Positions 1 through 64,000 of a stretch of DNA of 64,000 bases are shown one piece after another. The position numbers and the translations under genes were made by a program. The notes beneath the pieces were generated by a model. That model saw nothing but the letters and a program-made list of their open reading frames with translations. It was not told the DNA's origin and did not search any database. This stretch comes from a virus. The first letter of the stretch is position 1. Each line of letters begins with the position of its first letter. Location of the stretch: positions 74,458 to 138,457 of IMG/VR virus record IMGVR_UViG_3300022752_003639. One strand, written 5' to 3'.

Positions 1-2517
1 GAAGTGGAAATGGCGCAGAGTGATACATACCAGTTGGCCAAACAGGCTGCAGAACTACATAAAATTCTAATGCGTGCCAGTGAAGAGCAGGGTCTAGAAG
101 GTTGGCAACAGGCTAAGATCACAAAGGCAGCAGACTATATCAATGCTGTCTACAAAAATCTCAATCACGATGTAGACATGGACGGTCATATTGGTGAGCA
201 AGCTCTATCAGAATTAGAAAAACCCAGCGGAACACTTTATATAATATTATTAAGAGACAGAACAGAATCTGTTCGTGTAGTAGGAGACTTTGGGACATTT
301 CCAGCAGAAGTGCAGGCCCGTGCCAGCAAGGTAGGTATTAAGGATAAAGAAGGTCGCAAAGAGCGTCCTCTAAAAGTTAATTTTCTAATGACTAGTGCCA
401 GCCAGGCTCTAGCAGAATTAGACAAAGCACTAGCAGATGTAGATTTTATCGGCGGAGAAAAGGCCGAGTTCGTATTTAAAAATTCTGCTTTTGAAACAGA
501 CATAGAAGATGAGGTGAGGGAACTAAATGATCTAATTCGAAGTGGTGCGGACGAAAGATTTAAGAACTATGAAGAACCAGAAGTAGGTTCCGAACCAGAG
601 ACCAAACCTAAAGGTGTAGATCATTTTGTTGTTGGTCCAGATGGCAAGCGTCGTCGTGTGCCTATACCAGGAAAGCCAAGTAGTCAAATGGGAGGTCATG
701 CTGTAGAACAACCTAAAACATTTACCTACCAACTTAAGAAAACAGAACTAGGTCCTAAACTACGCTCAATGGGCTTTAAGGTAGATGGTAGTCAAATTGT
801 ATTGAGCAAACAACAGCGTGATCAATTACTGGCAAAAATGGGTGATCAACAGTTCGGACAGATATTCGGCCAGGGTGGTAAGTTCACAGAAGGTGGCTAT
901 GACGATCAGTTTAGCCTCGGAGGCAGACTAGAAAGAGACGACGATTTTCGCAATAGAGAACGCAATGCTGGAGTTGAACATGAAAGAAATAACTACCAGG
1001 TAAGCATAAATGGTAGGCCTTGGAAAGTGTTTGCCGATCAAAGGCAAGCTATGAATATTGCTAGAAGTCTTAAAATGAAAGGCAAAGAAGTAGAAGTTTA
1101 TCCTACAGGAGCTAGGCCCTCAGAAAGCGTGGGAGAGGCAGTGAAGAAACCTAATGCTACTACTCGTCATTTAAGAGATTATCCAGTTAGTGATAAGGAC
1201 GTGGCCAAGCCTGTTAAGAAACCTGAAAAGAAAAAACCAGAGCAAGGTGTGGCGGAAATGGACAAGAGCCAACCCAGCCACGGTCGTGATGGTAAGATTA
1301 GCCACAGCACCTATGGTTCAAGAGATAAAGAAGGTTCTGACTATTTCAAAGGTAAGGAAGTTTCTGTTAAGCCTATTACCGTAAAGAAGATGGAAAAAGA
1401 CGCACTTGATATTCTCAAGAAGCAAGGTGTGGCGGAAGGCTCATTGGAAACTGACAATATGGTATCACATATTAGTCAGGTAATACAAAGCATTTATCCA
1501 CGCGGTGGTGATAAAAATACATATATGAAACTGGTAGCCCGAGAAATGCCACGTATAGTGAAAGCCAATCCTAAACTATTCAGAAGAGCATTCGGTATGG
1601 CATATGATAGATTCTTTCATATAGACCAAGACGACGATCAAGATGACGATTTTGATTATACTGATCATAGTATGCGTAAGGGTGAGCGTGGTATGGCGGA
1701 AGTCAGAGGCAATATTGATGCTGATCAAGCAGGATTTTATGTTGTCGACGAGGACGGAAACGCAGTTTCTGGTCCATTTGCTTCTAAACAAGAAGCATAC
1801 GAACGAGCAGCCGAAATGGGTCGTATGTATGATGTAAAATATAAAGGTGATATAATACCTTTAGATTCGTTAATTAGTAAAATAATAAAGACACTACCAC
1901 CAGATGTAACAAGTGATGATCTTCAGGACCCAATGGATCTTGAGCAACAATTAGAAATACTAAGAAGTCCATTAGTAAAAGTATTTTCTAAATTATCACC
2001 TTACGAACAAGCCGAAGTCACAGACGAAGTAGCGAATTATTTTTATGACAGAAGATTTGGTGATTTAGATGAAGGAAAGATCAAAGGTGTGGACGGTAAA
2101 GCCTGCTGGAAAGGCAAGCGTTATGCTGGCAAGGTCAAGAAAGCAGATGGCACCTACAAAGACAAATGTGTAGAGGATGTAGTAGAAGCACTAGAAGAAG
2201 TTAAAAAAGGTCTTTACTACTATGTGAACAAGCGTAAGAAGGCAGGCACCAGTAGACCAGCCAGCCATCCAGATGCTCCAAGTCCACAAGACTGGAAGAA
2301 CGCTGCCAAGACTGCTAAGAAAGAAGATACCTATTCAGAAAGTCTGTTGAATCAACTGGATGCACTGTTAAATGAAAAGGCACCTCCAGGTGACAAGTAT
2401 GAGCGTATGGTCAAGCATATTAAAAAAGGCTATAGCAAAGACGGCAAAATTACAGACAAAGAACGCAGCATCGCATATGCTACAGCATGGAAGGCTAAAA
2501 ACAAGGCAAAAAAGTAA
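1..2517 (+). CDS. Large modular low-complexity protein, probable head internal/scaffold-like polyprotein (5' end probably outside the window)
   Basis: The frame is open from base 1. It is a string of short K-rich or acidic modules separated by [ILV]xE motifs (QGVAE twice, GMAE, VGE, LDE, VVE, LEE, LNE) that resemble T4 gp21 prohead-protease sites. Confidence 0.6.
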   Translation, partial: EVEMAQSDTYQLAKQAAELHKILMRASEEQGLEGWQQAKITKAADYINAVYKNLNHDVDMDGHIGEQALSELEKPSGTLYIILLRDRTESVRVVGDFGTFPAEVQARASKVGIKDKEGRKERPLKVNFLMTSASQALAELDKALADVDFIGGEKAEFVFKNSAFETDIEDEVRELNDLIRSGADERFKNYEEPEVGSEPETKPKGVDHFVVGPDGKRRRVPIPGKPSSQMGGHAVEQPKTFTYQLKKTELGPKLRSMGFKVDGSQIVLSKQQRDQLLAKMGDQQFGQIFGQGGKFTEGGYDDQFSLGGRLERDDDFRNRERNAGVEHERNNYQVSINGRPWKVFADQRQAMNIARSLKMKGKEVEVYPTGARPSESVGEAVKKPNATTRHLRDYPVSDKDVAKPVKKPEKKKPEQGVAEMDKSQPSHGRDGKISHSTYGSRDKEGSDYFKGKEVSVKPITVKKMEKDALDILKKQGVAEGSLETDNMVSHISQVIQSIYPRGGDKNTYMKLVAREMPRIVKANPKLFRRAFGMAYDRFFHIDQDDDQDDDFDYTDHSMRKGERGMAEVRGNIDADQAGFYVVDEDGNAVSGPFASKQEAYERAAEMGRMYDVKYKGDIIPLDSLISKIIKTLPPDVTSDDLQDPMDLEQQLEILRSPLVKVFSKLSPYEQAEVTDEVANYFYDRRFGDLDEGKIKGVDGKACWKGKRYAGKVKKADGTYKDKCVEDVVEALEEVKKGLYYYVNKRKKAGTSRPASHPDAPSPQDWKNAAKTAKKEDTYSESLLNQLDALLNEKAPPGDKYERMVKHIKKGYSKDGKITDKERSIAYATAWKAKNKAKK
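1241..1437 (+). repeat. Exact 17-bp direct repeat AGCAAGGTGTGGCGGAA (1241-1257 and 1421-1437) flanking an in-frame cassette, with a 180-bp period
   Basis: Read directly from the sequence. Both copies encode QGVAE. A partial third copy (TGGCGGAAG) lies near 1694-1702. Confidence 0.9.
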
Positions 2518-2557
2518 GTGAGCAGGAACCAGAAGATCCGACCACGGATCCTGCTCA
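2508..2557 (+). promoter_or_regulatory. Predicted programmed -1 ribosomal frameshift signal
   Basis: Slippery heptamer A_AAA_AAG at 2508-2514, in frame immediately before the TAA. A stem-loop follows: TGAGCAG 2519-2525 pairs with CTGCTCA 2551-2557, and inner GATCCG pairs with CGGATC around an ACCA loop. An SD-like GGAAGG lies at 2489-2494. Confidence 0.8.
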
Positions 2558-2747
2558 GAAGATAAAACCAGTCGGGCCACAACCTAAACTAACACCTAAC
2601 ATGCCTCTAGATACATGGGTAGATAGATTTAAGAATGAAAAGAATGTGTCCAAATATAAACAGTTTAAAAACAAGAGTCCGGAAAAACGTGAACAAATGG
2701 CCTGGGCTGCTTACTATGACGCACATGAACCAAAAAGGAATGCATAA
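2514..2747 (+). CDS. 77-aa -1-frame C-terminal extension of the head-protein-like ORF (VSEQEPEDPTTDPAQ...QFKNKSPEKREQMAWAAYYDAHEPKRNA)
   Basis: Stop-free -1 frame from the slippery site to TAA at 2745-2747. That stop overlaps the next ATG (TAATG). The extension fills an otherwise empty 230-bp gap. It is not in the ORF track. Confidence 0.8.
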   Translation, partial: VSEQEPEDPTTDPAQKIKPVGPQPKLTPNMPLDTWVDRFKNEKNVSKYKQFKNKSPEKREQMAWAAYYDAHEPKRNA

Positions 2748-3166
2748 TGAGATCATATATTGCCATAGTTGAAGCGTTGAATAAGGGCTGCCCTGTGGCC
2801 ACATATAATCTAGATGTTAATCTAAAAAATCGTCAAAAGGCCATAGATGAATATCATTATGGTCCTGCTAATCCAGATGATGCCGGCGACTACTGGAAGA
2901 AGGCTGCTGCAAGATGGAATATCACAGAAAAAACTGCTAAGACTATGAAGTGTGGAAATTGTGCTGCCTTTGATGTGTCTGATAAAATGCGTAAGTGTAT
3001 GGAAGATGGTATCAAGGGGGACGACAAGGCTGTAGACAGTATGGCCACAATCGAAAAAGCAGATCTAGGTTATTGTAACTTCTTGCACTTCAAATGTGCC
3101 GGAACTAGATCATGCACAGCATGGGTCACAGGCGGGGTAATAGATAACAAAGATAGAACTGAGTGA
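2747..3166 (+). CDS. Cys-rich conserved phage protein, probable metal-binding; possible capsid-targeting leader
   Basis: Motifs CGNC and GYCNFLHFKCAGTRSC. N-terminus MRSYIAIVE|A ends in an [ILV]xE site. Confidence 0.6.
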   Translation: MRSYIAIVEALNKGCPVATYNLDVNLKNRQKAIDEYHYGPANPDDAGDYWKKAAARWNITEKTAKTMKCGNCAAFDVSDKMRKCMEDGIKGDDKAVDSMATIEKADLGYCNFLHFKCAGTRSCTAWVTGGVIDNKDRTE

Positions 3167-3176
3167 TTAATGCACT

Positions 3177-3791
3177 ATGTTTACAATTTTAAACACACAG
3201 TTTGTAAGATATTTAGAAATAAGTAAACCCATAGATGACAATTTATTTACAGAAGAAAATGTTCGCTACTTTGACAATGACGGTTTTCAATTAAGTTTAT
3301 TAGAACAAGAATACTACAAGGCTAATCATGTGCCTGTAGTTAATACCCTAAATCGTGCAGGTGATAGGCCATTATGGATGACCTGCAATCATACATCATT
3401 TTATCTCGACCATAGTATGACTCCCCAGCGTTGGTGCTATGTAGCAGAAGCCAAGGAACAATTAACGCATTATATCAAAAAGTTTCCTAGTTTAATAAAA
3501 TATATAAATCTAAAATCTAAATGGGGATTAGACTTTGCCCTAGAATACTATGATGACACAGAGGCATTAGAAATTCTACACATAGAATTTGACTTTAGAA
3601 ATTACTACCAAGCCGTGCTTATGAAACAAGAACTTGAACAAAAAATATCTAGCACAGACTGGGCAGATTTTAAATCACGATTAATCAACAAAAAATCATA
3701 TTGGGAAAACCTACAGGGCCTTGATCAGAACGACTGGAAAGCCAAATTCTGGGGTTTACCAAAGGCCGAAAAAACCTACAAAGTTATTTGA
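3177..3791 (+). CDS. Hypothetical protein
   Basis: 204-aa ORF that fits operon spacing; no motif recognised. Confidence 0.6.
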   Translation: MFTILNTQFVRYLEISKPIDDNLFTEENVRYFDNDGFQLSLLEQEYYKANHVPVVNTLNRAGDRPLWMTCNHTSFYLDHSMTPQRWCYVAEAKEQLTHYIKKFPSLIKYINLKSKWGLDFALEYYDDTEALEILHIEFDFRNYYQAVLMKQELEQKISSTDWADFKSRLINKKSYWENLQGLDQNDWKAKFWGLPKAEKTYKVI

Positions 3792-3815
3792 CTTTACCTA
3801 TAAAGACTGTATAAT
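3788..3815 (+). promoter_or_regulatory. sigma70-type promoter
   Basis: TTGACT-16 bp-TATAAT, followed by SD AAGGAG and ATG at 3835. Confidence 0.7.
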
Positions 3816-3834
3816 TAAAACACAAGGAGATCGT

Positions 3835-4110
3835 ATGAGTAGAGCATTCGGGGCACCGGAACAAGCAAAAATTAAACAGATTGTAGCAGAGGGGGTTACA
3901 GTTATGCAGGAAATTCAAGACCTTACAGAAGGCCTAAATGATACAATTAAAGCAGTTGCAGAAGAATTAGAAGTTAAACCTGCAATTATAAAAAAGGCTA
4001 TTCGTATCGCCATGAAAGATCAATGGGATCAAGTATTCAGAGAATTTGATGATCTTGAAACTATTGTAGATATCAGCGGACATGCCAATCGAAGAGAAGA
4101 CAATGTTTAA
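3835..4110 (+). CDS. Small helical dsDNA-binding protein, T4 DsbA/GapR-like
   Basis: Start reassigned to ATG 3835 (SD and promoter). The pattern EIQDLTEGLNDTIKAVAEELEVKPAIIKKAIRIA resembles DsbA/DUF2312 proteins. Confidence 0.55.
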   Translation: MSRAFGAPEQAKIKQIVAEGVTVMQEIQDLTEGLNDTIKAVAEELEVKPAIIKKAIRIAMKDQWDQVFREFDDLETIVDISGHANRREDNV

Positions 4111-4207
4111 TTGGATTAAAAAAATTATTGCCGACTATCGTAGGCGTAGGCAAATAAAGAAACGTATAGAAGAGCTTAAAAAGCGAGATCCGTTTATCTA
4201 CAAATGA
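4103..4207 (+). CDS. 34-aa basic peptide (MFNWIKKIIADYRRRRQIKKRIEELKKRDPFIYK)
   Basis: Overlaps the upstream gene, and its TGA overlaps the next ATG (ATGA). Below the ORF-track size cutoff. Confidence 0.6.
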   Translation: MFNWIKKIIADYRRRRQIKKRIEELKKRDPFIYK

Positions 4208-5676
4208 TTATTTGGGGAATAAGTGCTAACAGTCACGATGCTGCCTTGTCTGTGTGGCATGACAAAACAATACAATTTGCTGCTCATAGTGAACGGTATA
4301 GCAAGATTAAAAATGACGGCGATCTACATCCCAAACTTATCGCAGAAGCAAAACAGTATGGCGAGCCAGATCTTGTTGTCTGGTATGAAAATCCTTTACT
4401 AAAAACATTTAGGCAATTTACAGCAGGCCAAGGATGGAACTGGTCTGAGAACAATATAAGACAATATCTTAAACGCTATGACATACACAGTCATGTACAC
4501 ATAGGTTCACATCATCACAGTCACGCCGCTGCCGGTTTTTATACCAGTAAGTTTAATGATGCAACAGTCATCTGTATAGACAGCATCGGTGAATATGAAA
4601 CGCTGACAATTTGGCGAGGTATAGGTAACAATCTCAATAAGTGGTATACGCAGGGTTATCCTCACAGCATAGGTCTTTGGTATAGCGCAATGACTCAAAG
4701 GATAGGCCTCAAGCCCAATGAAGAAGAATATATCCTAATGGGAATGGCAGCATATGGCAACCCAGAAAGATTATATCATGTTATTCTAGAAGATTTTTTT
4801 AAGAGCACAAAGGCTCCTGGAATAAAGTTTAAGAATAATTTGCATAGAGGCTGCAAATGGTGGCGCCCTGATTTAGTTTCCGAACAGGATATGTTCGATA
4901 TAGCAGCGGCTACCCAGGCAGTATACGCTGACCTATTACGATCTATTACACAGTATGCAAGAAAAGTATTACCAAGCAGAAATCTAGTGTTAATGGGCGG
5001 ATGTGCCTTAAACTGTTCTGCCAATAGTCTAATTACTGCCGACTGGGATAATGTATGGATAATGCCTAATCCGGGAGATGCAGGCAGTTCCATAGGTAGT
5101 GTATGCAGTTATTTTCAAGAAAAAATCTCATGGCCAGGTCCATATCTAGGCACAGACATGGGAGGTCCTTATCCTGTTGAGGAAACTATCAATGTTCTTA
5201 GATCTAGAAAAATTGTGGGTATGGCTAATGGTAGAGCCGAGTTTGGGCCTCGTGCCCTTGGACATAGAAGTTTACTGGCGGATCCGAGGGGAAATGATAT
5301 TAAAGATAGTGTGAATGAAATTAAACGCAGACAAAAATTTAGACCGTTTGCACCTGCTATATTAGAAGAACATGCGGCCGATTATTTTATCATGCCCCAA
5401 AATATATCATCCAGTCCTTACATGCAATTTGTAGCAAAATGTAGACATCCTGATCTGTTTCCTGCTATAATTCATGCAGATGGTACAAGTAGAGTTCAAA
5501 CAGTTGGAAAAAATGACAGCCCTGGATTTAGGTCTCTACTAGAAAAATGGTTTGAAGAAACAGGATGTCCTATGTTACTAAACACTAGCCTTAATATAAA
5601 AGGACAACCAATTGTAAATGACGAAATTGATGCGTTAGCATTCGAAGAAAGGTATAATGTTAAAGTTTTTACGTAG
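4204..5676 (+). CDS. Carbamoyltransferase, NodU/CmcH family
   Basis: Motifs SHDAA, HHHSHAA, GGCALN, PGDAG, EFGPRALGHRS, FRPFAP, HADGTSRVQTV and LLNTSLN. Confidence 0.93.
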   Translation: MIIWGISANSHDAALSVWHDKTIQFAAHSERYSKIKNDGDLHPKLIAEAKQYGEPDLVVWYENPLLKTFRQFTAGQGWNWSENNIRQYLKRYDIHSHVHIGSHHHSHAAAGFYTSKFNDATVICIDSIGEYETLTIWRGIGNNLNKWYTQGYPHSIGLWYSAMTQRIGLKPNEEEYILMGMAAYGNPERLYHVILEDFFKSTKAPGIKFKNNLHRGCKWWRPDLVSEQDMFDIAAATQAVYADLLRSITQYARKVLPSRNLVLMGGCALNCSANSLITADWDNVWIMPNPGDAGSSIGSVCSYFQEKISWPGPYLGTDMGGPYPVEETINVLRSRKIVGMANGRAEFGPRALGHRSLLADPRGNDIKDSVNEIKRRQKFRPFAPAILEEHAADYFIMPQNISSSPYMQFVAKCRHPDLFPAIIHADGTSRVQTVGKNDSPGFRSLLEKWFEETGCPMLLNTSLNIKGQPIVNDEIDALAFEERYNVKVFT

Positions 5677-5899
5677 TTTAACATGGCTGTTCTGGTTTGA
5701 GTGGTCTTGCACTATAATTTTATTGGCAGGAGTTATTTTAACTAGTTTTAATATATATCCTACAAATATATGGTTTTTATTAATAGGAAACCTTGGCTGG
5801 ATCGCCCTAGGATATATATGGCGTAAATGGAGTTTAATTATTTTACAAGTTATAATAACACTAATCTATATTGCCGGATTAGTAAAGACTTTACTATAA
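5657..5899 (+). CDS. Small multi-pass membrane protein
   Basis: About three hydrophobic segments in 80 aa. Confidence 0.6.
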   Translation: MLKFLRSLTWLFWFEWSCTIILLAGVILTSFNIYPTNIWFLLIGNLGWIALGYIWRKWSLIILQVIITLIYIAGLVKTLL

Positions 5900-5902
5900 A
5901 TA
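5895..5902 (+). promoter_or_regulatory. T4-type late promoter motif TATAAATA upstream of the DNA polymerase leader
   Basis: Exact T4 gp55 consensus. A gp55 homologue is encoded in the window. Confidence 0.5.
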
Positions 5903-5913
5903 AATTTGAGTAA

Positions 5914-5969
5914 GGTTCGCGAGCCATAAATCGCATAAGTGGTTGTCCAGCCTTAAGTGGAACAAGGAG
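5914..5969 (+). ncRNA. Candidate cis-regulatory RNA: tandem covarying hairpin/H-type pseudoknot in the polymerase 5' UTR
   Basis: Two units, GGTT-C-GCGA-GCCATAAA-TCGC and GGTT-G-TCCA-GCCTTAAG-TGGA, 27 nt apart. The stems show compensatory changes and abut the SD (AAGGAG 5964-5969). Confidence 0.65.
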
Positions 5970-5974
5970 AAATT

Positions 5975-8647
5975 ATGAGTTATGTAGATGCCATCTGGGA
6001 TCGTGATAATGATATTATCAAAGTTGTTGAACGTGATCCTAAAAAGGGTCGCTTATTTCAAGAATACCCTGCAAGATATATATTTTACTACCCGGATTCA
6101 AAAGGTAAGTATAAATCAATTTACGGTGATAATCTTTCTAGAGTATTAACCAAATCATTTAAAGACTTTCAAAAAGAACAAAGAATACATAATAGTCATA
6201 GACTATTTGAAAGTGACATAAACCCCATATTTAGAACACTAGAAGAAAATTATTTAGGTAAAGAAGAACCTAGACTAAATGTAGCATTTTTTGACATCGA
6301 AGTCGATTTTGATCCAGAAAGAGGATACGCTAGTCCAGACGATCCCTTTATGCCTATCACAGCTATTACAGTAAACCTACAGTGGTTAAATGTTTTAATA
6401 ACATTGGCTATCCCTCCAAAAAGTCTTACATTAGAAGAGGCAAAAGAACAGGTAAAAGATTTTCCAAATACACACTTATTTGAATCTGAAGGAGAAATGT
6501 TAGAAACATTCTTAGAATTATTAGATGATGTAGATGTATTGAGTGGATGGAATTCAGAAGGCTATGATATTCCCTATACAGTAAACAGAGTAACTAAAGT
6601 ATTAAGTAAAGAAGATACTAGAAGATTTTGTTTATGGGATCAATTTCCTAAAAAAAGAGAATACGAAAAATACGGCAAGACCGCCGTGACATATGATCTT
6701 ATAGGTCGAGTACATTTGGATTCTTTAGAGCTTTATAGAAAATATACCTATGAAGAACGTCACACTTTTAGATTAGATGCTATAGGTGAAATTGAAATTG
6801 GAGAAAATAAAACAGTTTACGAAGGAACACTTGACCAATTATATAATAACGACTTTCGTAAATTTATAGAATACAACAGACAAGACGTTGCTTTATTAGA
6901 CAAATTAGACCGAAAACTTAAATTTATCGACCTTGCCAATAAAATTGCTCATGAAAACACAGTATTATTACAGACTACTCTAGGAGCTGTAGCAGTAACC
7001 GAGCAAGCAATTATTAATGAAGCACATCATCGAGGTATGATGGTTCCTAGTAGAGCTAAACGCGATGAGCTAGGTGATACAGGAGCAGCGGGCGCATATG
7101 TAGCCTACCCTAAAAAAGGACTTCATGAATGGATCGGAAGCATTGACATCAATAGTCTATATCCAAGTGTAATTCGTGCATTAAACATGGGACCGGAGAC
7201 CATTGTAGGTCAACTACGCCCAGAAAAAACTGAAAAATATATAAACGAACAAATATCTATACATAAAAAAACATTCGCAGGGGCCTGGGAAGGAATGTTT
7301 GGAACGCTAGAATACGAAGCAGTAATTAAAAAAGATAGAGCATTTGAAATTGTTATAGATTGGGAAAACAACGAAACCAGTGTGTTATCTGCGGCAGAGG
7401 TACATAATTTAATTTTTGAAAGTAATAACCATTGGATGCTCAGTGCAAATGGAACTATTTTTACCTATGAAAAAGAAGGCATAATTCCTGGCCTACTGAA
7501 ACGATGGTATGCTGAACGTAAAGAATTACAAGGAAAATTAAAATTAGCTAAAGATGCGGAAAATATTATAGAAGAAGAGTATTGGGACAAGAGACAATTA
7601 GTTAAAAAGATTAATCTTAATAGCTTGTACGGCGCTATTTTAAATCCAGGATGTAGATTTTTTGACAAGCGTATAGGTCAATCAACAACATTAACAGGTA
7701 GATCTATAGCAAAACACATGGCAGGAACAGTAAATGAAATTGTAACAGGTGAGTTTGATCATGTAGGGAAAGCTATAATCTATGGTGATACAGACAGTTG
7801 TTACTTCAGTGCATACTCTACATTAAAAAGAGATATCGAAAAAGGACAAGTACCTTGGAATAAAGATATTATAATTCAACTTTATAATCAAATCGCAGAT
7901 AAAGTAAATCAAACATTCCCAGAATTTATGCTTGCAGCATTTCATTGTCCCAAATCTAGAGGAGATGTTATTAAAGGGGGCAGAGAAATTGTTGCAAGCA
8001 AAGGTTTGTTTATCACTAAAAAACGCTATGCAGTTCTATATTATGATAAGGACGGAAAACGCACAGACGTAGACGGAAAAACTGGCAAAATTAAAGCTAT
8101 GGGCTTAGACTTAAAAAGAAGTGACACTCCTGAATTTATGCAAAAATTCCTAGAAGAAATTCTTGGCAAAGTTCTACACGGCGAACAAGAAAAAGAAATT
8201 TTAGATAGAATTAGTGAATTTCGAACAGAATTCAAAGCTCGCCCAGGTTGGGAAAAAGGTTCGCCTAAACGTGCTAATAATATTACAGAATACGAAGCTA
8301 AAGAAAAGAAAGCAGGCAAGGCTAATATGCCGGGACATGTACGTGCAAGCATAAATTGGAATACTTTACGAAGAATGAATGGAGACAAATATTCCATGCA
8401 AATTGTTGATGGTATGAAAGTTATAGTTTGTAAAGTAAAAGACAATCCATTAGGATTTACCAGCGTGGCCTATCCTACAGACGAATTACGGTTACCAAAA
8501 TGGTTTCAAGAATTACCATTCGACCATTCAGAAATGGAAACAACAATCATTAACAATAAATTAGACAATCTCATCGGTGTTCTAGAATGGGATTTAGAAA
8601 GCACTACACAGGATAATACTTTTGGCAAGTTATTTTCTTTTGAATGA
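5975..8647 (+). CDS. g43: Family B DNA polymerase (T4 gp43-like) with 3'-5' exonuclease
   Basis: Motifs FFDIEVD, SIDINSLYPS, KKINLNSLYG and YGDTDS. Start ATG 5975 follows an SD. No intein seen. Confidence 0.97.
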   Translation: MSYVDAIWDRDNDIIKVVERDPKKGRLFQEYPARYIFYYPDSKGKYKSIYGDNLSRVLTKSFKDFQKEQRIHNSHRLFESDINPIFRTLEENYLGKEEPRLNVAFFDIEVDFDPERGYASPDDPFMPITAITVNLQWLNVLITLAIPPKSLTLEEAKEQVKDFPNTHLFESEGEMLETFLELLDDVDVLSGWNSEGYDIPYTVNRVTKVLSKEDTRRFCLWDQFPKKREYEKYGKTAVTYDLIGRVHLDSLELYRKYTYEERHTFRLDAIGEIEIGENKTVYEGTLDQLYNNDFRKFIEYNRQDVALLDKLDRKLKFIDLANKIAHENTVLLQTTLGAVAVTEQAIINEAHHRGMMVPSRAKRDELGDTGAAGAYVAYPKKGLHEWIGSIDINSLYPSVIRALNMGPETIVGQLRPEKTEKYINEQISIHKKTFAGAWEGMFGTLEYEAVIKKDRAFEIVIDWENNETSVLSAAEVHNLIFESNNHWMLSANGTIFTYEKEGIIPGLLKRWYAERKELQGKLKLAKDAENIIEEEYWDKRQLVKKINLNSLYGAILNPGCRFFDKRIGQSTTLTGRSIAKHMAGTVNEIVTGEFDHVGKAIIYGDTDSCYFSAYSTLKRDIEKGQVPWNKDIIIQLYNQIADKVNQTFPEFMLAAFHCPKSRGDVIKGGREIVASKGLFITKKRYAVLYYDKDGKRTDVDGKTGKIKAMGLDLKRSDTPEFMQKFLEEILGKVLHGEQEKEILDRISEFRTEFKARPGWEKGSPKRANNITEYEAKEKKAGKANMPGHVRASINWNTLRRMNGDKYSMQIVDGMKVIVCKVKDNPLGFTSVAYPTDELRLPKWFQELPFDHSEMETTIINNKLDNLIGVLEWDLESTTQDNTFGKLFSFE

Positions 8648-8656
8648 AAATAATAG

Positions 8657-8685
8657 TTGACATTATCCTTAATTCTAAATATAAT
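8657..8685 (+). promoter_or_regulatory. sigma70 promoter
   Basis: Perfect TTGACA-17 bp-TATAAT. Confidence 0.85.
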
Positions 8686-8702
8686 TATACAAAGGAAAAA
8701 TC

Positions 8703-9437
8703 ATGCAAGATATATTAAAAGACATCGTAAGTCATACACATAATCTAGGCTTTCTCAATATTGTCAAAGTCACAGGTGACGAATCTAGTACAAAAATCAA
8801 TAGTATGGCAGATGACAGAACAGTAATTATGTTCGGTGAAACTGCCAACCCATATCCGGAAATGATAGGCGTTTTTGGAATGCCGCAATTGAATAAATTA
8901 AAATATTTGTTAGACTGCCCTGAATATAAAGAAAACGCCAATATAAACATAACACACATTAATAAAAATGGTGTAGATATTCCGTCAGGTATTCATTTTG
9001 TAAACGAAAATGGTGATTTTAAAAACGATTATAAGTTTATGAATACTGAAATTATCAATGAAAAAATTAAAGATATAAAATTTAGAGGCGTAAAATGGGA
9101 CGTAGAGCTAACGCCTACAGTTCAGTCGATACAGAAATTTAATTTCCAAGTTAATGCTAATAATGAACATACAACATTTTTAGCTAAAACAGATGCGGAT
9201 AAATTAGTATTTTCATTTGGCGATGCTAGTAGTCATAGTGGTGAATTTATATTTGCAAACGGAATCACTGGTAAATTAAGCAAAAGCTGGACATGGCCTG
9301 TTTCATCTGTCCTAGCTATTTTGAAAGCAGCAGATGTGAATAATACTAAAATGAGTTTAAGCAATGAAGGTGCTTTACAAATTACTTTAGATAGCGGATT
9401 GGCCACATATCAATATATCATTCCTGCAACAATATGA
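8703..9437 (+). CDS. Probable sliding clamp (gp45-like)
   Basis: 244 aa, alpha/beta pattern, adjacent to the polymerase; size matches gp45. Confidence 0.55.
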   Translation: MQDILKDIVSHTHNLGFLNIVKVTGDESSTKINSMADDRTVIMFGETANPYPEMIGVFGMPQLNKLKYLLDCPEYKENANINITHINKNGVDIPSGIHFVNENGDFKNDYKFMNTEIINEKIKDIKFRGVKWDVELTPTVQSIQKFNFQVNANNEHTTFLAKTDADKLVFSFGDASSHSGEFIFANGITGKLSKSWTWPVSSVLAILKAADVNNTKMSLSNEGALQITLDSGLATYQYIIPATI

Positions 9438-9802
9438 TTAGATCAGTCTCGGGAGGGCCTCATATACAGGTAGATGGTGGTCATCCATCTGCCTCGTATA
9501 TCTATTCTGAAAATGCAAATAAACCCATGGCCGGTATGGTAAGATATATCAACAACCAATTTGAAGTATACGACGGTAATACATGGCATCAGATATCAGT
9601 CGGACATACTACCGTAAAATTAACAAACGAAGCCAGTAAGGCCATTGACTGGGCATTAAGACAAATGCAGGAACAGGCTGACATTGAAAAACTGGCAAAA
9701 GACTACCCTGCGGTCAAACTGGCACACGATAATCTTAAACGTGCTGCCGAACAATTAAAGGCCACTATTATATTGAGTAAAGATGAGCAATCCACCAATT
9801 AA
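9434..9802 (+). CDS. Hypothetical protein
   Basis: ORF coupled by ATGA overlap to the upstream gene. Confidence 0.6.
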   Translation: MIRSVSGGPHIQVDGGHPSASYIYSENANKPMAGMVRYINNQFEVYDGNTWHQISVGHTTVKLTNEASKAIDWALRQMQEQADIEKLAKDYPAVKLAHDNLKRAAEQLKATIILSKDEQSTN

Positions 9803-11336
9803 CCTAACACCATTACAGAAAGACTATGCTGTATTTTTACCAGCAGTTAGTTCTTTTTATTCAACCTATGTAGCCAAACAAAAATTAGAGGAATTCGTTC
9901 CTAAGCATCGTATCCCTAAAGGATTTGATCGTGATATTGAAGGTATGAACTTTCTAAATCCAGAACAAGGCTATTTTACCTACAAATATGCTTTATACTC
10001 TGCAGGACATGCACAATTAGACTTGAATAAAAGTATAGTACAAGAAAGTATGATTCAACAGCGTGATAGAAACGCAACAATGATTCTAGGAGATTCCGGT
10101 GGATACCAGATTGGTAAAGGTGTGCTAAAGTTTGATTGGCTAAATTTTGAAGGAGCAGAAGCAAACAAGGTTCGTCAACGTATTCTAGAGTGGTTAGAAC
10201 TAACTGCTGATTGGTCAATGATGCTAGATGTTCCTACTTGGGCCTGTGATCATATTCATAGTCCAAAGACGGGTCTTAAAACGTTTGATGACTGTTTAGA
10301 TAAGACCAAATTTAACAATGAATACTTTCTAAAAAATAGACTAGGTCAAACTAAATGGCTTAACGTGCTGCAAGGATCAGATTGGGATACCGCAGAGAAA
10401 TGGTACGACGGTGTTAAAGAATTTTCAGATCCTGCCGTATGGGGGGATAAGGCTGCAGAAGGGTGGGCCTTTGGTGGTGCTAATATGTGTAAAATGGACA
10501 TTACATTAAAGCGTCTAATGACCTTACGTGAAGATGGTCTACTAAAAAATAAAAACTGGATTCACTTCTTAGGTACAGCCCAACTTGATTGGTCCTGTTA
10601 TCTTACCTCTATTCAACGACAAATTAGAAAGCACATTAATGAAGAAATTACCATATCTTTTGACTGCGCCTCACCGTTTATTGCAACCGCCCACGGACTT
10701 GTCTATACAAACGCACAGCACACGCCGAAACGTTGGAGCGTTATTATGGACAAGGCCCCAGACAACAAAACACTTGCAAGAAGCACAATCCCATTTCCGT
10801 TCGAATCAGAAATAGGTCGCAGGCTTAACATGGGAGATATCTGCTGGTATGCTCCTGGAGATCTTAATAAAATTAAAAAAGAAGGTAAAACGTCGTGGGA
10901 TAGTTTTTCATATGCACTAATGATGGGGCATAATGTATACTGCCATATTGTTGCCGTACAACGTGCCCAGCAATTAATGGATATTGAAGTTGCTAAAACA
11001 CAACAAAAAATAAATTGGCGTTTTTGGAAAAAAGTAAAATCCGGCGATATGAGCGACGAATATAGTGACTGGGTTCCTAGAAATGTGCTATACTTCAATA
11101 ACTTTGTAGAAGATTTATTTAATACAAAAACGAAAAAAGAAGCATTTGAGATGATTGAAGAAGCTGGATCATTTTTAAGATCGTTAGAAGGTGCAAGATT
11201 ACGAGGTGGCCCTGCTCAGAACAATTTCAACACTTTCTTTGAATTTGAAGAAGTAACCAAAGCAGAAGAGATTGATTTAGAAAACCCTGATGATGATAAA
11301 TTAAGGGCTCTTGAAGAAGAAATTATGGAGAATTAA
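9783..11336 (+). CDS. dpdA: TGT-fold guanine transglycosylase, DpdA-like (7-deazaguanine insertion into DNA)
   Basis: TGT motif ILGDSGGYQ, plus MLDVP, VLQG, WAFGG and IHFLG. It is near queE and a QueD-like gene. Confidence 0.8.
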   Translation: MSNPPINLTPLQKDYAVFLPAVSSFYSTYVAKQKLEEFVPKHRIPKGFDRDIEGMNFLNPEQGYFTYKYALYSAGHAQLDLNKSIVQESMIQQRDRNATMILGDSGGYQIGKGVLKFDWLNFEGAEANKVRQRILEWLELTADWSMMLDVPTWACDHIHSPKTGLKTFDDCLDKTKFNNEYFLKNRLGQTKWLNVLQGSDWDTAEKWYDGVKEFSDPAVWGDKAAEGWAFGGANMCKMDITLKRLMTLREDGLLKNKNWIHFLGTAQLDWSCYLTSIQRQIRKHINEEITISFDCASPFIATAHGLVYTNAQHTPKRWSVIMDKAPDNKTLARSTIPFPFESEIGRRLNMGDICWYAPGDLNKIKKEGKTSWDSFSYALMMGHNVYCHIVAVQRAQQLMDIEVAKTQQKINWRFWKKVKSGDMSDEYSDWVPRNVLYFNNFVEDLFNTKTKKEAFEMIEEAGSFLRSLEGARLRGGPAQNNFNTFFEFEEVTKAEEIDLENPDDDKLRALEEEIMEN

Positions 11337-11337
11337 C

Positions 11338-11766
11338 ATGGCAATATGGCGTATTACAAATTATCAAAAAAAGTCGGCTGATGAAATTCAAACCTGGCGT
11401 AAAGGTGATGATGAATTTCAAAAAACAGAAACATACCGTTGGGGTGTTTGGGAATGTGAAAGTGATGAAAAGCCTGTAGTTGATTTAAACAACCCAGGTG
11501 GCTGGAGTCCAGATAATGCAGATCAAGAAGATTATACCTGGGAAATGGTTGAAATGATTGATGGTTGTTATGTGGATTGGGATTTTATAGGCTGTCCGGA
11601 TATGGATGAGGAAGAACAAGAACGTATTCAAGAACTTTGGAACGAAAACTATTACGAAGGATTAGAAGGCGAAGACTGGATTAATGACGAAACTGAATAT
11701 TGGCTTCATGGCCCATTGAAATTAACCAATGTAGATACTGGTGAAGAATGGCATGGAGAAGACTGA
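11338..11766 (+). CDS. Highly acidic, Trp-rich hypothetical protein
   Basis: ATG 11338 directly follows the dpdA stop; D/E-rich. Confidence 0.65.
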   Translation: MAIWRITNYQKKSADEIQTWRKGDDEFQKTETYRWGVWECESDEKPVVDLNNPGGWSPDNADQEDYTWEMVEMIDGCYVDWDFIGCPDMDEEEQERIQELWNENYYEGLEGEDWINDETEYWLHGPLKLTNVDTGEEWHGED

Positions 11767-11998
11767 CTCAATTTTAGAAAAACTTATCTACAGGGCAGGG
11801 TTCAGCTCAACCTTTGAACGTGTAAGGCTAGAAAGACTAATTTGGTTAGCTGCCCGCGATATTCAACATATTGTAACAGACGAGCAATGGCAACAAATTG
11901 TAAATCATTTATCTATTCCAGAAGATTTTAATAAACGAACCAACAATAATTATCTTACAAAAAAATCCGCAGATCAACCAGAAGGATATTTAGAATGA
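11741..11998 (+). CDS. Hypothetical protein
   Basis: Fits operon packing. Confidence 0.5.
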   Translation: MKNGMEKTDSILEKLIYRAGFSSTFERVRLERLIWLAARDIQHIVTDEQWQQIVNHLSIPEDFNKRTNNNYLTKKSADQPEGYLE

Positions 11999-12294
11999 AA
12001 TCTGTTCATGAACTTAGTGATGAAGAATTAGAAAGTTGTATAGATGGTTCTTTTCACATTGAAACTTTAAGAGAAATTCTTAGTAAACAGGGTGTAGTAG
12101 ATTTAGAAGGTTGGGTAGATCCGGAAATTTTTGCAGATTGGTTCGCTCAGTCTCTCGTAGATATAATAGGCGTAGAAGAAGATACACCAGAATGGACTGA
12201 AGCATTTGATAACAATTGGAATTGGGGTTATGACGTTGGTGATAATATCAATTCCTTTATTAGTGATAATTTTAAGGATAAAAAAGATGCCTAA
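11995..12294 (+). CDS. Acidic hypothetical protein
   Basis: ATGA overlap with the upstream gene; D/E-rich. Confidence 0.6.
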   Translation: MKSVHELSDEELESCIDGSFHIETLREILSKQGVVDLEGWVDPEIFADWFAQSLVDIIGVEEDTPEWTEAFDNNWNWGYDVGDNINSFISDNFKDKKDA

Positions 12295-12487
12295 GAAAAA
12301 AACAGAACCAACTAGTAAATTAGCAAAAAATAAAAAAACAGATGCAAAAAAAGAAAGTAACGAATATACTATTGAGACAAAAGATGAGTCAGGAAAATTA
12401 TCATTTGATATAGATTGGGATAGGCTTAAAATTCATGTCCAAAATGCCTTGACTGACTTTGAAAAAACAAGTAAAATTAAAACATGA
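12287..12487 (+). CDS. Small hypothetical protein (MPKKKTEP...)
   Basis: Start reassigned to ATG 12287, after AAGGA. Confidence 0.5.
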   Translation: MPKKKTEPTSKLAKNKKTDAKKESNEYTIETKDESGKLSFDIDWDRLKIHVQNALTDFEKTSKIKT

Positions 12488-12996
12488 AAAGAAATTATTC
12501 CTCTGATTGTTTAGATGATGTTGTTTTCTTTGTAGGAACAGAAATCGAACATACTCCTGCTTATGGGTTGAATACACTCTTTGTAGTTGGTATTCAAGGA
12601 TATGACGAAATTTTGTATAGGCTAGAAAACATAGAACATATTTTCTTTGGAGCTAATCATAGCTTTAACCCGCAAACTACAGAAGAATGGAACCGCTGGG
12701 AAAACATGATTATGTATTTTCTAGAAAAAGATTATTTGTGCTCATTAGACATTCCTATTAACCAAGTTGAAGAGTTTCATGAAGGGGGTCTTTGTGAACA
12801 TAACAACTTTATTCCACAAATTCGTGTGCCAATTCCTTATATTAAATTATGGAATTACAACACAATGCTCAAAATTGATGATAAAGATTTTGATGCAACT
12901 AATCCCGGTGTGTGGTCACACAGTCTACACTCACTAATGGAACGTAGTAAATTTACAGACTGGAAACAATATAATAAGGATGTAGTAATAAAATGA
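12484..12996 (+). CDS. Conserved-looking alpha/beta protein in the deazaguanine cluster
   Basis: Enzyme-like pattern FFVGTEIEHTPAYGLNTLFVVG...HIFFGANHS; function not recognised. Confidence 0.65.
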   Translation: MKRNYSSDCLDDVVFFVGTEIEHTPAYGLNTLFVVGIQGYDEILYRLENIEHIFFGANHSFNPQTTEEWNRWENMIMYFLEKDYLCSLDIPINQVEEFHEGGLCEHNNFIPQIRVPIPYIKLWNYNTMLKIDDKDFDATNPGVWSHSLHSLMERSKFTDWKQYNKDVVIK

Positions 12997-13181
12997 TTAA
13001 TAGCAAATTAGCAAATCAACTTAGTTCTGAAGAAAAACTTTTTAAAATGTTAGAAAGCATTGACTGGAAACTTTGGGAAATGTATAACATTTTAAAGGCA
13101 CAGACTGAAGGAGCAAAGGTATCAACTAAAGCAGTTTCAGCAGTTAAAAAAACTAAAACATCTGCAAAAACAGACAACTAA
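12993..13181 (+). CDS. Hypothetical protein
   Basis: Coupled ORF, 62 aa. Confidence 0.55.
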   Translation: MINSKLANQLSSEEKLFKMLESIDWKLWEMYNILKAQTEGAKVSTKAVSAVKKTKTSAKTDN

Positions 13182-13183
13182 AA

Positions 13184-13573
13184 ATGATTATTAAACAAGA
13201 CATACGACCAAGTAAAATGATCTGGATTACTTTTAGTAAAGAAGGTATCCATAAATATCCAGCAGCACTAACTGATCCCAACTTAGCAACAGGAGATGAA
13301 TACGATGTTTCGTTCCTTGGTTATCCGCATCGTCATATATTCCATTTTAGGGTGTGGATTAATGTACTTCATAACGATCGCGAAATCGAATTCATACAGT
13401 TCAAGAGATTCTGTGAGCGTCTCCTGCGTGAGGGGGTAGTACAATTAGATTATAAAAGTTGCGAAATGATGAGCGATGATCTATATGCTCAAATCATCGA
13501 AAAGTATCCTGGCCGTGAGGTATGGATTGAAGTCTCCGAAGATGGAGAAAATGGTAGTTTCATTAAATATTAA
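13184..13573 (+). CDS. QueD-like T-fold protein, DpdL-like (predicted CDG decarboxylase)
   Basis: LGYPHRHIF matches the LxxxHRHxF motif I recall for DpdL. Also REIEF and KSCEM motifs. Confidence 0.7.
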   Translation: MIIKQDIRPSKMIWITFSKEGIHKYPAALTDPNLATGDEYDVSFLGYPHRHIFHFRVWINVLHNDREIEFIQFKRFCERLLREGVVQLDYKSCEMMSDDLYAQIIEKYPGREVWIEVSEDGENGSFIKY

Positions 13574-13596
13574 TCTTTTTTAGGAAATAGACAAAC

Positions 13597-13821
13597 ATGG
13601 CCCTCAGTGCATCTGTTCAAAAAACTCTTCGTATGAAACCAGAAGTTAGTAAAATCTTTGATGACCTTGAAGCATGGCACGATTATTGTAGAATGGAATT
13701 AATTGCATTTAATCCGGCCCATCTTTATAAATCTAGAGAATATAAGGAATGGTCTAAAGACAGAAGAATTTCCAAAAACCGTAAACTAAAAAGTAAAAAT
13801 GGCAAAAATATTTCTAGTTGA
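13597..13821 (+). CDS. Hypothetical protein
   Basis: 74-aa ORF with SD-like upstream sequence. Confidence 0.55.
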   Translation: MALSASVQKTLRMKPEVSKIFDDLEAWHDYCRMELIAFNPAHLYKSREYKEWSKDRRISKNRKLKSKNGKNISS

Positions 13822-14899
13822 CCTAGAAGCTGTTGAAACACGTTATACAGCACAATGGAAAAGTCATGTTCCCAAAATTCTCAAAGCACAAGGACATCAA
13901 GTTCACGTTATCTCTGGTCCTGAAGATATTCCTAGTGCCACTACTCCTGGTGCCTTTCTTAACTTTGGGGGGACTAATATCTATAAGTCTCGCCAAGTTG
14001 AAGAGATTGCTCGCCTTTTTACCTCCGGAACCATTGTGGCCGGCGACCATTTTCTTTTTACTGATGCTTGGCATCCAGGCATTATAAATTTAAAATATAT
14101 GAGTTCTTTACTGAATATACCAGTAAAGATTCACGCACTATGGCACGCCGGATCATATGATCCCCAAGACTTTTTAGGTAGGCTTATTGGAAACGCTAGT
14201 TGGGTAAGACATTCAGAAAAGGCATTTTTTGAAGCTATCGACTTTAACTATTTTGCCACAGACTTTCATATTGAAATGTTTGTGCGTAATTTATTAAATG
14301 ACGGACTAAGCGAGAATCCTTGGTTAGATGAGGATTTAGATGATGCCTTAAAAGGACGATGGGCTGGGATCGTACGCTCAGGTTGGCCTATGGAATATAT
14401 GGCAGAAACGTTAGCGCCATACAAAGGTATAAAAAAACGTGACCTAATCCTATTTCCACATCGAATAGCACCTGAGAAACAGATTGAAATCTTTTGGGAT
14501 CTTAGATTGATACTTCCGCAATATGATTTTGTAATATGTCAAGAACAACCACTTACCAAAGCTCAATATCATAAATTATTGAGTGAGGCTAAGATTGTGT
14601 TTAGTGCTAACCTACAAGAAACCTTGGGCATCAGTTGTTATGAGGGTGCCCTGGTAGATGCTATTCCGATGGTGCCAGATCGGTTATCATATACAGAAAT
14701 GTACTATGAAGGATTTAAGTATCCCAGTCATTGGACAGAAAGTTTTGATAGTTATATGAGATATCGTGCTGATTTGGTTCATCATATCATTGTCACTATG
14801 ACACACTATGAAAAACGTCTGCCGCAGTTGGCTAAACAAACTGATGATTTAACAGCGAGGTTTTTCTCATGTCAGGCATTACTGAACAACTTGAATTAG
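13799..14899 (+). CDS. GT-B glycosyltransferase (GT4-like)
   Basis: FPHRIAPEKQ and ETLGISCYEG resemble the GT4 ExFGxxxxE motif; two Rossmann-like halves. Confidence 0.8.
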   Translation: MAKIFLVDLEAVETRYTAQWKSHVPKILKAQGHQVHVISGPEDIPSATTPGAFLNFGGTNIYKSRQVEEIARLFTSGTIVAGDHFLFTDAWHPGIINLKYMSSLLNIPVKIHALWHAGSYDPQDFLGRLIGNASWVRHSEKAFFEAIDFNYFATDFHIEMFVRNLLNDGLSENPWLDEDLDDALKGRWAGIVRSGWPMEYMAETLAPYKGIKKRDLILFPHRIAPEKQIEIFWDLRLILPQYDFVICQEQPLTKAQYHKLLSEAKIVFSANLQETLGISCYEGALVDAIPMVPDRLSYTEMYYEGFKYPSHWTESFDSYMRYRADLVHHIIVTMTHYEKRLPQLAKQTDDLTARFFSCQALLNNLN

Positions 14900-15129
14900 A
14901 CTTTGAAGAGGAATGGCCCGTGCGTGATTACTACGATGATGGTCCTGTGACCATAGACGATTACATTGTAGAATATAAAACATTTGAACAGGTCAGTTGG
15001 TGGAGGCTGAAGCAAATGCTGGAACGGTGGCCTGCCATGCGTAAGAGTTGGGAAGCATTTATAGTTGATTATAATGTATGCTTGGCTACTCTGAAATCAG
15101 AAGAAGACAATGATGATATCCCTTTCTAA
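14869..15129 (+). CDS. Acidic hypothetical protein
   Basis: Fits operon packing. Confidence 0.5.
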   Translation: MSGITEQLELDFEEEWPVRDYYDDGPVTIDDYIVEYKTFEQVSWWRLKQMLERWPAMRKSWEAFIVDYNVCLATLKSEEDNDDIPF

Positions 15130-15583
15130 ATTTATCTTAAATACATTAGATCGAATGGGTCGAAAACGTATTGTATTGGATAGACAAAGTGCTGAACCAT
15201 ATCTCGAACGCTATTATATTTTTCTCCGCGACAGAAAACGGTTTCCTTTCAATTTGTTCTTGCACAAGTTTCTTAAATCAGATCCCGATGACGTGCATGA
15301 TCATCCATGGCCTTATGCTACTCTAATTCTCAAAGGCGGGTATTGGGAATACAAACCCGTTTTCAATGAGAAAGGAATAAAAGTTGGAGAACAGAAACAT
15401 TGGTGCTCACCTGGTCATTTTCGCACTAGCTCTGCTACTAGTTTTCATCGTATCGAGTTAGAACCAGGTATTGATTGCTGGACATTATTCATGCCCGGTC
15501 CTACTAAACGTGAATGGGGATTTCTTGTTAATAATCGATGGATTCATAACGAGCAATACCTCCAAGAGAGAGCTATAAAATGA
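15110..15583 (+). CDS. Cupin-fold metalloprotein
   Basis: HKFLKSDPDDVHDHPW...E and FHRIEL resemble His-ligand cupin motifs. Confidence 0.7.
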   Translation: MMISLSKFILNTLDRMGRKRIVLDRQSAEPYLERYYIFLRDRKRFPFNLFLHKFLKSDPDDVHDHPWPYATLILKGGYWEYKPVFNEKGIKVGEQKHWCSPGHFRTSSATSFHRIELEPGIDCWTLFMPGPTKREWGFLVNNRWIHNEQYLQERAIK

Positions 15584-15753
15584 AAATAGGAACCAAATGG
15601 TATGGAGCCAATGGTGATCTATTTGAAATAGATGACTTAAGATCTATAAATGGAGAAACTTGGGTTTTTTATACTAATACCTTTACTATGAAATCTTTTA
15701 GTACCCTCCTGCCTGCATTTTTACAGAGATTTCGCCGTTATGATGACAAATAA
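15580..15753 (+). CDS. 57-aa hypothetical protein (MKIGTKWYGANG...)
   Basis: ATG 15580 overlaps the cupin stop; open to TAA 15751-15753. Not in the ORF track. Confidence 0.55.
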   Translation: MKIGTKWYGANGDLFEIDDLRSINGETWVFYTNTFTMKSFSTLLPAFLQRFRRYDDK

Positions 15754-15922
15754 AAATGTTTTTGAAACTATCCTTAGTAAGTACAACTCTAAATCCTTAA
15801 ATGAAATTAGATACGAATTGTATGAGGATATAGTAGAAGAATGTGCAAGATCAGTGGAACATATACGTGTATGGGACAGTAATCTAGGTGATCATATTCG
15901 AAGTAAGATGGGAACTTTATGA
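15740..15922 (+). CDS. Hypothetical protein
   Basis: 60-aa coupled ORF. Confidence 0.5.
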
Positions 15923-16935
15923 GAATAGAAGAGGATATCAAGTTAGACTTTAGGGATGTTCTGATTCGTCCCAAACGTAGCACACTAGGCAGTCGTCGTG
16001 ATGTAGATCTAATAAGATTTTACAAATTTAAGCATAGTAGATATGAATATGAAGGCATACCTATTATGGCTGCTAATATGGACGGCGTGGGCACAATGGC
16101 AATGGCACTAGCTTTAGGTCGGCATAGACTGTTCACCTGTCTTATCAAAACATATAATAAAGACATAGAAAACTTTGCTGAATTTAGAGTATGTAAGGAT
16201 CATTATGCCGTAAGCACAGGTACCAGTTATGAAGACTTTCGTAACTTAAACACCATTGTAACAGGCATCGGCGCTCAATTTATCTGTATAGATGTGGCTA
16301 ATGGCTACAGTGAAAACTTTGGTGACTTTGTTGAAGAAGTAAGAAATCGTTGGCCAGACAAAACTATTATTGCTGGTAATGTTGTTACTGGTGATATGAC
16401 ACAGGAGTTAATTTTACGTGGAGCAGATATCGTTAAAGTTGGTATTGGTCCTGGCAGTGTATGTACTACTCGTGTACAAACTGGTGTTGGTTATCCTCAA
16501 CTCAGTGCAATCATCGAGTGTGCCGATGCGGCTCACGGTCTCGGTGGGCACATTATTGCTGACGGTGGCTGCACTTGCCCCGGAGACGTTGCAAAGGCTT
16601 TTGGTGCTGGCGCAGACTTTGTGATGCTAGGCGGTATGCTGGCTGGACACGATGAAGGTGGTGGCACTGTGGAAAACGGAAAGGTGACCTTCTATGGTAT
16701 GAGTAGTGATACCGCTATGGAACGTCATCACGGAGGCGTAGCAGAATATCGTAGTTCAGAAGGACGTACAGTGAATATTCCATATCGTGGTCCTGTAACA
16801 AAGACTGTACTAGACATTTTAGGTGGGCTGCGTAGTGCCTGTACCTATGTTGGAGCAGAAACTCTTAAACAACTGCCTAAATGCACAACATTTATTAGGG
16901 TCAATAGACAAATTAATGATGTTTTTATTAAGTAA
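15919..16935 (+). CDS. guaC: GMP reductase
   Basis: [46 protein letters not shown] and FYGMSS; lacks CBS domains. Confidence 0.95.
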
Positions 16936-17803
16936 CTGTTAGTAGGTTTTTATCTTTATCACTTACACAGTAGACCATTCCGCACTTGTGTAGTTCAACA
17001 GGATATGCGAATGTTGAATTCCAAATATTACCTAAAGGGCGATTCCCACATTCACTTCCTGATGCCCATCCAGTTTCTTGAATATAGATAGTATCTATGC
17101 CTGCACTACATAATTGACCTGTATAACTAGGATTTTTTATTTGTAAAATTTCAATTTTTTCATTAAATGTTTTTTTTGACATTTCTTTTTTTTCTTCCAA
17201 TACAGACTTACCTAATAATTTTATAATTTGTGCATCGGTATATGGTATCCACCCTAACGCTTGTTCTCCGTTTTTGTACAAAAGTTGTTTATTAACAATT
17301 ATGTTAAACTCATTCTGAATACGCTCTAAACGATACAAATCGTTATCGAAATAATCAGGTCTTATCGGAACATTTACAACAATATTTTTTTTATTTTTTT
17401 GAAACGCCTCTATAATAAACTTGATAAGATTATAATTTTGCCAGTAATGAAAAGTTAAATGTAGTTTGTCAACATGAGGTTCAATAGCCCACCAATCTAA
17501 CCACATTTTACCGCCATTGGTAATTAATTCAATATTTCCATTATTATCTTTACATATTTTTAAAATTTCTGGAAAATCGTGAAACTCCAATGGTTCGCCT
17601 CCATCAAATGTCCAATCGATAAGTCTACCTAAATTGCTGAAATGTGTAATTGTATATGATACAAATTTTTTGTATTCTTCTACAGATCTAGGTTCTTCAC
17701 CACCCCAATACTTGGTAGGACAATATGAACATCCTCCAGAGCAGTAATTATGTAATGCCCACCAAATCTTAGTTCTTTTTAATTCTCTTCTTGCGATATT
17801 CAT
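16928..17803 (-). CDS. Radical SAM protein with C-terminal Cys-rich (SPASM/twitch-like) region
   Basis: CSGGCSYC (CxxxCxxC), GGEP, ITNG and C-terminal Cys residues. It is the only minus-strand gene in the + block. Confidence 0.88.
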
Positions 17804-17804
17804 G

Positions 17805-17833
17805 TTGACAAACTCTAAATAAACATATATAAT
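17805..17833 (+). promoter_or_regulatory. sigma70 promoter for queE
   Basis: Perfect TTGACA-17 bp-TATAAT. Confidence 0.85.
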
Positions 17834-17874
17834 ATATTTAAACTAATTAGGATTTTAACAACAGTGAGAAAAAA

Positions 17875-18741
17875 ATGAGTAAACTTAAAGTATCAGAACT
17901 TTTTTACAGTGTGCAAGGTGAAGGAAGATACATGGGTGTTCCCAGTGTGTTCCTTCGTGTATTTGGTTGTAATTTTACATGCGACGGATTTGGAATGCCA
18001 AAAGGAGAAAAATCCAATGAACGACATATTATCGCCGAAAATATTTCAAGCATTACACAATACAGAGATCTACCTTTGGTTCATACAGGGTGCGATTCTT
18101 ATGCTAGTTGGGATCCTAAGTTTAAGGATCTTAGTCCTGTGCTCGAAACAGATAGTATTGTGGACACAATCATGGATATGCTCCCTCACAAAGAATGGAG
18201 GAAAGAACACCTAGTTATAACAGGAGGAGAACCACTTCTAGGTTGGCAGCGTAGTTATCCTGACTTACTTAATCATCCTAAAATGAAAGGACTTACAGAA
18301 ATAACGTTTGAAACAAACGGGACTCAAGAAATTTCACGGAATTTTAGTGAATATCTTAATGATTGGCTAGCGCCAGATGATCAAACACAATTCGAAAACT
18401 GGAGAGAATTAACCTTTTCAGTAAGTCCTAAATTATCAGTTTCTGGAGAACGTTGGGAAGATGCCATAAAACCAGATATCGTAGTTTATTATGAATCATT
18501 TGGCTATACATACTTAAAATTTGTAGTAGCAAGTAACGAAGATGTAGCAGAAGCAGAAGATGCGGTAAACGAGTATAGAAAGGCTGGATTTAAAGGACCA
18601 GTTTACATAATGCCATTAGGCGGTGTTGAATCAGTATATAGCTTAAATAATAAAAATGTAGCACTCATGGCTATGAAAAAAGGATGGCGTTATAGTGATA
18701 GGCTTCAGGTGCCGCTCTTTAAGAACGCATGGTCGACATGA
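17875..18741 (+). CDS. queE: 7-carboxy-7-deazaguanine synthase
   Basis: ELFYSVQGEG, VFLRVFGCNFTC...CD (long insert between cluster Cys residues), ITGGEP, ETNG and SVSPK. Confidence 0.93.
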   Translation: MSKLKVSELFYSVQGEGRYMGVPSVFLRVFGCNFTCDGFGMPKGEKSNERHIIAENISSITQYRDLPLVHTGCDSYASWDPKFKDLSPVLETDSIVDTIMDMLPHKEWRKEHLVITGGEPLLGWQRSYPDLLNHPKMKGLTEITFETNGTQEISRNFSEYLNDWLAPDDQTQFENWRELTFSVSPKLSVSGERWEDAIKPDIVVYYESFGYTYLKFVVASNEDVAEAEDAVNEYRKAGFKGPVYIMPLGGVESVYSLNNKNVALMAMKKGWRYSDRLQVPLFKNAWST

Positions 18742-18986
18742 CACAACCGTTAGATATTCCAGAATTTGTCAAAATATATTTCCTTGTAAAACAGGATGGT
18801 ATGATGTTTTCCCCTACAGGTAATTCAGGAGGAAATTATTTAGGCACTGGATTTTATTTGACAAGAACAGAAGCAGAACATACTAGAACAATGGAATACC
18901 TAAGAGAAACTGATTCTAAAACAAAGGTTCATATATTTGAATTAGATGTTCCCAACCCGGCGTATAAACATGAAAAATCTACTTAA
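18738..18986 (+). CDS. Hypothetical protein
   Basis: ATGA overlap with the queE stop. Confidence 0.55.
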   Translation: MTQPLDIPEFVKIYFLVKQDGMMFSPTGNSGGNYLGTGFYLTRTEAEHTRTMEYLRETDSKTKVHIFELDVPNPAYKHEKST

Positions 18987-19365
18987 AAAAATATTCGGCA
19001 TAACCGAAATGGAAAATGCCATTAAAGAAACCAGAGCCGCCGCAGAAGCAGCAGAAGTTAAATCAGATTTAACTCCGAAAGATCTAGCTACTCAAAACAA
19101 GGAACCCTGGGTAACTGTTATTAATACCCATGTAAATAAAGAAAATATTAGAAATGGTTTTTTTGAACTTGACTGGAATGAATATTTTGTGCTACAATTA
19201 AGGACTGCGGGATTTCGTGGCGACACCGACGAAGACATTGTAAATCAATGGTTTACAGAACTTTGTAAAAATGTAGCCGCAGAAGAAGGTATAGACATGA
19301 GCCGTAGAAATACAGGCTATATAAACGTAAACAATATTGGGAACGGACGTTCAGAGGTTAGCTAA
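18970..19365 (+). CDS. Conserved hypothetical phage protein
   Basis: Start reassigned to ATG 18970; contains GFFELDWNEYF. Confidence 0.6.
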   Translation: MKNLLKKIFGITEMENAIKETRAAAEAAEVKSDLTPKDLATQNKEPWVTVINTHVNKENIRNGFFELDWNEYFVLQLRTAGFRGDTDEDIVNQWFTELCKNVAAEEGIDMSRRNTGYINVNNIGNGRSEVS

Positions 19366-20357
19366 TGGCCAAAACATATCTACTGATTGATACTGCTAAT
19401 GTTTTTTTTAGAGCAAGGCATGTCATGCGTGGCAACTTAGAGGATAAGATAGGACTTAGTATTCATACGGTACTAAGTAGTGTTAGGAAAGCATGGAGAG
19501 ATTTTAATGGCGATCATGTTGTATTCTGCTTAGAAGGTAGATCATGGCGCAAAGACCATTATGAACCTTACAAACGACAACGTACCGAAGCTCGCGCGGC
19601 ATTGAGCCCTAGAGAAGCAGAAGAAGAAAAAATCTTCTGGGAAACATTTGATCAGTTTAAAGAATTTGTAATTAATAAAACAAATTCGACTGTATTGCAT
19701 CATCCACAATTAGAAGCGGACGATCTTATTGCGGGCTGGATTGATTTACATCCTAAAGATAATCATGTAATTATTTCTACCGATGGGGACTTCGCACAAC
19801 TTATCTCTCCAAATGTCAAACAATATAACGGCGTGATGGAGGTCACTACTACCCACTTAGGGTATTTCGATTCCAAAGGCAAACCAGTCACAGATAAAAA
19901 AACAAAGTTACCTAAAGATCCGCCTGACCCGCAATGGTTATTATTTGAAAAATGTATGAGGGGAGATACTTCAGACAACATTTTTAGTGCTTATCCTGGG
20001 GTACGAGAAAAAGGAACAAAAAATAAAGTTGGTCTAAGAGAAGCATTTGCAGATAGAAACTCAAAAGGATATAACTGGAATAATCTCATGTTACAAAGAT
20101 GGGTTGACCATGAAGGAAAAGAACATCGTGTGTTAGATGACTATACAAGAAATAAACTGTTGTGTGATTTGAGAGGACAACCAGAAGAAATAAGAAATCT
20201 TATTTTTGATGTAATAAATGAATACATAAACCAAAATAAAGATGTTCCACAGGTCGGAATTAGACTTCTGAAATTTTGTTCTACTTTTGATTTACAAAAA
20301 ATTACAGATCAAATTCAAAGTTATTCTGAACCATTAAATTCAAGGTATATTGTATGA
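19365..20357 (+). CDS. rnh: 5'-3' exonuclease / T4 RNase H-like (FEN family)
   Basis: LLIDTAN, EADDLIA, STDGDFAQL and GDTSDNI. Confidence 0.9.
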   Translation: MAKTYLLIDTANVFFRARHVMRGNLEDKIGLSIHTVLSSVRKAWRDFNGDHVVFCLEGRSWRKDHYEPYKRQRTEARAALSPREAEEEKIFWETFDQFKEFVINKTNSTVLHHPQLEADDLIAGWIDLHPKDNHVIISTDGDFAQLISPNVKQYNGVMEVTTTHLGYFDSKGKPVTDKKTKLPKDPPDPQWLLFEKCMRGDTSDNIFSAYPGVREKGTKNKVGLREAFADRNSKGYNWNNLMLQRWVDHEGKEHRVLDDYTRNKLLCDLRGQPEEIRNLIFDVINEYINQNKDVPQVGIRLLKFCSTFDLQKITDQIQSYSEPLNSRYIV

Positions 20358-20830
20358 ATGCTGTTAGTAAAACTTTAATTCCAAATCAAGAATGGATCAT
20401 AGAAGATCATGGAAAAAAAATAGGTTCTGTTTATAAAAAGAAAAAATCCTATTATTTTATTAGGAAAGGTAAAACAATTAGTTTTCCTAATTTAGATGAG
20501 ATAAAAAATAAATTAGGAGTTTCAATTTCTGAAAACACAGCTTCTAAGAAAAATAATAACGATGACAATACATATTCAATTTATGATTATCCATGTGGAG
20601 TAAAACCATATAACACTTTATATAATATAAAAGAAAAATTGCCATTGTTTTCTAAGAGCTCTAAAAGCCAAAGTTTGTATTGTGCAGGTTACTATGTTAT
20701 TAAATTTCGTAAAGGTTGGGTTAAAAGTTTCTGTCCAAAATTAATTACTTTAGAAAGATATCCTTATTACGGACCATTTAAACATGAACAGGAAATGAAA
20801 CAAATGTTATCTACCTTAAATAAATCATGA
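20354..20830 (+). CDS. Conserved hypothetical protein
   Basis: Coupled ORF, 158 aa. Confidence 0.6.
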   Translation: MNAVSKTLIPNQEWIIEDHGKKIGSVYKKKKSYYFIRKGKTISFPNLDEIKNKLGVSISENTASKKNNNDDNTYSIYDYPCGVKPYNTLYNIKEKLPLFSKSSKSQSLYCAGYYVIKFRKGWVKSFCPKLITLERYPYYGPFKHEQEMKQMLSTLNKS

Positions 20831-21045
20831 AACAATTAAACACTATACCTATTGAAAATTTTTTAAATAAAGCTCGATTAGCAGTGAAAAGCAGTCAAAG
20901 AAACTTAACTTTGCCAATAGAAGAAGTAACGGAATTGTCAAATAGTCTAAGCGTAGTAATGACTAGGTTGGCAGGTGAATTAGATCAAATTAAAGAATCT
21001 AATAACCAACCTATACAAATTAGAGTAGATGGTGGCAAATTCTAA
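20827..21045 (+). CDS. Hypothetical protein
   Basis: Coupled ORF, 72 aa. Confidence 0.55.
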   Translation: MKQLNTIPIENFLNKARLAVKSSQRNLTLPIEEVTELSNSLSVVMTRLAGELDQIKESNNQPIQIRVDGGKF

Positions 21046-21052
21046 ATTGTAA

Positions 21053-21059
21053 ATAAATA
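21053..21059 (+). promoter_or_regulatory. Late-type promoter motif ATAAATA
   Basis: Intergenic, about 30 nt before ATG 21089. Confidence 0.45.
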
Positions 21060-21088
21060 TATACGCATTTTAATAGTGCTTATATATT

Positions 21089-21388
21089 ATGTCCAGACCT
21101 AAACCACAAATATTATTAGAGTATACAAATAAAAAAAATTTTAAAACAGAACAAGTTTTAGAATCTCAAGCTATTTGGGCTGTATTCTACAAAGATAAAC
21201 CAATAAATTTAAAAACTGTGGGATATTTAGGACAATCTCTTGGTCCTAAATATAAAAAAGTAAGTTTTTCAAATAGTGGACATGCTTTTAATCTTGCAGA
21301 AAAATTAAACAAAATGTTTAATACGACTGACTTCACCGTTTTCAAATTAACCACAGGTGAAAAAGTTACTGATGAATCCGAAAATTGA
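21089..21388 (+). CDS. Conserved hypothetical protein (MSRPKP...)
   Basis: 99-aa ORF. Confidence 0.6.
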   Translation: MSRPKPQILLEYTNKKNFKTEQVLESQAIWAVFYKDKPINLKTVGYLGQSLGPKYKKVSFSNSGHAFNLAEKLNKMFNTTDFTVFKLTTGEKVTDESEN

Positions 21389-21767
21389 ATTAACCAAGTA
21401 CGCATTAGATACTTTAGAACTTCCTTATAATCAAAAAACGTTTAGAAAATACATGCACCTATGGTGGTGGAACACCAGGAACAAACAAAAAGGTGGATGG
21501 CGCCTTACCGAACTTGGATTTATGCATCTAAACGGGCCTATAAAATCCTACGAAATTAAATTTGACGAAGCTCCATTTTTAACCAATGAATTGATAATTT
21601 GGATTGACCAGAATATAGATTGTCCATTTTATATTCATGGAAAAAGAATCTGGGTATTCTGTGAAAAAATGGCCGTTCAATTAGTGTTGTTTTCTGGCAA
21701 CATAGAAAAATTCCATAGAGCATATAAAAAGTCTAAAATCTCAGAAAACTCATTGACAGCAACATAG
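21372..21767 (+). CDS. Hypothetical protein
   Basis: Start reassigned to ATG 21372. Confidence 0.55.
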   Translation: MNPKIELTKYALDTLELPYNQKTFRKYMHLWWWNTRNKQKGGWRLTELGFMHLNGPIKSYEIKFDEAPFLTNELIIWIDQNIDCPFYIHGKRIWVFCEKMAVQLVLFSGNIEKFHRAYKKSKISENSLTAT

Positions 21768-21781
21768 ATTTTTCATATAAT
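21753..21781 (+). promoter_or_regulatory. sigma70 promoter
   Basis: Perfect TTGACA-17 bp-TATAAT. Confidence 0.85.
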
Positions 21782-21825
21782 AATACTGTAGCAACTAAAA
21801 CAAATTTTTTTCTTAAGAGAGTAAT

Positions 21826-22908
21826 ATGGCAAAAGAGATTTTAGCTAATCGCACTGTTACGCCAAATGAAGCCAAAGCGGCTATTCGTAAGGCAATTAAA
21901 AAGCAACGTCCAATTTTTATGTGGGGTCCTCCGGGTATTGGTAAGTCAGATATTGTTAAGCAAATCGGTGCTGAACAAGATCGTGAGGTCATTGATGTTC
22001 GTTTGAGCCTTTGGGAGCCCACTGATATCAAAGGTATTCCGTATTATAATAGTCAAGCCAACACTATGACTTGGGCTCCTCCCGCTGAACTCCCCTCTGA
22101 CCCAGATAGTAAAGCTATCTTGTTTTTAGATGAGCTCAACTCTGCTGCTCCGGCAACTCAGGCTGCGGCTTATCAGCTCATTCTTAATCGTCGTGTTGGC
22201 ACTTATCGTTTGCCTGATGGCGTAGACATTGTGGCGGCTGGCAATCGTGAGGCTGACAAGGGTGTTACTTACCGTATGCCTGCTCCATTGGCTAATCGCT
22301 TTGTTCATATTGAACTTCGTGTAGACTTTGAAGATTGGCATCAGTGGGCTGTTATGAACCGTGTCCATGAACAGGTTGTAGGATATGTTGGCTTTGCCAA
22401 ACAGGATCTCTACGATTTCGATCCAAAATCTTCCAGTCGTGCATTTGCCACACCCCGTTCTTGGACTTTTGTTAGTGAACTTTTGGAAGATGATGATGTT
22501 AGCGAAAGCACACTTACAGATCTAGTATCTGGTGCTGTAGGTGAAGGTCTCGCTGTTAAATTTATGGCACACCGTAAAGTTGCCAAACAGATGCCTAAGC
22601 CCGAAGATATTTTGACAGGCAAGGTTAAAAAGTTTGACATCAAGGAAATCTCTGCAATGTACTCATTAACAATCAGTTTGTGCTATGAGCTTCAAGAAGC
22701 CAGTAATAAAAAAGTAAAAGACTGGGATTCTATGGCAGATTACTTTTTTGGATTTATGATGGATAATTTTCCAACTGAGTTAGTTGTTATGGGTGCCAAA
22801 GTTGCGCTCACCAATTATGCTTTACCGTTCGACGCAAGCAAACTTAAAAACTTTGATAAGTTCCATGACAAGTATGGAAAGTATATTATCCAGGCTATGG
22901 AAGGATAG
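21826..22908 (+). CDS. MoxR-like AAA+ ATPase
   Basis: Walker A GPPGIGKS, Walker B LFLDE, AAGN, LANRF and TPRSW. Confidence 0.92.
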   Translation: MAKEILANRTVTPNEAKAAIRKAIKKQRPIFMWGPPGIGKSDIVKQIGAEQDREVIDVRLSLWEPTDIKGIPYYNSQANTMTWAPPAELPSDPDSKAILFLDELNSAAPATQAAAYQLILNRRVGTYRLPDGVDIVAAGNREADKGVTYRMPAPLANRFVHIELRVDFEDWHQWAVMNRVHEQVVGYVGFAKQDLYDFDPKSSSRAFATPRSWTFVSELLEDDDVSESTLTDLVSGAVGEGLAVKFMAHRKVAKQMPKPEDILTGKVKKFDIKEISAMYSLTISLCYELQEASNKKVKDWDSMADYFFGFMMDNFPTELVVMGAKVALTNYALPFDASKLKNFDKFHDKYGKYIIQAMEG

Positions 22909-22909
22909 T

Positions 22910-22933
22910 AAAAGGGCCCTTAGGGCCCTTTTT
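22910..22933 (+). terminator. Intrinsic terminator (symmetrical)
   Basis: AAAAGGGCCC-TTA-GGGCCCTTTTT immediately after the TAG stop. Confidence 0.88.
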
Positions 22934-22935
22934 AA

Positions 22936-22964
22936 TTGACAAAGTGTTAATTAGGCTATATAAT
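22936..22964 (+). promoter_or_regulatory. sigma70 promoter
   Basis: Perfect TTGACA-17 bp-TATAAT directly after the terminator. Confidence 0.85.
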
Positions 22965-22990
22965 AGTATATTACATTGTTAGGAGTAATT

Positions 22991-24244
22991 ATGTCATCAG
23001 TTATGAAATCAGAGCGCCAAAAAAAACCCAATTGGACAAACAAAGAATTCTCTAAACATGAAAAAGATAAAATTTTAGACAAGCTAGTAACAGCTCGTGT
23101 TGGCTTACTGCTACGTCATCCGTTTTTTGGCAATCTTTCTACCAGAATGAAATTAGTCGAAGCTAGTGAATGGTGCCAAACACTTGCCACCGACGGTAGA
23201 AACTTTTACTTTAATCTTGGATTTGTGGATAAGCTCAGCCCTAAAGAGTGTGAGTTTGGCTTTGCACACGAGGTTTTACATAATGTATTTGACCATTTAG
23301 GCAGACGAGAAGGTAGAGATCCTATCCTAAGTAATATTGCCGCAGACTACGCAGTTAACCAAATTCTTAAAGATGAGAAAATAGGTGTGGCACCTAGCTG
23401 GATTAAAATTTTCCAAGATAACAAATACCGTGGCAAGTCTTATGAAGAGATTTACAATGACATCTACGAACAAGCCAAAAAGATTAATGTAGGTGATCTA
23501 GGCGAGTTATTAGATGAACATCTAGATGGTGACGGAGACGGAGAGGGAGAAGGTGATGAAAACGGTAAAGGTCGTCCCAAACTTACTCCAGAAGAGCGCA
23601 AGGCTATTCGTGACGAGATTAAAGAGGCAATGGTAGCTGCCGCACAGAGTGCCGGTGCAGGCAAGGTTCCAGCAGGAATCGCACGGTTTATTAGTGAATT
23701 TACAGAACCTAAAATGGACTGGCGTCAACTTTTGAGAATGAATATTCAAAGTCTCCTCAAAAGTAATTTTAGTTTTGCCCGTCCTAATCGCAAAAGCCAA
23801 CACTCAGGTGCCATCCTTCCTGGAATGACCAATCATGAAACCATAGATATCTGTGCAGGTATAGATATGAGTGGTAGTATTAGTAATGCTATGGCTCAAG
23901 ATTTTATTAGTGAAATCAAAGGTATCATGGATGAATACATAGATTTTAAAATACGTCTATGGTGTTTTGACACTGAAGTTTATAGTTATGCAGAGTTCAC
24001 AGGAGATAATATTGACGAGATTAGCTCTTATGAATGCAAAGGCGGAGGTGGTACTGATTTTGAAGCAAACTTTATATATATGAAGGATAATGACATAAAT
24101 CCAAAAAAGTTTGTAGTTTTTACGGATGGTTATCCTAATGGATCTTGGGGCGACGAAGACTACTGTGACACATTGTTTATTATCCATGGTAACGAAAATA
24201 TTGTTGCTCCATTTGGACAGACTGCCTATTACAAATCTGTATGA
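22991..24244 (+). CDS. HExxH metallopeptidase-like plus vWA domain protein (DUF2201-like), MoxR partner
   Basis: AHEVLH; MIDAS DMSGS, GGGGTDF and FTDG. SD AGGAG precedes ATG 22991. Confidence 0.88.
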   Translation: MSSVMKSERQKKPNWTNKEFSKHEKDKILDKLVTARVGLLLRHPFFGNLSTRMKLVEASEWCQTLATDGRNFYFNLGFVDKLSPKECEFGFAHEVLHNVFDHLGRREGRDPILSNIAADYAVNQILKDEKIGVAPSWIKIFQDNKYRGKSYEEIYNDIYEQAKKINVGDLGELLDEHLDGDGDGEGEGDENGKGRPKLTPEERKAIRDEIKEAMVAAAQSAGAGKVPAGIARFISEFTEPKMDWRQLLRMNIQSLLKSNFSFARPNRKSQHSGAILPGMTNHETIDICAGIDMSGSISNAMAQDFISEIKGIMDEYIDFKIRLWCFDTEVYSYAEFTGDNIDEISSYECKGGGGTDFEANFIYMKDNDINPKKFVVFTDGYPNGSWGDEDYCDTLFIIHGNENIVAPFGQTAYYKSV

Positions 24245-24528
24245 CTATTAAGAGGGGAGAAGTAAATCCGCTAGGTCTTTTGGGATTAAGGAAATTAACC
24301 TTTATCCCAGACCATTTTGCAAAAGTTACGATCGAAAATAGAATAGAAACCAAATCTGTAGAGAGATGGATTGAATCAAACTTAAATAGTAGATATGCTA
24401 TAAAATCCAAAATTACATTGAATAACGAAAACAAATTTATTATCGTATTAGAAATAGGACTAGAAGATCCAAAAGAAATTTCAATGTTATCTTTAGGATG
24501 CCAATATCTATATAAAGAAAGGACATGA
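24241..24528 (+). CDS. Hypothetical protein
   Basis: Coupled ORF. Confidence 0.6.
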   Translation: MTIKRGEVNPLGLLGLRKLTFIPDHFAKVTIENRIETKSVERWIESNLNSRYAIKSKITLNNENKFIIVLEIGLEDPKEISMLSLGCQYLYKERT

Positions 24529-24773
24529 TAATGGAAGATCAATTTAATACTAATGGTCAAGAGGGTGAAGTAACAACTGATTCAAATAATGAAGGGCAAA
24601 ATCAGATGCCTGAATTGACTATAAACGATTTAATTAATTGTAGAACAATCATAGATGTTGCTGTAAAAAGAGGAACATTTAGTGCTTCAGAAGTTGCCGG
24701 AGTAGGTGGTTTATACAATAAATTAGATCAGTTTATTGCGGCTACTACACCTGCAGAAAATAAGGATAACTAA
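24525..24773 (+). CDS. Hypothetical protein
   Basis: Coupled ORF. Confidence 0.6.
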   Translation: MIMEDQFNTNGQEGEVTTDSNNEGQNQMPELTINDLINCRTIIDVAVKRGTFSASEVAGVGGLYNKLDQFIAATTPAENKDN

Positions 24774-25417
24774 TGAAACATGTAGGAAAAATGAAGAATA
24801 ACTCTGCTAGAATAGCAGTTGTTTATAGAACTGTTCCAAATGAAGCAACTAATTGCCTTGTTGTAGGGACAAATGGTTTGCCAGATGCATATCACGACTC
24901 GTTAATGAGTGTGATTGAAAGTGACAGCGGCCAACAAGCCAACGAGTTAGCAGACATTTTGGCAACAAGACGATTTCCGGATGGCGAAGTCATGCTAAAC
25001 TGGTTACATACAAGAGGACATCTTAAGAAGGTTCCTACTAACCTTGTATTAATGACACCAAATTCTCAAACACAAGTTCCTTTGAATGAACTCAACAAAA
25101 TTATTGCTGAACAAAAAGGAGTAAGTATAGAGGACCTAAGCGTAACAGATGGAAGTCAAAAGAAAACTACTTCACGAAATAAAGAAGAAATAATTGTTCC
25201 TCCATCAGATGATCCTTCATATAAGAAAATGGTAGATGAAGCACCATATCATCCTGGATACGAAAGTGCTGTTGTAGATAACAAACCAGTAACTGCTTCA
25301 GATTTAAGGTCTATGGCAGATAAATTATTTAAAGAAGCACAGGCATTACGGAAAAAAGCCGAAGAACTAGAGCCAAGTAAAAAGAAATCTAGCTCTGAAA
25401 AGGTTAAAGCAGAATGA
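24773..25417 (+). CDS. Conserved hypothetical protein
   Basis: 214 aa; TAATG coupling. Confidence 0.65.
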   Translation: MKHVGKMKNNSARIAVVYRTVPNEATNCLVVGTNGLPDAYHDSLMSVIESDSGQQANELADILATRRFPDGEVMLNWLHTRGHLKKVPTNLVLMTPNSQTQVPLNELNKIIAEQKGVSIEDLSVTDGSQKKTTSRNKEEIIVPPSDDPSYKKMVDEAPYHPGYESAVVDNKPVTASDLRSMADKLFKEAQALRKKAEELEPSKKKSSSEKVKAE

Positions 25418-25596
25418 ATTTCCAGATAGGAGATTACGTTGAAAAGGTTTCTGGTTACAAATGGCCTGGCGTGGTAATAGCTGTATTCGATACCTTATCC
25501 GGTGAGCGAAGAGTAGTTGTAGAATGCACCGTGCCAGAAGTGAAAGGAGCACTTCATATCTACAATGAGCAACAACTAACCTTAAAAAATCAATAA
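25414..25596 (+). CDS. dfrB: R67/DfrB-like (type II, SH3-fold) dihydrofolate reductase homologue
   Basis: FQIGDYVEKVSGYKWPGVVI...VE...GALHIY aligns with R67 [20 protein letters not shown]...VE...GSVQIY. Its stop overlaps the thyA start. Confidence 0.8.
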   Translation: MNFQIGDYVEKVSGYKWPGVVIAVFDTLSGERRVVVECTVPEVKGALHIYNEQQLTLKNQ

Positions 25597-26477
25597 TGTC
25601 AGAAAGATCATATCTAAACTTACTAAAAGATATCTTAGAAAATGGCGAACATAGACAAGATAGAACAGGCGTAGGTACAATAAGTAAATTTGGCGGGCAA
25701 TTAGAATTCAATTTACAATTAGGATTCCCTGCTATAACTACAAAAAAACTTGCATGGAAATCAGTTGTATCTGAATTATTATGGTTTATTGAAGGTAGCG
25801 GAGATGAATTTAGGCTTAGAGAAATTCTACATGGTACTAGATATGCTGATAAGAAAACAATTTGGTCTGATAATGCCGCGGCATCTTATTGGACTTCTAA
25901 AAGAGTTGCAAGACATCCGGGTGATCTAGGTCGCATATATGGAGTGCAGTGGCGTAGGTGGCGTAAACCTATAATTAGAATTAATAAAGTCGTACTGGCC
26001 AATCACGACCAGCTTATTGAACTTGTTGAGTCTCTCAAAAAAGATCCATACAGTAGACGTCATATATTGTCTGCTTGGAACCCTGGAGAGCTAGAATTAA
26101 TGGCTTTACCACCCTGTCATTTACTAGCCCAATTTTATGTGTCATCTAATAACGAATTAAGTTGTCATATGTATCAACGTAGTGCAGACATGTTTTTAGG
26201 AGTGCCTTTCAATATTGCAAGTTACGCATTATTGACTCATATGCTTGCTAAAGTTACTGATTTAAATGTAGGGAAACTTATCATATCTTTTGGCGATGTT
26301 CACATATATAATAATCATATAGATCAAGTACAAGAACAATTAACGAGGACACCGTTAGCATTACCTACGCTAATTTTAAATGAGTCTATAGACGATATAA
26401 CTAGATTTAGAATGAATGATATAAATCTTGTAGACTATTCAAGTTACGATGCCATTAAAGCAGAAATGGCTGTTTAA
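25596..26477 (+). CDS. thyA: Thymidylate synthase
   Basis: DRTGVGT, ELLWFI, LGRIYG, ALPPCH and YQRSADMFLGVPFNIASY. Confidence 0.97.
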   Translation: MSERSYLNLLKDILENGEHRQDRTGVGTISKFGGQLEFNLQLGFPAITTKKLAWKSVVSELLWFIEGSGDEFRLREILHGTRYADKKTIWSDNAAASYWTSKRVARHPGDLGRIYGVQWRRWRKPIIRINKVVLANHDQLIELVESLKKDPYSRRHILSAWNPGELELMALPPCHLLAQFYVSSNNELSCHMYQRSADMFLGVPFNIASYALLTHMLAKVTDLNVGKLIISFGDVHIYNNHIDQVQEQLTRTPLALPTLILNESIDDITRFRMNDINLVDYSSYDAIKAEMAV

Positions 26478-27763
26478 ACCATTATTTCTACTTTACCTCT
26501 ATCACCTATAAAATCCTGTAGGGCCTTACCAATTACTGCACAAGGATGATCGCCGTCTTTAGCTGCTTCTGCATAACCTCTTACTGAACTGGTTACTAAA
26601 AGTTGCCCTTTGGTTATCGGGCCGATTACTTTGCATGGAACTTTACCTTTTAAAGCTACAAAAGGATGAGTTTGATTTTCACCAACAGAATCGTTCATTC
26701 TATAAGCTGGATTTTTAGATATTACTCCTGCTACAGATGTATTTGCTCTGATATCTGTTAAGGTAATTTCTTTTTCACCGCCAATTACAACAACCGTACC
26801 ATACTGATAAACATCATCTGCTTCATATCTTTCTGCTAGATCAGCATATAAGGCACTACTTGCTATGGTACTTAAAACTCTGGTTACCGGATTATATTGT
26901 AACCCGGTATTTGCATATACAACTGCTGAACTTGTACTTGTACTCAAAAACGGTACAAACCAATTTTTATTATTCGCTCCTGCTGCCGAAGATATTTCTG
27001 TATAACCCATGCTTGAAGCATATGTAGCTGTTGCGGCTGTTAGAGCATATAGGGATTCCGCTGCTGTTCCCCACAAGTACGTGCTTGTAGATAATCCTGT
27101 AATTTCTTTTCTTGTAGAACCTGTAGCAGGATCAGCTCCTAGTAATGTAATACCCCTTACTAATCTCTTTGTTATAGGATACAAAGGATATTCAGATGGG
27201 TTTTGAACTGATTCAGATTGTGGTAAATTATATGTATCTGCAGAGACTATGGCTATACTTTCTTCCGCACTTCCAATCACAGCCTTAAGATTATAGATAG
27301 GTAAGTCAAGAGAACTTACATTATATTCAAAATCTCCATGCCATTGCGCTCTTGTATCGGAACCAATAGGAGGACCAACTGTTATATAATCATTTCCATC
27401 ATATATGTTTAGTTGTTTTTTTGTTGTATTAAACCACAAGTCGCCTTGAACAGGTGATTTTGTAGACGTAGGAATATTTGTTTCAGAGCTAGATTCTAAA
27501 TTAGCGACACCTTTCCAATGCAGACTATCGTATGCATAAAACTTTTTCTCAGTTACATTGAAATAAAGTTGTCCTTCGATAGGTTTAGCAGGAGCTGTGG
27601 TATTTGCAAAATTCTCTAATAATTTTAAAAAATTTTCGTTTTGATATTCACCATAGCCTGCAAAATTTTTGCCTACAAAAAGTAAATCTGTAGTTTGATC
27701 TAAACTTGCATCCTGTACAGTAACTAAAATTGTTCCATTTGTTTTATTAAGAATATATGGCAT
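26474..27763 (-). CDS. Tail fibre/baseplate-attached protein with C-terminal autocleaving chaperone-like domain
   Basis: N-terminal GKNxxGYGEYxNENFxKLLENFA domain; C-terminal YADLAERY...GTVVVIGG...VALKGKVPCKV. Confidence 0.75.
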   Translation of the reverse strand: MPYILNKTNGTILVTVQDASLDQTTDLLFVGKNFAGYGEYQNENFLKLLENFANTTAPAKPIEGQLYFNVTEKKFYAYDSLHWKGVANLESSSETNIPTSTKSPVQGDLWFNTTKKQLNIYDGNDYITVGPPIGSDTRAQWHGDFEYNVSSLDLPIYNLKAVIGSAEESIAIVSADTYNLPQSESVQNPSEYPLYPITKRLVRGITLLGADPATGSTRKEITGLSTSTYLWGTAAESLYALTAATATYASSMGYTEISSAAGANNKNWFVPFLSTSTSSAVVYANTGLQYNPVTRVLSTIASSALYADLAERYEADDVYQYGTVVVIGGEKEITLTDIRANTSVAGVISKNPAYRMNDSVGENQTHPFVALKGKVPCKVIGPITKGQLLVTSSVRGYAEAAKDGDHPCAVIGKALQDFIGDRGKVEIMV

Positions 27764-27773
27764 TTTTTAATCC

Positions 27774-28979
27774 TTACACTACTATATTAGTCATAGTGAA
27801 ATTACCTAAATTAACTCCGACTGTTGTAGCAGTATATATCTCATATGGAGCCCATCTTGTAGTTGGTGTGCTAATCACTGTGTAATGCCTTACAGACGTT
27901 GTAACTGTGCTTAATGCAAAAACAGATCCTGTACTAATAGTTGAAATAATAGCATTACTTACTGTCATAACAAACGAAGATACTGTAGAAACTATAGTTT
28001 CAGGATATAAACTAACAGGACCTTGTACTATAAGTCCAGGCTGAATCGCAGTGTTTGTTGAAATTGCTATAGTCGTAGTGCCTGTACTTGAAAATCCTGT
28101 AGCTGTAGTAATTGCTACAACATTTTTAAAGTCGCAAACTACTCTGCAACTTGAACCTAATGGGTATTCTACTGCTCCTGGAGGGAATACCTTGGTTATT
28201 GCCGCTGCAATCGCAATATTTGCATTATCGTAATTAATCTTATTAGTTAAAGAATTAGCAGATACATTATCAACTTTACCAAATCTTGTAATATCATAAT
28301 AAGAGCTTTCTTGTCTTGCTCTGGTCAATATATTACTATCATTTTGGTATATATTACCTCTAATATTAATATCGTTGAATATAGTTAATCCTTTTACTAT
28401 ATTCAACGTTGTGTTAACACTGTAAAATACTGTTCCAGAACTTGCCTGCAGAGTAAAAGCACTTTCTGATATCATCCCAACATAATTTCCCCTAGTATAT
28501 AATACACTAGGATAATACTGTTGTGCAGAAACTACATTATCAAATATTTTAAATGTGGCTGTAGAAAATCCTATTGTTCCGTCTTGAGGATTGGTACCGG
28601 GTCCTACTAACCAAAATTGAGTACCATCATAAGCAAATGTTTGTTTTGTACTATCGTTAAACCAAAATTCCCCGGTTCCTACATTACTTGGCTCTACTGA
28701 ATCTACATAAGACCCTAAACTTGAATTCCAACTGGCTCCATCATATAATTTCAATCTTCCGGCAACGGTGTCAAACCATAGTTGACCTTGTTGAGGACTT
28801 AATGGTTGGGTGTCATCGGCGAAATTTGTTAACAATTTGACAAAATTATTATTAATATATTCGCCATAATTGTTAACATTTTTGCCAAGAAGATCCAAAC
28901 TTGTAGTAGTGTTGTCTATTTCACCAACATCTATTACTGTTAGTACTGAATCACCATTTTTATAAATTACGTAAGCCAT
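27774..28979 (-). CDS. Tail fibre/baseplate-attached protein (paralogue)
   Basis: Same N-terminal domain (GKNVNNYGEYINNNFVKLLTNFA, GQLWFD); Thr/Ser-rich. Confidence 0.7.
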   Translation of the reverse strand: MAYVIYKNGDSVLTVIDVGEIDNTTTSLDLLGKNVNNYGEYINNNFVKLLTNFADDTQPLSPQQGQLWFDTVAGRLKLYDGASWNSSLGSYVDSVEPSNVGTGEFWFNDSTKQTFAYDGTQFWLVGPGTNPQDGTIGFSTATFKIFDNVVSAQQYYPSVLYTRGNYVGMISESAFTLQASSGTVFYSVNTTLNIVKGLTIFNDINIRGNIYQNDSNILTRARQESSYYDITRFGKVDNVSANSLTNKINYDNANIAIAAAITKVFPPGAVEYPLGSSCRVVCDFKNVVAITTATGFSSTGTTTIAISTNTAIQPGLIVQGPVSLYPETIVSTVSSFVMTVSNAIISTISTGSVFALSTVTTSVRHYTVISTPTTRWAPYEIYTATTVGVNLGNFTMTNIVV

Positions 28980-28983
28980 TATA

Positions 28984-30753
28984 TTAAGTCTTTATAAGAT
29001 AATAAATCGTTCCTGTAGTCAAACTTAGAGTAAAATTAGGCACACTGAAATTAGCTCCAGACCCGCCATAACGATAACCAAGAATAGAAAATAAATTAAA
29101 TTGGGCAGATGTAGATGTAGTTTGCCCATTGCATAACAGCCAAGAAGGCTGACCATCTGATTTAACTAATGTTGGTTGAGTTGTAGTGGTCCAAGGTACA
29201 ATCATGCCTGTGTTAAAAGAATATTCAGGGGAATCTGAAAGAAATTGTCTTTTTGAAGTATTTTGTATTACTGGATTAGCAGTTCCTGTATTAACAACCA
29301 ATAGTGTCAATGTTCCTGTGGTAGAAGTGGTATAAGTTGTACCAGTAATTAAAGAAGCATTTGTAGTAGCTGTAAGGACCACACTGGATGTACCATTAAA
29401 TAACACACTGGTACTTGTAATTACACCATTTATACTAAACGACCTTAAAGTTGAAAGTTTCTGCGCAGACTCTACTTCACCATAAATGTATACAGATGTT
29501 CCTGTAGTTCCTATTCTACTTACATAAAGTTGATAAAAAGGAGTACTAGTACTACCTATTACACCAGAACTATTTGTTGCTAGAATATTTTTTGTAGTTA
29601 TTGTGTTAACTACGGATAAAGAATTACCTACCGTTATACTATTAGTACTGGTAATGCCTCCAATTATGTTTACATTACCCAACACTTCAATAGCCGTTAA
29701 TGTACTATTAACATTTACTGTTAAGGTTCCTGAAAAACCTGCTCCTCCGTTAACGGTTAATGTAGGACTAGCAGCAGATAATTGACTAGCTGTTGAATTA
29801 ATGCCTACTTTTTTATAAATGCCGTTAAAAGATATATACGAATTGGCTTCTATTCCTACTCTAAACAGCTGACTAGTTGCTGTGTAACTAATTATGCCGT
29901 AAGTTGGATAAACTTGTAACTTTATTTCGGGGCTTGTTGTATTTCTTCTAACACTAAATCCGTTGGTTGATTCTACAATGAATGTTCCAGTATGTATTTG
30001 TTTACTGGTACTGACAATATTATTTCTTAAAACTTCGTGAGAACTGAAAGTTACACCATTGGTTAACTGTAAATTAGATGCCCTAGATGCTAAACCTAGA
30101 AAGGCCGCTCCGTTTCTACCGGTTAAGTTTGCTCCAATGCTTATGGATCCGAATCCATTAATCACAGATCTCGGTGTAAATTCGTAATTACTTATAATTT
30201 CAACAACCTGCCCATCTACCCAATTTAATATAACAGGGTAAAATTGTCCGGTGGTACTTTCTAAAACAACATTTTCAGGTCCGGTTTTATTTGCATTGAT
30301 AGATGTACTAGGTCCCACTATGGTCCATCCCGGACCATTTCTTATTTTTACCTGCATATTCTGTGTATCTACCCACATGTCACCTTCTACTATAGACTGT
30401 GTATACTGAGTAGCAGGATCAGTTGGTTGAGTGTAAATACCACTGGCTACAGGCCATCTATCACTTGTCTGATTTCCATTGTTAACTCTTAAAATATTAC
30501 GATCGGGGTCACTTGTATCATACCATAACTGTCCTTCAATCGAATTTTGAGGAGGATTAGGTCCTGCAAAGTTTTCAACCAATTTAACGAAATTCTGAGC
30601 TATGCTTTGCCCATATAAAAGATATCCTGGTCCGACTAAATCTAAGCTAGTATCGTAATTATTAATTCCGGTTCCGTTATTAGTTCCTATTACTTGGATT
30701 GGATTTTTAGTAGGATCTGCAAAAGTTAAAGTATAAATGTACTGTGTAGGCAT
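28984..30753 (-). CDS. Tail fibre protein with C-terminal tail-collar domain (paralogue)
   Basis: Same N-terminal domain; C-terminal WLLCNGQ...LFSILGYRYGGSGANFSVPN. Confidence 0.8.
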   Translation of the reverse strand: MPTQYIYTLTFADPTKNPIQVIGTNNGTGINNYDTSLDLVGPGYLLYGQSIAQNFVKLVENFAGPNPPQNSIEGQLWYDTSDPDRNILRVNNGNQTSDRWPVASGIYTQPTDPATQYTQSIVEGDMWVDTQNMQVKIRNGPGWTIVGPSTSINANKTGPENVVLESTTGQFYPVILNWVDGQVVEIISNYEFTPRSVINGFGSISIGANLTGRNGAAFLGLASRASNLQLTNGVTFSSHEVLRNNIVSTSKQIHTGTFIVESTNGFSVRRNTTSPEIKLQVYPTYGIISYTATSQLFRVGIEANSYISFNGIYKKVGINSTASQLSAASPTLTVNGGAGFSGTLTVNVNSTLTAIEVLGNVNIIGGITSTNSITVGNSLSVVNTITTKNILATNSSGVIGSTSTPFYQLYVSRIGTTGTSVYIYGEVESAQKLSTLRSFSINGVITSTSVLFNGTSSVVLTATTNASLITGTTYTTSTTGTLTLLVVNTGTANPVIQNTSKRQFLSDSPEYSFNTGMIVPWTTTTQPTLVKSDGQPSWLLCNGQTTSTSAQFNLFSILGYRYGGSGANFSVPNFTLSLTTGTIYYLIKT

Positions 30754-30754
30754 T

Positions 30755-31414
30755 TTAAATTCCGTTACTTAAACTTTGAATCCTTATGGTGTAATCTACC
30801 TGAATTAATCTGTTCAGAGATTTTTGTACAGGATGGAAAATTACATGTGTTAACAACAAACCTAAATTAGGACCGCCAGGATCGTAACTGCGAAGCCCTA
30901 TTTCATCAAAAACATAATCACCTTCTGTAGACGTTGCGGTGTCAAACGCTTCTTGTCCAAATGGTTCACCAAAGTCTAATAAACAACTTACCAAAACATC
31001 ACTGTATGCTACCCCTAATATATGCCTTGCCTCCATAAAATTTCTAGCAGGGTCCGTACTAAATGGGCTTCTAGCATCAACAGCTTTAGAGTAAGTTTGA
31101 TTATAAAGGGAAGATCCGCTACCTATTGTGTTTGGTGTTAGGTATGTTATTATCCCTGTACTATCTACCAATGTACCGCCGTTACCAAAACACATTTCCC
31201 CTATGGTGCCTTCTCCCTGATTGGCAATACTTTTAGCTAAAGCTATGCTAAAATTTTCATAATGAATAGCATTTCTTTTATTAACAAATACTTCTTTGCT
31301 AATAGGATCGTAAATTTTCAAATGTCCTTGGAGAGAAATAGGGCTTGTTTCGTTAGGTTTTGAAACAGGCATTGAAGGTTGAACTTGTTTATTAGGAGGA
31401 ATGTTTTGATTCAT
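30755..31414 (-). CDS. Virion structural/baseplate protein
   Basis: Lies in the structural operon; late motif upstream. Confidence 0.6.
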   Translation of the reverse strand: MNQNIPPNKQVQPSMPVSKPNETSPISLQGHLKIYDPISKEVFVNKRNAIHYENFSIALAKSIANQGEGTIGEMCFGNGGTLVDSTGIITYLTPNTIGSGSSLYNQTYSKAVDARSPFSTDPARNFMEARHILGVAYSDVLVSCLLDFGEPFGQEAFDTATSTEGDYVFDEIGLRSYDPGGPNLGLLLTHVIFHPVQKSLNRLIQVDYTIRIQSLSNGI

Positions 31415-31419
31415 AATGA

Positions 31420-31426
31420 TATTTAT
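31420..31426 (-). promoter_or_regulatory. Late-type promoter motif ATAAATA
   Basis: Intergenic, a few nt upstream of the start at 31414. Confidence 0.55.
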
Positions 31427-31440
31427 TAAAAAAAATTCGT

Positions 31441-33099
31441 CTACGATTTACCATATCTAAAAATCCTAGCCCTGGGATATACTTGACCCTTAGTAGGTCT
31501 ATTGCCATAATTTGACACAGGTCCTAGCTGCCCTTGCGTAGGTCTTTTCGGGTAAAAATATAGATACCTGTTAGTACTTCCTTGTAGACTGGTATAATCA
31601 CTAGGACCTCCACCTGTATCTGTAATTTGAGATACCTTGGCATAATTGGTTATATGAGTTACAGCATCAGTTTGTTTCATTGTAGGCCAATTTTCTGCTA
31701 GACAAGCTACAATTCCTGTAACTTGAGGACAGGCTTGAGATGTTCCAGATCTTTTACCTAGCACAAACGAGCCATTTCTATTATCTGTTACATAGGTATC
31801 TACTGTTGAATTAACACTACTTATTATTCTTCTACCAGGAGCATATACATCTACCCTAGGACCGCAATTACTAAAATTTGTTTTATACTCAACGACCGTT
31901 GAATCTATCGCTCCTACTAACAAAGCGTTTGTTACAGCGGTAACAGTACCTCTCATATAATAATAATCTATATTATTTGCACGAAAATAATTATTATAAT
32001 CATTACTTGCTGTAGCACTGTAATTAGCTATCTTGCTATATGTATTACCTGCCGCACCTACTACTATAGCTCCGGCATTCATTAAATCGGTTATGTCTTG
32101 TTCAATACTAGCATTTCTTACCATGGTATAAGCAAAATTACCATCATTATAGATTCCAAAGTTTGTTAATTGAACGCTAGTAAAGTTACCAACATATTGC
32201 GTTCCTTGATATACAACACGAGTTATTGTAGTAATGTTAACACTAGTTGTTAAACCAATGCTCATATTAACCACAGTTGGATTTTTTATTCCTGTTATTG
32301 GATTAATTTGTTTAGTTTGATGCCATACTTTGACATATTGTAAAAAATAACTCGTATAACTTGGATTAGTAGAATAGGGGTTTATATTGTAAATGCTTGC
32401 ATCTCGCGCCCAGCCTTGACTATTACCTGCTGCTATACCTGCTACATGACACCCATGGTCATTGTCGTAAGTTCTATCAGGAAATCCATCATTATTGAAA
32501 TCCCCGTAGGAATTATCAATATATGGAGTGTAAACATAGGTGCTTACAGGACTTTGAATAACAATAGGGTTAAGATCAAACCAATTGTATTGCACAACTC
32601 TTGTACCTCCTGAACCATCTGCATTTACAGCAAACTCTGGATGAGAAGGGTTAAAATGTCCATCTATAATAACCACATCAACATATTTTCCGCTGGCGGT
32701 AACATTAATAGAGCCACTTACGTTTGTAGTGCCATTACTACCCCAATTAGGTCTAGTTTCTCCCTCAACACATCTTAATAAACCCCAATTTACATGTGTA
32801 TTGCTTATTGTATTACTTTTATTCCATGTAGAACTATATTGAGTATACAATGGTCGAAATACTAGATTTTGTTCTTTTATACTTAATTCTACCGCCATTA
32901 CTCTGGGGTCGTTTCTAACCTGTTCAGCTTCTTCATCTGTTAACAAATATGTTGTATTTCTGCTTGTAGGTTGCCTTTCTTGAACTGAAATAATTCTGTT
33001 AGGAACATATAATGCGCCACCTTCAGTTTCCATATCTAGATAAAAATTTTCTAGATCTTCAAAATTATGTAGCGTAACTACATATTCTCTTAAAGACAT
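31441..33099 (-). CDS. Subtilisin-like S8 serine protease with I9-like prodomain
   Basis: Triad motifs VIIDG, HGCHVAG and GTSQACPQV; oxyanion AAGN; FSNCG. Confidence 0.92.
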   Translation of the reverse strand: MSLREYVVTLHNFEDLENFYLDMETEGGALYVPNRIISVQERQPTSRNTTYLLTDEEAEQVRNDPRVMAVELSIKEQNLVFRPLYTQYSSTWNKSNTISNTHVNWGLLRCVEGETRPNWGSNGTTNVSGSINVTASGKYVDVVIIDGHFNPSHPEFAVNADGSGGTRVVQYNWFDLNPIVIQSPVSTYVYTPYIDNSYGDFNNDGFPDRTYDNDHGCHVAGIAAGNSQGWARDASIYNINPYSTNPSYTSYFLQYVKVWHQTKQINPITGIKNPTVVNMSIGLTTSVNITTITRVVYQGTQYVGNFTSVQLTNFGIYNDGNFAYTMVRNASIEQDITDLMNAGAIVVGAAGNTYSKIANYSATASNDYNNYFRANNIDYYYMRGTVTAVTNALLVGAIDSTVVEYKTNFSNCGPRVDVYAPGRRIISSVNSTVDTYVTDNRNGSFVLGKRSGTSQACPQVTGIVACLAENWPTMKQTDAVTHITNYAKVSQITDTGGGPSDYTSLQGSTNRYLYFYPKRPTQGQLGPVSNYGNRPTKGQVYPRARIFRYGKS

Positions 33100-33100
33100 C

Positions 33101-34969
33101 TTAGGCTTCCAATCCTAATACTACCAACGACACACTGATAGCACTTGAAACTGTATTTTTATTTGTAACTGCTAGGTAAATTGTGTTAGTTGTTAAAGCA
33201 TCATTATTAAATCCTATAACTCCAGGAGTTATTAATTGTGTTAATGACCCAGCAGTTGTGATAACTTCTGCAATGACGCCAGATCCAGGTAATGGATCAT
33301 TACCCTCAGCTCGTGAACTATCCGATGACCTACTTGTACTATCAGAGTATATTCTAACCCATGCAGGCACAGAAGTTATAACTTTACTCAATACATAACT
33401 TTTATAACCAACTACATGTGTACTAGCAGTTGTGCCTGTGGATAAGGAGTTGGTAACGGTAGTAGACGTTGTTCTAAATGTAGCTAATCCTCCCCCGCCT
33501 GCAGAGTATGACCACCCTGTGTCAAAACTAGCATTACTTAATTTTACTAATGCCTGGCCTGCTACACCGCCGCTAGGAACACCTGGGCCAGTTGGACCTG
33601 TAACTCCTGCTCCAGTTGGACCTGTTACTCCTTGTGGTCCTTGTGGTCCAGTTATACCTTGTGGTCCACTTGGTCCTTGAGGACCTGTTACTCCACTAGG
33701 ACCCCCACTTGGACCTGTTGGACCAATAGGACCAGTAATACCTTGTGGTCCTGTAACTCCGGGATCGCCTGTGAATCCTCTTGGTCCTTGTGGACCTGTA
33801 ATACCCATTGGTCCTTGAGGTCCTATAGGTCCACCGCTAGGACCGGTAGGACCTAATGGGCCGGTAGGACCTGTTGGTCCGCCTGGATCACCTTTGTTAC
33901 CTGCCGGTGCAAATATTAATGCCATTGTAGCTGTTGAAGGTATAGAACCTGAAATATACTGAACTGGTACTTCAATATGATTAGTTTGAATCGTTGAAGT
34001 ATCTATTACTTTAAATATATTTGTTACAGTTGTTCCAGTAGATAAAGCATTACTAATATACAAAAATCCACGTCCAGTTGGGTTTGTTGAATCATCCCAT
34101 GCCCCTATCCATGGTGATTGATCTATACCATAGGCATCAGTTTTATGTATATAAATTACGTTTACATTGGCAATAATATTTGTGCTATATTTTATATTTC
34201 CCGATCCAGGATTACCGCTACCAAATAACGGTTGGAAATTATAAATTACTCCAGACCTTAAACCAATAGTGCCGCTTGGTCCACTAGGTCCACTGGGTCC
34301 GCTTGGTCCACTAGGTCCTTGTGGGCCTCCTGCCGGGCCTGTAGGTCCTGGAGGTCCTGCTGGACCGATATCACTTAATGTTATAATCCCTTGCATTGCA
34401 AGAGAATTTTCACTTATATAATATAAAGTATTAGGAGCGTTCAACGGTGGAGTGAACACCACCGTACCAGTAGCTGTACCATTATTTGATATACCGGAAG
34501 TATAACCATTGAGAACACCAATTGATGCTGTAGTCTTAATCCAAAAAGGCTGTCCTGGCGCATTCACGTTAAAATAATAAGTAAATCCTCTGATCAAACT
34601 TATTGTTGGATCATTATTTCCATTTATTACAAAATCGTTAGTGGCATTATTTGTTATTGTATAATTAATTCCTCCAAGAGGACCAGTAGGGCCTTGCGGA
34701 CCTGTAGCACCTGTAGGACCTTGAGGACCTCCTGCTGGACCTGTGGGCCCCGGTATTCCAGATGGGCCTGAAGGTCCAATAGGTCCTGCTGGTCCAGATG
34801 GTCCTTGTGGACCAGTGGTTCCAATGTAACCCATTCCAGTTAAAGAATTTAAAATTTGATTTCTTACTGTATTGAAACTGACTCTTCTAGTCAGTTGGTT
34901 ATCTACAACAACAAATGTTGTATTTGTAGATGCTGTAGAAAGTATCGTTAATTGGGTAACATTAGGCAT
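33101..34969 (-). CDS. Collagen-like fibre protein with cupredoxin-like insert
   Basis: Three G-X-Y (GPTGPQGPS) blocks separated by globular domains. Confidence 0.85.
33580..34820 (-). repeat. Collagen triplet repeats (GGT/GGA-CCN)
   Basis: Blocks at about 33580-33900, 34265-34370 and 34680-34820. Confidence 0.85.
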
Positions 34970-34972
34970 ACC

Positions 34973-37900
34973 TTATAATCCTTGTAATAAATCACCATCA
35001 TTCTCTGCTAGTGGGTCATTGTTTTCATCATATAATTCTAAGTTTCCTCCATAATAGTATACGCTTGGTAATTCAGCCGGTCCACGACGTAAGAACTTAG
35101 CTTGAGTGCTTGTACTAGTCAATATCGAACTGGTTGAAATATCCCAAATCTTACTGGTTTTCTTAATTACAGTAATTCTAACACCTGGAATAACTTCTTC
35201 GCTAATATTTAACCTTAATGTTTGACTCGTGCCCACTTGTATTGAAAACTCTGGAGGTAAAATTTCATAACTAGCTGTATATACACCATTTACAAATACA
35301 GAAGATGTATTATCATAAGCACGACTTATATCATGCACGGTAACAGAATCCTTACGTAAACGACGACCTCCATAATATACTTCTACCTGATCTTCGAAAG
35401 CAGGTAACACACCATTAGTTGTAGTGGTTAATAAAACTATACCATTTCCTACACTAGTTGTTGTATTAACACTGAAAGAACTAGTATTAGTTAGAGTACT
35501 AATAATGTAGGTTGTTGTATTGGAACTAGGAATATGTTGTATATAACTTCTTTCTTCCGTGGACATATTCTGTCTCATACTCTGATCATAGACTAATGTA
35601 CCAGCATCTGAATACCAAGGAGTACCAGTACCATAAGTTCCCCTGCGTAATTGTGTAAGTTCGTTACCGTTTTTCACAAAAAATTCAATTCTTTCACTGT
35701 CAATAAACACAACACCTGGTATATTTTTACTAGGATTAGGAGAAAATAATACACTTCCATCTTCAACATGAATACTTGTATCATAATAATTTAAAGGCTG
35801 CGCCAGACGAGTCCTAAAAAATCTTGTTATACGTTGTAGACTTTGTCTGTCAAAAATATCTTTCCATATTCTGTAGGCTAAAATATTCGTTGAATAATTC
35901 ACCGGATTAATTGTATTAATTACAATCTTAGATCCTAATACCATATCAACATCATTACCAATTACAACCGTTTGCATATCTGACTTCAAATAAAAATCAA
36001 ATCCTGCAATAAGTGACTGATCATTTGCAGTGACCCAAACGTAGTTTTCATTGAAAACTGGCAGGCTTAGGTAATATTCGTTGTTGTGACTTAGGTCAAA
36101 AGTTTCAGTTCTTATTCCCATAGAATCATGATTTTGGAAATGGGTTACCTTTAATGATCCGCTGGTAAGTGCAGTTTTTAGTCTAATCTGATTTTCTAAA
36201 ACAACGTAACCATAATCAACTAGATCCATAATTGTTATGGTATCATTATTCCTAAGAATGCCTGTATTAATTGTAACAGTTTCAGCACCTTGATTAATAG
36301 TAAAATCAAATCCTGGTCTAATTTCATATCCATTTACATAGACTTTTACATTTTGGTTATTATAAATTCTTCCGCTGCGTTTATTGTTAATATCATATGT
36401 ATTTTGTAAGTTGCTTACCTTGTAATAACTTATATCAGGAGGAAGCAATCTTACTCTGCTACCATAATTATTACCAGATAAATGTTCTACTATCACCTGA
36501 CCAGATATTGGTTCTAGCATAAAGGGCGGACTTGCAAATGTCAGTAAAGAAGTTGTTGTACTAATGACATAGTACTGCTCGACTATACGATTTAGTGATT
36601 CAAAATTATTTCTAAAAAACCATGCTAGAACTTCATGCCTACCAGAAGGTATATTTTTAATTTTTACAGACGCACGTTTGTTGTCTGCACTGACCGGTTC
36701 TAATACATATCCTAACGATGTGCCTGTTACATATTGGTTAACTGATACTCCATCGAGCTCAACATAAGCTCTGCTGACATCGCTGAATGCTAGATCACTA
36801 ATTAAAATTGTATTAGATGTTGTCACAAAATCAACTGCTGCTGTTTGACTGTCTAAGCCTGTAGATGATCCTGCTGTTACATAGGAATATCCAATTTTAC
36901 CTTGTGCGCTTTGAGCTGCTACAGTTAGTTTATTTCCTTGCAAGAAGTAACTACTGCTGTTTAGTCCGGGTAAAGGATATGACGACGACCTACTTAAAGG
37001 TCTTCCGTCAAAAGTTACTAATAATCCTGCAGGTATTTCACCTGTTATAAAGTTTATTGTGGCCGTTGTCTCTACTCCCGGTTGAGTAAAAATAGCACCA
37101 TTAAACATTATAGGATTTATTTTTTCAGGTCTAGTGTATACACTTAAAGATAAACTATCTTTTGTATCTCCAGGAACAAATTCTTCTGGAGCATAACTTC
37201 TAAATGGATTAACTAATCCATCAGGATTAAATGAGGCTGAAATTTGTTGACTTTCTGAACTAGCTTTAATGTAATTTTCAACGTCCAATAAAGTCTGATA
37301 ACCGTCGACTATAGTTTGTACCCAATAATCTAATCCTCCCTGGTCTGCATGTCTGTATAGGTATTTTAGATAATACCCATCAATAGAATCTGCATAAACT
37401 GTAGCAGTTGTGCCTGGAACTGTTGTATTAAGTTTATTGCCATAATATTGACCAACTGGTTTAATCCATCCTCCGCCTTGTACAGAAACATCAGTGGCCG
37501 TGATTCCAAATGCACTGGTATTCGTACCATTAAAATAACTGCCACCTGATAAATTCACTGTTAATAAATCAGGATCATAATTGTACTTCCAAAAATCTAT
37601 TTCAGTGTATCCGTATATAGTAGCTGTTGCAGTGGTCATCACTCCTGTGCTTACCCCAGTAACATTAATAACAGCTCTGGTTACTGTGCCTGAACTAGTT
37701 GTTATATACCAGGTAGGTGATCCTGAACTAAATTGCACTGTAGCAGTTGCAACTTGAGAAAATATTGCATAAGTTTGTATAGAAAAAGTAGAAGTTCCTG
37801 TGCTCAGCTTGACTACTTTGTCTAAGACTGATGCTGTAGAACTTACTGTACTAAGAATACTTAATATTCTAACCTGAGTAGCAGTAGTAACCTGCGAAGT

Positions 37901-40900
37901 AGTTGCACTAAGAACTTGGGTAGCAGTTACCTCGAAAGTTGAATTAGTAGTGGTTAAAATTGAATATAAACTATTGAAAGTATTATTAACAACATTGGTT
38001 ATTAAAACTTTATCTCCAACTTTGATGTCACCTCTAAACAACTTAGTAGTCGTAAACGTAATTCTAGAACCAATTGCAGTGGCAGTGGACACTACCTTTT
38101 TAATTCTATAAGTAGGACTACTGATAGTTATTTCGTTTGTATTTGAGTTTATTGCAGTGACAATAGTTTCAGGTCTTATTCTAATAGTACTGGTATTGCC
38201 AATAATTATACTTTGCCCTGTTGTGATTCCGGTGGTTGTGTTAACTTTTATTATAGTAGAAGTAGTGTATAAATCTTCTTTTAATTTTACAGTAACATAT
38301 TCTTGAACTAAATCATCCCAAGGAGCAGTATCATAATTTGTTGTTCCCCAAGGTGGTGTATCTTGAAATATCATTCCTTCATAAGTAGTCAATGGATAGT
38401 CTAATCCAGATACCAAATTAGGAACATCTTTTTCTAACATACCTGTTGTAGGATTGTAATATTGTTCTATTCTTTCTACAGCATTAAAAAGTGAAATGTT
38501 CTTTTTATAAACTACTTTGAATACCTGGTTCGCAGACGGTATCACATTTAATAAAGTTATACGAGTAAACGATTTTGCATAATACCCTTCATAATCTTGT
38601 TTAAAATATTCTAACTTGTAATCTGTAGAATAGATTAACTTTCCATTTAAGGTAGGAGTAATTGTACTTCTATCTGTGTTTGCTAACCAGGTTAGTACAA
38701 ATGTATTTTGCTCTCCGTTACAGATAAATTGATCAGTAACATAGACATCTTCTATTTCAACGTCCTTAGAAATTCTATCAAATTTAAAACCAATTAAATT
38801 TTTACGGATAGTATCATTTGCGATTATAACACTAGCCGTGGCCTGTTGAGTAACTGAGTTTCCTCCGCCGGTAAACTGAATAATCGGCGCAATAAGGTAA
38901 CCGCTTCCTGGATTTGTAACTGTAATTTTAACAACTTTTCCTGCACGTATAAATGCTTCTGCGGTTGCACCTGAACCAAAATCACCACTTACAGGTACTA
39001 AAGTTACAGTAGGTCTTTGTGTATATCCTTGTCCACCGTCGGCAACAATTATTTCCTTAACATAATATGTATGATTCTCTGTCCAGTTTTTCCAAGGCAA
39101 GACATTTGTTAATGTGTTGGTTAATGTAAATGCTGTGGCAGTAGATGTACTTGAAATATGCATCGGAAAGTAACCTAGAGTTTCTTGACTATAAACCGGA
39201 GGCATATCGAAGTCTGTTATATTATGTGAAAAATATTCAATTGCATTATATTTTGAAGTATAATTCCTTAATTGACTATGATAAGGTTTAATTTCTTTAA
39301 TATAATCTTCAAAATATTTTTCGTTTTCTAATTTATAAACTGCCCGTTGATCTAATACTCCAAGATCAGTAACAAAATTAACAAATGATGTTTTAAATGC
39401 CCAATCTAACATCTTCTGTTCGGTTAATGCATAACGAACACCTGCAAAAAATAATAAATTCCAATAAACTTTTAAGGCATCTTTGAAAATATCATGCTTT
39501 AAAGCATTAATAATATTTCTTAATTCAATAACATTTTTTTGGTCAAATAGAGTATCCGACAAACCTGATTCGTCATAGTTATAAACTGATAATTCAGTAT
39601 TCCATAGCTTATCGAGAATTTTAATTGTTCCAGATTCAACGTATACACTGTTATAAAATGGTGTTAATGTTCCGTTATTAACTCTTTCAACTATAGTAAA
39701 TTTGCCATTACCGTTGTTTTTCACTTTAATATACGTTCCTAATGGAGCATTATTATAAGCAGTTATACTAGATAAGTTATCTAAAACATACAAAGGAGTT
39801 TTAAATTCATTGTAATCATCTGATTTCCAATCAATATAATCCCAAAATTCTTCAGTATTATAACGTTGGGCGTAAACTTTTACCCATTGATTTAATTGCT
39901 TGTTATATTCATGAGCTGTCCATCGTCCATTATTTTCTGCATTACTTGTTAATATCGCTGTATAGGAACGAACATAAAGTAACGGAGCTGTTACAAATTC
40001 ATATCCAGAATTTTCAATTAAGGTAGAAATGATTTCTCCGAACTCGTTAATAAATGTTCTTATAGTTGCAGGGGTCTTATTTTCTAAAATTACAACATTA
40101 GGTGCAAACAAATAACCTTTTCCAGAATTAACGATATTAACTGCAACTATTTTTCCATTTTCTACTACACAGGTTAATTGTGCCTGTATAAAAGCTATGG
40201 TATCTATTTGAGATAATTGTTGAATAGTATCTACTAAAAAGTCATATTTTCCTAATGACTCTGACGGTATTTCATCTTTTAATTTTAAGTTGTCTAAGTT
40301 ATATAAACCTACAATTTCTTCTTTAGACAATCTGTAATTTGCAAATGATATAATATTCCTTAGAGCTTCTATTCTATTTTTAAATATTGTTTGTTGCGGT
40401 CTGATCCCTATACCATATCTATTTCTATAGGTTAAACTAGGATCAGGTACTGGATTACCATCTATGTCTTCACCTAATAAGCTGTCAATAAATTTTTTCT
40501 CTAGTAACGCATTAGGAACACTATTAGCATCTCCTTCTGTTAACAATAACCATTCTGTATGTCTTGGAATAGGATTATTTTTATTGAACGATATATTAGC
40601 ACTTATGCGATCATCTATTAATAAAGGCTGTACATTTGCAAACGCTACAGAATTAGGACTTAGCAAGGCTGCAAATCTAACACCATTTGCCTGTGGATCT
40701 GAAATATAGCTAGCAACTTGGTATGCACTTAATCTTCTATTTTTTACATCAGGAACTATCAATTTATTTTTTACCCAGAAATAATAAACATTTTCAAATA
40801 TTCCTGAAACGCTATTATAAATTTGTTTGACAGATATAACTTCATTATTAGGATATTTAGGTTGCCCGCTTATTCCCGATGTAATACCCTCGTTGGTATC

Positions 40901-43900
40901 TGCCTGCGCAGCCCATACACTTGGCAATACATTAGATCTTACCCATTCATAAATGTCAATGGTAGATCCGGGAAATACTTTACCCCAATTATTCTTTCTA
41001 AAAAGATCATCTCCTTGTTCATACCATGTAAACTTAACTGTACTTAGATCCCACCATAATTCGCCGACATGCTCATCTAACCAATTATTTTTATCATCTA
41101 CAATATTGCTAGATCGACCAATTGAATATATTGCAGGATCACTAGGAGTTTTATATTTTAATTCCTGCTCTGCTAGTCCTGAAATTTTACCCTTTAACGG
41201 ATCTATCACTTCTAAATATTCTGTAACTTCTTCTTTATGCTTATCTATTAGCGCAATTCGTTCTGCACTATTCGTATCTACTAAATTAGGTTGCTGACGT
41301 TTTACAGAAAATATAGATGGCATATCGAAAATAAATGCCATGCTATTGTCTTCGCCTTGTGTAGTTTCAGAATAAGGAGCGCCAACATATGAGTATCTAT
41401 TGGTAGAAACTACATCATATCCATATCTACTACCTTCAACTACAGCATTATCAATTAGTTCGTGTGCCAGTACAAAATATGAACCAAATCTCTGGTAAGC
41501 ATAGACAACACCTGCATCAGGAACTATTTCAATAAATTTAGTTGTACCACCATCAAAAGTAGTTTCATTCTCTTGACTGCTCTTATCAAAAATTAAAGTA
41601 ACAGATCTATTCGTACCTAGCCCGCTGACCAAAAGTTTCGTTTCATTTCTATCCAATGACAAACTATGACCAAACTTAAGATCGCTAATAGCCACTGGGT
41701 TATAAAGACTTTGTAAAAACTGATATTTGTTATTGCTGTTTAATCTGTAAATTACTACAGCTCCATATGAAGTGTCGTAATTTCTATATTCTGGAGCACT
41801 GACAATTAAGTATCTTCCTGAATACGAAATAATATGATCCTTACCGAATTCTCCTACTGGGCCTGCCGGATTGAATAGTGTTTGATAATGAGTAATCAAG
41901 GCATTTGTATATCTAAATACCTGTACCACTCCTGAAGATGTAGAATCCTGATAACCAGGAGCACTTACTGCTACCAAGGATCCTGTAGCACTACCGCTAA
42001 CTTTATAACCCCACTGGTCACCTACTTTTAATGTTACCGAACTAGTCGAATAAACTGCAATTCCACTAAAAGGAATACCGATCTGTATTCCTGCGGCTTT
42101 TCTAATTCTGTATGCATAGACATTGCCTTGAGTACCAGTTGTTATATTAGTTACTGCGCTTACTATTGTTGCAGAAACTGTTGAAGTAGTTGTAGTATTT
42201 AAAGCAAATGTAACTTGATTAGGATAAATGTAAAGCCCTAGACCTATATTTTTAGTTCCAGGTGCACCTACTAAAAGTAAAGTATTAGAGGTAGTTGTTA
42301 CTTCATTTATGTACACAGAATGACCAAATCGTATTCTATCTGAAGATGTGGAAGAATTAGGGTAAGGATTAGTTAAAACTGCTTCTACTATTTCGTCATC
42401 ATTGTAAGGTCCTATACTACTGATTTTTACAAGACCTTCGTCTTCGTATATTCTAGGACTTATTGTTAAATATCCTGTACTGGAAGTAATACTACTAGTA
42501 GTAGCCGACAATGACATTGTCCATTGAACATAATCAGGGCTTACTACAAATCCGCTATTACTTATTGCTCTTCCTGATGCAGAAAGAACTGTAGCACTAT
42601 TACTAATAAGAATATCTATTCCATAGACAACATCACTAGGTTCTTCCTCTAATCCTGTAAACCCATAGATGTTACTAGCTCTTGGTGCGCCGACAATTAT
42701 ATAATTTTTGTTATAATCATAAGCCATGCTGTAACCAAACTCGGTTGGTTTGGTAGCATTAGCATAGGTTAAATTACTGGAATTTAATGTGTATTCGAAC
42801 AACCTCTTAGGTAGATCATTTTCTCTTGAAAATACTTTTACCCTACCATAACTGTATGTAGCAGATGTATAAAAATTAGGCGCTGATACAAAAAATTTAT
42901 CAGTTCCGTCTCCTGCCCAAATAGTATGACCTAGCTCTTGGGCGGAAGGTTCTGGAATTGAAGTAATATAGTCTGTTGGATAATCTGTTGTTTTTTCGTA
43001 CACCTGCCATTTGTTATTGATGCCGCTGTCTACCCAAAATAACTCACCTTGATCTAGAGTTAATAACTGTTTCTTATTAACAATTTCTAACAATGTAGAA
43101 TATCTAACAACGTCAAACACAAACAAATTTCCATAGGCAAATTGTTCTTCATTTTGTATAGAAGTCAAGGACGATTGAACTGTAAACTGATTAACCTGAG
43201 GAATAGCTGTTACTATATATACACCATTAACCTGCGAATTAAAATTTACTACACTAACTATATCACCTATACTGAGATAATGATGTAAATTACAACTAAA
43301 CGTAATATTTTCTCCAGGAGAACTTACATATACTCCGGAAATCTTTGCTATTTTTTTAATGTACCTATAAACAGACCATTGACCGTTTTCTAAAAATCCG
43401 GTCCAAATAGTAGATTTATTTTGTATTTGATTGTTACGAGCAATATCTAACAAACTGTTTTTATTATAAGCCGTAGCTGTTACATCATCTAATCTTACGT
43501 ATCCAGCTGTTGGTAAAATTATCCCAGCATCGTTGAATGTACCAGATAACTCTGAAGCTGATTGTGTGTAGTTAGAATCTGGTACTTGGATATTTTGTAC
43601 AGTTATAGTCGGAAAAACTGATGTAGATACATAATCTACAGGAGTTAATAACAAATCATTTGGTGTAATATAATTAATTAATGGACTAGAATCGTTAGGT
43701 AACGACTCAACAAAAGTAATTAAGTATGGATTTTCTAAACTGGTACCTTCTATTAGCGGAAATTCAACTTCATCATAATTGCTGAATCCTCCATAAAACC
43801 CTGACCTAAATGCCCATTCTTCATTAAAGGTAATATCTCCTTTGTTAACAAACTTACTTGCCTTAGATAATTTGTCAATGGCATTTTTTGTACCTTTATC

Positions 43901-46900
43901 TTTAATATATCCCTGATAAAATTTATATTGGCTGATAGAATTTGTAAAAATGTTGTCAAAATAAGTTCTAGGAGTATAACCTATTAAATGTTGCGCTAAT
44001 TTTTGTTGACTATAATCAAAGTTATCTATATCTAAACTATAAAAATCTTCAAATTGTCCAATCTTGTAATCAAAATTAGGAAGTAAATCTGGTACAGGTT
44101 TTTCATTTAGCAACGTCCATTTGCTAAAAATAAATTTATCTGAGCTTTCTACTTTATAAGCAGCCTGATAATAAGAACCATTGAACCTTACAATATCTCC
44201 TATTTCATAAGTTTTATAAATTTCCCAATCACCAATTGTAAAGTTATCATATACAAATCCGGGACTATACAGGTCTCCATTCCAGTCTTTGGTTCTGAAA
44301 CCCGACAATCTAATTCTTCTTTGTTTATAACCTGTTTCAGTATCGAAGATAGTATCATTAAACACAGTTGAATTATTCAATATAATCCCATGCTCTTTCT
44401 GTACGCTAATAAATTTTACAAAGAAAAAACCTTCTTCTGTATCCACAGTTTGTAATGTACAATATCCATCCTCTCTTGTAAGGCTAAAATTTTCCTGAGG
44501 GAAGGGTTTACCGTCTGCTTTTAACAAACTATATTCATATCTATTATCTTTCAAGTTTTCAACAACACTGTTTAAAAAACTATATTTTAATGAATAAGCG
44601 AACGGACTTAATGTGATTAAATTATTATCAGCCCAACCTTGTGTACACCAATATAGAAATTCTTTTCCACTGTACTTCCAGTCCATTACCTGTGAATACT
44701 TTGTTGAATAATAATCAAATTCAAACCCTTGACTTTCTAAGTATGCACCGTAACCTGTAATAATATCATATACTTCTTGAATAGAATTTATTTCTGTACC
44801 ATATATGTATCTTGTAACTTCATTACTAAACTTTTTAGTAGTTTGTACAGTTACTCCACCTTTACTAGGTAAACTAGGTATACTAGTCCAATATGTAATA
44901 TCAAAAACACTGCCTGGATTGTGACTAATTTTACATCTGTAAAACTTATTATTGTATCTAACAACTTGTCCCTGTTTATAAAAACGTGTAGTAGGACTTG
45001 TATTAGCAGAGGATGTCTCAGAATTACTCAATTTATAATTTTTGTTCTGAGTTATTCCCGACCATTCGGTAAAATCTTCAGTAGTTCCTCCTACAGTTAA
45101 TGCAGGACTACTATATTCCTTAATAGGCAACAGTGTATCAAAATATGGTTTTTCTAAATCATATCCTTTAATAATAAATCTACCATTAACCTTTTGTATT
45201 ATAATTCCGCTTGCAGAAGCTACCTTAACCGGATTGCTGATGTTTAATATTATATTGTAATCTTCATAAGGTAATACAAGTCCAGGACTATTAGATACAG
45301 GATCGATAGAATCAATATTAATTTGTAATTTTTCTTTATTTGTAAATCCGCCTAGTTTATAAAACAAATTAAAGTTAAGATAATCTAAATCATTCCTCAA
45401 ATTTGTAATATAATCTTTATTTCGAATTTTTCCTGCTTCAATCACAAGTTGACTATAACCGCTACTTTGTGCGTTATCCTCACCATCTAATATAATCTTT
45501 TTAGGACTTAAGTATAAATCGTCCTGTGTATAGGTAATCTGATTTATCACATTATAAGAAAGTCTACTAGTATCGAATAACGCAGACAAATAATCTGCTG
45601 GATTTAATAACAGACTAACAATGTTTACAGCGTATGGCCAATAACTACTATTTTTCCATGCAGTTTCTGATGGACTACCATCTCCAAAGTTCCAAGGGCC
45701 GGCACGAGCTCCTAAACTATTTTCTGTAACGAGAGTAGAGGGGTTAACTAAATTACCAGATAAATCTACAGGAACAATGGTACTAAATCCAGTACGAGCA
45801 TAGTTTAGATCATACTTAGCAGCCTGAGACGGATTAGATATTTTCCCCAATGTAATAGCATTTATTAATGCTGCACGTTTAGGTACGTTTGTCCAACTGT
45901 AATATGAATCCCACCATGCAGGTTTTTTTGAAAATCCTAACATTACCCAGGGTTCGGTATGAGGATGGTCAGTATCGTAAAAATAATTAAAAAAACCTCT
46001 CCAATGTTTAGGAATCTGAGTATTATGAATTTTATCTATAGAATCTTTATAATTCCAAGTAAAGGAATCAGCGGCATCATAGATTGAATTTGTCCTTACG
46101 TCAACGGTATTAATTCCTGCCCAATATGAAAAGTCTTGATTTAAAATTTCCGTAGCTTGTTCGAATTTAGATCTATTTCTAAATAACCCAGGATAACCTG
46201 CTTTAACATCAAATATATTAGATTGGTATGAAACCTTTATATTATTATATACCCTCTTTTCATATTCTAATATAATAGCATCTCTATAATCACCAAAAGC
46301 AACTAATAAACTACCGTCATGACCTCTGATCATTTGTACAGGATTTATAAAGGTGTCATCTGTATAAATTTTAGGTTCATACTTGGGATAGAGTCCTAAC
46401 TTACTAGGTGTCGGAGGAACAAAGGATCCTTGTGTATTACTAAATGTATGAATTTCTATAATATCATTAACAGCCAATGTAGCGACAAATGAAATTTCAT
46501 CTATATTAATAGTATAATCCGTCTCATAAACACATTGAGTTCCGTTAAGATAAATGTATAACGATTTAAAACTAAGACTTGTTAGGTTAAAGTCAAACCC
46601 AATAGGATAATCGGTAATTGCTGGATTGGTAACTTTATAAGATTTAACAACTCTAGTATCTCCGTGGCCTAACATATCTGATCTATAATACGCAGAGGTA
46701 AAATCTTTGGTAACGTTAATTTCTTTTAATATTGTATCAACTGCATCATATACACTTGCATTAGATGATATACCTGATAACTTTCTAATAAAATTTTGTT
46801 TAAATTGCTGATAATGATTACCCACAGTTCTTAGAGCATCTACTACATTATGTTCTTTTTTACCTATGAATAAATCAGTAAACGCTATTGGATTAGCATT

Positions 46901-48931
46901 GGTTACAATACGAGTACCATATTTTGTATATCCTGTAATATCTCTAAGATTGGTCCCATCATAATGAATATCGGTAATATCATCTAACATGGTATTAAGA
47001 TGATCTTTTAATTCAGACAATGTAAAATCAGTAACTGGACCATTTAACGGATTGTTACTTAAACTTAAAGGAGTTTCATAATATCCATTATTATTTGGTA
47101 TTTGATCGGTAACAATTTTGATAGATACGAGATCATTTTCTGCTAAGTTTTCTTCCAAAGTAATATGAGTCGAGGTTGTGGTTGCAGTAAAAGAAGATTT
47201 TAAAACAACATCATTTTTAATAACCTTAACTGAATCTATCCCAGATACATCTATAGGTACATCTAATGATTTCAATGATAAAGAAGAGGTTGAATTAGTA
47301 ACTGTTTGAATTTCAATTATTGGTAATTTGTACTCACTTATATTCTGCCAAACATTAAAAGCCTTTTGAGTTTCTATATTTTTTAAGTAGCAAATACTGA
47401 CGTTCTTGCTTGAACTTAGATTATTTTCTTTTATAACAAATGTGTCTGTCATAAAATAATTTTTAAATAAGAAACTACCTATCCCTGCACTGTTTTGGTA
47501 TTTTAAAGGAAATCCTAAAACTGTATCATTGGCACCTGTGCCTACATCATAACCAAAAACTTTAGTTCCTTGAAAATTAGTTTCATATGTTGAAGTATTT
47601 GAAAAACTTATTAAATCTTTATCATAGGCATCAAATAAAGGTGCCTGGTTTAAAGATTTACGTTGTTGTCCAAATTTCCATAAACTAGACCCTGCATCAA
47701 AATACCATGTTGTTCCGCTATATTCGTCTCCAAAATTTACAGAAATTGCATAACTTAGAGTACTGGCAACCGTTACAGTGGTTAAAACTATTGTCGAAGT
47801 AGTACCTGTAGTAAATCCTACACTGAAAATTTTATTTTTATTATTGGGGTCTGCGTTGAAAATTACTCTATGACCTGATTGCAATAAAACATTATCTATG
47901 TAATATCCATAAGAACCATGAACTGTTTTAAAAGCATCTACGGTGTTTTCATCTATAACATCTACATTCTCTAACCCAACTTCGCCGTGGTTGTATAATT
48001 TTATGTTTGCCCTAAACTCTATAATAGGTCTTTTCGCTCTTGAATCAAATTCATAATTTACTGCAATGTTATTAATGATAGAAGAAACTTTAATTACATC
48101 TTTATGAAACCATCTATTATATCTTGACCACGAATTTAAATCTTTACTTGCTCTGTTAATTGTAATATATTCGTGTTCAGTTGCAAGTTTTCTATCTCCA
48201 TCAAAGGGATAAGAGTCAAACTTATCAGAGTCAAATGTTTCATTATAGGCTGTAGATAACCCGTCGTAACTTTCTAGTAATCTTATTTCTATTAGTTTTA
48301 TAGATTCTCCTACACCTTCTACAAAAAATAATTTTTCTCTATAACTGCTTGGTGTTACTTGGTCGCCAAATGCCACTTGCATTCCGTTAGATAATTCATA
48401 AGCTATTTGGTTGCCGACTGAATCAGTATAATAATAGGGTAAACTATAATTTGAATTTCCTATAATTTCATTATCAACATTTAATCCAAGCTCATTAATA
48501 ACAATGGTATTAGGCCCTTCAGGTAGCCAAAAGTAATCATAGTAATTAACTAGTTTATCCCAATCTATATAAGGATCATATGCGTAATATTTGGATCTCA
48601 ACAAACTATCTATATTAGAAACATTTACTTTGTAAACCTGTAATTCATTTAATAGATCCTCAAATGAAATTACATCAGTTACATCTCCTGAAGAATTTTT
48701 TAATATTAACGCAGGTTCTAATGGATAAGTTTTCCTAAATTTTGTACCATTATCAAGATAAAAGTCAGTATTCGAATTATAGTTAGGAGTAAGTTTTGTT
48801 CCTACATATCCGTCTAGTCTTTCTAATTCCGGTGTTTGAATTAAATGATCAAATGTACTAGCTAAAAACTTTTTGTTTTTATCAGTTTTTAAATATTCAG
48901 GTAAAAAATTAGCAGATTTTTTCTTAGCCAC
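34973..48931 (-). CDS. Giant (4652-aa) baseplate wedge/structural protein
   Basis: Uninterrupted ORF with a GTG start, next to the gp6-like gene. Contains FG-GAP-like, CBM-like and GSGY-type repeats. Confidence 0.8.
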   Translation of the reverse strand: MAKKKSANFLPEYLKTDKNKKFLASTFDHLIQTPELERLDGYVGTKLTPNYNSNTDFYLDNGTKFRKTYPLEPALILKNSSGDVTDVISFEDLLNELQVYKVNVSNIDSLLRSKYYAYDPYIDWDKLVNYYDYFWLPEGPNTIVINELGLNVDNEIIGNSNYSLPYYYTDSVGNQIAYELSNGMQVAFGDQVTPSSYREKLFFVEGVGESIKLIEIRLLESYDGLSTAYNETFDSDKFDSYPFDGDRKLATEHEYITINRASKDLNSWSRYNRWFHKDVIKVSSIINNIAVNYEFDSRAKRPIIEFRANIKLYNHGEVGLENVDVIDENTVDAFKTVHGSYGYYIDNVLLQSGHRVIFNADPNNKNKIFSVGFTTGTTSTIVLTTVTVASTLSYAISVNFGDEYSGTTWYFDAGSSLWKFGQQRKSLNQAPLFDAYDKDLISFSNTSTYETNFQGTKVFGYDVGTGANDTVLGFPLKYQNSAGIGSFLFKNYFMTDTFVIKENNLSSSKNVSICYLKNIETQKAFNVWQNISEYKLPIIEIQTVTNSTSSLSLKSLDVPIDVSGIDSVKVIKNDVVLKSSFTATTTSTHITLEENLAENDLVSIKIVTDQIPNNNGYYETPLSLSNNPLNGPVTDFTLSELKDHLNTMLDDITDIHYDGTNLRDITGYTKYGTRIVTNANPIAFTDLFIGKKEHNVVDALRTVGNHYQQFKQNFIRKLSGISSNASVYDAVDTILKEINVTKDFTSAYYRSDMLGHGDTRVVKSYKVTNPAITDYPIGFDFNLTSLSFKSLYIYLNGTQCVYETDYTINIDEISFVATLAVNDIIEIHTFSNTQGSFVPPTPSKLGLYPKYEPKIYTDDTFINPVQMIRGHDGSLLVAFGDYRDAIILEYEKRVYNNIKVSYQSNIFDVKAGYPGLFRNRSKFEQATEILNQDFSYWAGINTVDVRTNSIYDAADSFTWNYKDSIDKIHNTQIPKHWRGFFNYFYDTDHPHTEPWVMLGFSKKPAWWDSYYSWTNVPKRAALINAITLGKISNPSQAAKYDLNYARTGFSTIVPVDLSGNLVNPSTLVTENSLGARAGPWNFGDGSPSETAWKNSSYWPYAVNIVSLLLNPADYLSALFDTSRLSYNVINQITYTQDDLYLSPKKIILDGEDNAQSSGYSQLVIEAGKIRNKDYITNLRNDLDYLNFNLFYKLGGFTNKEKLQINIDSIDPVSNSPGLVLPYEDYNIILNISNPVKVASASGIIIQKVNGRFIIKGYDLEKPYFDTLLPIKEYSSPALTVGGTTEDFTEWSGITQNKNYKLSNSETSSANTSPTTRFYKQGQVVRYNNKFYRCKISHNPGSVFDITYWTSIPSLPSKGGVTVQTTKKFSNEVTRYIYGTEINSIQEVYDIITGYGAYLESQGFEFDYYSTKYSQVMDWKYSGKEFLYWCTQGWADNNLITLSPFAYSLKYSFLNSVVENLKDNRYEYSLLKADGKPFPQENFSLTREDGYCTLQTVDTEEGFFFVKFISVQKEHGIILNNSTVFNDTIFDTETGYKQRRIRLSGFRTKDWNGDLYSPGFVYDNFTIGDWEIYKTYEIGDIVRFNGSYYQAAYKVESSDKFIFSKWTLLNEKPVPDLLPNFDYKIGQFEDFYSLDIDNFDYSQQKLAQHLIGYTPRTYFDNIFTNSISQYKFYQGYIKDKGTKNAIDKLSKASKFVNKGDITFNEEWAFRSGFYGGFSNYDEVEFPLIEGTSLENPYLITFVESLPNDSSPLINYITPNDLLLTPVDYVSTSVFPTITVQNIQVPDSNYTQSASELSGTFNDAGIILPTAGYVRLDDVTATAYNKNSLLDIARNNQIQNKSTIWTGFLENGQWSVYRYIKKIAKISGVYVSSPGENITFSCNLHHYLSIGDIVSVVNFNSQVNGVYIVTAIPQVNQFTVQSSLTSIQNEEQFAYGNLFVFDVVRYSTLLEIVNKKQLLTLDQGELFWVDSGINNKWQVYEKTTDYPTDYITSIPEPSAQELGHTIWAGDGTDKFFVSAPNFYTSATYSYGRVKVFSRENDLPKRLFEYTLNSSNLTYANATKPTEFGYSMAYDYNKNYIIVGAPRASNIYGFTGLEEEPSDVVYGIDILISNSATVLSASGRAISNSGFVVSPDYVQWTMSLSATTSSITSSTGYLTISPRIYEDEGLVKISSIGPYNDDEIVEAVLTNPYPNSSTSSDRIRFGHSVYINEVTTTSNTLLLVGAPGTKNIGLGLYIYPNQVTFALNTTTTSTVSATIVSAVTNITTGTQGNVYAYRIRKAAGIQIGIPFSGIAVYSTSSVTLKVGDQWGYKVSGSATGSLVAVSAPGYQDSTSSGVVQVFRYTNALITHYQTLFNPAGPVGEFGKDHIISYSGRYLIVSAPEYRNYDTSYGAVVIYRLNSNNKYQFLQSLYNPVAISDLKFGHSLSLDRNETKLLVSGLGTNRSVTLIFDKSSQENETTFDGGTTKFIEIVPDAGVVYAYQRFGSYFVLAHELIDNAVVEGSRYGYDVVSTNRYSYVGAPYSETTQGEDNSMAFIFDMPSIFSVKRQQPNLVDTNSAERIALIDKHKEEVTEYLEVIDPLKGKISGLAEQELKYKTPSDPAIYSIGRSSNIVDDKNNWLDEHVGELWWDLSTVKFTWYEQGDDLFRKNNWGKVFPGSTIDIYEWVRSNVLPSVWAAQADTNEGITSGISGQPKYPNNEVISVKQIYNSVSGIFENVYYFWVKNKLIVPDVKNRRLSAYQVASYISDPQANGVRFAALLSPNSVAFANVQPLLIDDRISANISFNKNNPIPRHTEWLLLTEGDANSVPNALLEKKFIDSLLGEDIDGNPVPDPSLTYRNRYGIGIRPQQTIFKNRIEALRNIISFANYRLSKEEIVGLYNLDNLKLKDEIPSESLGKYDFLVDTIQQLSQIDTIAFIQAQLTCVVENGKIVAVNIVNSGKGYLFAPNVVILENKTPATIRTFINEFGEIISTLIENSGYEFVTAPLLYVRSYTAILTSNAENNGRWTAHEYNKQLNQWVKVYAQRYNTEEFWDYIDWKSDDYNEFKTPLYVLDNLSSITAYNNAPLGTYIKVKNNGNGKFTIVERVNNGTLTPFYNSVYVESGTIKILDKLWNTELSVYNYDESGLSDTLFDQKNVIELRNIINALKHDIFKDALKVYWNLLFFAGVRYALTEQKMLDWAFKTSFVNFVTDLGVLDQRAVYKLENEKYFEDYIKEIKPYHSQLRNYTSKYNAIEYFSHNITDFDMPPVYSQETLGYFPMHISSTSTATAFTLTNTLTNVLPWKNWTENHTYYVKEIIVADGGQGYTQRPTVTLVPVSGDFGSGATAEAFIRAGKVVKITVTNPGSGYLIAPIIQFTGGGNSVTQQATASVIIANDTIRKNLIGFKFDRISKDVEIEDVYVTDQFICNGEQNTFVLTWLANTDRSTITPTLNGKLIYSTDYKLEYFKQDYEGYYAKSFTRITLLNVIPSANQVFKVVYKKNISLFNAVERIEQYYNPTTGMLEKDVPNLVSGLDYPLTTYEGMIFQDTPPWGTTNYDTAPWDDLVQEYVTVKLKEDLYTTSTIIKVNTTTGITTGQSIIIGNTSTIRIRPETIVTAINSNTNEITISSPTYRIKKVVSTATAIGSRITFTTTKLFRGDIKVGDKVLITNVVNNTFNSLYSILTTTNSTFEVTATQVLSATTSQVTTATQVRILSILSTVSSTASVLDKVVKLSTGTSTFSIQTYAIFSQVATATVQFSSGSPTWYITTSSGTVTRAVINVTGVSTGVMTTATATIYGYTEIDFWKYNYDPDLLTVNLSGGSYFNGTNTSAFGITATDVSVQGGGWIKPVGQYYGNKLNTTVPGTTATVYADSIDGYYLKYLYRHADQGGLDYWVQTIVDGYQTLLDVENYIKASSESQQISASFNPDGLVNPFRSYAPEEFVPGDTKDSLSLSVYTRPEKINPIMFNGAIFTQPGVETTATINFITGEIPAGLLVTFDGRPLSRSSSYPLPGLNSSSYFLQGNKLTVAAQSAQGKIGYSYVTAGSSTGLDSQTAAVDFVTTSNTILISDLAFSDVSRAYVELDGVSVNQYVTGTSLGYVLEPVSADNKRASVKIKNIPSGRHEVLAWFFRNNFESLNRIVEQYYVISTTTSLLTFASPPFMLEPISGQVIVEHLSGNNYGSRVRLLPPDISYYKVSNLQNTYDINNKRSGRIYNNQNVKVYVNGYEIRPGFDFTINQGAETVTINTGILRNNDTITIMDLVDYGYVVLENQIRLKTALTSGSLKVTHFQNHDSMGIRTETFDLSHNNEYYLSLPVFNENYVWVTANDQSLIAGFDFYLKSDMQTVVIGNDVDMVLGSKIVINTINPVNYSTNILAYRIWKDIFDRQSLQRITRFFRTRLAQPLNYYDTSIHVEDGSVLFSPNPSKNIPGVVFIDSERIEFFVKNGNELTQLRRGTYGTGTPWYSDAGTLVYDQSMRQNMSTEERSYIQHIPSSNTTTYIISTLTNTSSFSVNTTTSVGNGIVLLTTTTNGVLPAFEDQVEVYYGGRRLRKDSVTVHDISRAYDNTSSVFVNGVYTASYEILPPEFSIQVGTSQTLRLNISEEVIPGVRITVIKKTSKIWDISTSSILTSTSTQAKFLRRGPAELPSVYYYGGNLELYDENNDPLAENDGDLLQGL

Positions 48932-48933
48932 AA

Positions 48934-51900
48934 TTAACTTCCTGTTGATGTAACAATATTTGTAGTTTGAAGTTGGCTAGATGTAAGCGCATCTATCACT
49001 TCAACATCATTGACTGTGGCGCCACTGATTAATATTTCGTTAGATAAACAAGTTATTTCGTAAAAACTTCCAAAACCATTTTCATTTTTTGGAAGTATAA
49101 CAAAGTTAACAATATCAGGTGAAAGTAAATTCATTACATAGGCATTTAATTCACTGAAATAAAAACTTTGTCCGAAGTCCCAATTGTTTAAACTAAAAAA
49201 AGAATTTATTGCACTTATGATTCTTGTTTTAATATCATTATCTGTTGTAACAATCTTACTATTTCTTACTGCTTTAAACTTAGCTTGCAGATTACTTGAG
49301 GCTTTATCGCCAAATAAAACTTTATATTTTACCGGATTAAAAATAATTTCATCACTTATTGCTTTTATTTGAATAAGATATGATTTATAATTTTGTTCTA
49401 ATTCTTGACTAGTAGGAGGCATTGGTTCAACAGTTAAATCTCCTTTTAAATAACTTCTAAAATTATTATCATAATTTGTCGTTAACATATAAATGTCAAT
49501 TAAATTCGTCTTGCTAGGATCTATTCTACGTTCTCTTCCGCTGTTATGCAGATAATGGAACTTAATGTCGCTTCTTCCTACTCTAGCAAAATATTGATCA
49601 GTATATATAAAAGAAGCGGTTGCACTATCATAATACTTTACAACATTAACATCTATATCATAAAAATAAAATAATTGTCCGTTAACTTTATCTGTGTCAT
49701 TTACTAAACTTTCATTAGGTAAAGAAATAAAATTAGCAGAATCTTGTAAAGAATAACGTAAACCATCGGATAGTTTTTTAAAATATATGAAGTGTTCTCT
49801 ATATCCGGTAGTACCTAATTCATCTGGTAAAACTATAGCATTGAAACTTTCTGGATCATCTAACTGTCCAGTATTATTATAGTCATAAAACGAAACTTTA
49901 ACTTTTTTAGGATTAGCATAGCCGTCCGATTCAACAACAGCATCATCTATTTGAAATAATCTATCATAGCCTAAACTAGATGTGCCAGCGGTGTTAATTG
50001 ATAAAACTTCAATTTTATCTTTTATAACTTGATTAGTTACATAGTCAAAATTTATACTTGTGCTGTCAATATGGAACGCCGTTTGAGAGAGACTTTCAAA
50101 TATATAATTCAAGTTTCTAAATCTTACCTTATAATATTGTCCTGTCCAAACAAAGGCTACAAACCAACTTGAATCAAAACCGGAATCGTCTATGTTTCCT
50201 TGTTTATCTAAACTAAACTGGTTTAATAAATTGAGGTTAGAACTTAATATTATATCCCATTTTCTTGTAAGCTGATCTATCGTTAATCCAAAGTTTTTTT
50301 GTGTCATACAAATATTAGATATTTCATTTTCAATAGTGTATTCTAATAATTTCGGATACTTTGGAATTATAACATTAGGTACTGAACCCTGGGGAACCCT
50401 ACAAGAAAATATAACAGGGCCCGTTCCATCATCTAAAAGACCATTGCCATAATTAGAGCCATCACCTATTATCTGTTGAACAAGTGCCCAAATATACGAT
50501 CTTCCTCCTTGAGGAACTGTTGCACTTGCTTTTAAATTATTTTTCTTATCGTAATAATATCCACTAGGAGCTGCAAATTGTATTAATGCACCTGTAGAAA
50601 TATACTTCATATCGCTTTGACTAAATTGCCCTACAGACACTGGCAAATTATTAATTGTGAAATATCCTCTGCTCTGTGAAACAACTTTATTTGTTTCATT
50701 CCATGAAACACCTAACACAGATAAACTTAAATTTTCATATTTTTCAATATAAAAGTTTTTCATAAAACTGCTAGCGATTATATCTGCTAAAGAAGTTTTA
50801 ACAAAGGCCAATACTTGATTTCTATTAGTAAATGTAAGCTCTACAATATTTTCTGTTTCTTCTTGGTAAAGCATTCCGTCGTCTGCAAATATATTTGTTT
50901 TACTATAGGCACCACTGACATCAGACAGTTCAAAATATCTACTGACTCCGCTAGCTATTCTATTAACCGACTTGACCTTTAATATATCGCTACCAGCATT
51001 TAATGGCGCAATATTGTAATCTTCCCCAGTTATCATTCTATTTTGTAGATAATAATTTTGAGGAGCTTTTAATTTTATATTAGCATTACTCTCTGGACCG
51101 CTACTATTGGATACTGTATATTGTAAACTTAATGTTAGTTGTAATTGATGTGATTGTCCTAAACTATTTACATATGGCAAAGATATTGTAACTCCAGAAA
51201 ACTGTTCAGGTTTTAATACATACGATGAACCGTTACTTTGCCTGTAAAATAACCTAAATTGTCCTTTTGGTAAATCTCCAAAAACGCCATCACTAAAATT
51301 TAGGTCAATTTGATCGTCTTGTCTAGAACTTATTGCATAAAATGTTCTTAAACTTTTACTCAAACTATTGTAAATTACGTTGTTATTCTGTGTTGCAGAA
51401 TTAACCTTGGTCCATAATGTATTATAATTTCCCGATTTATCTTTCTGCCATAACCAAACGTCTGTATCATTAATGTTTGTAGTATTAACTGCTATGATTT
51501 CATTTGGTACTGGATTGTCAACAGTGAAATCTGCAAAATTTAGTTTTCCCTGTCTGAAATGAACAAAAAATCCTGTATTTGCACTGCCCGATCCTTGATT
51601 ATCGTTCTTATAGATAAAACTGAATACATTTTCTGGTTTAGGTGGATCTTCGTAAATATAATCTTCCCCTGTAAATTTACAAGGAACTATTTCAAAATTC
51701 ATTTGCACACCGTTAACAGAATTATAAAAATTGAATAACGGAACATCTAAATTATCACTGTTTATAGAATAATTCTCTGTACTAACTCCATCGATAACAT
51801 TTTTATCTACTGGAGTACCGAAATTACTAACCATTGCACTATTTAAAATACTAAGGAACTGTGAATACCAATTGGCATTTGTACTGTCATTCCATAATAT

Positions 51901-52320
51901 TGGAGTATTGGCAAGATTTATACCGCTACTATCTATTACATTATCTGTTGTGCTTATGCCTGTAATTTTTAAAAAGCCTGTAGCAGGAACATTTCTTTTA
52001 GGCGTATAACCTATTAACTGAGCTAGTCTGAGAATACTGTCTCTACGCTCTGCTGTTTCTAAAAAATTCTCCCTTGCGTTTAGGTCAATCCTAAAACTTA
52101 AATTCTGTCCTAAAAACGCAATTAGGTCTATTAAAGCTACATATTCGCTACTGTCAATATAATCGTTAAAATCTTCAGGAAAATTATCACGAAGATATGA
52201 AATCATTGTTCTTTTAAGAGTTTCAAAATCATAACTCTTAAAGTCAGCGTTTTTAAAAGATTGATAAACTTTTGTCCAATCTTCTGTTATGAATAGTTTG
52301 TTTGAAGTGTTAGGTATCAT
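48934..52320 (-). CDS. Baseplate wedge protein, T4 gp6-like
   Basis: DFKSYDFETLK, FLETAERRDSILRLAQLIGY and QNRMITGEDY. Confidence 0.85.
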   Translation of the reverse strand: MIPNTSNKLFITEDWTKVYQSFKNADFKSYDFETLKRTMISYLRDNFPEDFNDYIDSSEYVALIDLIAFLGQNLSFRIDLNARENFLETAERRDSILRLAQLIGYTPKRNVPATGFLKITGISTTDNVIDSSGINLANTPILWNDSTNANWYSQFLSILNSAMVSNFGTPVDKNVIDGVSTENYSINSDNLDVPLFNFYNSVNGVQMNFEIVPCKFTGEDYIYEDPPKPENVFSFIYKNDNQGSGSANTGFFVHFRQGKLNFADFTVDNPVPNEIIAVNTTNINDTDVWLWQKDKSGNYNTLWTKVNSATQNNNVIYNSLSKSLRTFYAISSRQDDQIDLNFSDGVFGDLPKGQFRLFYRQSNGSSYVLKPEQFSGVTISLPYVNSLGQSHQLQLTLSLQYTVSNSSGPESNANIKLKAPQNYYLQNRMITGEDYNIAPLNAGSDILKVKSVNRIASGVSRYFELSDVSGAYSKTNIFADDGMLYQEETENIVELTFTNRNQVLAFVKTSLADIIASSFMKNFYIEKYENLSLSVLGVSWNETNKVVSQSRGYFTINNLPVSVGQFSQSDMKYISTGALIQFAAPSGYYYDKKNNLKASATVPQGGRSYIWALVQQIIGDGSNYGNGLLDDGTGPVIFSCRVPQGSVPNVIIPKYPKLLEYTIENEISNICMTQKNFGLTIDQLTRKWDIILSSNLNLLNQFSLDKQGNIDDSGFDSSWFVAFVWTGQYYKVRFRNLNYIFESLSQTAFHIDSTSINFDYVTNQVIKDKIEVLSINTAGTSSLGYDRLFQIDDAVVESDGYANPKKVKVSFYDYNNTGQLDDPESFNAIVLPDELGTTGYREHFIYFKKLSDGLRYSLQDSANFISLPNESLVNDTDKVNGQLFYFYDIDVNVVKYYDSATASFIYTDQYFARVGRSDIKFHYLHNSGRERRIDPSKTNLIDIYMLTTNYDNNFRSYLKGDLTVEPMPPTSQELEQNYKSYLIQIKAISDEIIFNPVKYKVLFGDKASSNLQAKFKAVRNSKIVTTDNDIKTRIISAINSFFSLNNWDFGQSFYFSELNAYVMNLLSPDIVNFVILPKNENGFGSFYEITCLSNEILISGATVNDVEVIDALTSSQLQTTNIVTSTGS

Positions 52321-52336
52321 AATTTTATTATACCAA

Positions 52337-52343
52337 TATTTAT
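52337..52343 (-). promoter_or_regulatory. Late-type promoter motif ATAAATA
   Basis: Intergenic, upstream of the gp6-like start. Confidence 0.55.
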
Positions 52344-52362
52344 TGTAATTTTAAGTACCTAC

Positions 52363-52800
52363 TTATTGAACTTGTAACCCTAGTTTTTGATCGAACAAAA
52401 GTTTTAAAATTGATGTTTGATCTGTATTTTTTAAGGCTAAGGTAACTTCTACTAAAAAACCTTGTTCATATTCATTTATAGCAATTTGTAAAGGGTATGA
52501 CCTAGGATCGAAACTACATATTTCTTTTATATCGTTAAACAATAACTGTTTAATGTTTTCTGTCATAGGTTCCATAATTAAATCCCAAATTATTGTTCCA
52601 AACTTAGGATTCATTACCCTTTCACCCTTACGAGTGTTAAAATGATTTAAAAGATTTTGTTTAACAAGATCGAAGTCATAGAGTTGACTTGATCTATTAG
52701 ACGGATTCACCGTACTGAACCCTCTATAAAAACGAGTTCTAGCACTGGTAAATTCTCTGCTATAAGGTGCAGGATTTAATTCTATGTTTTTGTAAGGCAT
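52363..52800 (-). CDS. g25: Baseplate wedge subunit gp25-like
   Basis: LVKQNLLNHFNTRKGERVMNPKFGT and FDPR. Confidence 0.88.
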   Translation of the reverse strand: MPYKNIELNPAPYSREFTSARTRFYRGFSTVNPSNRSSQLYDFDLVKQNLLNHFNTRKGERVMNPKFGTIIWDLIMEPMTENIKQLLFNDIKEICSFDPRSYPLQIAINEYEQGFLVEVTLALKNTDQTSILKLLFDQKLGLQVQ

Positions 52801-52804
52801 AATA

Positions 52805-52811
52805 TATTTAT
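52805..52811 (-). promoter_or_regulatory. Late-type promoter motif ATAAATA
   Basis: Overlaps the upstream stop, just before ATG 52800. Confidence 0.45.
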
Positions 52812-55123
52812 TGACTACCTGATCCTGTCTTTATTGGGTTACCGCTGCTATCTGTTACAATACCTCCTGTACCCGAACTGACTATACCACCTTGCAATTG
52901 GGCTAGGAAACATTCATAGTAACCCCGTTTTTTCGCCTTGATATCCGGTGTATTGTATCCTACCGCACTACATGCGGCTTCAAAATATCCTGGATCTGTC
53001 TGGCTTGCCTTACAACGATCTAACATATACTTAACACTTACTTCTGCTGCTATAGTTGGACTGTTTAGTTTTTTAGGATCTGCAATTAAATCTTGTCCTA
53101 TCATAGTCCCATATTTTGAATAATTGGCTCTGCCTGTAAGTTGAATATAACCTCTGCCGATAAATTTACCACCATCGCCTGCTTGTGTATTACCTAATCC
53201 CTTGCCTTTGGCGGTGCTAGATCCATATAAAAATTCAGGTAAACTATTATTAGGGTTACCTGCATATTGTTGGGCTAAAGCTCTATCACCTTTAAACACG
53301 CTAGGAAATACCTGCAACAACCTATCAGCACTGTAATTAAAGTTTTCTTCAACTAATTTCCAACGGCACTCACCACCTGCTATTCCTAATAATGCCGCCA
53401 CAGCGTAGGGACTTGTAAGCCCATATTTTTGACATGCTGTTTTCAAGGCATCTATTCCTCCCTGAGCAGATGCATTGTTTATATCTTTTGAATATTGTAC
53501 ATCGCATGATCCTGGAGGTATTTCAGGACTATTAGCACTTTGTTGCGGAGAAGCGGCGCCTCCTTCTGCTGTATTTGTATTAGGCGGAACACCAGATGCT
53601 GATCTGTTTTGCAATGTAACATCTGTTGAGGCTGGGCTGAATTGATTAGGATTAACATTTTCATGCTGTGGCCAGGGCTCATGTGTAGGAACCCTTTGCA
53701 TAATAGATTTAATAGGAGAACTATTATAAAAAGTTCCATTTACCCATCCTGCGCTAATTTTCCTATTTGGTAAAGAAAATATCGGTAAGTCAGGCGGTAT
53801 AGTCGCATTATCTGCTGTGTCAGGAGCAGGTGCTGCAGGACCATTAAAATGTACTTGACTACCGCTTAATAATACTTGTCCATTAGCTCCTAAACCTAAT
53901 TGTCCAGCAGTTCCTAAACTTATGTTACCTTCTGCTGCAAGATTTAAACTTCCTCCTGCACTTAATTTTATTTTATCTGCAACATTAAAAGAAAGTGTAC
54001 CATTGACAGTGGTTTTACTTTCCCCGTTGATAGTTAGGTCATGCGTTCCCATTATAGATGTCTTTTGATCCTCATCTACTTTTAAAAAGTGATATCCTCC
54101 TATGTTTATTTCGCAATTTTTTATACTGCGTAGATGTATATTTCTTCCTGCCTCTAAGTTTATATCTCTATCTGCACGAAAATTGAAATCTTGTTCGGAA
54201 TGTATACTCACACTGTCATGAGCATAGATATCTATTTTACCATTACTTGTCATTTCAATCCAAGACGTGCCTTTACTATTGGCAATGTAAATTAGATCTT
54301 GACTATTGTGTAATAGAATCTGATGTCCTGTTCTTGTCCTAAGTCTGACCAATTCATTTTGTCCATCGGTATCACCGTCATCCATTACAAATGTAGTGCC
54401 ACCTAGTCTGCTTACCGGCACAGTTGTCCCTGACCCATAGCCTATCTTTCCTTTACGGGCAGTTGGTCTCTCGTCTAACGGTCCCGGGGTGCTTATACCA
54501 AACACACTACTAGGAACTTCTCTCCTGGCACTTGAACTTGTAACACCTCTTATTGTATCTAATAATAGGCCTTGTTCTAACAATCGTTCAGCAAAAGGAT
54601 GTACAGGTTTTGCAAATTTGTCTACAACAGGATTGTCAAATTTTTTGGTTCCTATATGGAATTCACCCACAGGCAAATAGTCTGTTCCATACCTTCTACG
54701 CTGCTCTTCAGTTAATGCAGTGTTTTTACTTGCTGCGATTCCTGGAAGCATATGATTCTGAAATGTATCTGTTACACACCCAAACCAAAATCCTTGATTA
54801 GCATCTCCGTCAATAAAAAAGACCATTACAGTAGATCCTATATCGGGCGGTACCATCCACATTCCGTAACTTTTTTGGACGTCATTGAAATCACTGCTAT
54901 TGTTGCCTTCAAACCTAACACTGGTGTTACCTTGAAATGGACTACAATATCTTACTACATAAGTTTCACCGTCGTCTTTGGTTGTATTAGGTACACCTTT
55001 ATATAAAGCAACTTCTAACATACCCATATAGGTAGGATCTAAATGATTTACTATTTCAGCTAGATAAGGTCCAGGTTTTCCTAACGGAGATCGTTTTCTG
55101 CGTTCAATAAATCTCATAGTCAT
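52808..55123 (-). CDS. Baseplate central spike (gp5/VgrG-like) with C-terminal GH19 lysozyme-like domain
   Basis: OB-fold region GMWMVPPDIG, LRTRTGHQILL, beta-helix repeats, and GRGYIQLTGRANY. Confidence 0.85.
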   Translation of the reverse strand: MTMRFIERRKRSPLGKPGPYLAEIVNHLDPTYMGMLEVALYKGVPNTTKDDGETYVVRYCSPFQGNTSVRFEGNNSSDFNDVQKSYGMWMVPPDIGSTVMVFFIDGDANQGFWFGCVTDTFQNHMLPGIAASKNTALTEEQRRRYGTDYLPVGEFHIGTKKFDNPVVDKFAKPVHPFAERLLEQGLLLDTIRGVTSSSARREVPSSVFGISTPGPLDERPTARKGKIGYGSGTTVPVSRLGGTTFVMDDGDTDGQNELVRLRTRTGHQILLHNSQDLIYIANSKGTSWIEMTSNGKIDIYAHDSVSIHSEQDFNFRADRDINLEAGRNIHLRSIKNCEINIGGYHFLKVDEDQKTSIMGTHDLTINGESKTTVNGTLSFNVADKIKLSAGGSLNLAAEGNISLGTAGQLGLGANGQVLLSGSQVHFNGPAAPAPDTADNATIPPDLPIFSLPNRKISAGWVNGTFYNSSPIKSIMQRVPTHEPWPQHENVNPNQFSPASTDVTLQNRSASGVPPNTNTAEGGAASPQQSANSPEIPPGSCDVQYSKDINNASAQGGIDALKTACQKYGLTSPYAVAALLGIAGGECRWKLVEENFNYSADRLLQVFPSVFKGDRALAQQYAGNPNNSLPEFLYGSSTAKGKGLGNTQAGDGGKFIGRGYIQLTGRANYSKYGTMIGQDLIADPKKLNSPTIAAEVSVKYMLDRCKASQTDPGYFEAACSAVGYNTPDIKAKKRGYYECFLAQLQGGIVSSGTGGIVTDSSGNPIKTGSGSQ

Positions 55124-58100
55124 GTACTTGTTTTTCTCATAAGTTTATCTAAAGGACTTAATCCACTAGTAACACTGCCGAACTTTGAAGTCACAGATCC
55201 TGTAAGATTTTGGTCTACTATATTAGGTAATCCTGTAAGTGAAGATAAATTATTTCTTGCTGATTGCAATTTGTCAGCTATAATATTTCTGTCAATAGGA
55301 AGATTTGCACTGGCTGATACATAAGCTTCATCTATAAGCGATTGTCCTGGCTCTGGGGCAGTTGTATACGGGGCTATAGGAGGTAGGTTTGCTATTTTAC
55401 TACTCGGAAGATAATCTAATATTATACCTTGGTTAGCAGCTTTTTCTAGATCAACATTATCAGGCATATTAGTTGCTAGTGATTTTAGCTGATCTGTAAT
55501 TTTTCCTGTGAAATTACTCATGCCACTTAGTTTAGTAGCATCTAATCCAGCTCTAGCTGAAATATTAAAAGGATCCGTAGTAGGTGCAGTAAGTCCTTGT
55601 AACTGTTCACCTACTCCGCTTATTAACCTAGCCGCATCTTGCCCTATGCTCATAGCACTATCAATAGCAGAACTTCCTAAATTTTTTACCGAACTTACAA
55701 CATCAGTAATGGCACCGCTGGGGTTTGTGAAATTGCTTATACCTAATCCTTGTTTGGCTTGGTTAGAAGTTAATTCGCTAGGATCAACAAAATCATTTGT
55801 AAGTTTGACGGTGGCACCTTCTCCTATACCAGATCCTTGATTAGACTTATTTAAAGCATTTGAAAGTGCAGTTCCTAATAATCCGCCTGCAATCACACCG
55901 GCCGCACGTTTTAATGGTACGTTTCCTGTGACAACATTAGAAGCAGCAGCAACTAATGCCGCGCTGGTTAAACTAGATTTGTTAAGGTCAAATAGTCCGC
56001 TGGTATTTAATCTCATATTACTAGCTATATCTGAAACTGGTAAAGGTTGCCCTATAGTTTGAGAAATTATAGGTACTCCTGTGGCGATCACTGAACTGGG
56101 ATCATTTATTGCATTCATAACATAACTTGCAGAAGCTAGTCCAGGTGTTTGTACCAATAAACTAGGTTCAGCACCGCCTAACCCACCGACTGTTCCTGTA
56201 TAATTGCTTGGTTCTCCAGGTTCTCCAGGATTAGGTAATCCCCTATCTAAAACTTCTGCAACAGATTCTGAACTTGCTCTGCGACTATTAACATCTATGT
56301 TAGCAGTATCTACTACAGGTACAGCAGAGGGATTAGGTTTAGTCAACACCGCATCGGCTGGATCAGTTATAGGAACATTCTGATCTAATATTTGCCCATT
56401 GAACCTCATTATTTCTAAAACCTGTTTAAACAAACCATCCTTGAATGTACTTTTTGCTTTCAAAACTCTATATATGCCACTGAAAGGAATTCTATTAGGA
56501 TCAAACTCCATCATTCCAGTTTCCGGATTTATATCAACAGGATTTCTAAAAGTTATTCCAATTAGTACCTCCATGTACTGATAAGCAGCTTCTCCGTCTT
56601 TTGTCTCTACAGCATTTTTTAATTTAGGATTGTAATTTCCCATGCCACCTGTTACAAGGTAAAAAGGATCTCCTAATATTTCAATTTCACCTTTTAACAA
56701 TGCAGATTTAGAATTAATTACAGCATCATGCATGGCCCTGGCCATGTTTGAATATGGATCATGTGTTGGTTGCAAAGCATTACCGCCAGTAGCCTGTGTA
56801 TCAATATTTGTTGCTCTAGTTGGCGGTAAAGGTACCTGGTGTTCTTTTTGTTGGTCAGGTGTTGTTCCTTTTGCCTGTATAGTATTTTCACCATTCTTAC
56901 TAGCAGTTCCCTTGTTGCTAGGAGATTCTTTATTGCCCATAGCAGGTGGTACCGCTTCAAAAAACAAATAATTAAAGTCTAACTTAAAATTTAATATTTC
57001 TGTATTCAACCCAGTATATAGATAATTGTATTCTCTTCGTACTAATTTTTTTAATTTTTTCTCTTCATAAGGCTCACTACCAAATGGAGGTATTCTACTA
57101 ATATGAACTTTGTAGGGTGTGACCACATAAGTGTATTTTTTAAATGGCTCTTTTGATACTTCGCTTATTTTTTCTAAATTTTCAACCTCAATGTTTACAG
57201 CAAAATACTCAACCATGCCATAGTCGTCAATTTTTTTACCTGCTTTTAAACCTTTTAAAATGTCTTTAACATAATTACTGTCTCTTATAATCGCAGTGAT
57301 CACATTATCAACAGTTGCACCTTCATTAAATTGTATGACTGTTTTTCCTGGAGTATATGGTACTCTACTATCACCTTCATTTTTAGGTTTTTGACCTTTA
57401 TACGCATTTCGTTTTGTACTTTCTTCGGGAGCCACCATTTTAAACAAATTATTATTCTTAGCTATATCAGTGAGTATACTCCCTGCTATTTCATTTTCAG
57501 GTGTATCTATCCAACCTTTCTCTAAATCTTTGCTAGGAAACTTTATATCATATATATCTGTAGTTTCAAAATTATGAGTGGCTAACCCAGCAGGATCGGC
57601 CCCAGGGTTTACGCTACTAGCCTGTTTAGTAAGATTATCCATGAAATCTTTTAAGATCTCTTTTACAGTAGACCCTGCCATCTTAATAGGCTTTTTAATC
57701 ACATTCGATTCGCCTGCCGCTCTATCATTTACAGGCATAGCTGATACTTTATACCTTGTTCCTTTTTCAGTAATTTCTATTGTGCATTTTGTAATGATTA
57801 TTGGATAATATCTTGTCGATTCTGGTACCGTCTCTGATTCTGGCAAATCTTGATCATCAGGGTATCCTACGAATTCTAATTTTAAAACAAACGGTGTACT
57901 GAGGTAACTGGTATATCCTGTGGCAATAGCGGTAACATGAAGAGCTTCTAAAAATCCATTTATACTATAAGGTTCAACAACATCAAACGTAATTTTAGTA
58001 GGTTTGCTTAAATTTCCCCCTTCTTCATTCGCAACCATAAGACTTTCGATATATACATTCTCAATAAACATATCGAATCTTCCTGGACTATTGGCATTGA

Positions 58101-58563
58101 ATCCTGATATTAAATCTTTATTATTAGATTTTAGTTTTTCAACATTCTTTATATTATTTTCAGTTACGCTTGAACCAACAGTAGGATCATTGGCTAAATC
58201 ACTTTGAACTGTTGCCGATTGAGCGTTGGTAACATCACTAGGAGGTACTATGCCTTGAAATCCTTTACCTCCAGATTTTATTATTACGTAATCTAATTCA
58301 GATACTCTATACTTACTAGGGTCTTTTAAATATTCTTTTTGTATGCCTGCTAGTGTGAAGTTATATGTATAAGATCTAAAAGCATGAAGTACATTAACTT
58401 CGCCTGTACCTTCTACCGTGGTTTTACTTGTTGATGTAGAATCAAATTGAGTTTTTGACGCAGAAGTGACTAAACTTTCCTCTACTTGAGAATTCTTTGC
58501 GTCAACTTCTTGGGAAACTCTTTCTAGATTTTCACTTTGGTTAACTGGCGCAGATGTTGTCAT
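55120..58563 (-). CDS. Baseplate hub-like protein (gp27-like) with long low-complexity C-terminus
   Basis: NVLHAFRSYTYNF, EILGDPFYL and FSGIYRV; sits between the gp53-like and gp5-like genes. Confidence 0.65.
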   Translation of the reverse strand: MTTSAPVNQSENLERVSQEVDAKNSQVEESLVTSASKTQFDSTSTSKTTVEGTGEVNVLHAFRSYTYNFTLAGIQKEYLKDPSKYRVSELDYVIIKSGGKGFQGIVPPSDVTNAQSATVQSDLANDPTVGSSVTENNIKNVEKLKSNNKDLISGFNANSPGRFDMFIENVYIESLMVANEEGGNLSKPTKITFDVVEPYSINGFLEALHVTAIATGYTSYLSTPFVLKLEFVGYPDDQDLPESETVPESTRYYPIIITKCTIEITEKGTRYKVSAMPVNDRAAGESNVIKKPIKMAGSTVKEILKDFMDNLTKQASSVNPGADPAGLATHNFETTDIYDIKFPSKDLEKGWIDTPENEIAGSILTDIAKNNNLFKMVAPEESTKRNAYKGQKPKNEGDSRVPYTPGKTVIQFNEGATVDNVITAIIRDSNYVKDILKGLKAGKKIDDYGMVEYFAVNIEVENLEKISEVSKEPFKKYTYVVTPYKVHISRIPPFGSEPYEEKKLKKLVRREYNYLYTGLNTEILNFKLDFNYLFFEAVPPAMGNKESPSNKGTASKNGENTIQAKGTTPDQQKEHQVPLPPTRATNIDTQATGGNALQPTHDPYSNMARAMHDAVINSKSALLKGEIEILGDPFYLVTGGMGNYNPKLKNAVETKDGEAAYQYMEVLIGITFRNPVDINPETGMMEFDPNRIPFSGIYRVLKAKSTFKDGLFKQVLEIMRFNGQILDQNVPITDPADAVLTKPNPSAVPVVDTANIDVNSRRASSESVAEVLDRGLPNPGEPGEPSNYTGTVGGLGGAEPSLLVQTPGLASASYVMNAINDPSSVIATGVPIISQTIGQPLPVSDIASNMRLNTSGLFDLNKSSLTSAALVAAASNVVTGNVPLKRAAGVIAGGLLGTALSNALNKSNQGSGIGEGATVKLTNDFVDPSELTSNQAKQGLGISNFTNPSGAITDVVSSVKNLGSSAIDSAMSIGQDAARLISGVGEQLQGLTAPTTDPFNISARAGLDATKLSGMSNFTGKITDQLKSLATNMPDNVDLEKAANQGIILDYLPSSKIANLPPIAPYTTAPEPGQSLIDEAYVSASANLPIDRNIIADKLQSARNNLSSLTGLPNIVDQNLTGSVTSKFGSVTSGLSPLDKLMRKTST

Positions 58564-58856
58564 TAAATATCTCTAAATTTTTTAATAGTAGATAATTTAG
58601 GCAGATAAATTTTTATTCCTGCTTGAAAATCAAAAACAGGGTCTTTTAAAACTTGTTTGTTTCTTGCTGCGAATACCCACCATAGATTAGAGTCTTTATA
58701 CAAATCATTTGCAAGAAGGTCAGGCCTATTGTCATACGTATTAGTAATTGTAAATAATATATCATCTGTTTCTTTAGGAAAAGAAGTAGTTTGAATAACA
58801 TCTAAGTATCCATTCACTATTTGAGTATTATAATAAGGGCTAGATTTGCTATACAT
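58563..58856 (-). CDS. Baseplate wedge gp53/LysM-like protein
   Basis: RPDLLANDLY...LWWVFA...DP...F..G..IYLP. Confidence 0.8.
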   Translation of the reverse strand: MYSKSSPYYNTQIVNGYLDVIQTTSFPKETDDILFTITNTYDNRPDLLANDLYKDSNLWWVFAARNKQVLKDPVFDFQAGIKIYLPKLSTIKKFRDI

Positions 58857-59674
58857 TATAAGTAACCTCTACCTACCAGACCATTGTTTAAATATTTCAC
58901 AACACTAAAGTCTTGCATTTCTCCACGACTATACATAGGTGTTAATGTTATATTAAGAGTGCTTATAACAGGAACTGATGTAGCTTCATACACTCCGGGC
59001 ACTCCAGGAAATGTAAAATAATCTATATTATCAGGTAATTCAATCCTAAATTGAGATACCGCCACTGGAATATTTTCAAAAATCATTTCCCCGTAAGCAT
59101 CAAATCGACAAACCGGAGGAGGGCTTCCTGAATCTGGATCACCAGTCATACCACCAAATCTCATTTTTGTCAAGGATCTGAGCAGGTGTATTGTACTAAC
59201 AAAAACCTGTGCATCATCTATATTTTGTACTGAAAATTTACCAACGATTGAAATATTTCCAATACTACTCTTATTGTAAAAATTTATCGGAAAATTAGAA
59301 TGAGTAGGAGTTATTGACTGATATTCTGCTTTATGTTCTATTTGAATCTGTGGTGTATAAGGAAAAACAATACCACCTAACCTTATCAACGCATCGTTAT
59401 GTCCTCCTTTGGTTACTGCCGTTAGATACTTAATAGGAACACGTAGTTTAGCCCTTAGGTCTTTACCCTGATCATTGCCGAATATATCTCTTAATAATAC
59501 AGTAGGTGGAGCTGGTGGGACTGGATGGGCTCCATCTGGTACACCATTTAATCTGACCGCTTCCATTCCGCCATCAGGCCCAGGTCGACTGGCTACTTTC
59601 TGTAAAACAGCAGCATCGCCGGTACCGGGATTAGCGTAAGAATTGTCTGTATGATCTATATATCCATCGCCCAT
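58856..59674 (-). CDS. Tail tube initiator-like protein (gp48/gp54-like)
   Basis: FPYTPQI, PTHSNF and GSPPPVCRFDAYG. Confidence 0.7.
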   Translation of the reverse strand: MGDGYIDHTDNSYANPGTGDAAVLQKVASRPGPDGGMEAVRLNGVPDGAHPVPPAPPTVLLRDIFGNDQGKDLRAKLRVPIKYLTAVTKGGHNDALIRLGGIVFPYTPQIQIEHKAEYQSITPTHSNFPINFYNKSSIGNISIVGKFSVQNIDDAQVFVSTIHLLRSLTKMRFGGMTGDPDSGSPPPVCRFDAYGEMIFENIPVAVSQFRIELPDNIDYFTFPGVPGVYEATSVPVISTLNITLTPMYSRGEMQDFSVVKYLNNGLVGRGYL

Positions 59675-59694
59675 TTTAAAATCCTAATAAAGTA

Positions 59695-59701
59695 TATTTA
59701 C
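59695..59701 (-). promoter_or_regulatory. Late-type promoter motif GTAAATA for the baseplate operon
   Basis: Intergenic, about 20 nt upstream of ATG 59674. Confidence 0.5.
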
Positions 59702-59728
59702 CCAATAAATAAAATGCATTTTTAATGG

Positions 59729-59757
59729 TTGACTTCGCTTTTCTTCCCTGTTATAAT
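59729..59757 (+). promoter_or_regulatory. sigma70 promoter with extended -10
   Basis: TTGACT-17 bp-TATAAT with TGn. Confidence 0.85.
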
Positions 59758-59780
59758 TACTAAAAGGAATAAAAATAATA

Positions 59781-60689
59781 ATGACTCAAACAGTAAACCT
59801 TGTTGGTAAAAAAATAAAATATCTTAATAATCGCGATTTATTATCAGAAATCCATAAAAGCAAATGTAGTTTTTCTAGTTTTACCAAAAAAGAATTCAGT
59901 CAACATGATATAATTCTACCATCTCTCACAAAAGTAAACTTAAGAACCATAGCAGAAGCCAAAAGAAATCGTGCCAAAAGACTTAGTTTAGAAATATTTG
60001 TTGCTGCAAAAAATGCAGGAGACAAAAAAATTAAACTAGCAGATTGTGCGATTGACTACAAAACTATTTCAAAGCAAGATTTAGTATTTAGAATAATGAC
60101 ATTTGATCATATTCCGCTAGCTCCAGGAAGAAAAAAAACTACAAAAACCACAGCAGACAGTCATGATAAAGTAAACTTTCCTCCTTTTCAACATTGGAAA
60201 TTTGACGATTCCGAAGAATTGATCTGTGTAGGCAAGAGTCATTGGAAAGGCACAATATCCAAAGGTAAATTTTCTAAAGATCACGGACGTATTACAGAAA
60301 ATCTAGGACGTATGTTTTTAAAACTATCAGAACGATACGCTCAACGCAGTAACTGGCGTGGTTATACCTATGTTGAAGAAATGAAAGGTCAGGCTATCCT
60401 ACAATTAAGTCAGATTGGACTACAGTTTGACGAATCAAAATCGGAAAACCCATTTGCCTACTATACCGCTGCGGTAACAAATAGCTTTACTCGAATATTA
60501 AACATAGAAAAACGCAATCAAAACATACGCGATGATATGTTAGAAGATGCTGGTCTAACTCCTAGCATGACTAGGCAAAATCAGCACGAATTCAGTGAAG
60601 AAACCGCAAGACAAGCAGAATTATATAAAAACTTCAGACTACCAAAAAGTTCAAATGATATTGAAGAAGATGAAGAAGCTGAGGCTTGA
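59781..60689 (+). CDS. g55: Late-transcription sigma factor, T4 gp55-like
   Basis: YLNNRDLL, LGRMFLKLSERY...NWRGYTY..EM and FDESKSENPFAYYT; synteny 55-47-46. Confidence 0.88.
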   Translation: MTQTVNLVGKKIKYLNNRDLLSEIHKSKCSFSSFTKKEFSQHDIILPSLTKVNLRTIAEAKRNRAKRLSLEIFVAAKNAGDKKIKLADCAIDYKTISKQDLVFRIMTFDHIPLAPGRKKTTKTTADSHDKVNFPPFQHWKFDDSEELICVGKSHWKGTISKGKFSKDHGRITENLGRMFLKLSERYAQRSNWRGYTYVEEMKGQAILQLSQIGLQFDESKSENPFAYYTAAVTNSFTRILNIEKRNQNIRDDMLEDAGLTPSMTRQNQHEFSEETARQAELYKNFRLPKSSNDIEEDEEAEA

Positions 60690-60714
60690 CTTTAACTTTA
60701 CAAAATATTATACT
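60686..60714 (+). promoter_or_regulatory. sigma70 promoter
   Basis: TTGACT-17 bp-TATACT, followed by SD AGGAG. Confidence 0.75.
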
Positions 60715-60734
60715 TTAGGTAGGAGAAATATTTT

Positions 60735-61748
60735 ATGAACCTTTTTAAGAAGGTAGCAGCAATGACCGATATTCACTTCGGTCTCAAAAGCAATTCTGCA
60801 GTACACCTTCGTGATTGTGAAGAATTTGTAGACTGGTATATAGAAACTGCACAGGCCAACGATTGTGAAACTGGTATCTTTCTTGGAGATTGGAGTCATA
60901 ATCGTAATAGCCTTAATTTAGTTACTTTAGATACAAGTCTAAGGTGTTTAGAAAAACTAGGCAATGCTTTTGAGCAGTTCTTTTGGTTTCCTGGTAATCA
61001 CGATTTATACTACAAGGACAAGCGTAACATCCATAGCAGTGCGTTCGGTCGCCACATACCCGGCGTAACTGTTATAGACACTGTCACCACTCTAGGTGAT
61101 GTTACTCTTGTTCCTTGGTTAGTAGGGGACGAATGGCATACGATGAAAAAGGTCAAAAGCAAATATGTTTTCGGACATTTTGAATTACCGTTGTTCTATA
61201 TGAATGCTATGGTGCAAATGCCAGATACCGGCGAACTCAAAGCAGATGATTTCAACGGTCCGGATTATGTATTCAGTGGGCACTTTCATAAACGCCAGAG
61301 TAAAGGTATTGTTCATTATATAGGTAACGCCTTTCCCCACAACTTTGCAGATACTTGGGATGATGAACGAGGTATGATGATATTAAAGTGGGGAGGTAAA
61401 CCAGAATATCATAATTGGCCTGACGCTCCAAAGTATAGAACTATAAAGTTATCAGACCTTATTGATCAAAAAGACACCATAATGAAGAGTAAAATGTATC
61501 TAAAGGTAAATTTAGACATTGATATTAGTTTCGAAGAAGCTAATCTTATCAAGGAAACATTTACCAACGACTATGATATCAGAGAAATCAGTCTTATACA
61601 GGATAAAAACACTATTGAAGGCACGTATGAGGACAATCCTGATACACAGTTTGAGTCAGTCGATCAAATTGTTTCAGAACAATTAATTAACCTAGATCAA
61701 GGACAGTACGATAAAAAAATCCTACTGGAAATTTACAATAATCTATGA
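60735..61748 (+). CDS. g47: Recombination endonuclease subunit (gp47/SbcD/Mre11-like)
   Basis: TDIHFG, FLGD, GNHD, GHFE and SGHFH. Confidence 0.93.
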   Translation: MNLFKKVAAMTDIHFGLKSNSAVHLRDCEEFVDWYIETAQANDCETGIFLGDWSHNRNSLNLVTLDTSLRCLEKLGNAFEQFFWFPGNHDLYYKDKRNIHSSAFGRHIPGVTVIDTVTTLGDVTLVPWLVGDEWHTMKKVKSKYVFGHFELPLFYMNAMVQMPDTGELKADDFNGPDYVFSGHFHKRQSKGIVHYIGNAFPHNFADTWDDERGMMILKWGGKPEYHNWPDAPKYRTIKLSDLIDQKDTIMKSKMYLKVNLDIDISFEEANLIKETFTNDYDIREISLIQDKNTIEGTYEDNPDTQFESVDQIVSEQLINLDQGQYDKKILLEIYNNL

Positions 61749-63532
61749 CATTTAAAATACAAAATCTCATTGTGAAAAATTTTATGTCGGTGGGAAATAT
61801 TTCACAGGCTGTAGATTTCAATAGAGAACAACTTACTCTGGTGCTTGGCAGCAACCTCGATCTTGGCGGTGACGACACTGGTAGCCGAAACGGCACAGGT
61901 AAAACCACAATCATCAATGCACTAAGTTATGCCTTATACGGACAGGCACTAACAAACATTAGAAAAGAAAATTTAATTAACAAGATCAACGGTAAAAATA
62001 TGTTAGTAACCGTTGAATTTATTAAACACGGTATTCATTACAAAATTGAACGTGGTCGTAAACCTAATATTCTTAGATTCTTTGTTAATCATCAGGAAGT
62101 TGAAGATCACTCAAAGTCAGAAGACGAGGCTCAAGGCGACAGCAGAGAAACACAAAAGGCCATTGACGAGTTATTGAATATGAGTCATACCATGTTCAAA
62201 CATCTTGTAGCTCTAAATACCTATACAGAACCATTCTTGGCCATGAAGGCTGCTGACCAACGAGAAGTGATTGAACAATTATTAGGTATAACCATACTTT
62301 CAGAAAAAGCAGAACGTCTCAAACAAGAAATCAAAGATACTAAAGATCAAATACAACAAGAAACGTATAAAATTGAAAGTATTAAGACAGCTAACGAAAA
62401 TGTTCAAAAAAGTATTAACAGTATTGAATTAAAAAGTTCTGCTTGGGAAAATAAACACGATCAAGAATTAGAATCATTAGGTCGTGCAATTGTAAGTTTA
62501 GAATCCGTGGACATCGAAGCTGAACTAGTTGCTCATCAGGCATTAAAGACATGGCTAGATAATGATAAAAAACTAACTGGATTAAGAAAACAACAGGCTA
62601 CTCTTGAAAATGCTGTGATGCAGGCAGAAAAAACTGTTAAAAAATATTCAGAAGAATTAGAAAAATTAAAAGATCATAAGTGTCATGCCTGCGGTGAAAA
62701 GCTACACGATAAAAAATATAAAGAAATGTTAGGCGAAGCATTGAAACATAAAGAAGAAGCAGAAACCTATGCTCTAAAAGTTATCAATGATCTTGGCCTA
62801 ATTGTCAATGAGATTGAACCCATAGTCAGGCAACCTAAGAAACCAGATACATTCTATGAGACAGAAGCAGAAGCATTAGGTCATAAAAACAACTTGGCTA
62901 ACTTAGAAAAAAATCTACTAGAAAAGGCCAACGAATCTAATCCATATGCAGAACAAATTGACGAACTAAAAGCCAGTGCCATTCAAGAAATAGACTGGAC
63001 CAAAGTAAATGAATTAACAAAACTTAAAGATCATCAAGAATTTTTACACAAATTGTTAACGAATAAAGATAGTTTCATACGCAAACGTATCATAGATCAA
63101 AATCTAACATATTTAAACAAAAGATTAACCTACTATATTGACCGACTTGGACTTCCACATAAAGTTGTCTTCCAAAATGATTTAAACGTTGAAATCACTC
63201 AGCTTGGACAAGAATTAGACTTCGATAATTTAAGTAGAGGAGAACGTAACAGACTGATATTGTCAATGAGTTTTGCGTTTAGAGATGTTTGGGAAGGCCT
63301 TTATCAAAGCATTAATCTGTTGTTTATTGACGAATTAGTAGATGCGGGCATGGACTCAGCAGGTGTTGAGAGTGCTTTAGCAGTTCTTAAGAAGATGTGT
63401 AGAGAAAGAAACAAGAACATTTACCTAATCAGTCATAAAGATGAGCTAATCGGACGTGTGAATAATGTTCTTAGAGTTATAAAAGAATCAGGGTTTACTT
63501 CTTATTCAAACGATGTAGAGTATGTCGACTAA
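61745..63532 (+). CDS. g46: Recombination ATPase (gp46/SbcC/Rad50-like)
   Basis: NGTGKTT, zinc-hook CHAC, LSRGE signature, LFIDE and ISH. Confidence 0.95.
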   Translation: MTFKIQNLIVKNFMSVGNISQAVDFNREQLTLVLGSNLDLGGDDTGSRNGTGKTTIINALSYALYGQALTNIRKENLINKINGKNMLVTVEFIKHGIHYKIERGRKPNILRFFVNHQEVEDHSKSEDEAQGDSRETQKAIDELLNMSHTMFKHLVALNTYTEPFLAMKAADQREVIEQLLGITILSEKAERLKQEIKDTKDQIQQETYKIESIKTANENVQKSINSIELKSSAWENKHDQELESLGRAIVSLESVDIEAELVAHQALKTWLDNDKKLTGLRKQQATLENAVMQAEKTVKKYSEELEKLKDHKCHACGEKLHDKKYKEMLGEALKHKEEAETYALKVINDLGLIVNEIEPIVRQPKKPDTFYETEAEALGHKNNLANLEKNLLEKANESNPYAEQIDELKASAIQEIDWTKVNELTKLKDHQEFLHKLLTNKDSFIRKRIIDQNLTYLNKRLTYYIDRLGLPHKVVFQNDLNVEITQLGQELDFDNLSRGERNRLILSMSFAFRDVWEGLYQSINLLFIDELVDAGMDSAGVESALAVLKKMCRERNKNIYLISHKDELIGRVNNVLRVIKESGFTSYSNDVEYVD

Positions 63533-63818
63533 AGAGATAAACAAATATAACGAAATGTATAATGAACTCGTTGAAGCGTTTGTGAAACTTCACAATGCCA
63601 ATATGGGCTTCCAGAATTTTCAAGGAAGAGACAAAGGTAATGCAGTTCGTAGGGAGTTAAGAACATTTCATCAAGTTGCCAGAGCCCTGATCATACAGTG
63701 CAAACGTGTATGTGCTGAAGGTGAGGCTAATCGAAAAATGGAAATGAGAAGAAAAAGAGAAGCAAAGAGGGCAAGATTACAACAAAATGTGGCTGTATCA
63801 GGGGAAGGAAATAAATGA
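63522..63818 (+). CDS. Small basic helical protein (possibly Hc1/histone-like)
   Basis: KGNAVRRELR pattern and basic C-terminus. Confidence 0.45.
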   Translation: MSTKEINKYNEMYNELVEAFVKLHNANMGFQNFQGRDKGNAVRRELRTFHQVARALIIQCKRVCAEGEANRKMEMRRKREAKRARLQQNVAVSGEGNK

Positions 63819-64000
63819 ACTACCAGAAACCTGTGTAGGATTCGTATACCTTATCACTAATACAGTCTCAGGCAAGCAGTATATAGGAAAAAAATTATCT
63901 AAATTTAGTAAAGTTACATATAAAACAGTAAAACTTAAAAACGGCACAAAGAAAAAGAAACGTATTAAATCAAAAATAGACTCAGACTGGCAGACATATT
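63787..64000 (+). CDS. GIY-YIG endonuclease (truncated by the window end)
   Basis: MWLYQGKEINELPETCVGFVYLITNTVSGKQYIGKK...DWQTY, read from ATG 63787. Not in the ORF track. Confidence 0.85.
   Translation, partial: MWLYQGKEINELPETCVGFVYLITNTVSGKQYIGKKLSKFSKVTYKTVKLKNGTKKKKRIKSKIDSDWQTY

Follow-up and report, generated by a model that had tools for sequence, protein, structure and literature searches.

In the analysed stretch of viral DNA (the window, 64,000 nt), a gene on the plus strand ends with GCA AAA AAG TAA at positions 2506–2517, and the -1 frame, read from the GTA at 2514, is open over 77 codons until a TAA at 2745–2747. This arrangement raises the question of whether some ribosomes change frame at the end of the gene and continue into the second frame, as was proposed in an original prediction made from this sequence. 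Based on a comparison with related phages, the locus probably (roughly 80%) directs programmed -1 ribosomal frameshifting where the gene for a 933-aa modular protein ends.

The carrier gene and its surroundings

The source of the window is an uncultured T4-related giant lake phage from a clade without a cultured relative; a megablast search with positions 1–4200 and a tblastn search with the extension identified no close cultured relative among the GenBank phages. The heptamer, the GGAAGG motif, the hairpin, the 77-codon -1 frame and the overlap with the next ATG were all found as the original prediction had described them (table 1). The size of 837 aa that it gave for the zero-frame ORF results from truncation of the 5' end at the window edge: the ORF starts 285 nt 5' of the window and encodes 933 aa in the contig (L002:13716–16517). 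Joining of the -1 frame would give a product of 1010 aa.

Table 1. Features of the candidate frameshift site and its flanks (positions in the window)
Feature	Position	Strand	Description
3' part of the zero-frame gene	1..2517	+	C-terminal module ends ...APPGDKYERMVKHIKKGYSKDGKITDKERSIAYATAWKAKNKAKK
SD-like GGAAGG	2489-2494	+	13 nt 5' of the heptamer; encoded within Trp-Lys codons
TAA closing the -1 frame	2496-2498	+	10 nt 5' of the heptamer
Slippery heptamer A_AAA_AAG	2508-2514	+	X_XXY_YYZ in zero-frame phase; identical in 32/35 distinct cassettes
Zero-frame TAA stop	2515-2517	+	directly 3' of the heptamer; TAA in every cassette
-1 frame linker VSEQEPEDPTTDPAQKIKPVGPQPKLTPN	2514..2600	+	29 residues, Pro/Ala/Gln/Glu-rich, predicted disordered
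3' hairpin (RNAfold)	2519-2557	+	arms TGAGCAGGA(ACC) 2519-2530 and (GGA)TCCTGCTCA 2546-2557
-1 frame C-terminal module MPLDTWVDRF...QFKNKSPEKREQMAWAAYYDAHEPKRNA + TAA	2601..2747	+	48 residues, basic, two-helix (predicted)
Next gene	2747-3166	+	139 aa; ATG at 2747 overlaps the TAA ending the -1 extension (TAATG)

The C-terminal module of the carrier protein is common to 715 proteins with diverse N-termini, and the carrier protein itself gave only weak matches of unknown function. No Pfam or PHROG family was found for the extension, the next ORF has no family match, and the ESM Atlas returned unnamed viral clusters only, below 0.9. The site adjoins replication and auxiliary genes. Searches for Gp23 and Peptidase_S77, which were run without a positive control, revealed no capsid or prohead protease gene on the contig (35% complete), and the head-protein-like designation of the carrier in the original prediction is tentative. 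No tRNA-Lys gene is encoded on the contig.

Conservation of the heptamer, the stop and the hairpin

The bare heptamer occurs at chance level (31 copies in the window compared with 34 ± 6 in shuffled sequences); the case for frameshifting is based on comparative evidence. Among the ORFs of 80 codons or more in the 138-kb contig, the carrier alone combines an A_AAA_AAR-plus-stop ending with a long -1 continuation that lacks a start of its own at the junction. With a G+C content of 35%, roughly 7% of random codons would be stops, and by our own arithmetic a frame of 82 codons would remain open by chance with a probability of about 0.2%.

The 20-nt block AAAAAAG-TAA-G[T/C]GAGCAGGA is present together with the distal CCTGCT arm in 35 distinct sequences (distinct extension sequences, metagenome loci included) and in one copy per contig; these cassettes share descent and the locus counts do not represent independent events, and some of the patterns used to retrieve cassettes had the 5' arm of the hairpin fixed. 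Overall, the heptamer, the TAA, both hairpin arms and a start-less -1 ORF are conserved across the 35 sequences, which differ in their upstream modules. When loci were collected with protein patterns of the extension, each of the 35 had AAAAAAG-TAA-G[T/C]GAGCAGG; the TAA stop is universal even among loci found with patterns that leave those bases free. In three of the 35 cassettes (L131-L133) the heptamer is A_AAA_AAA, which is also a canonical slippery site, and the X_XXY_YYZ phase is kept in all non-redundant cassettes. Within IMG/VR, every match to the A_AAA_AAG form of a 19-nt motif (36/36) has the module in the -1 frame; seven matches to the A_AAA_AAA form of the motif were unrelated short ORFs and were discarded. 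At least four unrelated upstream C-termini precede the cassette (...AWKAKNKxKK, ...DPYFESL..EELAKK, ...TKHKGLPEK..KK and ...WMKNKGYKSHKxKK), and judged from these sequences the heptamer, stop, hairpin, linker and module can be regarded as a single unit placed behind differing penultimate modules.

The hairpin is predicted to consist of a 9-bp stem (2519–2527 paired with 2549–2557) and a 4-bp apical stem. It is separated from the heptamer by 4 nt in the window and by 4–6 nt across the cassettes, at the lower end of the range for bacterial stimulators. The RNAfold energy is -20.0 kcal/mol (z = -2.86) and 2 out of 200 shuffled sequences fold as well. The same fold was recovered in 20 out of 20 distinct homologous segments, the AGCAGG/CCUGCU core of the stem is invariant, both arms persist across loop lengths of 23, 26, 35, and 41 nt, and 85% of cells pair compared with 24–46% when the pairing partners are slid. 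At synonymous sites the arm codons do not vary (CCT, GCT, GAG, and CAG, each 35/35); outside the arms, these residues of the extensions are encoded by CCT in 31%, GCT in 36%, GAG in 32%, and CAG in 42% of cases. An analysis of covariation (RNAalifold and pair counts) found essentially none: seven out of twelve pairs never vary, a single two-sided change was identified, and the observed score does not exceed the shuffle control (97 out of 500 shuffles reach it). In the absence of covariation above the controls, the support for the hairpin consists of its conservation, part of which may be due to selection acting on the encoded peptide V-S-E-Q-E-P ... P-A.

The description of the locus as a complete dnaX-type site is too strong. 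The SD-like motif is absent or displaced in many cassettes, which have GAGG 7 nt 5' of the heptamer, AAGG with a different spacing, or no such motif at all. A scan of positions 2400–2800 against Rfam returned the DnaX frameshift element (RF00382) as the sole match, over the full length of the model and with a score (19.3 bits, E = 0.053) below the gathering score of 35 bits. When 13 cassettes were scanned with RF00382, two were matched (L117 with 20.6 bits) and the other 11 gave no match at E ≤ 10. Membership in the RF00382 family was rejected based on the sub-threshold score and the lack of conservation of the SD-like 5' element.

The -1 frame and its alternative explanations

If the site is functional, most ribosomes would read AAA AAG and stop at the adjacent TAA to produce the 933-aa form. 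In a fraction of the ribosomes, slow termination at the A-site stop codon and the hairpin that begins 4 nt further on would prolong the pause on the heptamer, and these ribosomes would slip by -1, either with two tRNA-Lys moving together or with the P-site tRNA-Lys moving from AAG to AAA. The slipped ribosomes would read on with GTA AGT GAG..., add the 29-residue disordered linker and the 48-residue two-helix basic module to give the 1010-aa form, and terminate at the TAA that overlaps the ATG of the next gene. That shifting occurs, how efficient it would be and what role the added module would have are points that we infer from the sequence comparison.

An AF2 model of the extension has a mean pLDDT of 68, with values below 50 for residues 1–23 and two helices (residues 37–45 and 61–76) with a pLDDT of about 80. 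Matches to the module were obtained in 131 protein clusters (50% identity), mostly at the extreme C-terminus of larger proteins and in frame with them, and the extension would probably supply a further copy of the helical basic module with which many proteins of these phages otherwise end. At the junction, V-S-E-Q is conserved (I-S-E-Q in three loci). The idea that V-S-E|Q forms a protease site, in line with the T4-type prohead protease that cleaves after [LIV]-x-E, fits the sequence, with the RNA constraints as a confounding factor, as the stop and the stem already fix these bases.

Three alternatives to ribosomal frameshifting were considered. The module could be encoded by a separate small gene, either one of 48 aa that begins at ATG 2601 or, in some lineages, one of 83 aa whose GTG or ATG start lies within the end of the upstream gene; positions 2518–2600 would then be an untranslated spacer and the hairpin would act in RNA stability or processing. 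An internal ATG is indeed present in most lineages and genes of this kind have been called in public data (P0127 with 49 aa and P0146 with 48 aa), but the ATG is absent in three lineages (L113/L207, L117, and L246), L113 has no start codon whatever ahead of the module, and none of the 32 internal ATGs, including ATG 2601, is preceded by an SD sequence (GGAG, GAGG, or AGGA). In general, the -1 frame is closed 1–16 codons upstream in all non-redundant cassettes and then contains no ATG, GTG, or TTG for about 30–36 codons (the first start codon in the window is ATG 2601). The longer version of the gene finds support in P0126 and L128/L129, where the -1 frame extends upstream without a stop as far as a GTG in a Trp codon and was called as a separate gene of 83 aa (P0126), whereas stops, at differing places in the window and in L003, cut the upstream ATG (inside the Trp codon) off from the heptamer. 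The presumed spacer, which in the -1 frame would encode the linker peptide VSEQEPEDPTTDPAQK upstream of the internal ATG, varies mainly at third positions (nucleotide diversity of 0.29, 0.27, and 0.51 at codon positions 1, 2, and 3) and its seven lengths differ by multiples of three, a pattern of constraint on the linker as -1 frame coding sequence. An ESM Atlas entry holds the protein of the window from residue 35 on, as a separate gene would predict, but the module is mostly found as the C-terminal domain of larger proteins, and an invariant in-phase heptamer followed by TAA is not required by a separate gene, which is improbable as an explanation.

Transcriptional slippage would lead to the same 1010-aa fusion by standard decoding if the RNA polymerase added one A in some of the mRNAs. 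The site is a homopolymeric A-run, and runs of 9 A or T are known to slip in bacteria (PMC5009743), but the run consists of 6 A in the window and 7 A in L131-L133, which is under the criterion of about 8–9, and it was never lengthened in the 35 sequences. A run of 10 A, long enough for efficient slippage, is present in a related candidate recoding site of the same module family (GAA AAA AAA AAG TAA, L156-L163), which is located inside the module in other members, with the -1 frame completing the module. At the site under study, the conserved phase, the adjacent stop and the hairpin 4–6 nt downstream fit ribosomal shifting and would be superfluous for a polymerase, which makes slippage during transcription quite improbable. 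An error in the assembly of the A-run, or a recent mutation that truncated an in-frame gene of 1010 aa, is the least probable of the explanations and is already contradicted by the comparative data. Homopolymer runs are error-prone; however, the A6G-TAA junction recurs in dozens of assemblies that were made independently and come from many samples, with extensions that are only 48–68% identical, and a null mutation would not preserve an open and constrained -1 frame or an invariant heptamer and stop. One homologue (P0008, 951 aa) does read through the junction in frame, with module a, the linker and module b in a single frame as seen at the protein level only. It is the only fused protein among the homologues and, again judged at the protein level only, it lacks the Pro-Ala codons of the hairpin 3' arm, a loss to be expected if only genes that depend on shifting require the hairpin. 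Overall, the comparative evidence strongly supports the core of the original prediction, a -1 frameshift at A_AAA_AAG that would produce two isoforms differing by a C-terminal module, and the refuting conditions named with it mostly did not apply.

A broader reading that joins these observations is speculative and, in our view, doubtful. The A_AAA_AAG-TAA sequence would be a portable recoding device that is general in the modular, possibly polyprotein-like proteins of the clade; it would be recombined as a unit behind differing penultimate modules, with a second site within the module itself, and V-S-E|Q would be the site of a maturation protease such that the shifting efficiency sets the dose of a small basic virion peptide that is released.

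Implications and comparison with known recoding systems

No description of this frameshift cassette was found in the searched literature. If the frameshift reading is correct, it adds a well-conserved -1 cassette, consisting of heptamer, adjacent stop and hairpin, in uncultured T4-related giant phages. The mechanism itself is textbook knowledge and would be only a moderate surprise for the specialist. Gene annotation would have to be corrected, as public calls split the gene into a 933-aa protein and a spurious ORF of 48–83 aa, and dozens of clusters ending in ...PEKKK are probably truncated likewise. The natural variants (A_AAA_AAG and A_AAA_AAA, four loop lengths and one fusion) represent a test set for the tuning by the stop and the hairpin.

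In the signal itself, the cassette resembles the E. coli dnaX gene (RF00382), which has the same heptamer in the same phase, a stem-loop a few nucleotides downstream and an SD-like 5' element that is also present in the window. Furthermore, in a minority of dnaX genes the stop of the zero frame comes immediately after the site and shifting yields the longer product (PMC5009743), as is proposed for the cassette. The cassette differs from dnaX in its long and variable loop (23–41 nt), its spacer of 4–6 nt and the lack of a conserved SD, and it is carried by an unrelated phage modular protein gene, whereas dnaX encodes a clamp-loader subunit. The orfA-orfB arrangement of the IS3 family (IS911) shares the A_AAA_AAG heptamer and, as proposed for the cassette, has a structured 3' stimulator and forms a transframe fusion. 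However, the stimulator there is a three-way junction or a pseudoknot and not a simple hairpin, and the locus described here contains no transposase and no terminal repeats and has a -1 ORF of 77 codons.

Among phage genes, the tail chaperone pair G/GT of lambda and most tailed phages likewise depends on a -1 shift that is conserved and takes place close to where the first gene ends, and produces a short and a long form at a fixed ratio with a shared N-terminal part, as would the two proposed isoforms. The G/GT proteins are about 140 aa in length, are encoded between the tail tube and tape measure genes and are extended by the T domain; the carrier described here has 933 aa, lies near replication and auxiliary genes and would be extended by a small mobile module. 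A further parallel is found in the promiscuous C-terminal Ig-like domains (Fraser et al. 2006) that are added by frameshifting to phage structural proteins, with examples in gene 10A/10B of T3 and T7, Lactobacillus phage A2, and Listeria phages A118, A500, and PSA (reviewed in PMC5009743). The shift sites are different (G_GUU_UUC in T7 and a +1 shift at CCC_UGA in the Listeria phages, compared with A_AAA_AAG and a stop in the cassette), the carriers there are structural proteins and the carrier here is a modular protein with only weak database matches, and the added domain there has an Ig-like fold, whereas the AF2 model of the extension predicts a basic two-helix module of about 48 aa and no Ig-like beta fold. 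In both cases, a frameshift at the end of an ORF gives, or would give, a minor longer isoform with an extra C-terminal domain, and one domain is found on many proteins, joined either in frame or by frameshifting. If the frameshift reading holds, the cassette represents a parallel to the Ig-like domains, in which a promiscuous small C-terminal module is joined to its carriers in frame or by recoding.

The proposed shift site and its relatives

The carrier gene, which encodes a 933-aa modular protein, ends in GCA AAA AAG TAA and thereby contains the heptamer A_AAA_AAG in the phase X_XXY_YYZ relative to the zero frame (table). The -1 frame is closed by a TAA shortly before the heptamer, then remains open and would add 77 residues after a shift, and a GGAAGG lies 13 nt upstream of the heptamer. 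The original prediction had read the heptamer, GGAAGG, hairpin, 77-codon -1 frame and TAA/ATG overlap correctly from the sequence; it also had the right terminus for the ORF but gave its length as 837 aa, whereas the ORF on the contig has 933 aa. By itself the heptamer occurs at chance frequency (31 in the window compared with 34 ± 6 in shuffled sequences). Among contig ORFs of at least 80 codons, the carrier gene is the only one to finish with A_AAA_AAR followed by a stop and to have a long -1 continuation with no start codon at the junction; one further ORF with such an end and a -1 continuation was rejected as an ordinary ATGA gene overlap.

Coordinates of the features discussed (window positions unless a contig or related locus is named)
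Feature	Position	Detail
Carrier ORF, cut by left window edge	L002:13716-16517 (window's contig)	933 aa; window part 1-2517
Zero-frame terminal module	2371-2514	…DKERSIAYATAWKAKNK
-1-frame TAA before heptamer	2496-2498	
Open -1 frame	2499-2744	
Carrier ORF terminus	2506-2517	
Heptamer	2508-2514	
Linker	2514-2600	
Earliest -1-frame start codon	2601	ATG
Added module	2601-2744	…EKREQMAWAAYYDAHEP
-1-frame TAA	2745-2747	overlaps ATG of next ORF
Carbamoyltransferase	4204-5676	
DNA polymerase	5957-8647	T4-type family B
tRNA-Leu(TAA) and tRNA-Met(CAT), adjacent	G000:C1:11429-11605	upstream of window
Second site, same module family	L156:924-1010	also L158-L163; outside window
Candidate third site	L077:1728, L078, L079:1620, L084:1521, L087:1524	
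Run-on -1 ORFs	L092:1501-2370, L093, L096:685-1098, L103:1501-1902	extensions of 133-289 aa

The source IMG/VR virus record (138,457 bp, of which bases 74458-138457 were taken; G+C 35%) has an estimated completeness of 35%. Its two tRNA genes are the only ones on the contig, which carries no tRNA-Lys, and searches of the partial contig (run without a positive control) found neither a prohead protease nor a gp23-type capsid gene. The carrier and the proteins P0003, P0005 and P0008 are chains of short modules (e.g., GLYYYVNKRKKAGTSRP..., GKIKGVDGKACWKGKRYAG...DKCV and APPGDKYERMVKHIKKGY...AWKAKNK) that also terminate hundreds of giant-phage proteins in varying order and combination. The carrier's modules are joined by linkers of the ...QGVAE(G) type, with a recurring ...GVAE....

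The nearest homologue found (L003, 61% identity across residues 3-921) has an identical junction, GCA AAA AAG TAA GTGAGCAGGAGCC, and its -1 extension shares 53% identity with that of the window and differs by 12 nt, in frame, upstream of the ATG. A search of IMG/VR with protein patterns derived from the extension identified 35 loci, all of which (35 out of 35) contain the heptamer in phase, the TAA and G[T/C]GAGCAGG. A metagenome scan added further loci, including L131-L133 with A_AAA_AAA-TAA, and the combined collection contains 35 distinct extension nucleotide sequences; the cassettes (heptamer, TAA, hairpin, linker and module) share descent and these counts exceed the number of independent events. 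A DNA-pattern scan for a 19-nt motif matched 43 contigs: the module follows in the -1 frame in all 36 contigs with the A_AAA_AAG form, and the remaining seven carry the A_AAA_AAA form inside unrelated short ORFs and were discarded. A single copy of the cassette is present in the window's contig and in each of five further large contigs. At least four different protein ends precede it among the related loci (...AWKAKNKxKK, the window's type; ...DPYFESLRAKVEELAKK; ...TKHKGLPEK(N)K(S/P)KK; ...WMKNKGYKSHKxKK), and nucleotide conservation begins at the heptamer irrespective of the upstream sequence. The cassette was not found in any GenBank phage, and literature searches returned no description of it.

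The downstream hairpin

The 86 nt downstream of the heptamer fold into a hairpin with a 9-bp stem that starts 4 nt after it (-20.0 kcal/mol, z = -2.86; 2 out of 200 shuffled sequences equally good). The same stem forms in 20 out of 20 distinct homologous segments (-18 to -29 kcal/mol), whereas the window's 4-bp apical stem is not common to them. Its 6-bp core AGCAGG/CCUGCU is invariant and the two inner C-G pairs nearly so, with 23, 26, 35 or 41 nt between the arm cores. In an alignment of 21 sequences 85% of the cells are paired, compared with 24-46% when the 3' partners are slid by 1-3 columns. Compensatory change gives no proof of this conserved stem: one pair shows a two-sided change, 97 out of 500 shuffles match the observed covariation score and the RNAalifold covariation term is close to zero. 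Independent support appears to come from fixed synonymous sites in the arms, where the codons CCT (Pro), GCT (Ala), GAG (Glu) and CAG (Gln) are each used in 35 out of 35 sequences, compared with 31%, 36%, 32% and 42% for the same residues elsewhere in the extensions; the 5'-arm codons are partly fixed by the retrieval pattern and are also invariant in the protein-pattern loci.

Probable translation of the -1 frame and alternative explanations

On comparative evidence, ribosomes probably translate the stretch from the zero-frame stop to the internal ATG in the -1 frame. Codon-position diversity in a codon alignment of 35 sequences is 0.29/0.27/0.51 (positions 1/2/3) for the linker up to the Met and 0.22/0.16/0.50 for the module, the pattern of translated sequence in both cases, and the spacing between the heptamer and the D-x-W motif has seven different values (33 to 40 codons), every one in frame. 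This contradicts a separate 48-aa gene starting at the internal ATG, as does the scarcity of initiation signals. Each of 25 non-redundant cassettes has a -1-frame stop 1-16 codons ahead of the heptamer and lacks ATG, GTG or TTG in that frame before codon 30-36; L113 is without any start codon ahead of the module, L117 has only GTG/TTG, and the linker of L246 lacks Met. GGAG, GAGG or AGGA precedes none of 32 internal ATGs; the corresponding figures are 30 out of 100 for the starts of this genome's long ORFs, crudely taken as the first ATG, and 9% for random positions. An ATG inside a Trp codon (GC ATG G) in the window and L003 is unusable as a start because -1-frame stops follow it, at different places in the two. 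In a few lineages (P0126; L128/L129) no stop interrupts the -1 frame as far back as a GTG, and an 83-aa ORF was called there by gene-finding software.

Assembly error or recent decay of a longer gene is contradicted by the identical junction across many related loci. Transcriptional slippage on the A-run, which requires approximately 9 A or T (PMC5009743), is unlikely given a run of just 6 A and leaves the hairpin unexplained. The best explanation is programmed -1 ribosomal frameshifting, as originally predicted: the ribosome would shift on A_AAA_AAG, stimulated by the 3' hairpin and probably also by the adjacent zero-frame stop, a TAA in every cassette, to yield a 933-aa unshifted and a 1010-aa shifted isoform. 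The junction sequence is K-K-V-S-E-Q (I-S-E-Q in three loci), which fits the originally suggested protease site [ILV]-x-E; selection on the peptide and on the RNA are inseparable here because G-TAA-G and the stem already fix those bases.

The added module and known systems

The extension matches no Pfam or PHROG family. An exhaustive profile search identified 131 clusters (50% identity) at E <= 1e-3, and in most of them profile positions 33-85 align with the very C-terminal end of 100-1000-aa proteins whose N-terminal parts are diverse. In P0008 (951 aa), a homologue of the carrier, the protein sequence runs ...AWKAKNKAKKVDEQELKAQ...DMSFDSWEQRFQ... in one frame, with a linker that lacks the Pro-Ala pair at the 3' arm position of the cassettes. 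AlphaFold2 (15-sequence alignment; mean pLDDT 68, ~80 in the module) predicts a disordered linker (residues ~1-30) and helices at 37-45 and 61-76. The zero-frame terminal module ends in a similar amphipathic helix motif, and the two modules may be distant duplicates. The -1 ORF of four loci continues past the module into further modules (…NENFADGKNPQDKGDSKRHG…GGRKGQLAHWLANMKAGRAKK), indicating that a frameshift could append more than one.

Similar candidate sites occur outside the window. In the L156 type the module is broken at ...CCA GAA AAA AAA AAG TAA TGG CC... (10 A, G, TAA); the zero frame terminates in ...QFKNKTPEKKK* and the -1 frame proceeds KKVMATAALYKARQPKVKKQ*, completing the module, and approximately 40 protein clusters from the exhaustive search terminate exactly at ...PEKKK. 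The site repeats the A_AAA_AAG-TAA arrangement, but its A-run has sufficient length for transcriptional slippage. The genes of the L077 group contain an internal APPGDKYERMVKHIKK module and terminate in ...EIEEEKK (GAA AAA AAG, then TAA or TGA), followed by a -1 ORF of 42-47 codons (KKVKGATVEVMP...KKYxLKALKSQ) that in related contigs forms its own gene and overlaps its neighbour through ATGA; this arrangement may represent either a third A_AAA_AAG-stop site or a conventional overlapping gene that starts at GTG.

The nearest analogues in mechanism are the A_AAA_AAG sites of dnaX and IS3-type elements, and in some dnaX genes a zero-frame stop immediately follows the shift site and the long product arises by shifting (PMC5009743). 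The suggestion of a complete dnaX-type site stands for two of its three parts; the SD-like element is not conserved and varies between contexts (GGAAGG at -13, GAGG at -7, AAGG elsewhere, or none). The Rfam DnaX frameshift model, the only match in 2400-2800, scores 19.3 bits (gathering score, 35) and matched one of 12 other cassette loci (L117, 20.6 bits), and membership in that RNA family was rejected on this partial likeness and low score. The nearest analogue in logic is the promiscuous C-terminal (Ig-like) domain of tailed phages, which is joined to their structural proteins either by in-frame fusion or through frameshifting (T3/T7 gene 10, Lactobacillus phage A2 and Listeria phages; PMC5009743). 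The domain added here is predicted to be a small helical module. Judged by sequence comparison, the cassette adds one probable case to a known type of recoding, with unusually good comparative support.

Follow-up and report, generated by a model that had tools for sequence, protein, structure and literature searches.

The gene at positions 5975 to 8647 of the window (the whole 64,000-nucleotide [nt] stretch of viral DNA analyzed here) encodes an 890-amino-acid (aa) family-B replicative DNA polymerase of the gp43 type, with the Pfam DNA_pol_B and exo domains. The protein matches RB69 gp43 structures over its full length (residues 29 to 835; E = 6e-60), and its N terminus, MSYVDA, is kept in relatives. 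In the leader of this gene (polB), two short units of the same geometry lie between a box resembling a T4 late promoter and the SD, and the ATG follows at 5975 to 5977. The features of the locus are as follows.

5442 to 5471, plus strand: putative sigma-70-like promoter, TAGACA-18-TATAAT preceded by a TG, agreeing with the consensus at 11 of 12 positions
5895 to 5902, plus strand: TATAAATA box, T4-late-promoter-like by its likeness to the consensus
5914 to 5934, plus strand: unit 1, predicted H-type mini-pseudoknot, GGUU-C-GCGA-GCCAUAAA-UCGC; helix S1, GGU 5914-5916 with GCC 5923-5925; helix S2, GCGA 5919-5922 with UCGC 5931-5934; loops L1, UC 5917-5918, and L3, AUAAA 5926-5930; no L2
5935 to 5940, plus strand: purine-rich linker AUAAGU joining unit 1 to unit 2
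5941 to 5961, plus strand: unit 2, predicted SD-proximal mini-pseudoknot, GGUU-G-UCCA-GCCUUAAG-UGGA; helix S1, GGU 5941-5943 with GCC 5950-5952; helix S2, UCCA 5946-5949 with UGGA 5958-5961; loops L1, UG 5944-5945, and L3, UUAAG 5953-5957
5964 to 5969, plus strand: SD, AAGGAG, starting 2 nt past S2 of unit 2, its GGAG core 4 nt past
5975 to 8647, plus strand: polB, family-B replicative DNA polymerase, gp43 type, 890 aa

The TATAAATA box, within which falls the TAA stop (5897 to 5899) of the upstream DUF6552 open reading frame (ORF), is a putative promoter that probably starts a short polB transcript, and the conserved GAG at 5908 to 5910 is likely the +1 region. A TAAATA box followed after 5 to 6 nt by GAG is kept upstream of unit 1 in relatives, and TAAATA-type boxes also occur 8 to 25 nt upstream of the SD of many other genes in the record. 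The putative early promoter at 5442 to 5471 may in addition give rise to read-through transcripts, in which the element would be internal.

The first-pass annotation had described two units with identical geometry, 8-nt loops and compensatory stem changes, all of which hold. Both units can be read in the sequence at an offset of 27 nt, a pattern search fixed their register, both have 8-nt loops, and S2 of unit 1 differs from that of unit 2 by two double changes (G-C to U-A and G-C to C-G). An extension of unit 2 by UUG/CAA pairing (5943 to 5945 with 5963 to 5965), also put forward at that stage, is possible only with A5962 bulged and competes with the third pseudoknot pair. By themselves, the S2 hairpins have free energies of -5.4 and -3.7 kcal/mol, with medians of -5.4 to -6.0 in relatives.

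Taken singly, the window does not set these units apart from background. The bare unit pattern has 3 matches (one mismatch) versus 2.4 expected, which is not rarer than chance, and the minimum-free-energy fold of the leader, computed by a method without pseudoknots, is ordinary (z = -0.33). Because the single-window pattern is at chance level, proof of the element rests on relatives.

Conservation and covariation among relatives

Comparison with the leaders of related polB genes, a check that the first-pass annotation had proposed, yielded both conservation and covariation. The tandem is present at all 80 of the 80 nearest polB loci among IMG/VR relatives, which supplied 66 distinct leaders, and covariation was evaluated against 500 shuffles and against alignments in which the pairing partner was slid. 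Paired cells amount to 95.8% in these leaders, far above both controls: they make up 79.0% in shuffles, none of the 500 shuffles reaches 95.8%, and they fall to 18 to 46% when the partner is slid. Double changes occur at 10 of 15 pairs overall and at all 9 S2 hairpin pairs of the two units together, with S2 being 94% paired in unit 1 (double changes at 5 of 5 pairs) and 99% paired in unit 2 (4 of 4 pairs).

The pairing of the 5' GG with the GCC in the loop, claimed earlier from the window, is supported by covariation across the same 66 leaders. in unit 1, S1 pairs in all rows, its first pair being G-C in 60 and A-U in 6 and its third pair U-G in 51, C-G in 7 and U-A in 3; S1 of unit 2, with the register corrected, reads GGU:GCC in 62 leaders and GGC:GCC in 4. 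The only combinations seen are GGU:GCC, GGC:GCC, AGU:GCU and GGU:ACC, and AGU:GCU turns up at two points of the tandem clade and also in a distant lineage. Of the 644 pairs in S2, 44 are G-U, and the third pair of S1 is most often U-G; this frequency of G-U pairs indicates that the fold works only as plus-strand RNA.

The geometry of the units is held within narrow limits. In all 66 tandem leaders L2 is 0 nt, such that S2 joins GCC directly, and the spacing from GCC to GCC, which is 27 nt here, ranges from 26 to 31 nt in relatives and is 28 to 30 nt in 60 of the 66 leaders (29 ± 1 nt being typical). In most of the tandem leaders the SD core begins 1 to 2 nt past an S2 of 4 bp; measured from the base that opens the S2 3' strand, the GGAG core begins after 5 to 6 nt in 38 of the 66. 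L1 of 1 to 3 nt spans an S2 of 4 to 6 bp and L3 of 5 to 6 nt spans an S1 of 3 bp, and with two helices, both covarying, and feasible loop lengths, the predicted units fit the H-type pseudoknot class.

Across the leaders S2 is varied (14 to 15 sequences per unit), and S1 and L3 are constant. That the two units have the same S1 and L3 letters and fully diverged S2 stems would fit a single factor reading both; as a counterpoint, any stable H-type pseudoknot needs a GC-rich S1 and an A-rich L3, and these letters are no proof of a sequence-reading protein.

Reading of the sequences also eliminated several other interpretations of the leader. A likeness to the tRNA T arm (GGUUCG..CC) varies in relatives, the loops of the two units are not complementary and do not suit loop-loop kissing, and S1 pairing across units was dropped on account of the AGU:GCU rows, which alter both partners inside unit 1.

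Distribution of the element

The element is confined to polB leaders. A covariance model of one unit (R1), searched against the 138-kb record from which the window comes and against four relatives, recovered unit 1 (27.9 bits, E = 1.2e-5) and unit 2 (19.1 bits, E = 0.006) in that record, and its matches consist solely of the two polB-leader units of each genome (E ≤ 6e-3; next best, E ≥ 0.16). One of the searched relatives is 93% complete at 331 kb and has units in its polB leader only. An extra match in the relative G006 (E = 0.2) was rejected as chance: it falls within a repeat-protein ORF and has GCG in place of GCC. In a pattern scan of IMG/VR, 20 of 20 structural matches lie upstream of polB or of a 41-aa ORF that abuts polB, and outside polB sites the loose pattern GGY-N(4-10)-GCCNYAA occurs at control level in five relatives.

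Sister lineages, whose polymerases are 62 to 66% identical, have a single unit, and a plain covarying hairpin (hairpin X) near the presumed 5' end replaces unit 1. The S2 3' strand of this single unit usually contains the SD, and in most leaders it supplies the GG of GGAG (e.g., ..CCG GCC AUAAA CGGAG..). The earlier proposal that the units guard the ribosome-binding site is weaker for this window, in which S2 stops 2 nt before AAGGAG, than for most relatives; in the sister lineages the SD is inside a helix.

Many close polB lineages lack the element, which, like the location of the SD outside the helix in this window, counts against the reading as a polymerase-controlled operator. Phosso, Atu_ph07, K64-1 and 121Q, the cultured phages nearest to this one, have no element in their polB leaders, as a reading of those leaders showed, and a DNA search of positions 5600 to 6600 against 50,697 phage records returned no match. 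The sequencing runs that carry the stretch are freshwater and lake DNA metagenomes, with no RNA run listed.

Comparison with polymerase-binding and replication-gene RNAs

To our knowledge, autogenous translational control of a replicative polymerase has been shown by experiment only in T4, RB69 and RB49, in each case with a simple hairpin. In T4 and RB69, gp43 acts as the repressor of its own translation by way of a hairpin in the leader; the UAAC/UAAA bases in the 8-nt loop of this hairpin matter, the core of the operator loop being UAAC in T4 and RB69 and UAAA in RB49 (PMC3014915). Such autoregulation is patchy among related phages, and some T4 relatives are without it (PMC3014915). Like these operators, the units described here precede an orthologous gp43-type gene, within its leader and just before or abutting the SD, and have 4- to 6-bp stems and an 8-nt loop; their YAA(N) loop core reads UAAA, UAAG or CAAA. 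In contrast, the T4 operator, as read from its leader sequence, is a single plain hairpin, AGCCU[AAUAACUC]GGGCU, without a pseudoknot, as opposed to two pseudoknot units, and its core is situated mid-loop rather than at the 3' end of the loop. Moreover, T4 and RB69 have the top 10 bases of the hairpin in common, including -UAAC-, whereas the loop here is GCC-AYAAR, and there is no demonstrable RNA sequence homology between the gene 43 operator and these units. The shared YAA core is short, a counterpoint to be read together with the plain-hairpin form and the other loop sequence of T4.

The layout closely resembles that of polymerase ligands selected in vitro. The SELEX pseudoknots F1Pk and F2Pk, which occupy the primer-template cleft of HIV-1 reverse transcriptase, are likewise H-type, with a conserved G-C-rich first stem, no L2, an ANAA minor-groove loop and a generic second stem of 3 to 6 bp (PMC3561961). 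They differ in being artificial, in binding an unrelated polymerase family, and in having a 4-bp stem 1 (UCCG:CGGG) rather than the 3-bp GGY:GCC, and the likeness is one of design, neither kinship nor evidence of binding by this polymerase. A further parallel is the T4-type gene 32 leader, an H-type pseudoknot at a replication gene under autogenous translational control (PMC3014915). The gene 32 pseudoknot, however, lies far upstream of the ribosome-binding site and serves to nucleate cooperative binding along an A/U-rich stretch that lacks structure, as opposed to the two units that abut the SD in polB.

Candidate effectors and the role of the tandem

At the least, it is highly probable that the tandem in the polB leader is a cis-regulatory RNA. 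That it is a cis-acting translational operator is nearly certain. The analysis shows the fold, how it is conserved, where it lies and that it is confined to polB; we infer the binding partner and the direction of control. The operator would consist of two ~21-nt H-type pseudoknots in the 5' leader of the polB mRNA, each with a conserved 3-bp S1 (GG[U/C]:GCC) stacked on a freely covarying S2 of 4 to 6 bp and with a conserved A-Y-A-A-R loop running across the S1 minor groove. The downstream copy would reach the SD, with which the S2 3' strand coincides in sister lineages, and the closed pseudoknots would block the 30S subunit from the SD, leading to less polymerase. The likeliest agent of closure, following T4 and RB69, would be the phage's gp43-type polymerase while it is free of primer-template DNA. 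Having two sites could make binding tighter or cooperative, and the end of the transcript may additionally be shielded by the 5' copy. By analogy to T4 and RB69, this complete reading, in which a twin-pseudoknot operator is closed by the phage's own polymerase and thereby lowers polymerase synthesis, is adopted tentatively, at slightly less than even confidence. Among candidate effectors the polymerase ranks first, given the exclusivity of the element to polB, the orthology to T4 and RB69 gp43, the position at the SD and the aptamer-like layout, and its involvement is put at nearly, but not quite, an even chance.

An unlikely alternative is that the leader works with no effector, the SD-proximal pseudoknot fixing a low rate of initiation and the 5' one protecting against 5'-end-dependent RNases. 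Hairpin X of the sister lineages, near the presumed 5' end, occupies the classic place of a stabilizing stem-loop, the S1 and L3 letters are explicable by pseudoknot stability through minor-groove A contacts, and the S2 hairpins are moderately stable by themselves. However, a weaker SD would suffice for a low fixed rate, protection of the end needs no second full consensus copy replacing hairpin X at a spacing of 29 ± 1 nt, and the element is limited to one gene in a genome of ~330 kb.

Binding of both units by some other protein, such as a RegA-like repressor, the phage single-strand-binding protein or a host factor, is rather unlikely. The evidence from structure and position is equal to that for the polymerase, and two equal sites at a fixed spacing suit a dimer. 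RegA, gp32 and gp43 all serve as translational repressors in T4 (PMC3014915), but RegA-type repressors act on many mRNAs and the element precedes polB only, gp32-type control is located on gene 32, and no candidate protein emerged; CsrA sites were dropped upon reading the sequences, since CsrA requires a GGA and the loops have none.

Tandem small aptamers, such as guanidine-II, are known, and each mini-pseudoknot might bind a small molecule (a 7-deazaguanine intermediate or a nucleotide) whose binding closes the fold, hiding the SD, although a tandem riboswitch of this kind is quite improbable. The units have the topology of translational pseudoknot riboswitches, and in particular share with preQ1-I, to which the first-pass annotation had likened them, a small H-type fold, an A-rich 3' (third) loop and a second-helix 3' strand that overlaps the SD (here, in the sister lineages), with translational control. 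The preQ1-I likeness does not hold up in detail: preQ1-I (RF00522) has a 5-bp P1 and an L2 with the ligand-pairing C, as opposed to a 3-bp S1 and no L2, and of the GGUUC motif the UUC following GG varies in relatives. Across the whole window no Rfam 15 family, preQ1-I, preQ1-II and preQ1-III included, reached its gathering score, and four related leaders gave no match either; at E ≤ 10, the 401 nt from 5700 to 6100 matched no preQ1 model and returned only an unrelated sRNA (E = 8). There is also no evident pocket in a unit of 20 to 21 nt that lacks L2 and has a variable junction pair (U-G, C-G or U-A).

The genetic context speaks in both directions. A QueE-like gene lies 12 kb downstream in this phage, a point in favor of such a ligand, but the leader of that gene is without the element, and QueE-like genes are kept equally in relatives with and without it (one element-less relative being 97% complete). 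The pattern scan and the covariance model searches found the element only before polB and not before metabolic or transport genes, tying it to one gene. Pfam TGT (PF01702), a model uninformative on divergent DpdA, found nothing in the record or the four relatives, and neither Pfam nor PHROGs names the 517-aa "DpdA-like" ORF. Very doubtful, in turn, is the stronger proposal that these would be the smallest natural tandem riboswitch, with 21-nt units binding a nucleobase-like ligand so that polymerase is made only when precursors of modified DNA are available.

A functionless origin, by chance duplication or as a DNA-level repeat such as a protein site on DNA, accords with the chance-level pattern and ordinary fold of the single window but is scarcely credible, being contradicted already by the covariation and covariance model searches, by retention in 80 of 80 relatives, and by RNA-pair compensations that include G-U, which is A-C on the other strand.

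No earlier description of the element was found in the literature, and the twin-pseudoknot leader is a new RNA motif of a regulatory kind already known. At ~60 nt and richly covarying, it merits an Rfam entry and is a compact candidate part for translation control. Its single-unit, tandem and absent versions among close relatives form a natural test set for the reading of RNA by the polymerase or another factor. If control by the polymerase is true, giant freshwater phages of a large, uncultured group would have rebuilt T4-type polymerase control with a different and more elaborate RNA, a twin pseudoknot close in design to polymerase ligands selected in vitro.

The polB leader and its two pseudoknots

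The 138-kb IMG/VR virus record containing the window is 35% complete, and sequence near-identical to the window is present in freshwater and lake DNA metagenomes. A 75-nt spacer separates the stop codon of the DUF6552 ORF from the polB start codon and contains two short units, each combining a pseudoknot helix (S1) with a variable hairpin helix (S2).

Features of the window (window coordinates)
4204-5676: NodU/CmcH-type carbamoyltransferase, two genes upstream of polB
5657-5899: DUF6552 ORF, 80 aa, directly 5' of the polB leader
5895-5902: TATAAATA box
5908-5910: GAG
5914-5934: unit 1, GGU-UC-GCGA-GCC-AUAAA-UCGC
5935-5940: linker AUAAGU
5941-5961: unit 2, GGU-UG-UCCA-GCC-UUAAG-UGGA
5964-5969: SD AAGGAG
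5975: ATG of family-B DNA polymerase (polB), 890 aa
8703: TAAATA box (example), before the 244-aa ORF after polB
15919-16935: GuaC/IMPDH-family enzyme, in the cluster downstream
17875-18741: QueE-like radical-SAM gene (phrog_2076, E 3e-52)

Reading the window sequence confirmed the first-pass description of both units; the UUG/CAA extension proposed for unit 2 can pair, but only with A5962 bulged. The leader has no U-tract terminator. Loop lengths (L1 of 1 to 3 nt over an S2 of 4 to 6 bp, L2 of 0, and L3 of 5 to 6 nt over a 3-bp S1) are compatible with a classical H-type pseudoknot lacking L2, the predicted three-dimensional fold.

Across the 138-kb record, many genes have a TAAATA box resembling T4 late promoters 8 to 25 nt ahead of their SD, and canonical TTGACA-N17-TATAAT promoter sequences are also present. 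polB is atypical in that about 60 nt, rather than 8 to 25 nt, separate its TAAATA box from its SD. A sigma-70-like promoter with a strong consensus match (TAGACA-18-TATAAT with an upstream TG, 5442-5471) falls within the carbamoyltransferase ORF, toward its 3' end, and polB may also be transcribed from this predicted promoter, through the DUF6552 gene. The carbamoyltransferase and the GuaC/IMPDH-family enzyme are unusual phage auxiliary genes.

Covariation in relatives

Within the window, the bare unit pattern is no more frequent than in shuffles, and the MFE fold of the leader is unremarkable. A protein-guided scan of IMG/VR recovered more than 588 polB relatives, and all of the best 80 (79 to 87% identical) share the tandem at the corresponding position. 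When 66 distinct tandem leaders are aligned, 95.8% of cells hold standard pairs, compared to 79.0% in shuffles (0 of 500 attaining the observed value) and 18 to 46% with slid partners. Two-sided changes occur at 10 of 15 pairs, including all nine hairpin pairs, and S2 exists in 14 to 15 versions per unit (e.g., GCGA/UCGC, GAUCA/UGAUC, CCG/CGG, GUGA/UCAC, UGAGA/UCUCA, and GAUUG/CAAUC) while GG(U/C), GCC, and A-Y-A-A-R stay invariant. The conservation and covariation that the first-pass annotation named as its check are both present, and the covariation excludes chance or a DNA-level repeat as the origin of the tandem.

The suggested pairing of the 5' GG with the loop GCC is likewise kept, with no mismatches in unit 1 of the 66 leaders and only four combinations: GGU:GCC (48), GGC:GCC (9), AGU:GCU (6), and GGU:ACC (3). 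On the polB tree, the tandem clade has AGU:GCU at two separate places (L012 and the L010 group), and this form recurs in a distant lineage with single units (L251 and L272). Because the tandem rows with AGU:GCU alter both partners of unit 1 while unit 2 retains GG/GCC, S1 pairing occurs within a unit. G-U pairs are frequent (they make up 44 of the 644 pairs in S2, and the third position of S1 is usually U-G), and the fold therefore exists only as plus-strand RNA.

Distribution and history of the element

A covariance model of one unit was searched against the source record and nine related virus records. The five tandem-clade records, including G001 (331 kb, 93% complete), each hold exactly two units, both in the polB leader (E 4e-7 to 6e-3), with the next-best match at E of at least 0.16. 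G006 (97% complete) has one polB-leader unit (E 0.047); a second match (E 0.2) proved on inspection of its sequence to be chance. There were no matches in G007 (97% complete), G008, G009, or G010. A context-free pattern scan of IMG/VR returned 20 structurally valid tandems, 19 immediately 5' of polB and one before a 41-aa ORF adjoining polB. In this last locus (L170; 8940-9130, minus strand, and 5386-8942), the 41-aa ORF is Cys-rich and directly adjoins the polB ATG, and polB is interrupted by a 238-aa ORF on the opposite strand, leaving parts of 543 aa and 402 aa. The element is absent from the leaders of the nearest cultured relatives, Phosso, Atu_ph07, K64-1, and 121Q, whose polB genes are 39 to 48% identical over the best tblastn segment.

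A further scan of IMG/VR, for which the Phosso polymerase was the seed, sampled polB lineages 60 to 67% identical to that of the window. Some have one unit only, directly at the start site, and in most of these leaders the 3' strand of S2 forms the SD (e.g., GGC-CUU-CCG-GCC-AUAAA-CGGAG). A different covarying hairpin, X, lies 5' of the single unit and 3' of a conserved GAGUCG (forms GCUC-ACGUUAC-GAGC and GUUGG-CUAUA-CCAAC; L299, L300, L301, and L321 at about 326-400, also L251 and L272). In some single-unit leaders, the TATAAGTA box shares bases with a palindrome, GUACUG..CAGUAC. Other sister lineages have polB without any leader; in one (L259), a 105-aa DUF6552-like membrane ORF (97-414) runs 14 nt past the polB start, which suggests translational coupling in place of a separate leader.

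On a FastTree polB tree rooted with a Rak2-like outgroup, tandem leaders form one clade; its sister clade has two halves, and in each the single-unit leaders take the basal position. Read by parsimony, two or three losses followed a basal single-unit state. From this distribution, the SD-proximal unit looks like the older part and the distal copy like a later substitute for hairpin X.

Proposed mechanism and candidate factors

The GGAG core starts 1 to 2 nt 3' of a 4-bp S2 in most tandem leaders and lies within S2 in most single-unit leaders, a position that argues for control of translation initiation: the 30S subunit would be denied access to the SD, whether by the closed pseudoknot or by a factor that binds it. 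As that factor, we infer the polymerase itself to be the favored candidate, since the element is confined to polB, the enzyme is homologous to self-repressing polymerases with similar leader loops, and an RNA selected for binding HIV-1 RT has a matching design. Over its full length, the window polB is homologous to gp43 of RB69 and T4 (E 6e-60), enzymes that repress their own mRNAs via a hairpin in the leader whose 8-nt loop has UAAC (T4, RB69) or UAAA (RB49) as its decisive bases (PMC3014915). The loops of the present units match this 8-nt size and contain UAAA, UAAG, or CAAA. The in vitro-selected RNA occupies the primer-template cleft of HIV-1 RT and shares with the units a conserved G-C stem, a minor-groove ANAA loop, and a generic second stem (PMC3561961). 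S1 and L3 letters identical in both units, fully diverged S2 stems, and a constant unit-to-unit spacing of 29 ± 1 nt would suit one factor reading two sites; the conserved S1 and L3 letters are equally required by any stable pseudoknot.

That the element stabilizes or tunes the mRNA independently of any effector is unlikely, the points in its favor being that sister lineages carry hairpin X at the 5' end and that S2 alone is moderately stable (-5.4 and -3.7 kcal/mol). Action of a different protein on the element is rather unlikely, and a tandem riboswitch is quite improbable. The preQ1-I likeness raised initially is not supported: no Rfam model matches, the units lack L2 and hence any place for the ligand-pairing C, the GGUUC resemblance is not kept in relatives, and relatives that have the element, as well as one 97%-complete relative that lacks it, possess the QueE-like gene. 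This gene is retained in 8 of 9 related records searched (56 to 72% identity), with or without the leader element, and for the adjacent 517-aa ORF, previously called DpdA-like, neither Pfam nor PHROGs gave a family match.

The proposed comparison with Rfam, run on release 15, returned no match to the element, and the literature searched contained no description of it. The element is a new RNA motif, and the kind of regulation to which it would belong, an autogenous or translational leader operator, is a known category.

Follow-up and report, generated by a model that had tools for sequence, protein, structure and literature searches.

The window analysed, a 64,000-nt stretch covering positions 74,458 to 138,457 of IMG/VR virus record IMGVR_UViG_3300022752_003639, derives from an uncultured giant (jumbo) phage; the full record is 138 kb long and ~35% complete. 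A first-pass annotation had described in it eight genes of a 7-deazaguanine DNA-modification cluster. All eight are present where that annotation placed them, and their identities were mostly as it stated (Table 1). The genes follow a 244-aa sliding-clamp-like protein with no Pfam match, and the module adjoins replication genes (DNA polymerase, clamp, exonuclease). Clamp-like homologues also precede the DpdA-like gene in phages PA5oct and Phosso (in the latter annotated as a sliding clamp) and in nearly all relatives. The run is framed by two perfect σ70-like sites. The locus was compared with those of 31 related viral contigs, giving 32 loci including the window.

Table 1. Genes and signals of the deazaguanine gene run and of the upstream part of the same record.
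Feature	Position	Strand	Basis or remark
Sigma70-type promoter-like site, TTGACA-17-TATAAT	8657..8685	+	12/12, consensus match only; before the clamp/DpdA-like run
Sliding-clamp-like protein, 244 aa	8703..9437	+	Left neighbour of the module
Divergent TGT-fold transglycosylase (predicted), DpdA-like, 517 aa	9783..11336	+	Fold, invariant Asp, context
p170, conserved enzyme-like alpha/beta protein, 170 aa	12484..12996	+	Conserved real ORF
DpdL, QueD paralogue, 129 aa	13184..13573	+	LGYPHRHIF; proposed CDG decarboxylase
Conserved small ORF, 74 aa	13597..13821	+	Between DpdL and GT
GT4-like (GT-B type) predicted glycosyltransferase (GT), 366 aa	13799..14899	+	EX7E motif
Cupin / cysteine-dioxygenase-like protein	15110..15583	+	PHROG 4786 'cysteine dioxygenase', E 2e-38
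GuaC GMP reductase	15919..16935	+	NF003470
Radical SAM enzyme, Cys-rich C-terminus	16928..17803	-	Antisense insert; PF04055 31.2 bits, CSGGCSYC
Sigma70-type promoter-like site	17805..17833	+	12/12, consensus match only; ahead of queE
QueE-like CDG synthase, radical SAM	17875..18741	+	PHROG 2076, E 3e-52
FolE	C1:21746-22486		Upstream of the window, same viral record
Canonical QueD	C1:38394-38957		PF01242; upstream of the window, same viral record

The 517-aa protein had no match in Pfam, PHROG or NCBIfam. The TGT family PF01702 matched neither this protein nor anything else in the 138-kb record at E ≤ 1, and only two of 61 relatives (best E 0.011). Its AlphaFold2 model (pLDDT 91.4) nevertheless matched tRNA-guanine transglycosylases in Foldseek (E 1e-6, probability 1.0), and VIA superposed it on 2ash_B with a Z of 18.5 (rmsd 4.5, 303 residues) and on the Zymomonas mobilis, human and archaeal TGTs with a Z of ~17.5. 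The motifs GDSGGxQ, LDxP and SxD(C/S) were invariant across the 61 family members, including D104 (DSGG), D149 (LDVP) and D294 (SFDC). The HMM alignment placed GDSGGfQ on TDSGGYQ of TGT and LDvP on FDEC. The corresponding reference residues in Z. mobilis TGT are D102 in DSGGxQ, D156 in FDEC and the nucleophile D280 in FDC; judging from motif and position, D294 would be the equivalent of D280. The TGT zinc site (CxCxxC...H) showed no conserved Cys triad after D294 in the 61 members; a single, partly conserved Cys follows, and the HN of 'LLMxHN' aligns with that of 'TEHN' in TGT.

More than 7500 relatives of this protein were found. When its model was compared with BFVD, the best matches came from its own clade (E 4e-29), followed by a 'tRNA guanine transglycosylase' of Achromobacter phage Motura (5e-12), a protein of Vibrio phage nt-1 (2e-9), classical phage 'queuine tRNA-ribosyltransferases' (~1e-4) and, at rank 27, DpdA3 of phage phiST (1e-3). 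In hhalign the family matched ACP17 DpdA with a probability of 96.7%, SFDC aligning with ISYDS, and phiST DpdA3 with 82% over 83 columns. It looks like a separate, large DpdA-like clade, with 912 clusters when grouped at 50% identity. That the enzyme exchanges guanine for a 7-deazaguanine in DNA is suggested by its fold, by the gene context and by the catalytic aspartates that it has kept. A homologous gene in Vibrio phage 2.275.O lies beside those for QueF, a YhhQ-like transporter, QueC, GATase and FolE.

The 129-aa protein had been recognized as QueD-like with an LxxxHRHxF motif, which holds: its LGYPHRHIF is the motif that defines DpdL, where LxxxHRHxF replaces the CxxxHGH of QueD (PMC10516641). 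HRHxF was present in DpdL of all 32 loci. The window protein is 33% identical to CGPG_00067 of phiST (E 2e-9), 54% to ACP17 DpdL and 56% to PA5oct DpdL. The window QueE scored 43–54 bits with the NCBIfam QueE models, well under their cut-offs; the cluster motif reads CNFTC...C and includes a long insert. The window was correctly said to lack QueC, QueF, FolE and canonical QueD, but FolE and QueD were found upstream in the record. QueC had no match within the 138 kb and, since the record is only ~35% complete, could sit elsewhere in the phage genome. The set found is FolE, QueD, QueE and the DpdA-like protein, with no QueC.

The predicted glycosyltransferase matched neither PF00534 (Glycos_transf_1) nor related families, and no PDB sequence. 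Among 13 relatives, six matched PF00534 weakly (best E 2.5e-4) and one matched PF20706 (GT4-conflict); in an Atlas neighbour cluster, PF00534 was assigned to 29% of members. The protein carries an EX7E motif (E274...E282) and HRxxPEKQ, and E274...E282, R222 and K227, the glutamates and basic residues typical of the C-terminal nucleotide-sugar domain, were invariant in 13 sequences that included those of ACP17 (34% identical), PA5oct (42%) and Phosso. Motifs of its N-terminal, acceptor domain were likewise invariant from ACP17 to the window phage. QETxG...E was found in 29 of the 32 loci, the other three having a DX7E variant. The product of the neighbouring 170-aa gene, p170, matched no family in Pfam, PHROG or NCBIfam and no known fold (predicted structure with pLDDT 87; best PDB Z 6.3); it has 5233 relatives. 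Its invariant residues are E20, E22, D89, K130, D132 and D133. Homologues occur in ACP17 (gp122, 31% identity, adjoining DpdA) and in PA5oct (gp121, 42%), where the gene is unlinked, 27 kb from the cluster. With a threshold of E ≤ 0.01, neither Phosso nor X1 yielded a homologue.

The first-pass annotation had proposed that several of these genes tailor the base, and their linkage to the cluster divided them. Its example of an oxidation followed by glycosylation found no direct support. The DpdA-like protein, DpdL, GT and QueE were present in 32/32 loci and p170 in 31/32, tying GT and p170 to DpdA and DpdL; gene order was kept even in contigs where the DpdA-like protein was only 40–46% identical. 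GuaC, the second radical SAM enzyme and the cupin fell outside this core. The cupin, found in 26 loci, gave only weak cupin matches in the PDB and belongs to a stand-alone family present in 104 phage records, among them a temperate Burkholderia phage of 44 kb in which the gene is not surrounded by any for deazaguanine; it is probably an independent accessory gene. GuaC was present in one locus, that of the window, and GuaC-bearing phages did not overlap with DpdL phages. It scored 542 bits with NF003470 (cut-off 397) and 527 bits with TIGR01305 (cut-off 492), shares 65% identity with a GuaC sequence from an enterobacterium, and looks like a recent capture. The radical SAM gene occurred in seven loci, antisense every time and with no match in cultured phages, and is regarded as accessory. 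The 74-aa ORF was found in 27 loci and matched no family.

Outside the close relatives, GT adjoins DpdL and/or DpdA in the cultured phages ACP17, PA5oct and X1 (in X1 in the order GT-TGT-DpdL-QueE), in Phosso, BUCT-ZZ01, BUDD and BCSR5, and in MAG and bacterial loci; in three isolate bacterial genomes, DpdA-like, YhhQ-like transporter and GT genes form a trio. Six DpdL lineages had no detectable GT (RHph_I1_18, Ahp1, Bakedbeans, D479, the Cellulophaga phages and MA9V-3). In the TGT-to-QueE intervals of the relatives, a Gpt-like phosphoribosyltransferase (PRTase) was found in 21 of 31, and PA5oct encodes one as gp163; a HIT protein was found in 14.

One of the closest known systems is that of Cellulophaga phage phiST (FolE, QueD, QueE, DpdL and DpdA3; Hutinet, Cui et al., NAR 2023, PMC10516641), in which 2′-deoxy-7-deazaguanosine (dDG) replaces 100% of G (PMC10516641). 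It shares with the window a QueC-less CDG pathway, a DpdL with LxxxHRHxF, and a TGT-fold DNA transglycosylase (predicted in our case) beside replication genes. The transglycosylases are only remotely related, however (517 aa here, 259 aa in phiST); no GT was detectable in phiST, where the adjacent CGPG_00066 is not homologous to p170. The phiST product is established; that of the window is predicted. Also close are gp119–gp126 of Acidovorax phage ACP17 and gp168–gp162 of Pseudomonas phage PA5oct, which have the DpdA-like, GT, DpdL, QueE and p170 genes. The ACP17 order is gp122 (p170), gp123 (DpdA), gp124 (GT), gp125 (DpdL) and gp126 (QueE), although its DpdA belongs to a different branch (21% identity to that of the window). 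The PA5oct cluster (gp168-gp167-gp166...gp162) has as extras the PRTase and a short epimerase-like gene, with p170 outside it. Three genes of the window, those for GuaC, the cupin and the antisense radical SAM enzyme, are absent from both clusters. Literature searches found no published DNA chemistry for either phage, the evidence for PA5oct being from restriction: its DNA resists cleavage at G-containing sites, and the phage is attacked by END nucleases, which target phages with hypermodified genomes (PMC12191111).

These data bear out a DNA-modification cluster of the DpdL type, given QueE, the DpdL motif, the TGT fold, and FolE and QueD in the record. By homology to the established pathway, FolE, QueD and QueE would convert GTP to 7-carboxy-7-deazaguanine (CDG). 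DpdL would then decarboxylate CDG to 7-deazaguanine, a published prediction never shown biochemically (PMC10516641), and the 517-aa enzyme would swap guanine in DNA for this base. From the linkage of their genes, the most likely substrate of GT and p170 is the deazaguanine, either ahead of its insertion or once it is in DNA, and GT would add a sugar. Interchangeable purine-pool genes accompany the module, namely GuaC in the window and, in relatives, those for the Gpt-like PRTase, HIT and FolE; they plausibly recycle the guanine freed by the exchange. The T4 alpha- and beta-glucosyltransferases, which act on 5-hydroxymethylcytosine in DNA, offer a working analogy for sugar transfer after insertion, being, as is predicted for GT here, phage GT-B-type enzymes linked to base replacement; no sequence similarity to them was detected, however, the acceptor here would be a purine derivative, and the cluster has no hydroxymethylase.

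The module might instead make plain dDG, as in phiST, with GT and p170 acting elsewhere (on a protein, a lipid or another base) or serving the pathway without placing a sugar on the base. phiST, which has DpdL but lacks GT, makes dDG, so that dDG as such does not require GT; a detectable GT is also missing from the six DpdL lineages named above. Further, plain 7-deazaguanine has no hydroxyl, and hence no obvious site, for an O-glycosyltransferase, so the acceptor must be assumed. Against this stand the adjacency of GT to DpdL and/or DpdA, seen across numerous unrelated lineages of phages as well as in bacterial islands, the invariance of its acceptor-domain motifs, and the finding that DpdA and DpdL of ACP17 were inactive on their own (PMC10516641). 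We consider plain dDG unlikely, though the most serious of the alternatives. A rather improbable option is a nucleotide route of the tubercidin/toyocamycin kind, in which a PRTase would make a 7-deaza-GMP analogue from CDG or 7-deazaguanine, GuaC, HIT and kinases would process it, and the phage polymerase would incorporate it, the TGT-like enzyme being secondary. In tubercidin synthesis, CDG is formed by GCH I, a CPH4 synthase and an enzyme of the radical SAM type. The PRTase TubE then links CDG with PRPP, and once a decarboxylase has acted, TubD, which is homologous to GMP reductase, carries out a deamination (PMC6112128). Counterparts of these steps occur here, for GCH I and CPH4 synthase, for the radical SAM enzyme (QueE type), for the decarboxylation (as proposed for DpdL) and for the GMP reductase homologue, and in relatives for the purine PRTase, and the module adjoins the polymerase and clamp genes. 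The antibiotic is, however, a free nucleoside made with a UbiD-type decarboxylase and no TGT-fold enzyme (PMC6112128). PRTase and GuaC never occurred together in the 32 loci, neither PRTase nor HIT was found in the 138-kb record (~35% complete), and the window's GuaC reaches equivalog level as a GMP reductase and is close to the enterobacterial one. In addition, every one of the loci encodes the TGT-like enzyme, which keeps its catalytic aspartates, and salvage of released guanine explains PRTase and GuaC equally well.

It is very improbable that the TGT-like enzyme modifies tRNA, in a queuosine or archaeosine-type reaction, rather than DNA. Its closest solved structures are indeed tRNA-guanine transglycosylases, but no tRNA gene was found within the window, QueC, QueF and QueA were not found, and the enzyme is encoded among polymerase, clamp and exonuclease genes. 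Moreover, the G-specific restriction resistance of PA5oct concerns its DNA (PMC12191111), and the phage TGT homologues studied to date all act on DNA (PMC10516641).

We therefore favour, with a probability of roughly 0.6, an early-expressed, DpdL-type and QueC-less module that replaces G in DNA with 7-deazaguanine, GT and p170 being integral to it and most likely acting on the deazaguanine. The more specific proposal, that the DNA of phages in this clade, and likewise of PA5oct, ACP17 and X1, contains a glycosylated 7-deazaguanine made with a new DpdA branch, a dedicated GT4 enzyme and p170, is tentative, and we rate its chances at somewhat below even. No published description of a sugar-bearing deazaguanine DNA base was found in the literature. 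If the proposal is true, this would be, to our knowledge, the first sugar-bearing purine in DNA, and it would occur in a very abundant phage clade; the pair of DpdA-like and GT genes with a YhhQ-like importer would then be the signature of such a system in bacteria.

A total of 80 related viral loci encoded a DpdA-like protein 68–85% identical to that of the window. The compared interval ran from the gene for the DpdA-like protein to that for QueE; 31 loci spanned it, making 32 with the window. DpdL and the glycosyltransferase (GT) were encoded in all 32 loci, the 170-aa protein (p170) in 31, a 74-aa ORF in 27, the cupin in 26 and the antisense radical SAM enzyme in seven, while GuaC was present in the window only. 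The first-pass annotation had proposed that GT, cupin and p170 may add to the exchanged base. This proposal was partly supported: the GT and p170 are tied to the cluster, but a tailoring role was not supported for the cupin, whose family is spread through other phages. The gene cluster itself was confirmed by the DpdL motif, the QueE and GuaC profiles, the TGT (tRNA-guanine transglycosylase) fold and the GT4 motif. It is thus best described as a DpdL-type deazaguanine cluster with a linked GT and p170; GuaC, the second radical SAM enzyme and the cupin no longer count among its tailoring genes.

Location of the features discussed. Plain coordinates are those of the window; C1 (also G000:C1) is the whole 138-kb viral record, and L-numbers are compared loci from other genomes unless stated.
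Feature	Position	Strand	Remark
Promoter-like site, sigma70 type	8657-8685		perfect; ahead of clamp gene; consensus match only
DpdA-like protein, 517 aa	9783-11336	+	
p170	12484-12996	+	
DpdL, 129 aa	13184-13573	+	
GT, 366 aa	13799-14899	+	
Cupin	15110-15583	+	
GuaC	15919-16935	+	
Radical SAM enzyme	16928-17803	-	
Promoter-like site, sigma70 type	17805-17833		perfect; ahead of queE; consensus match only
QueE	17875-18741	+	
ORF of 4652 aa	34973-48931	-	
FolE	C1:21746-22486		upstream of window, same viral record
QueD (PF01242)	C1:38394-38957		upstream of window, same viral record
Sugar-phosphate cyclase	C1:43284-45021		outside window; equals L108:1285-3022
PRTase/HIT/HhH-GPD examples	L065:9810-10358, L088:17047-17436, L056:13788-14207; L001:15946-16380		L001 is PA5oct
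Bacterial trio islands	L101:3036-9029, L102, L103		Pelagibacterium, Devosia, Azospirillum genomes

In the 129-aa protein, the sequence LGYPHRHIF conforms to LxxxHRHxF, the signature by which Hutinet, Cui et al. told DpdL from QueD (PMC10516641). It was 33% identical to the DpdL of Cellulophaga phage phiST and 54–68% identical to the homologues of phages ACP17, PA5oct and Phosso; HRHxF was present in every DpdL copy of the 32 loci. The 366-aa protein showed the EX7E motif of GT4 enzymes and conserved R/K residues. This motif (QETxG...E) was found in 29 of the 32 loci, the other three having a DX7E variant. Matches of its family to Glycos_transf_1 were weak and seen in relatives only, and a GT profile matched none of the PDB sequences. 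A 370-aa gene following the DpdA-like gene of Vibrio 2.275.O was rejected as a copy of this GT; it gave a weak amidoligase match. QueE matched PHROG 2076 (E = 3e-52) and scored below the cut-offs of the NCBIfam QueE models. Its radical SAM motif is split, CNFTC being followed after ∼37 residues by the C in HTGCDSY, a spacing unusual among QueE variants.

The 517-aa DpdA-like protein had no Pfam, PHROG, NCBIfam or PDB sequence match, and Pfam TGT found nothing across the 138-kb record (∼35% complete). Its family falls into over 7500 clusters at 90% identity (912 at 50%); GDSGGxQ, LDxP and SxD(C/S) are invariant in 61 members. The AlphaFold2 model (pLDDT 91.4) resembled tRNA-guanine transglycosylases (Foldseek E = 1e-6; VIA Z = 18.5 over 303 residues), and profile alignment placed D102 and D156 of the Z. 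mobilis TGT at the DSGG and LDVP aspartates. The zinc-binding Cys triad of TGT was not conserved. Among predicted viral structures, the model ranked its own clade first, including the 596-aa A0A2I7SB39 (the Vibrio 2.275.O homologue is equally long), followed by a 'tRNA guanine transglycosylase' of Achromobacter phage Motura, a Vibrio phage nt-1 protein, classical phage TGT homologues and, fifth, phiST DpdA3. The family was aligned by hhalign to ACP17 DpdA with 96.7% probability and to phiST DpdA3 with 82%. We tentatively read this clade as a separate, very large DpdA branch. Single distant DpdA-like proteins used as queries returned no viral loci.

p170, a conserved ORF, has 5233 relatives and invariant acidic and basic residues (E20, E22, D89, K130, D132 and D133). 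Its structure was modeled with confidence (pLDDT 87). No match was found in Pfam, PHROG, NCBIfam, PADLOC or the Atlas, and fold searches reached a best E of 0.016 with Foldseek and a best Z of 6.3, background level, with VIA wide. A resemblance to QueE and other partial barrels (Z about 5.4) was not counted as a match, and p170 showed no homology to phiST CGPG_00066 or to a bacterial YhhQ-like protein.

Cultured phages showed similar arrangements. The ACP17 row encodes QueD, FolE, gp122 (the p170 homologue), gp123 (a TGT-like DpdA), gp124 (GT), gp125 (DpdL) and gp126 (QueE). The PA5oct cluster holds gp168 (DpdA-like, 43% identity), gp167 (GT), gp166 (DpdL) and gp162 (QueE), together with gp164 (short, epimerase-like) and gp163 (a PRTase), whereas its p170 homologue, gp121, sits 27 kb away. 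Phage X1 has a row of GT, 'queuine tRNA-ribosyltransferase', DpdL and QueE, and in Phosso, BUCT-ZZ01, BUDD and BCSR5 the GT adjoins or lies near DpdL. Phage contigs binned with MAGs kept the full gene order at only 40–46% DpdA-like identity. In Rhizobium phage RHph_I1_18, DpdL (55% identical) follows FolE, and the next position is taken by a macro-domain (Appr-1-p processing) protein rather than a GT; this locus may represent a further form of the DpdL pathway.

The source record spans 138,457 bases, of which the window covers 74458-138457, and is ∼35% complete according to CheckV, indicating that the window comes from a partial jumbo-phage genome. No cultured phage matched the region in a megablast search. 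The deazaguanine genes form a plus-strand run, with one antisense gene inside, downstream of a DNA polymerase gene and the clamp-like gene. FolE, canonical QueD and QueC had been noted as absent, which holds for the window; however, the record does contain FolE and QueD, while QueC was still not found in its 138 kb. FolE, QueD and QueE make 7-carboxy-7-deazaguanine (CDG). This equips the phage to make CDG, and preQ0 could not be made from the present fragment, in which QueC is missing; phiST is likewise CDG-competent without a preQ0 route. Rfam gave no match at E ≤ 1 upstream of queD, where a preQ1 riboswitch was sought, or in window positions 8000–21000. Elsewhere in the window, the 4652-aa single ORF and the ORFs of 1128, 771 and 1147 aa that follow on the same strand probably encode giant virion or tail-associated proteins. 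The record also encodes a sugar-phosphate cyclase of the DHQ-synthase family (PF01761, E = 7e-36, plus DHQS_C), whose gene overlaps that of a short-chain dehydrogenase and adjoins one for a UvdE-type UV endonuclease; nothing was found tying this locus to the GT.

Three proposed tailoring enzymes proved to be accessory. GuaC is unambiguous (NF003470, 542 bits; cut-off 397) and shares 65% identity with an enterobacterial GuaC sequence in the phage collection. Being confined to this locus, and with no overlap between GuaC-carrying and DpdL-carrying phages, it was set aside both as a tailoring enzyme and as a deaza-GMP reductase step of the main reading. The 157-aa cupin belongs to PHROG 4786 ('cysteine dioxygenase'), a family found in 104 phage records, mostly of mycobacteriophages and Burkholderia phages, one of them a 44-kb temperate phage that lacks que genes around the cupin; given this spread, a role as hydroxylase partner of the GT is unsupported. 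The 291-aa radical SAM enzyme, for which no subfamily could be assigned, was discounted for its antisense position and rarity. In relatives, this slot was occupied by other genes, namely those for FolE in 22 loci, a Gpt-like purine PRTase in 21, a HIT protein in 14, an HhH-GPD glycosylase in eight and a dCMP deaminase in six. With such varied occupants, the slot is a hotspot for swappable nucleotide-metabolism genes, GuaC being one insert. The PRTase, HIT protein and HhH-GPD glycosylase recur inside the deazaguanine clusters of relatives and PA5oct; none was found in the 138-kb record of this phage. Their recurrence points to salvage of guanine or to a branch at the nucleotide level, and PRTase and GuaC may recycle the guanine that base exchange releases.

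DpdA enzymes exchange G in DNA. From the identity and linkage of the genes and from the fold and conserved motifs, all directly observed here, DpdL would make 7-deazaguanine, the 517-aa enzyme would put it into DNA, and the GT and p170 would act in the same pathway. The DNA of phiST contains 2'-deoxy-7-deazaguanosine (dDG), and ACP17 dpdA plus dpdL yielded no dDG in E. coli (PMC10516641). PA5oct DNA withstands enzymes with GA/GG-containing sites, and END nucleases, which restrict phages whose genomes are hypermodified, also act against PA5oct (PMC12191111). The ACP17 and PA5oct observations are consistent with a missing pathway step. The main difficulty for a sugar on the base is that 7-deazaguanine offers no evident site for it. 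The GT would then either act on a different substrate (CDG, or what p170 or DpdL produces) or serve a purpose other than placing sugar on deazaguanine. A minority alternative, drawn by analogy, would have CDG processed at the nucleotide level by PRTase and GuaC. The tubercidin pathway handles CDG in that way, through a PRTase, a decarboxylase and a homologue of GMP reductase (PMC6112128), and the PRTase of relatives and the GuaC of this phage are reminiscent of it. However, none of the 32 loci has both PRTase and GuaC, and every related locus has a transglycosylase.

Three isolate bacterial genomes (Pelagibacterium, Devosia and Azospirillum) also encode, in small islands, this GT alongside a DpdA-like protein and a membrane protein resembling YhhQ/Vut_1. 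YhhQ-family proteins import queuosine precursors, which again ties the DpdA-like/GT pair to deazaguanines. The Pelagibacterium and Devosia trios (contigs of 494–521 kb) lie beside a serine recombinase (resolvase) gene and one or two genes for proteins of 311–377 aa. No DpdL, QueE or known dpdB-K gene was found within 8 kb of any trio. The trio is a candidate bacterial deazaguanine DNA-modification system.

None of the eight 7-deazaguanine derivatives known from DNA has a sugar. No report of a glycosylated deazaguanine, of ACP17 or PA5oct chemistry or of GT-DpdL-DpdA linkage was found in the literature searched, which did not include Iyer et al. 2013 (NAR); Iyer et al. 2021 said only that PA5oct has a 'deazaguanine synthesis/incorporation system'. 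New here are the fold-orphan status of p170, the recognition of its homologues in ACP17 and PA5oct, the position of the 517-aa clade by structure, the reassignment of GuaC, the cupin and the second radical SAM enzyme to accessory genes, and the bacterial trio with its YhhQ-like protein. Both p170 and the 517-aa clade are large families without any annotation. That the GT is locked into this pathway in thousands of phage sequences from the environment predicts a ninth type of modification, the chemistry of which can be tested directly in the cultured phages. If true, this would explain the failure of ACP17 dpdA and dpdL in E. coli and suggest the identity of the G modification in the candidate therapy phage PA5oct, a result that bears on the evasion of restriction, CRISPR and END nucleases.

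Follow-up and report, generated by a model that had tools for sequence, protein, structure and literature searches.

ThyA-type thymidylate synthase makes dTMP and releases dihydrofolate. Phage T4 carries frd and td, a phage dihydrofolate reductase (DHFR) gene adjoining a thymidylate synthase gene, and this pair sustains dTMP synthesis. DHFR genes of the dfrA type are abundant in lytic phages (PMC12466917). Viral homologues of the DfrB family that lie beside ThyA have been described and assayed as cluster II (Lemay-St-Denis et al., Mol Biol Evol 2025; PMC12486381), with 20 viral homologues published so far. The same work proposed that DNA phages with ThyA and without FolA use a cluster II DfrB, which in one case is encoded 5 bp from ThyA (PMC12486381). 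Among the assayed proteins, A0A6J5PTB3 from an uncultured Caudovirales phage is a trimethoprim-resistant, tetrameric cluster II DHFR with an LHIF motif (PMC12486381, Table 1); histidine in place of Q67 is accompanied here by substrate inhibition by NADPH, and the authors call the protein 'more of a binder than a catalyst'. DfrB-TS has an LHIY motif and ordinary kinetics (PMC12486381). The clinical genes dfrB1-10 belong to cluster I, the home of the VQIY motif, and a report cited in the same paper traced them to Burkholderiales hosts (PMC12486381).

We analysed a window of 64,000 nucleotides, taken from a 138-kb record of a large freshwater-type phage that is about 35% complete, in which a short dfrB-like gene stands directly before thyA. 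The features of the locus are:

24773..25417, + strand: ORF of 214 aa, function not assigned, immediately 5' of the dfrB-like gene (ORF list and sequence)
25414..25596, + strand: dfrB-like ORF of 60 aa, R67/DfrB-type (type B, SH3-fold) DHFR homologue with the LHIY/LHIF class of motif ('cluster II'); its ATG is at 25414-25416, Q60 at 25591-25593 and TAA at 25594-25596
25594..25598, + strand: TAATG junction of the dfrB-like stop and the thyA start, with one base in common (sequence)
25596..26477, + strand: thyA, full-length thymidylate synthase of the ThyA type, 293 aa (Pfam PF00303, phrog_160 and motifs)

The earlier note had reported that the dfrB-like TAA overlaps the thyA ATG, and the sequence reads this way: the thyA ATG is at 25596-25598 and shares its first base with the stop codon. 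At the other end, the TGA of the 214-aa ORF overlaps the dfrB-like ATG (ATGA, 25414-25417). The TAATG overlap is an arrangement typical of translational coupling. The thyA product matched PF00303 over profile positions 2-266 of 266 (341 bits, E 5.2e-102) and phrog_160 (E 2.3e-109). Its translation contains DRTGVGT, ALPPCH, QRSAD and GDVHIYNNH, so that a full-length match is combined with the catalytic motifs (the nucleophile Cys in PCH, RSxD and DRTG), and it is the one ThyA copy in the 138-kb record. The 214-aa ORF matched phrog_15894, a family of unknown function (E 2.4e-20), and had no match in a Pfam search. Six close relatives (L016, L017, L018, L020, L021 and L029) have a homologue of 195-219 aa immediately 5' of the dfrB-like gene, and a 264-kb relative, G013, has a 242-aa ORF with an N-terminus similar by eye, two genes before thyA. 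A megablast search of GenBank phages with the 2.3-kb region gave no match.

Taken as a single sequence, the 60-aa protein gave only suggestive evidence of homology to R67 DHFR. It matched Pfam PF06442 (DHFR_2) at 13.9 bits (E 0.05) over profile positions 23-58 only, below the gathering cut-off of 25 bits, and at 13 bits (E 0.011) in a scan of its own genome. In the corresponding PDB search, the best match was the R67 Q67H mutant 2p4t (E 0.13). A profile built from 55 family members matched R67 DHFR alone at significant values, across the whole SH3 domain (E 1.2e-6 to 3.2e-5), with 2p4t at E 1.2e-6, 1vie at E 2.8e-5 and profile positions 7-62 aligned to chain positions 7-60; the next family followed at E 0.4. 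PF06442 was matched at E ≤ 1 by 41 of the 55 members (best 7.5e-6), and a tandem two-domain member, P0264, cleared the cut-off at 26.7 bits. Homology to R67 DHFR is thus significant at the level of the family, and the comparison with DHFR_2/R67 that the earlier note had called for succeeded with the family profile and fell short with the single sequence. Two other weak Pfam matches, ATP-grasp_IQCH and the OB-fold tRNA_anti-codon domain, were rejected, being found in 2 of 55 members as against 41 of 55 for DHFR_2.

HMMER alignments to R67 chains reproduced the residue correspondences that the earlier note had drawn: K11, G14, W17 and G19 align with R67 K32, G35, W38 and G40, L47-H48-I49-Y50 align with V66-Q67-I68-Y69, and H62 is not conserved, V43 standing in its place behind a two-residue insertion. 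The alignments also pair E37 with E58. K11 therefore supplies the positive residue at the pore mouth (K, rarely R) expected of a catalytic DfrB, and LHIY at residues 47-50 fits the nonpolar/polar/nonpolar/aromatic pattern of catalysis-supporting B4 strands. These positions are conserved in a set of 150 representatives at 50% identity: 144 have K and 2 have R at the K32 position, 148 carry an aromatic residue at that of W38, all 150 keep the G40 equivalent and 147 the E58 equivalent. LHIY is the B4 motif of 86 and LHIF that of 42.

Compared with R67/DfrB1 (1vie, 2rk1, 2rh2 and 2p4t), the 60-aa protein has the same fold and core length, is predicted to form a D2-like tetramer through the same faces, and keeps the equivalents of G64, I68 and Y69 besides those above, at about 29-30% identity. 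It differs in having LHIY where R67 has VQIY; the replacement of Q67 by H is the one engineered in the Q67H mutant solved as 2p4t, the known R67 variant to which the earlier note had pointed. H62, which lies in the dimer-dimer face of R67, is lost with the insertion in L3, W45 corresponds to V24, and there is no disordered N-terminal tail. R67 is borne on plasmids and integrons, whereas the 60-aa gene is phage-borne and thyA-linked.

The AlphaFold2 model of the 60-aa protein had a pLDDT of 95.9 and five strands, at residues 8-11, 19-26, 32-38, 47-50 and 55-57. Ranks 1-7 of a Foldseek search against the PDB were all R67 DHFR (TM 0.79-0.82), with PWWP, KOW and ribosomal SH3-like folds lower, so that this five-stranded SH3-like domain of about 60 residues is modelled as resembling R67 more closely than generic folds of the SH3, KOW or Tudor type. 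Rank 2 in BFVD was A0A6J5PTB3 (TM 0.89, r.m.s.d. 1.2 Å, 42% identity), which shares the same SH3 core. Together with the LHIY motif, this match fits membership of cluster II.

The tetramer that the earlier note's reading implies was also predicted: a four-copy complex scored 0.91 against 0.14 for the best control, with contact agreement of 100% and partner pLDDT of at least 91 across runs. Among proteins of solved structure, 20 of 30 same-chain pairs and 1 of 23 single chains attained the mark for such scores; this calibration used two copies, where the tetramer was predicted with four. Since the R67 tetramer is already in the PDB, the high score may partly reflect the predictor's memory of it. 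Predicted contacts involve residues 20-29, 33-39, 47 and 49 (the B2 face), and residues 10 and 14-18 against 38-46 (the L1/L3 face). The protein is thus predicted to be a DfrB1-like homotetramer, with a monomer-monomer face formed by B2 and dimer-dimer faces formed by L1 and L3. This complex agreed with what the published work defines as a DfrB1-like tetramer, a trait that went along with activity in 139 of the 148 homologues tested there; the positive electrostatic potential of the central pore has also been used as an activity predictor (PMC12486381). The L1, L3 and B4 segments contain or adjoin K11, K16, K44 and H48.

The ORF has only 60 aa, is unannotated in several GenBank phages and overlaps both neighbours, as might a chance ORF or a thyA leader peptide without the function of a folded protein. 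Such an origin is extremely improbable given the confident fold prediction, the occurrence of the gene in many contexts without thyA, its hundreds of conserved homologues and strong purifying selection. The family comprises 331 clusters at 90% identity and at least 690 representatives at 50% identity, and 150 stretches of the LHIY/LHIF clade were confirmed in IMG/VR. Nonsynonymous diversity (pN) was 0.11-0.21 per site as against a pS of 0.66-0.93, at which synonymous sites are saturated. Because it has hundreds of homologue clusters and a pN far below pS, the dfrB-like ORF is a real gene under purifying selection.

We propose, with a probability of roughly 0.85, that the gene encodes a type B (R67/DfrB-like) DHFR of the LHIY/LHIF clade that recycles the dihydrofolate released by ThyA, its activity being judged from assayed relatives. 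In substance this is the SH3-fold DHFR homologue coupled to thyA that the earlier note had described, now backed by profile homology, fold, predicted tetramer and recurrent adjacency. In this proposal, four SH3-like protomers would assemble as a dimer of dimers, in which monomers meet through their B2 strands and dimers through loops L1 and L3. The four LHIY strands would line a single central pore whose mouths carry K11, the equivalent of K32. The pore would hold NADPH and dihydrofolate side by side, and hydride transfer would follow from their proximity. The dfrB-like gene and thyA would share one message and be translationally coupled, and the dfrB-like product would convert the dihydrofolate released by ThyA to tetrahydrofolate. 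Synthesis of dTMP for phage DNA replication would thereby become independent of a FolA-type enzyme. From published assays of relatives, we infer that the protein would also be insensitive to trimethoprim.

Alternatively, the protein could be a non-catalytic module of DfrB fold that serves binding (for example of a dinucleotide) or oligomerization, comparable with the inactive clusters III-V, with its place beside thyA incidental. SH3 folds are usually binders, and inactive DfrB homologues occur in phages, such as cluster V in Streptomyces phages (PMC12486381). A0A6J5PTB3, the nearest assayed relative, prefers two NADPH over NADPH plus dihydrofolate (PMC12486381), and most family members lie away from thyA, many of them in phages lacking a thymidylate synthase. 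This reading is nonetheless quite unlikely. The K32 equivalent is kept in a protein predicted as a DfrB1-like tetramer, and 114 of the 123 predicted tetramers in the published set were active, the remaining nine being apparently insoluble or not expressed (PMC12486381). LHIY itself is the motif of an enzyme with a kcat of 2.3 per s (PMC12486381).

The 60-aa protein has its closest known counterparts in the published cluster II enzymes, including A0A6J5PTB3 and the DfrB-TS fusion. It has a B4 motif of the same class (LHIY here and in DfrB-TS, LHIF in A0A6J5PTB3), keeps the K32 equivalent, is predicted to form the same kind of tetramer, adjoins ThyA and comes from a record without FolA. It differs in consisting of the 60-aa domain alone (A0A6J5PTB3 is 174 aa long and DfrB-TS a fusion protein) and in its one-base overlap with thyA, where the published genes are fused or spaced. 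Its source, a 138-kb fragment (about 35% complete) of a large freshwater-type phage, differs as well. The metabolic logic is that of T4 frd-td, but the folds are unrelated (a 60-aa SH3 tetramer here, a monomeric FolA in T4). The arrangement of dfrB and thyA in phages is not new, as the same hypothesis has already been published for viral cluster II homologues (PMC12486381); the locus adds a clean, translationally coupled example to the published idea that a primitive, SH3-fold DfrB recycles folate in DNA phages with ThyA and without FolA.

The earlier note had supposed that the phage uses this enzyme in place of FolA. Scans of the 138-kb record found no FolA, ThyX or RibD_C, which agrees with that idea for the part of the genome at hand, but the record is about 35% complete, and folA could lie in the unseen part. 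Likewise, neither FolA nor ThyX was found in 31 records of related viruses or in five complete phage genomes from GenBank.

A broader survey upheld part of the earlier note's expectation that the order of dfrB and thyA is conserved. Six close relatives, Pelagibacter phage Kolga and the Rhizobium phages RHEph10 and RHph_N1_10 have thyA immediately 3' of their dfrB-like gene, with gaps between tblastn matches of -4 to +27 nt in the six relatives and +10 to +17 nt in the Rhizobium and Pelagibacter phages. The ThyA of the window shares only 28-45% identity with the ThyA proteins of these phages. The adjacency is thus seen in three distant phage lineages, whether by repeated origin or by retention. 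However, thyA was within 6 kb in only 6 of 80 viral loci with a dfrB-like gene, and in G013 a distance of 135 kb separates the two genes, with an unrelated 98-aa ORF in the position before thyA. Among large-phage fragments of similar expected size, the dfrB-like gene occupied at least three slots: before thyA, before a MazG-like gene and after a DNA ligase gene. The synteny is lineage-specific and no family-wide rule.

All 11 near-complete phage genomes with an intact dfrB-like copy lacked a thymidylate synthase (ThyA or ThyX), and the selected role of the gene can therefore not be tied strictly to phage ThyA. Whole-record scans of the loci without thyA did not find PF00303 or PF02511. A hidden, diverged thymidylate synthase or ThyX among 274-285-aa neighbours in these loci was considered and set aside, the scanned representatives being a Band 7 protein and three ORFs without a Pfam match, none of which resembles a thymidylate synthase. 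A 429-aa protein with a C-terminal DfrB-like domain, P0218, was likewise considered as a ThyA fusion and rejected, its N-terminal part having no Pfam match.

These 11 genomes, the variety of slots and the different small gene before thyA in G013 would suit an active DHFR whose link to phage thyA is an accident of a cassette slot, and which is selected for the host tetrahydrofolate pool (host ThyA flux, purines and formyl-Met). We consider this explanation unlikely, as the order dfrB then thyA, with gaps of -4 to +27 nt between matches, recurs in three distant lineages, a natural and bifunctional DfrB-ThyA fusion exists, and all five complete GenBank phages with a gene of the LHIY/LHIF clade also encode ThyA. 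Service to phage ThyA and support of the host pool are not exclusive within one cell, because any DHFR reduces the dihydrofolate made by ThyA.

With recycling for phage ThyA retained as the preferred role at this locus, the clade as a whole might be a phage-centred family much larger than the 20 viral homologues published, which moves between slots of large phage fragments as a single-gene cassette and has a role beyond recycling phage ThyA's dihydrofolate, a tentative idea that we regard as somewhat doubtful. If so, its members may sustain or take over the host tetrahydrofolate pool during infection, or bind NADPH or another dinucleotide, and the thyA-coupled form would be one repeated specialization.

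The earlier note had further suggested a phage reservoir for DfrB resistance genes. This idea is weak, because the 60-aa protein is only about 29-30% identical to R67 and has a cluster II motif, whereas the clinical genes belong to cluster I and were traced to Burkholderiales; the gene has only indirect relevance to antibiotic resistance. Phage genes annotated as 'R67 dihydrofolate reductase' in Rhizobium phage RHEph16, Ochrobactrum phage ZX86 and Caudoviricetes sp. MW202697 are likewise phage-borne members of the DfrB family. Unlike the 60-aa protein, they are cluster I-like, as judged by a canonical VQIY and strong Pfam scores (55-82 bits), and no thymidylate synthase gene is annotated within 3 kb on either side of them. 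Contigs of uncultured phages hold many members of the LHIY/LHIF clade, which falls below the Pfam cut-off and is routinely overlooked by annotation. Several GenBank phages, Rhizobium phages among them, carry the dfrB-like gene unannotated.

The dfrB-like ORF overlaps the coding sequences on both sides, and our re-reading of the sequence agreed with the coordinates and overlaps that the earlier note had given for it and for thyA:

25414-25596, plus strand: dfrB-like ORF of 60 codons, ATG at 25414 and TAA at 25594-25596
25414-25417, plus strand: ATGA overlap, within which the TGA of an upstream 214-aa ORF falls on the dfrB-like start
25596-26477, plus strand: thyA, 293 aa, whose ATG and the dfrB-like stop have one base in common (TAATG)

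With ALPPCH (the Cys nucleophile motif), QRSAD and DRTGVGT in its translation and a Pfam match covering the entire PF00303 profile (E 5.2e-102), the thyA product is by sequence a complete ThyA-type thymidylate synthase. The dfrB-like ORF is under strong purifying selection, with non-synonymous differences of 0.11-0.21 per site and synonymous differences, which are saturated, of 0.66-0.93. On the minus strand (26474-28979), two neighbouring ORFs (429 and 401 aa) are convergent with thyA, and the first overlaps the thyA stop by 4 nt at its end; both have a similar N-terminal segment (..GKN..YGEY.NNNF.KLL.NFA..) and they look like paralogous fibre-like structural genes.

Taken singly, the 60-aa sequence is only suggestive of R67 DHFR: against Pfam DHFR_2 it scored 13.9 bits (E 0.05; gathering score 25), and phmmer against the PDB placed R67 chains at the top, yet at E 0.13-0.93. 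The family comprises 331 clusters at 90% identity in a word-indexed search and at least 690 representatives at 50% identity in an exhaustive one (E <= 1e-3). A profile built from 55 short members (alignment A1) retrieved R67 DHFR as the sole family in the PDB, over the full SH3 core (E 1.2e-6 for 2p4t, the Q67H mutant, and 2.8e-5 for wild type), the next match being an SSB at E 0.4; 41 of the 55 members touched PF06442. P0264, a metagenomic member of 205 aa with two tandem DfrB-like domains, scored above the Pfam DHFR_2 cut-off, and P0218 (429 aa, also metagenomic) carries a C-terminal DfrB-like domain after ~360 residues without a Pfam match. The residue equivalences to R67 drawn previously, including LHIY for VQIY and the loss of H62, were borne out by alignment, in which K11, G14, W17, G19 and E37 correspond to K32, G35, W38, G40 and E58, and V43, past a two-residue insertion, occupies the H62 position. 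Of 150 family representatives, 146 have K or R at the K32 position and all have G40; the B4 motif reads LHIY in 86 of them and LHIF in 42.

AlphaFold2 with A1 predicted a five-stranded model (pLDDT 95.9). In the Foldseek search of the PDB, R67 DHFR ranked first, rather than the unrelated SH3/KOW proteins that the earlier note had named as counting against it: the top seven matches were R67 entries (TM 0.79-0.82, 29-30% identity), with PWWP, KOW and ribosomal SH3-like domains below them. Among predicted viral structures, A0A6J5PTB3 ranked second (TM 0.89, rmsd 1.2 Å, 42% identity). The four-copy complex prediction scored 0.91 versus 0.14 for the best control; among proteins of solved structure, 20 of 30 pairs of one chain and 1 of 23 single chains attain the mark for this score. 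Contact agreement between runs was 100% and partner pLDDT was at least 91. The predicted interfaces, one formed by the B2 strand face (residues 20-29, 33-39, 47 and 49) and the other by 10/14-18 (loop L1, with W17) against 38-46 (loop L3), correspond to those by which a 'DfrB1-like tetramer' has been defined in the literature. Because R67 tetramers are among the solved structures, the high score shows likeness, and the predictor may have learned it from them.

Profile, fold, tetramer prediction and adjacency together support the core reading of an SH3-fold DfrB-type DHFR coupled to thyA, in place of FolA. In the most likely mechanism (probability roughly 0.85), the 60-aa product would assemble into a homotetrameric pore enzyme, which would reduce the dihydrofolate that the co-translated ThyA releases. 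The source record (IMG/VR, 138 kb) contains one ThyA and one dfrB-like gene; FolA, ThyX and RibD_C were not found in this record, which is ~35% complete by CheckV. Six close relatives (L016, L017, L018, L020, L021 and L029) have dfrB directly followed by thyA, the two matches lying -4 to +27 nt apart, and all six keep a counterpart of the upstream 214-aa gene. The adjacency is also present in two Rhizobium phages (RHEph10 and RHph_N1_10, both lacking an annotation for the ORF) and in Pelagibacter phage Kolga, where gp36, with a C-terminal DfrB-like domain, directly precedes gp35 ThyA. As ThyA is just 28-45% identical among the thyA-coupled lineages, the phages that share the pairing are distant ones. 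ThyA was present in each of the five complete GenBank phages with an LHIY/LHIF-clade gene, and neither FolA nor ThyX was found in them.

GenBank records of these Rhizobium phages miss the DfrB-like gene. The ORFs of RHEph10 (L008:2501-2656, JX483881.1 61483-61638) and RHph_N1_10 (L006:2501-2662, MN988505.1 88676-88837) have a GALHIY motif and lie in unannotated gaps, 10-16 nt before the annotated thymidylate synthase gene; RHph_N1_15 and RHph_N2_6 gave like tblastn matches with no annotated feature beneath. Kolga gp36 (L001:2713-3165; 150 aa, labelled 'hypothetical protein') has two domains, an N-terminal part matching DUF1599 ('nucleotide modification associated domain 1') at E 4e-4, below the cut-off, and the DfrB-like domain with a GVLHVY motif.

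The earlier inference is already in print and partly tested. Lemay-St-Denis et al. (Mol Biol Evol 2025, PMC12486381) sorted 386 DfrB homologues into five clusters and found that a predicted DfrB1-like tetramer tracked DHFR activity, based on trimethoprim resistance, in 139 of 148 tested proteins, with lysine or arginine at position 32 as the only invariant active-site feature. Cluster II A0A6J5PTB3 (LHIF) and a natural DfrB-ThyA fusion (LHIY) formed tetramers and showed DHFR activity that resisted trimethoprim. Each of the four viral homologues in cluster II lay near a ThyA gene, one at 5 bp, in genomes without FolA, and the authors proposed that DfrB provides the DHFR step of dTMP synthesis in ThyA+ FolA-less viruses (PMC12486381). 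The dfrB-thyA pair here is a further example of this arrangement; the size of the clade among contigs of uncultured phages, its apparent cassette-like mobility and the copies carried by phages lacking a thymidylate synthase go slightly beyond that work.

By inference from the assayed relatives, the LHIY/LHIF clade would be intrinsically trimethoprim-insensitive. The further suggestion of a phage reservoir for DfrB resistance genes is not supported for the clinical genes: the window protein is ~29-30% identical to R67 and belongs to the LHIY/LHIF clade; VQIY is found only in cluster I, which includes clinical dfrB1-10 (PMC12486381), and a report cited there traced clinical dfrB genes to Burkholderiales hosts. 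No integron or transposon context, and no sign of mobilisation, was seen. Canonical VQIY does occur in phage genes, which already carry an R67 DHFR annotation.

The expected dfrB-thyA synteny recurs in the close relatives, the Rhizobium phages and Kolga but is not a rule, with thyA within 6 kb of the dfrB-like gene at only 6 of 80 IMG/VR loci; coupling to thyA is a specialisation that recurs. Elsewhere among large-phage fragments, the gene precedes a MazG-like pyrophosphohydrolase gene, or follows a DNA ligase gene and precedes a 430-460-aa gene without known function. MazG-like genes (for example L049:5571-5936 and L013:6182-6544; PF01503 PRA-PH, E about 1e-9 to 1e-10) occur within three ORFs of the dfrB-like gene at 18 IMG/VR loci, directly downstream in 14, which parallels the fusions of NTP-pyrophosphohydrolase with DfrB noted in PMC12486381. 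G013 (a relative of 264 kb) has in the corresponding stretch, in order, a 242-aa ORF whose N-terminus visibly resembles that of the 214-aa ORF, an unrelated 98-aa ORF in dfrB's place, and thyA (L099:1477-3409, G013:C1:112976-114908). Its dfrB-like gene is found 135 kb from there, beside a DNA ligase gene, and the position ahead of thyA appears to be one where small genes are exchanged. Of the near-complete phage genomes, 11 (42-64 kb) had an intact dfrB-like copy, and in none of these was ThyA, ThyX or FolA found. All 11 copies keep the K32 equivalent, with LHIY in 10 and LHVY in one; the enzyme is therefore useful to such phages too, presumably through host ThyA and the folate pool.

Nine matches came from bacterial genomes, including Bradyrhizobium, Xanthobacteraceae, Hyphomicrobiales, a Paraglaciecola MAG and a Verrucomicrobiota MAG, and both of those inspected were prophage-like. 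In Bradyrhizobium sp. NZ_JBNPTO010000021.1 (L090:2741-4869), a dCMP deaminase gene lies ~650 bp before the dfrB-like gene and a phage-type DNA methyltransferase gene just after, with no thyA within 4 kb; genes for a terminase and a tail fibre lie near the second.
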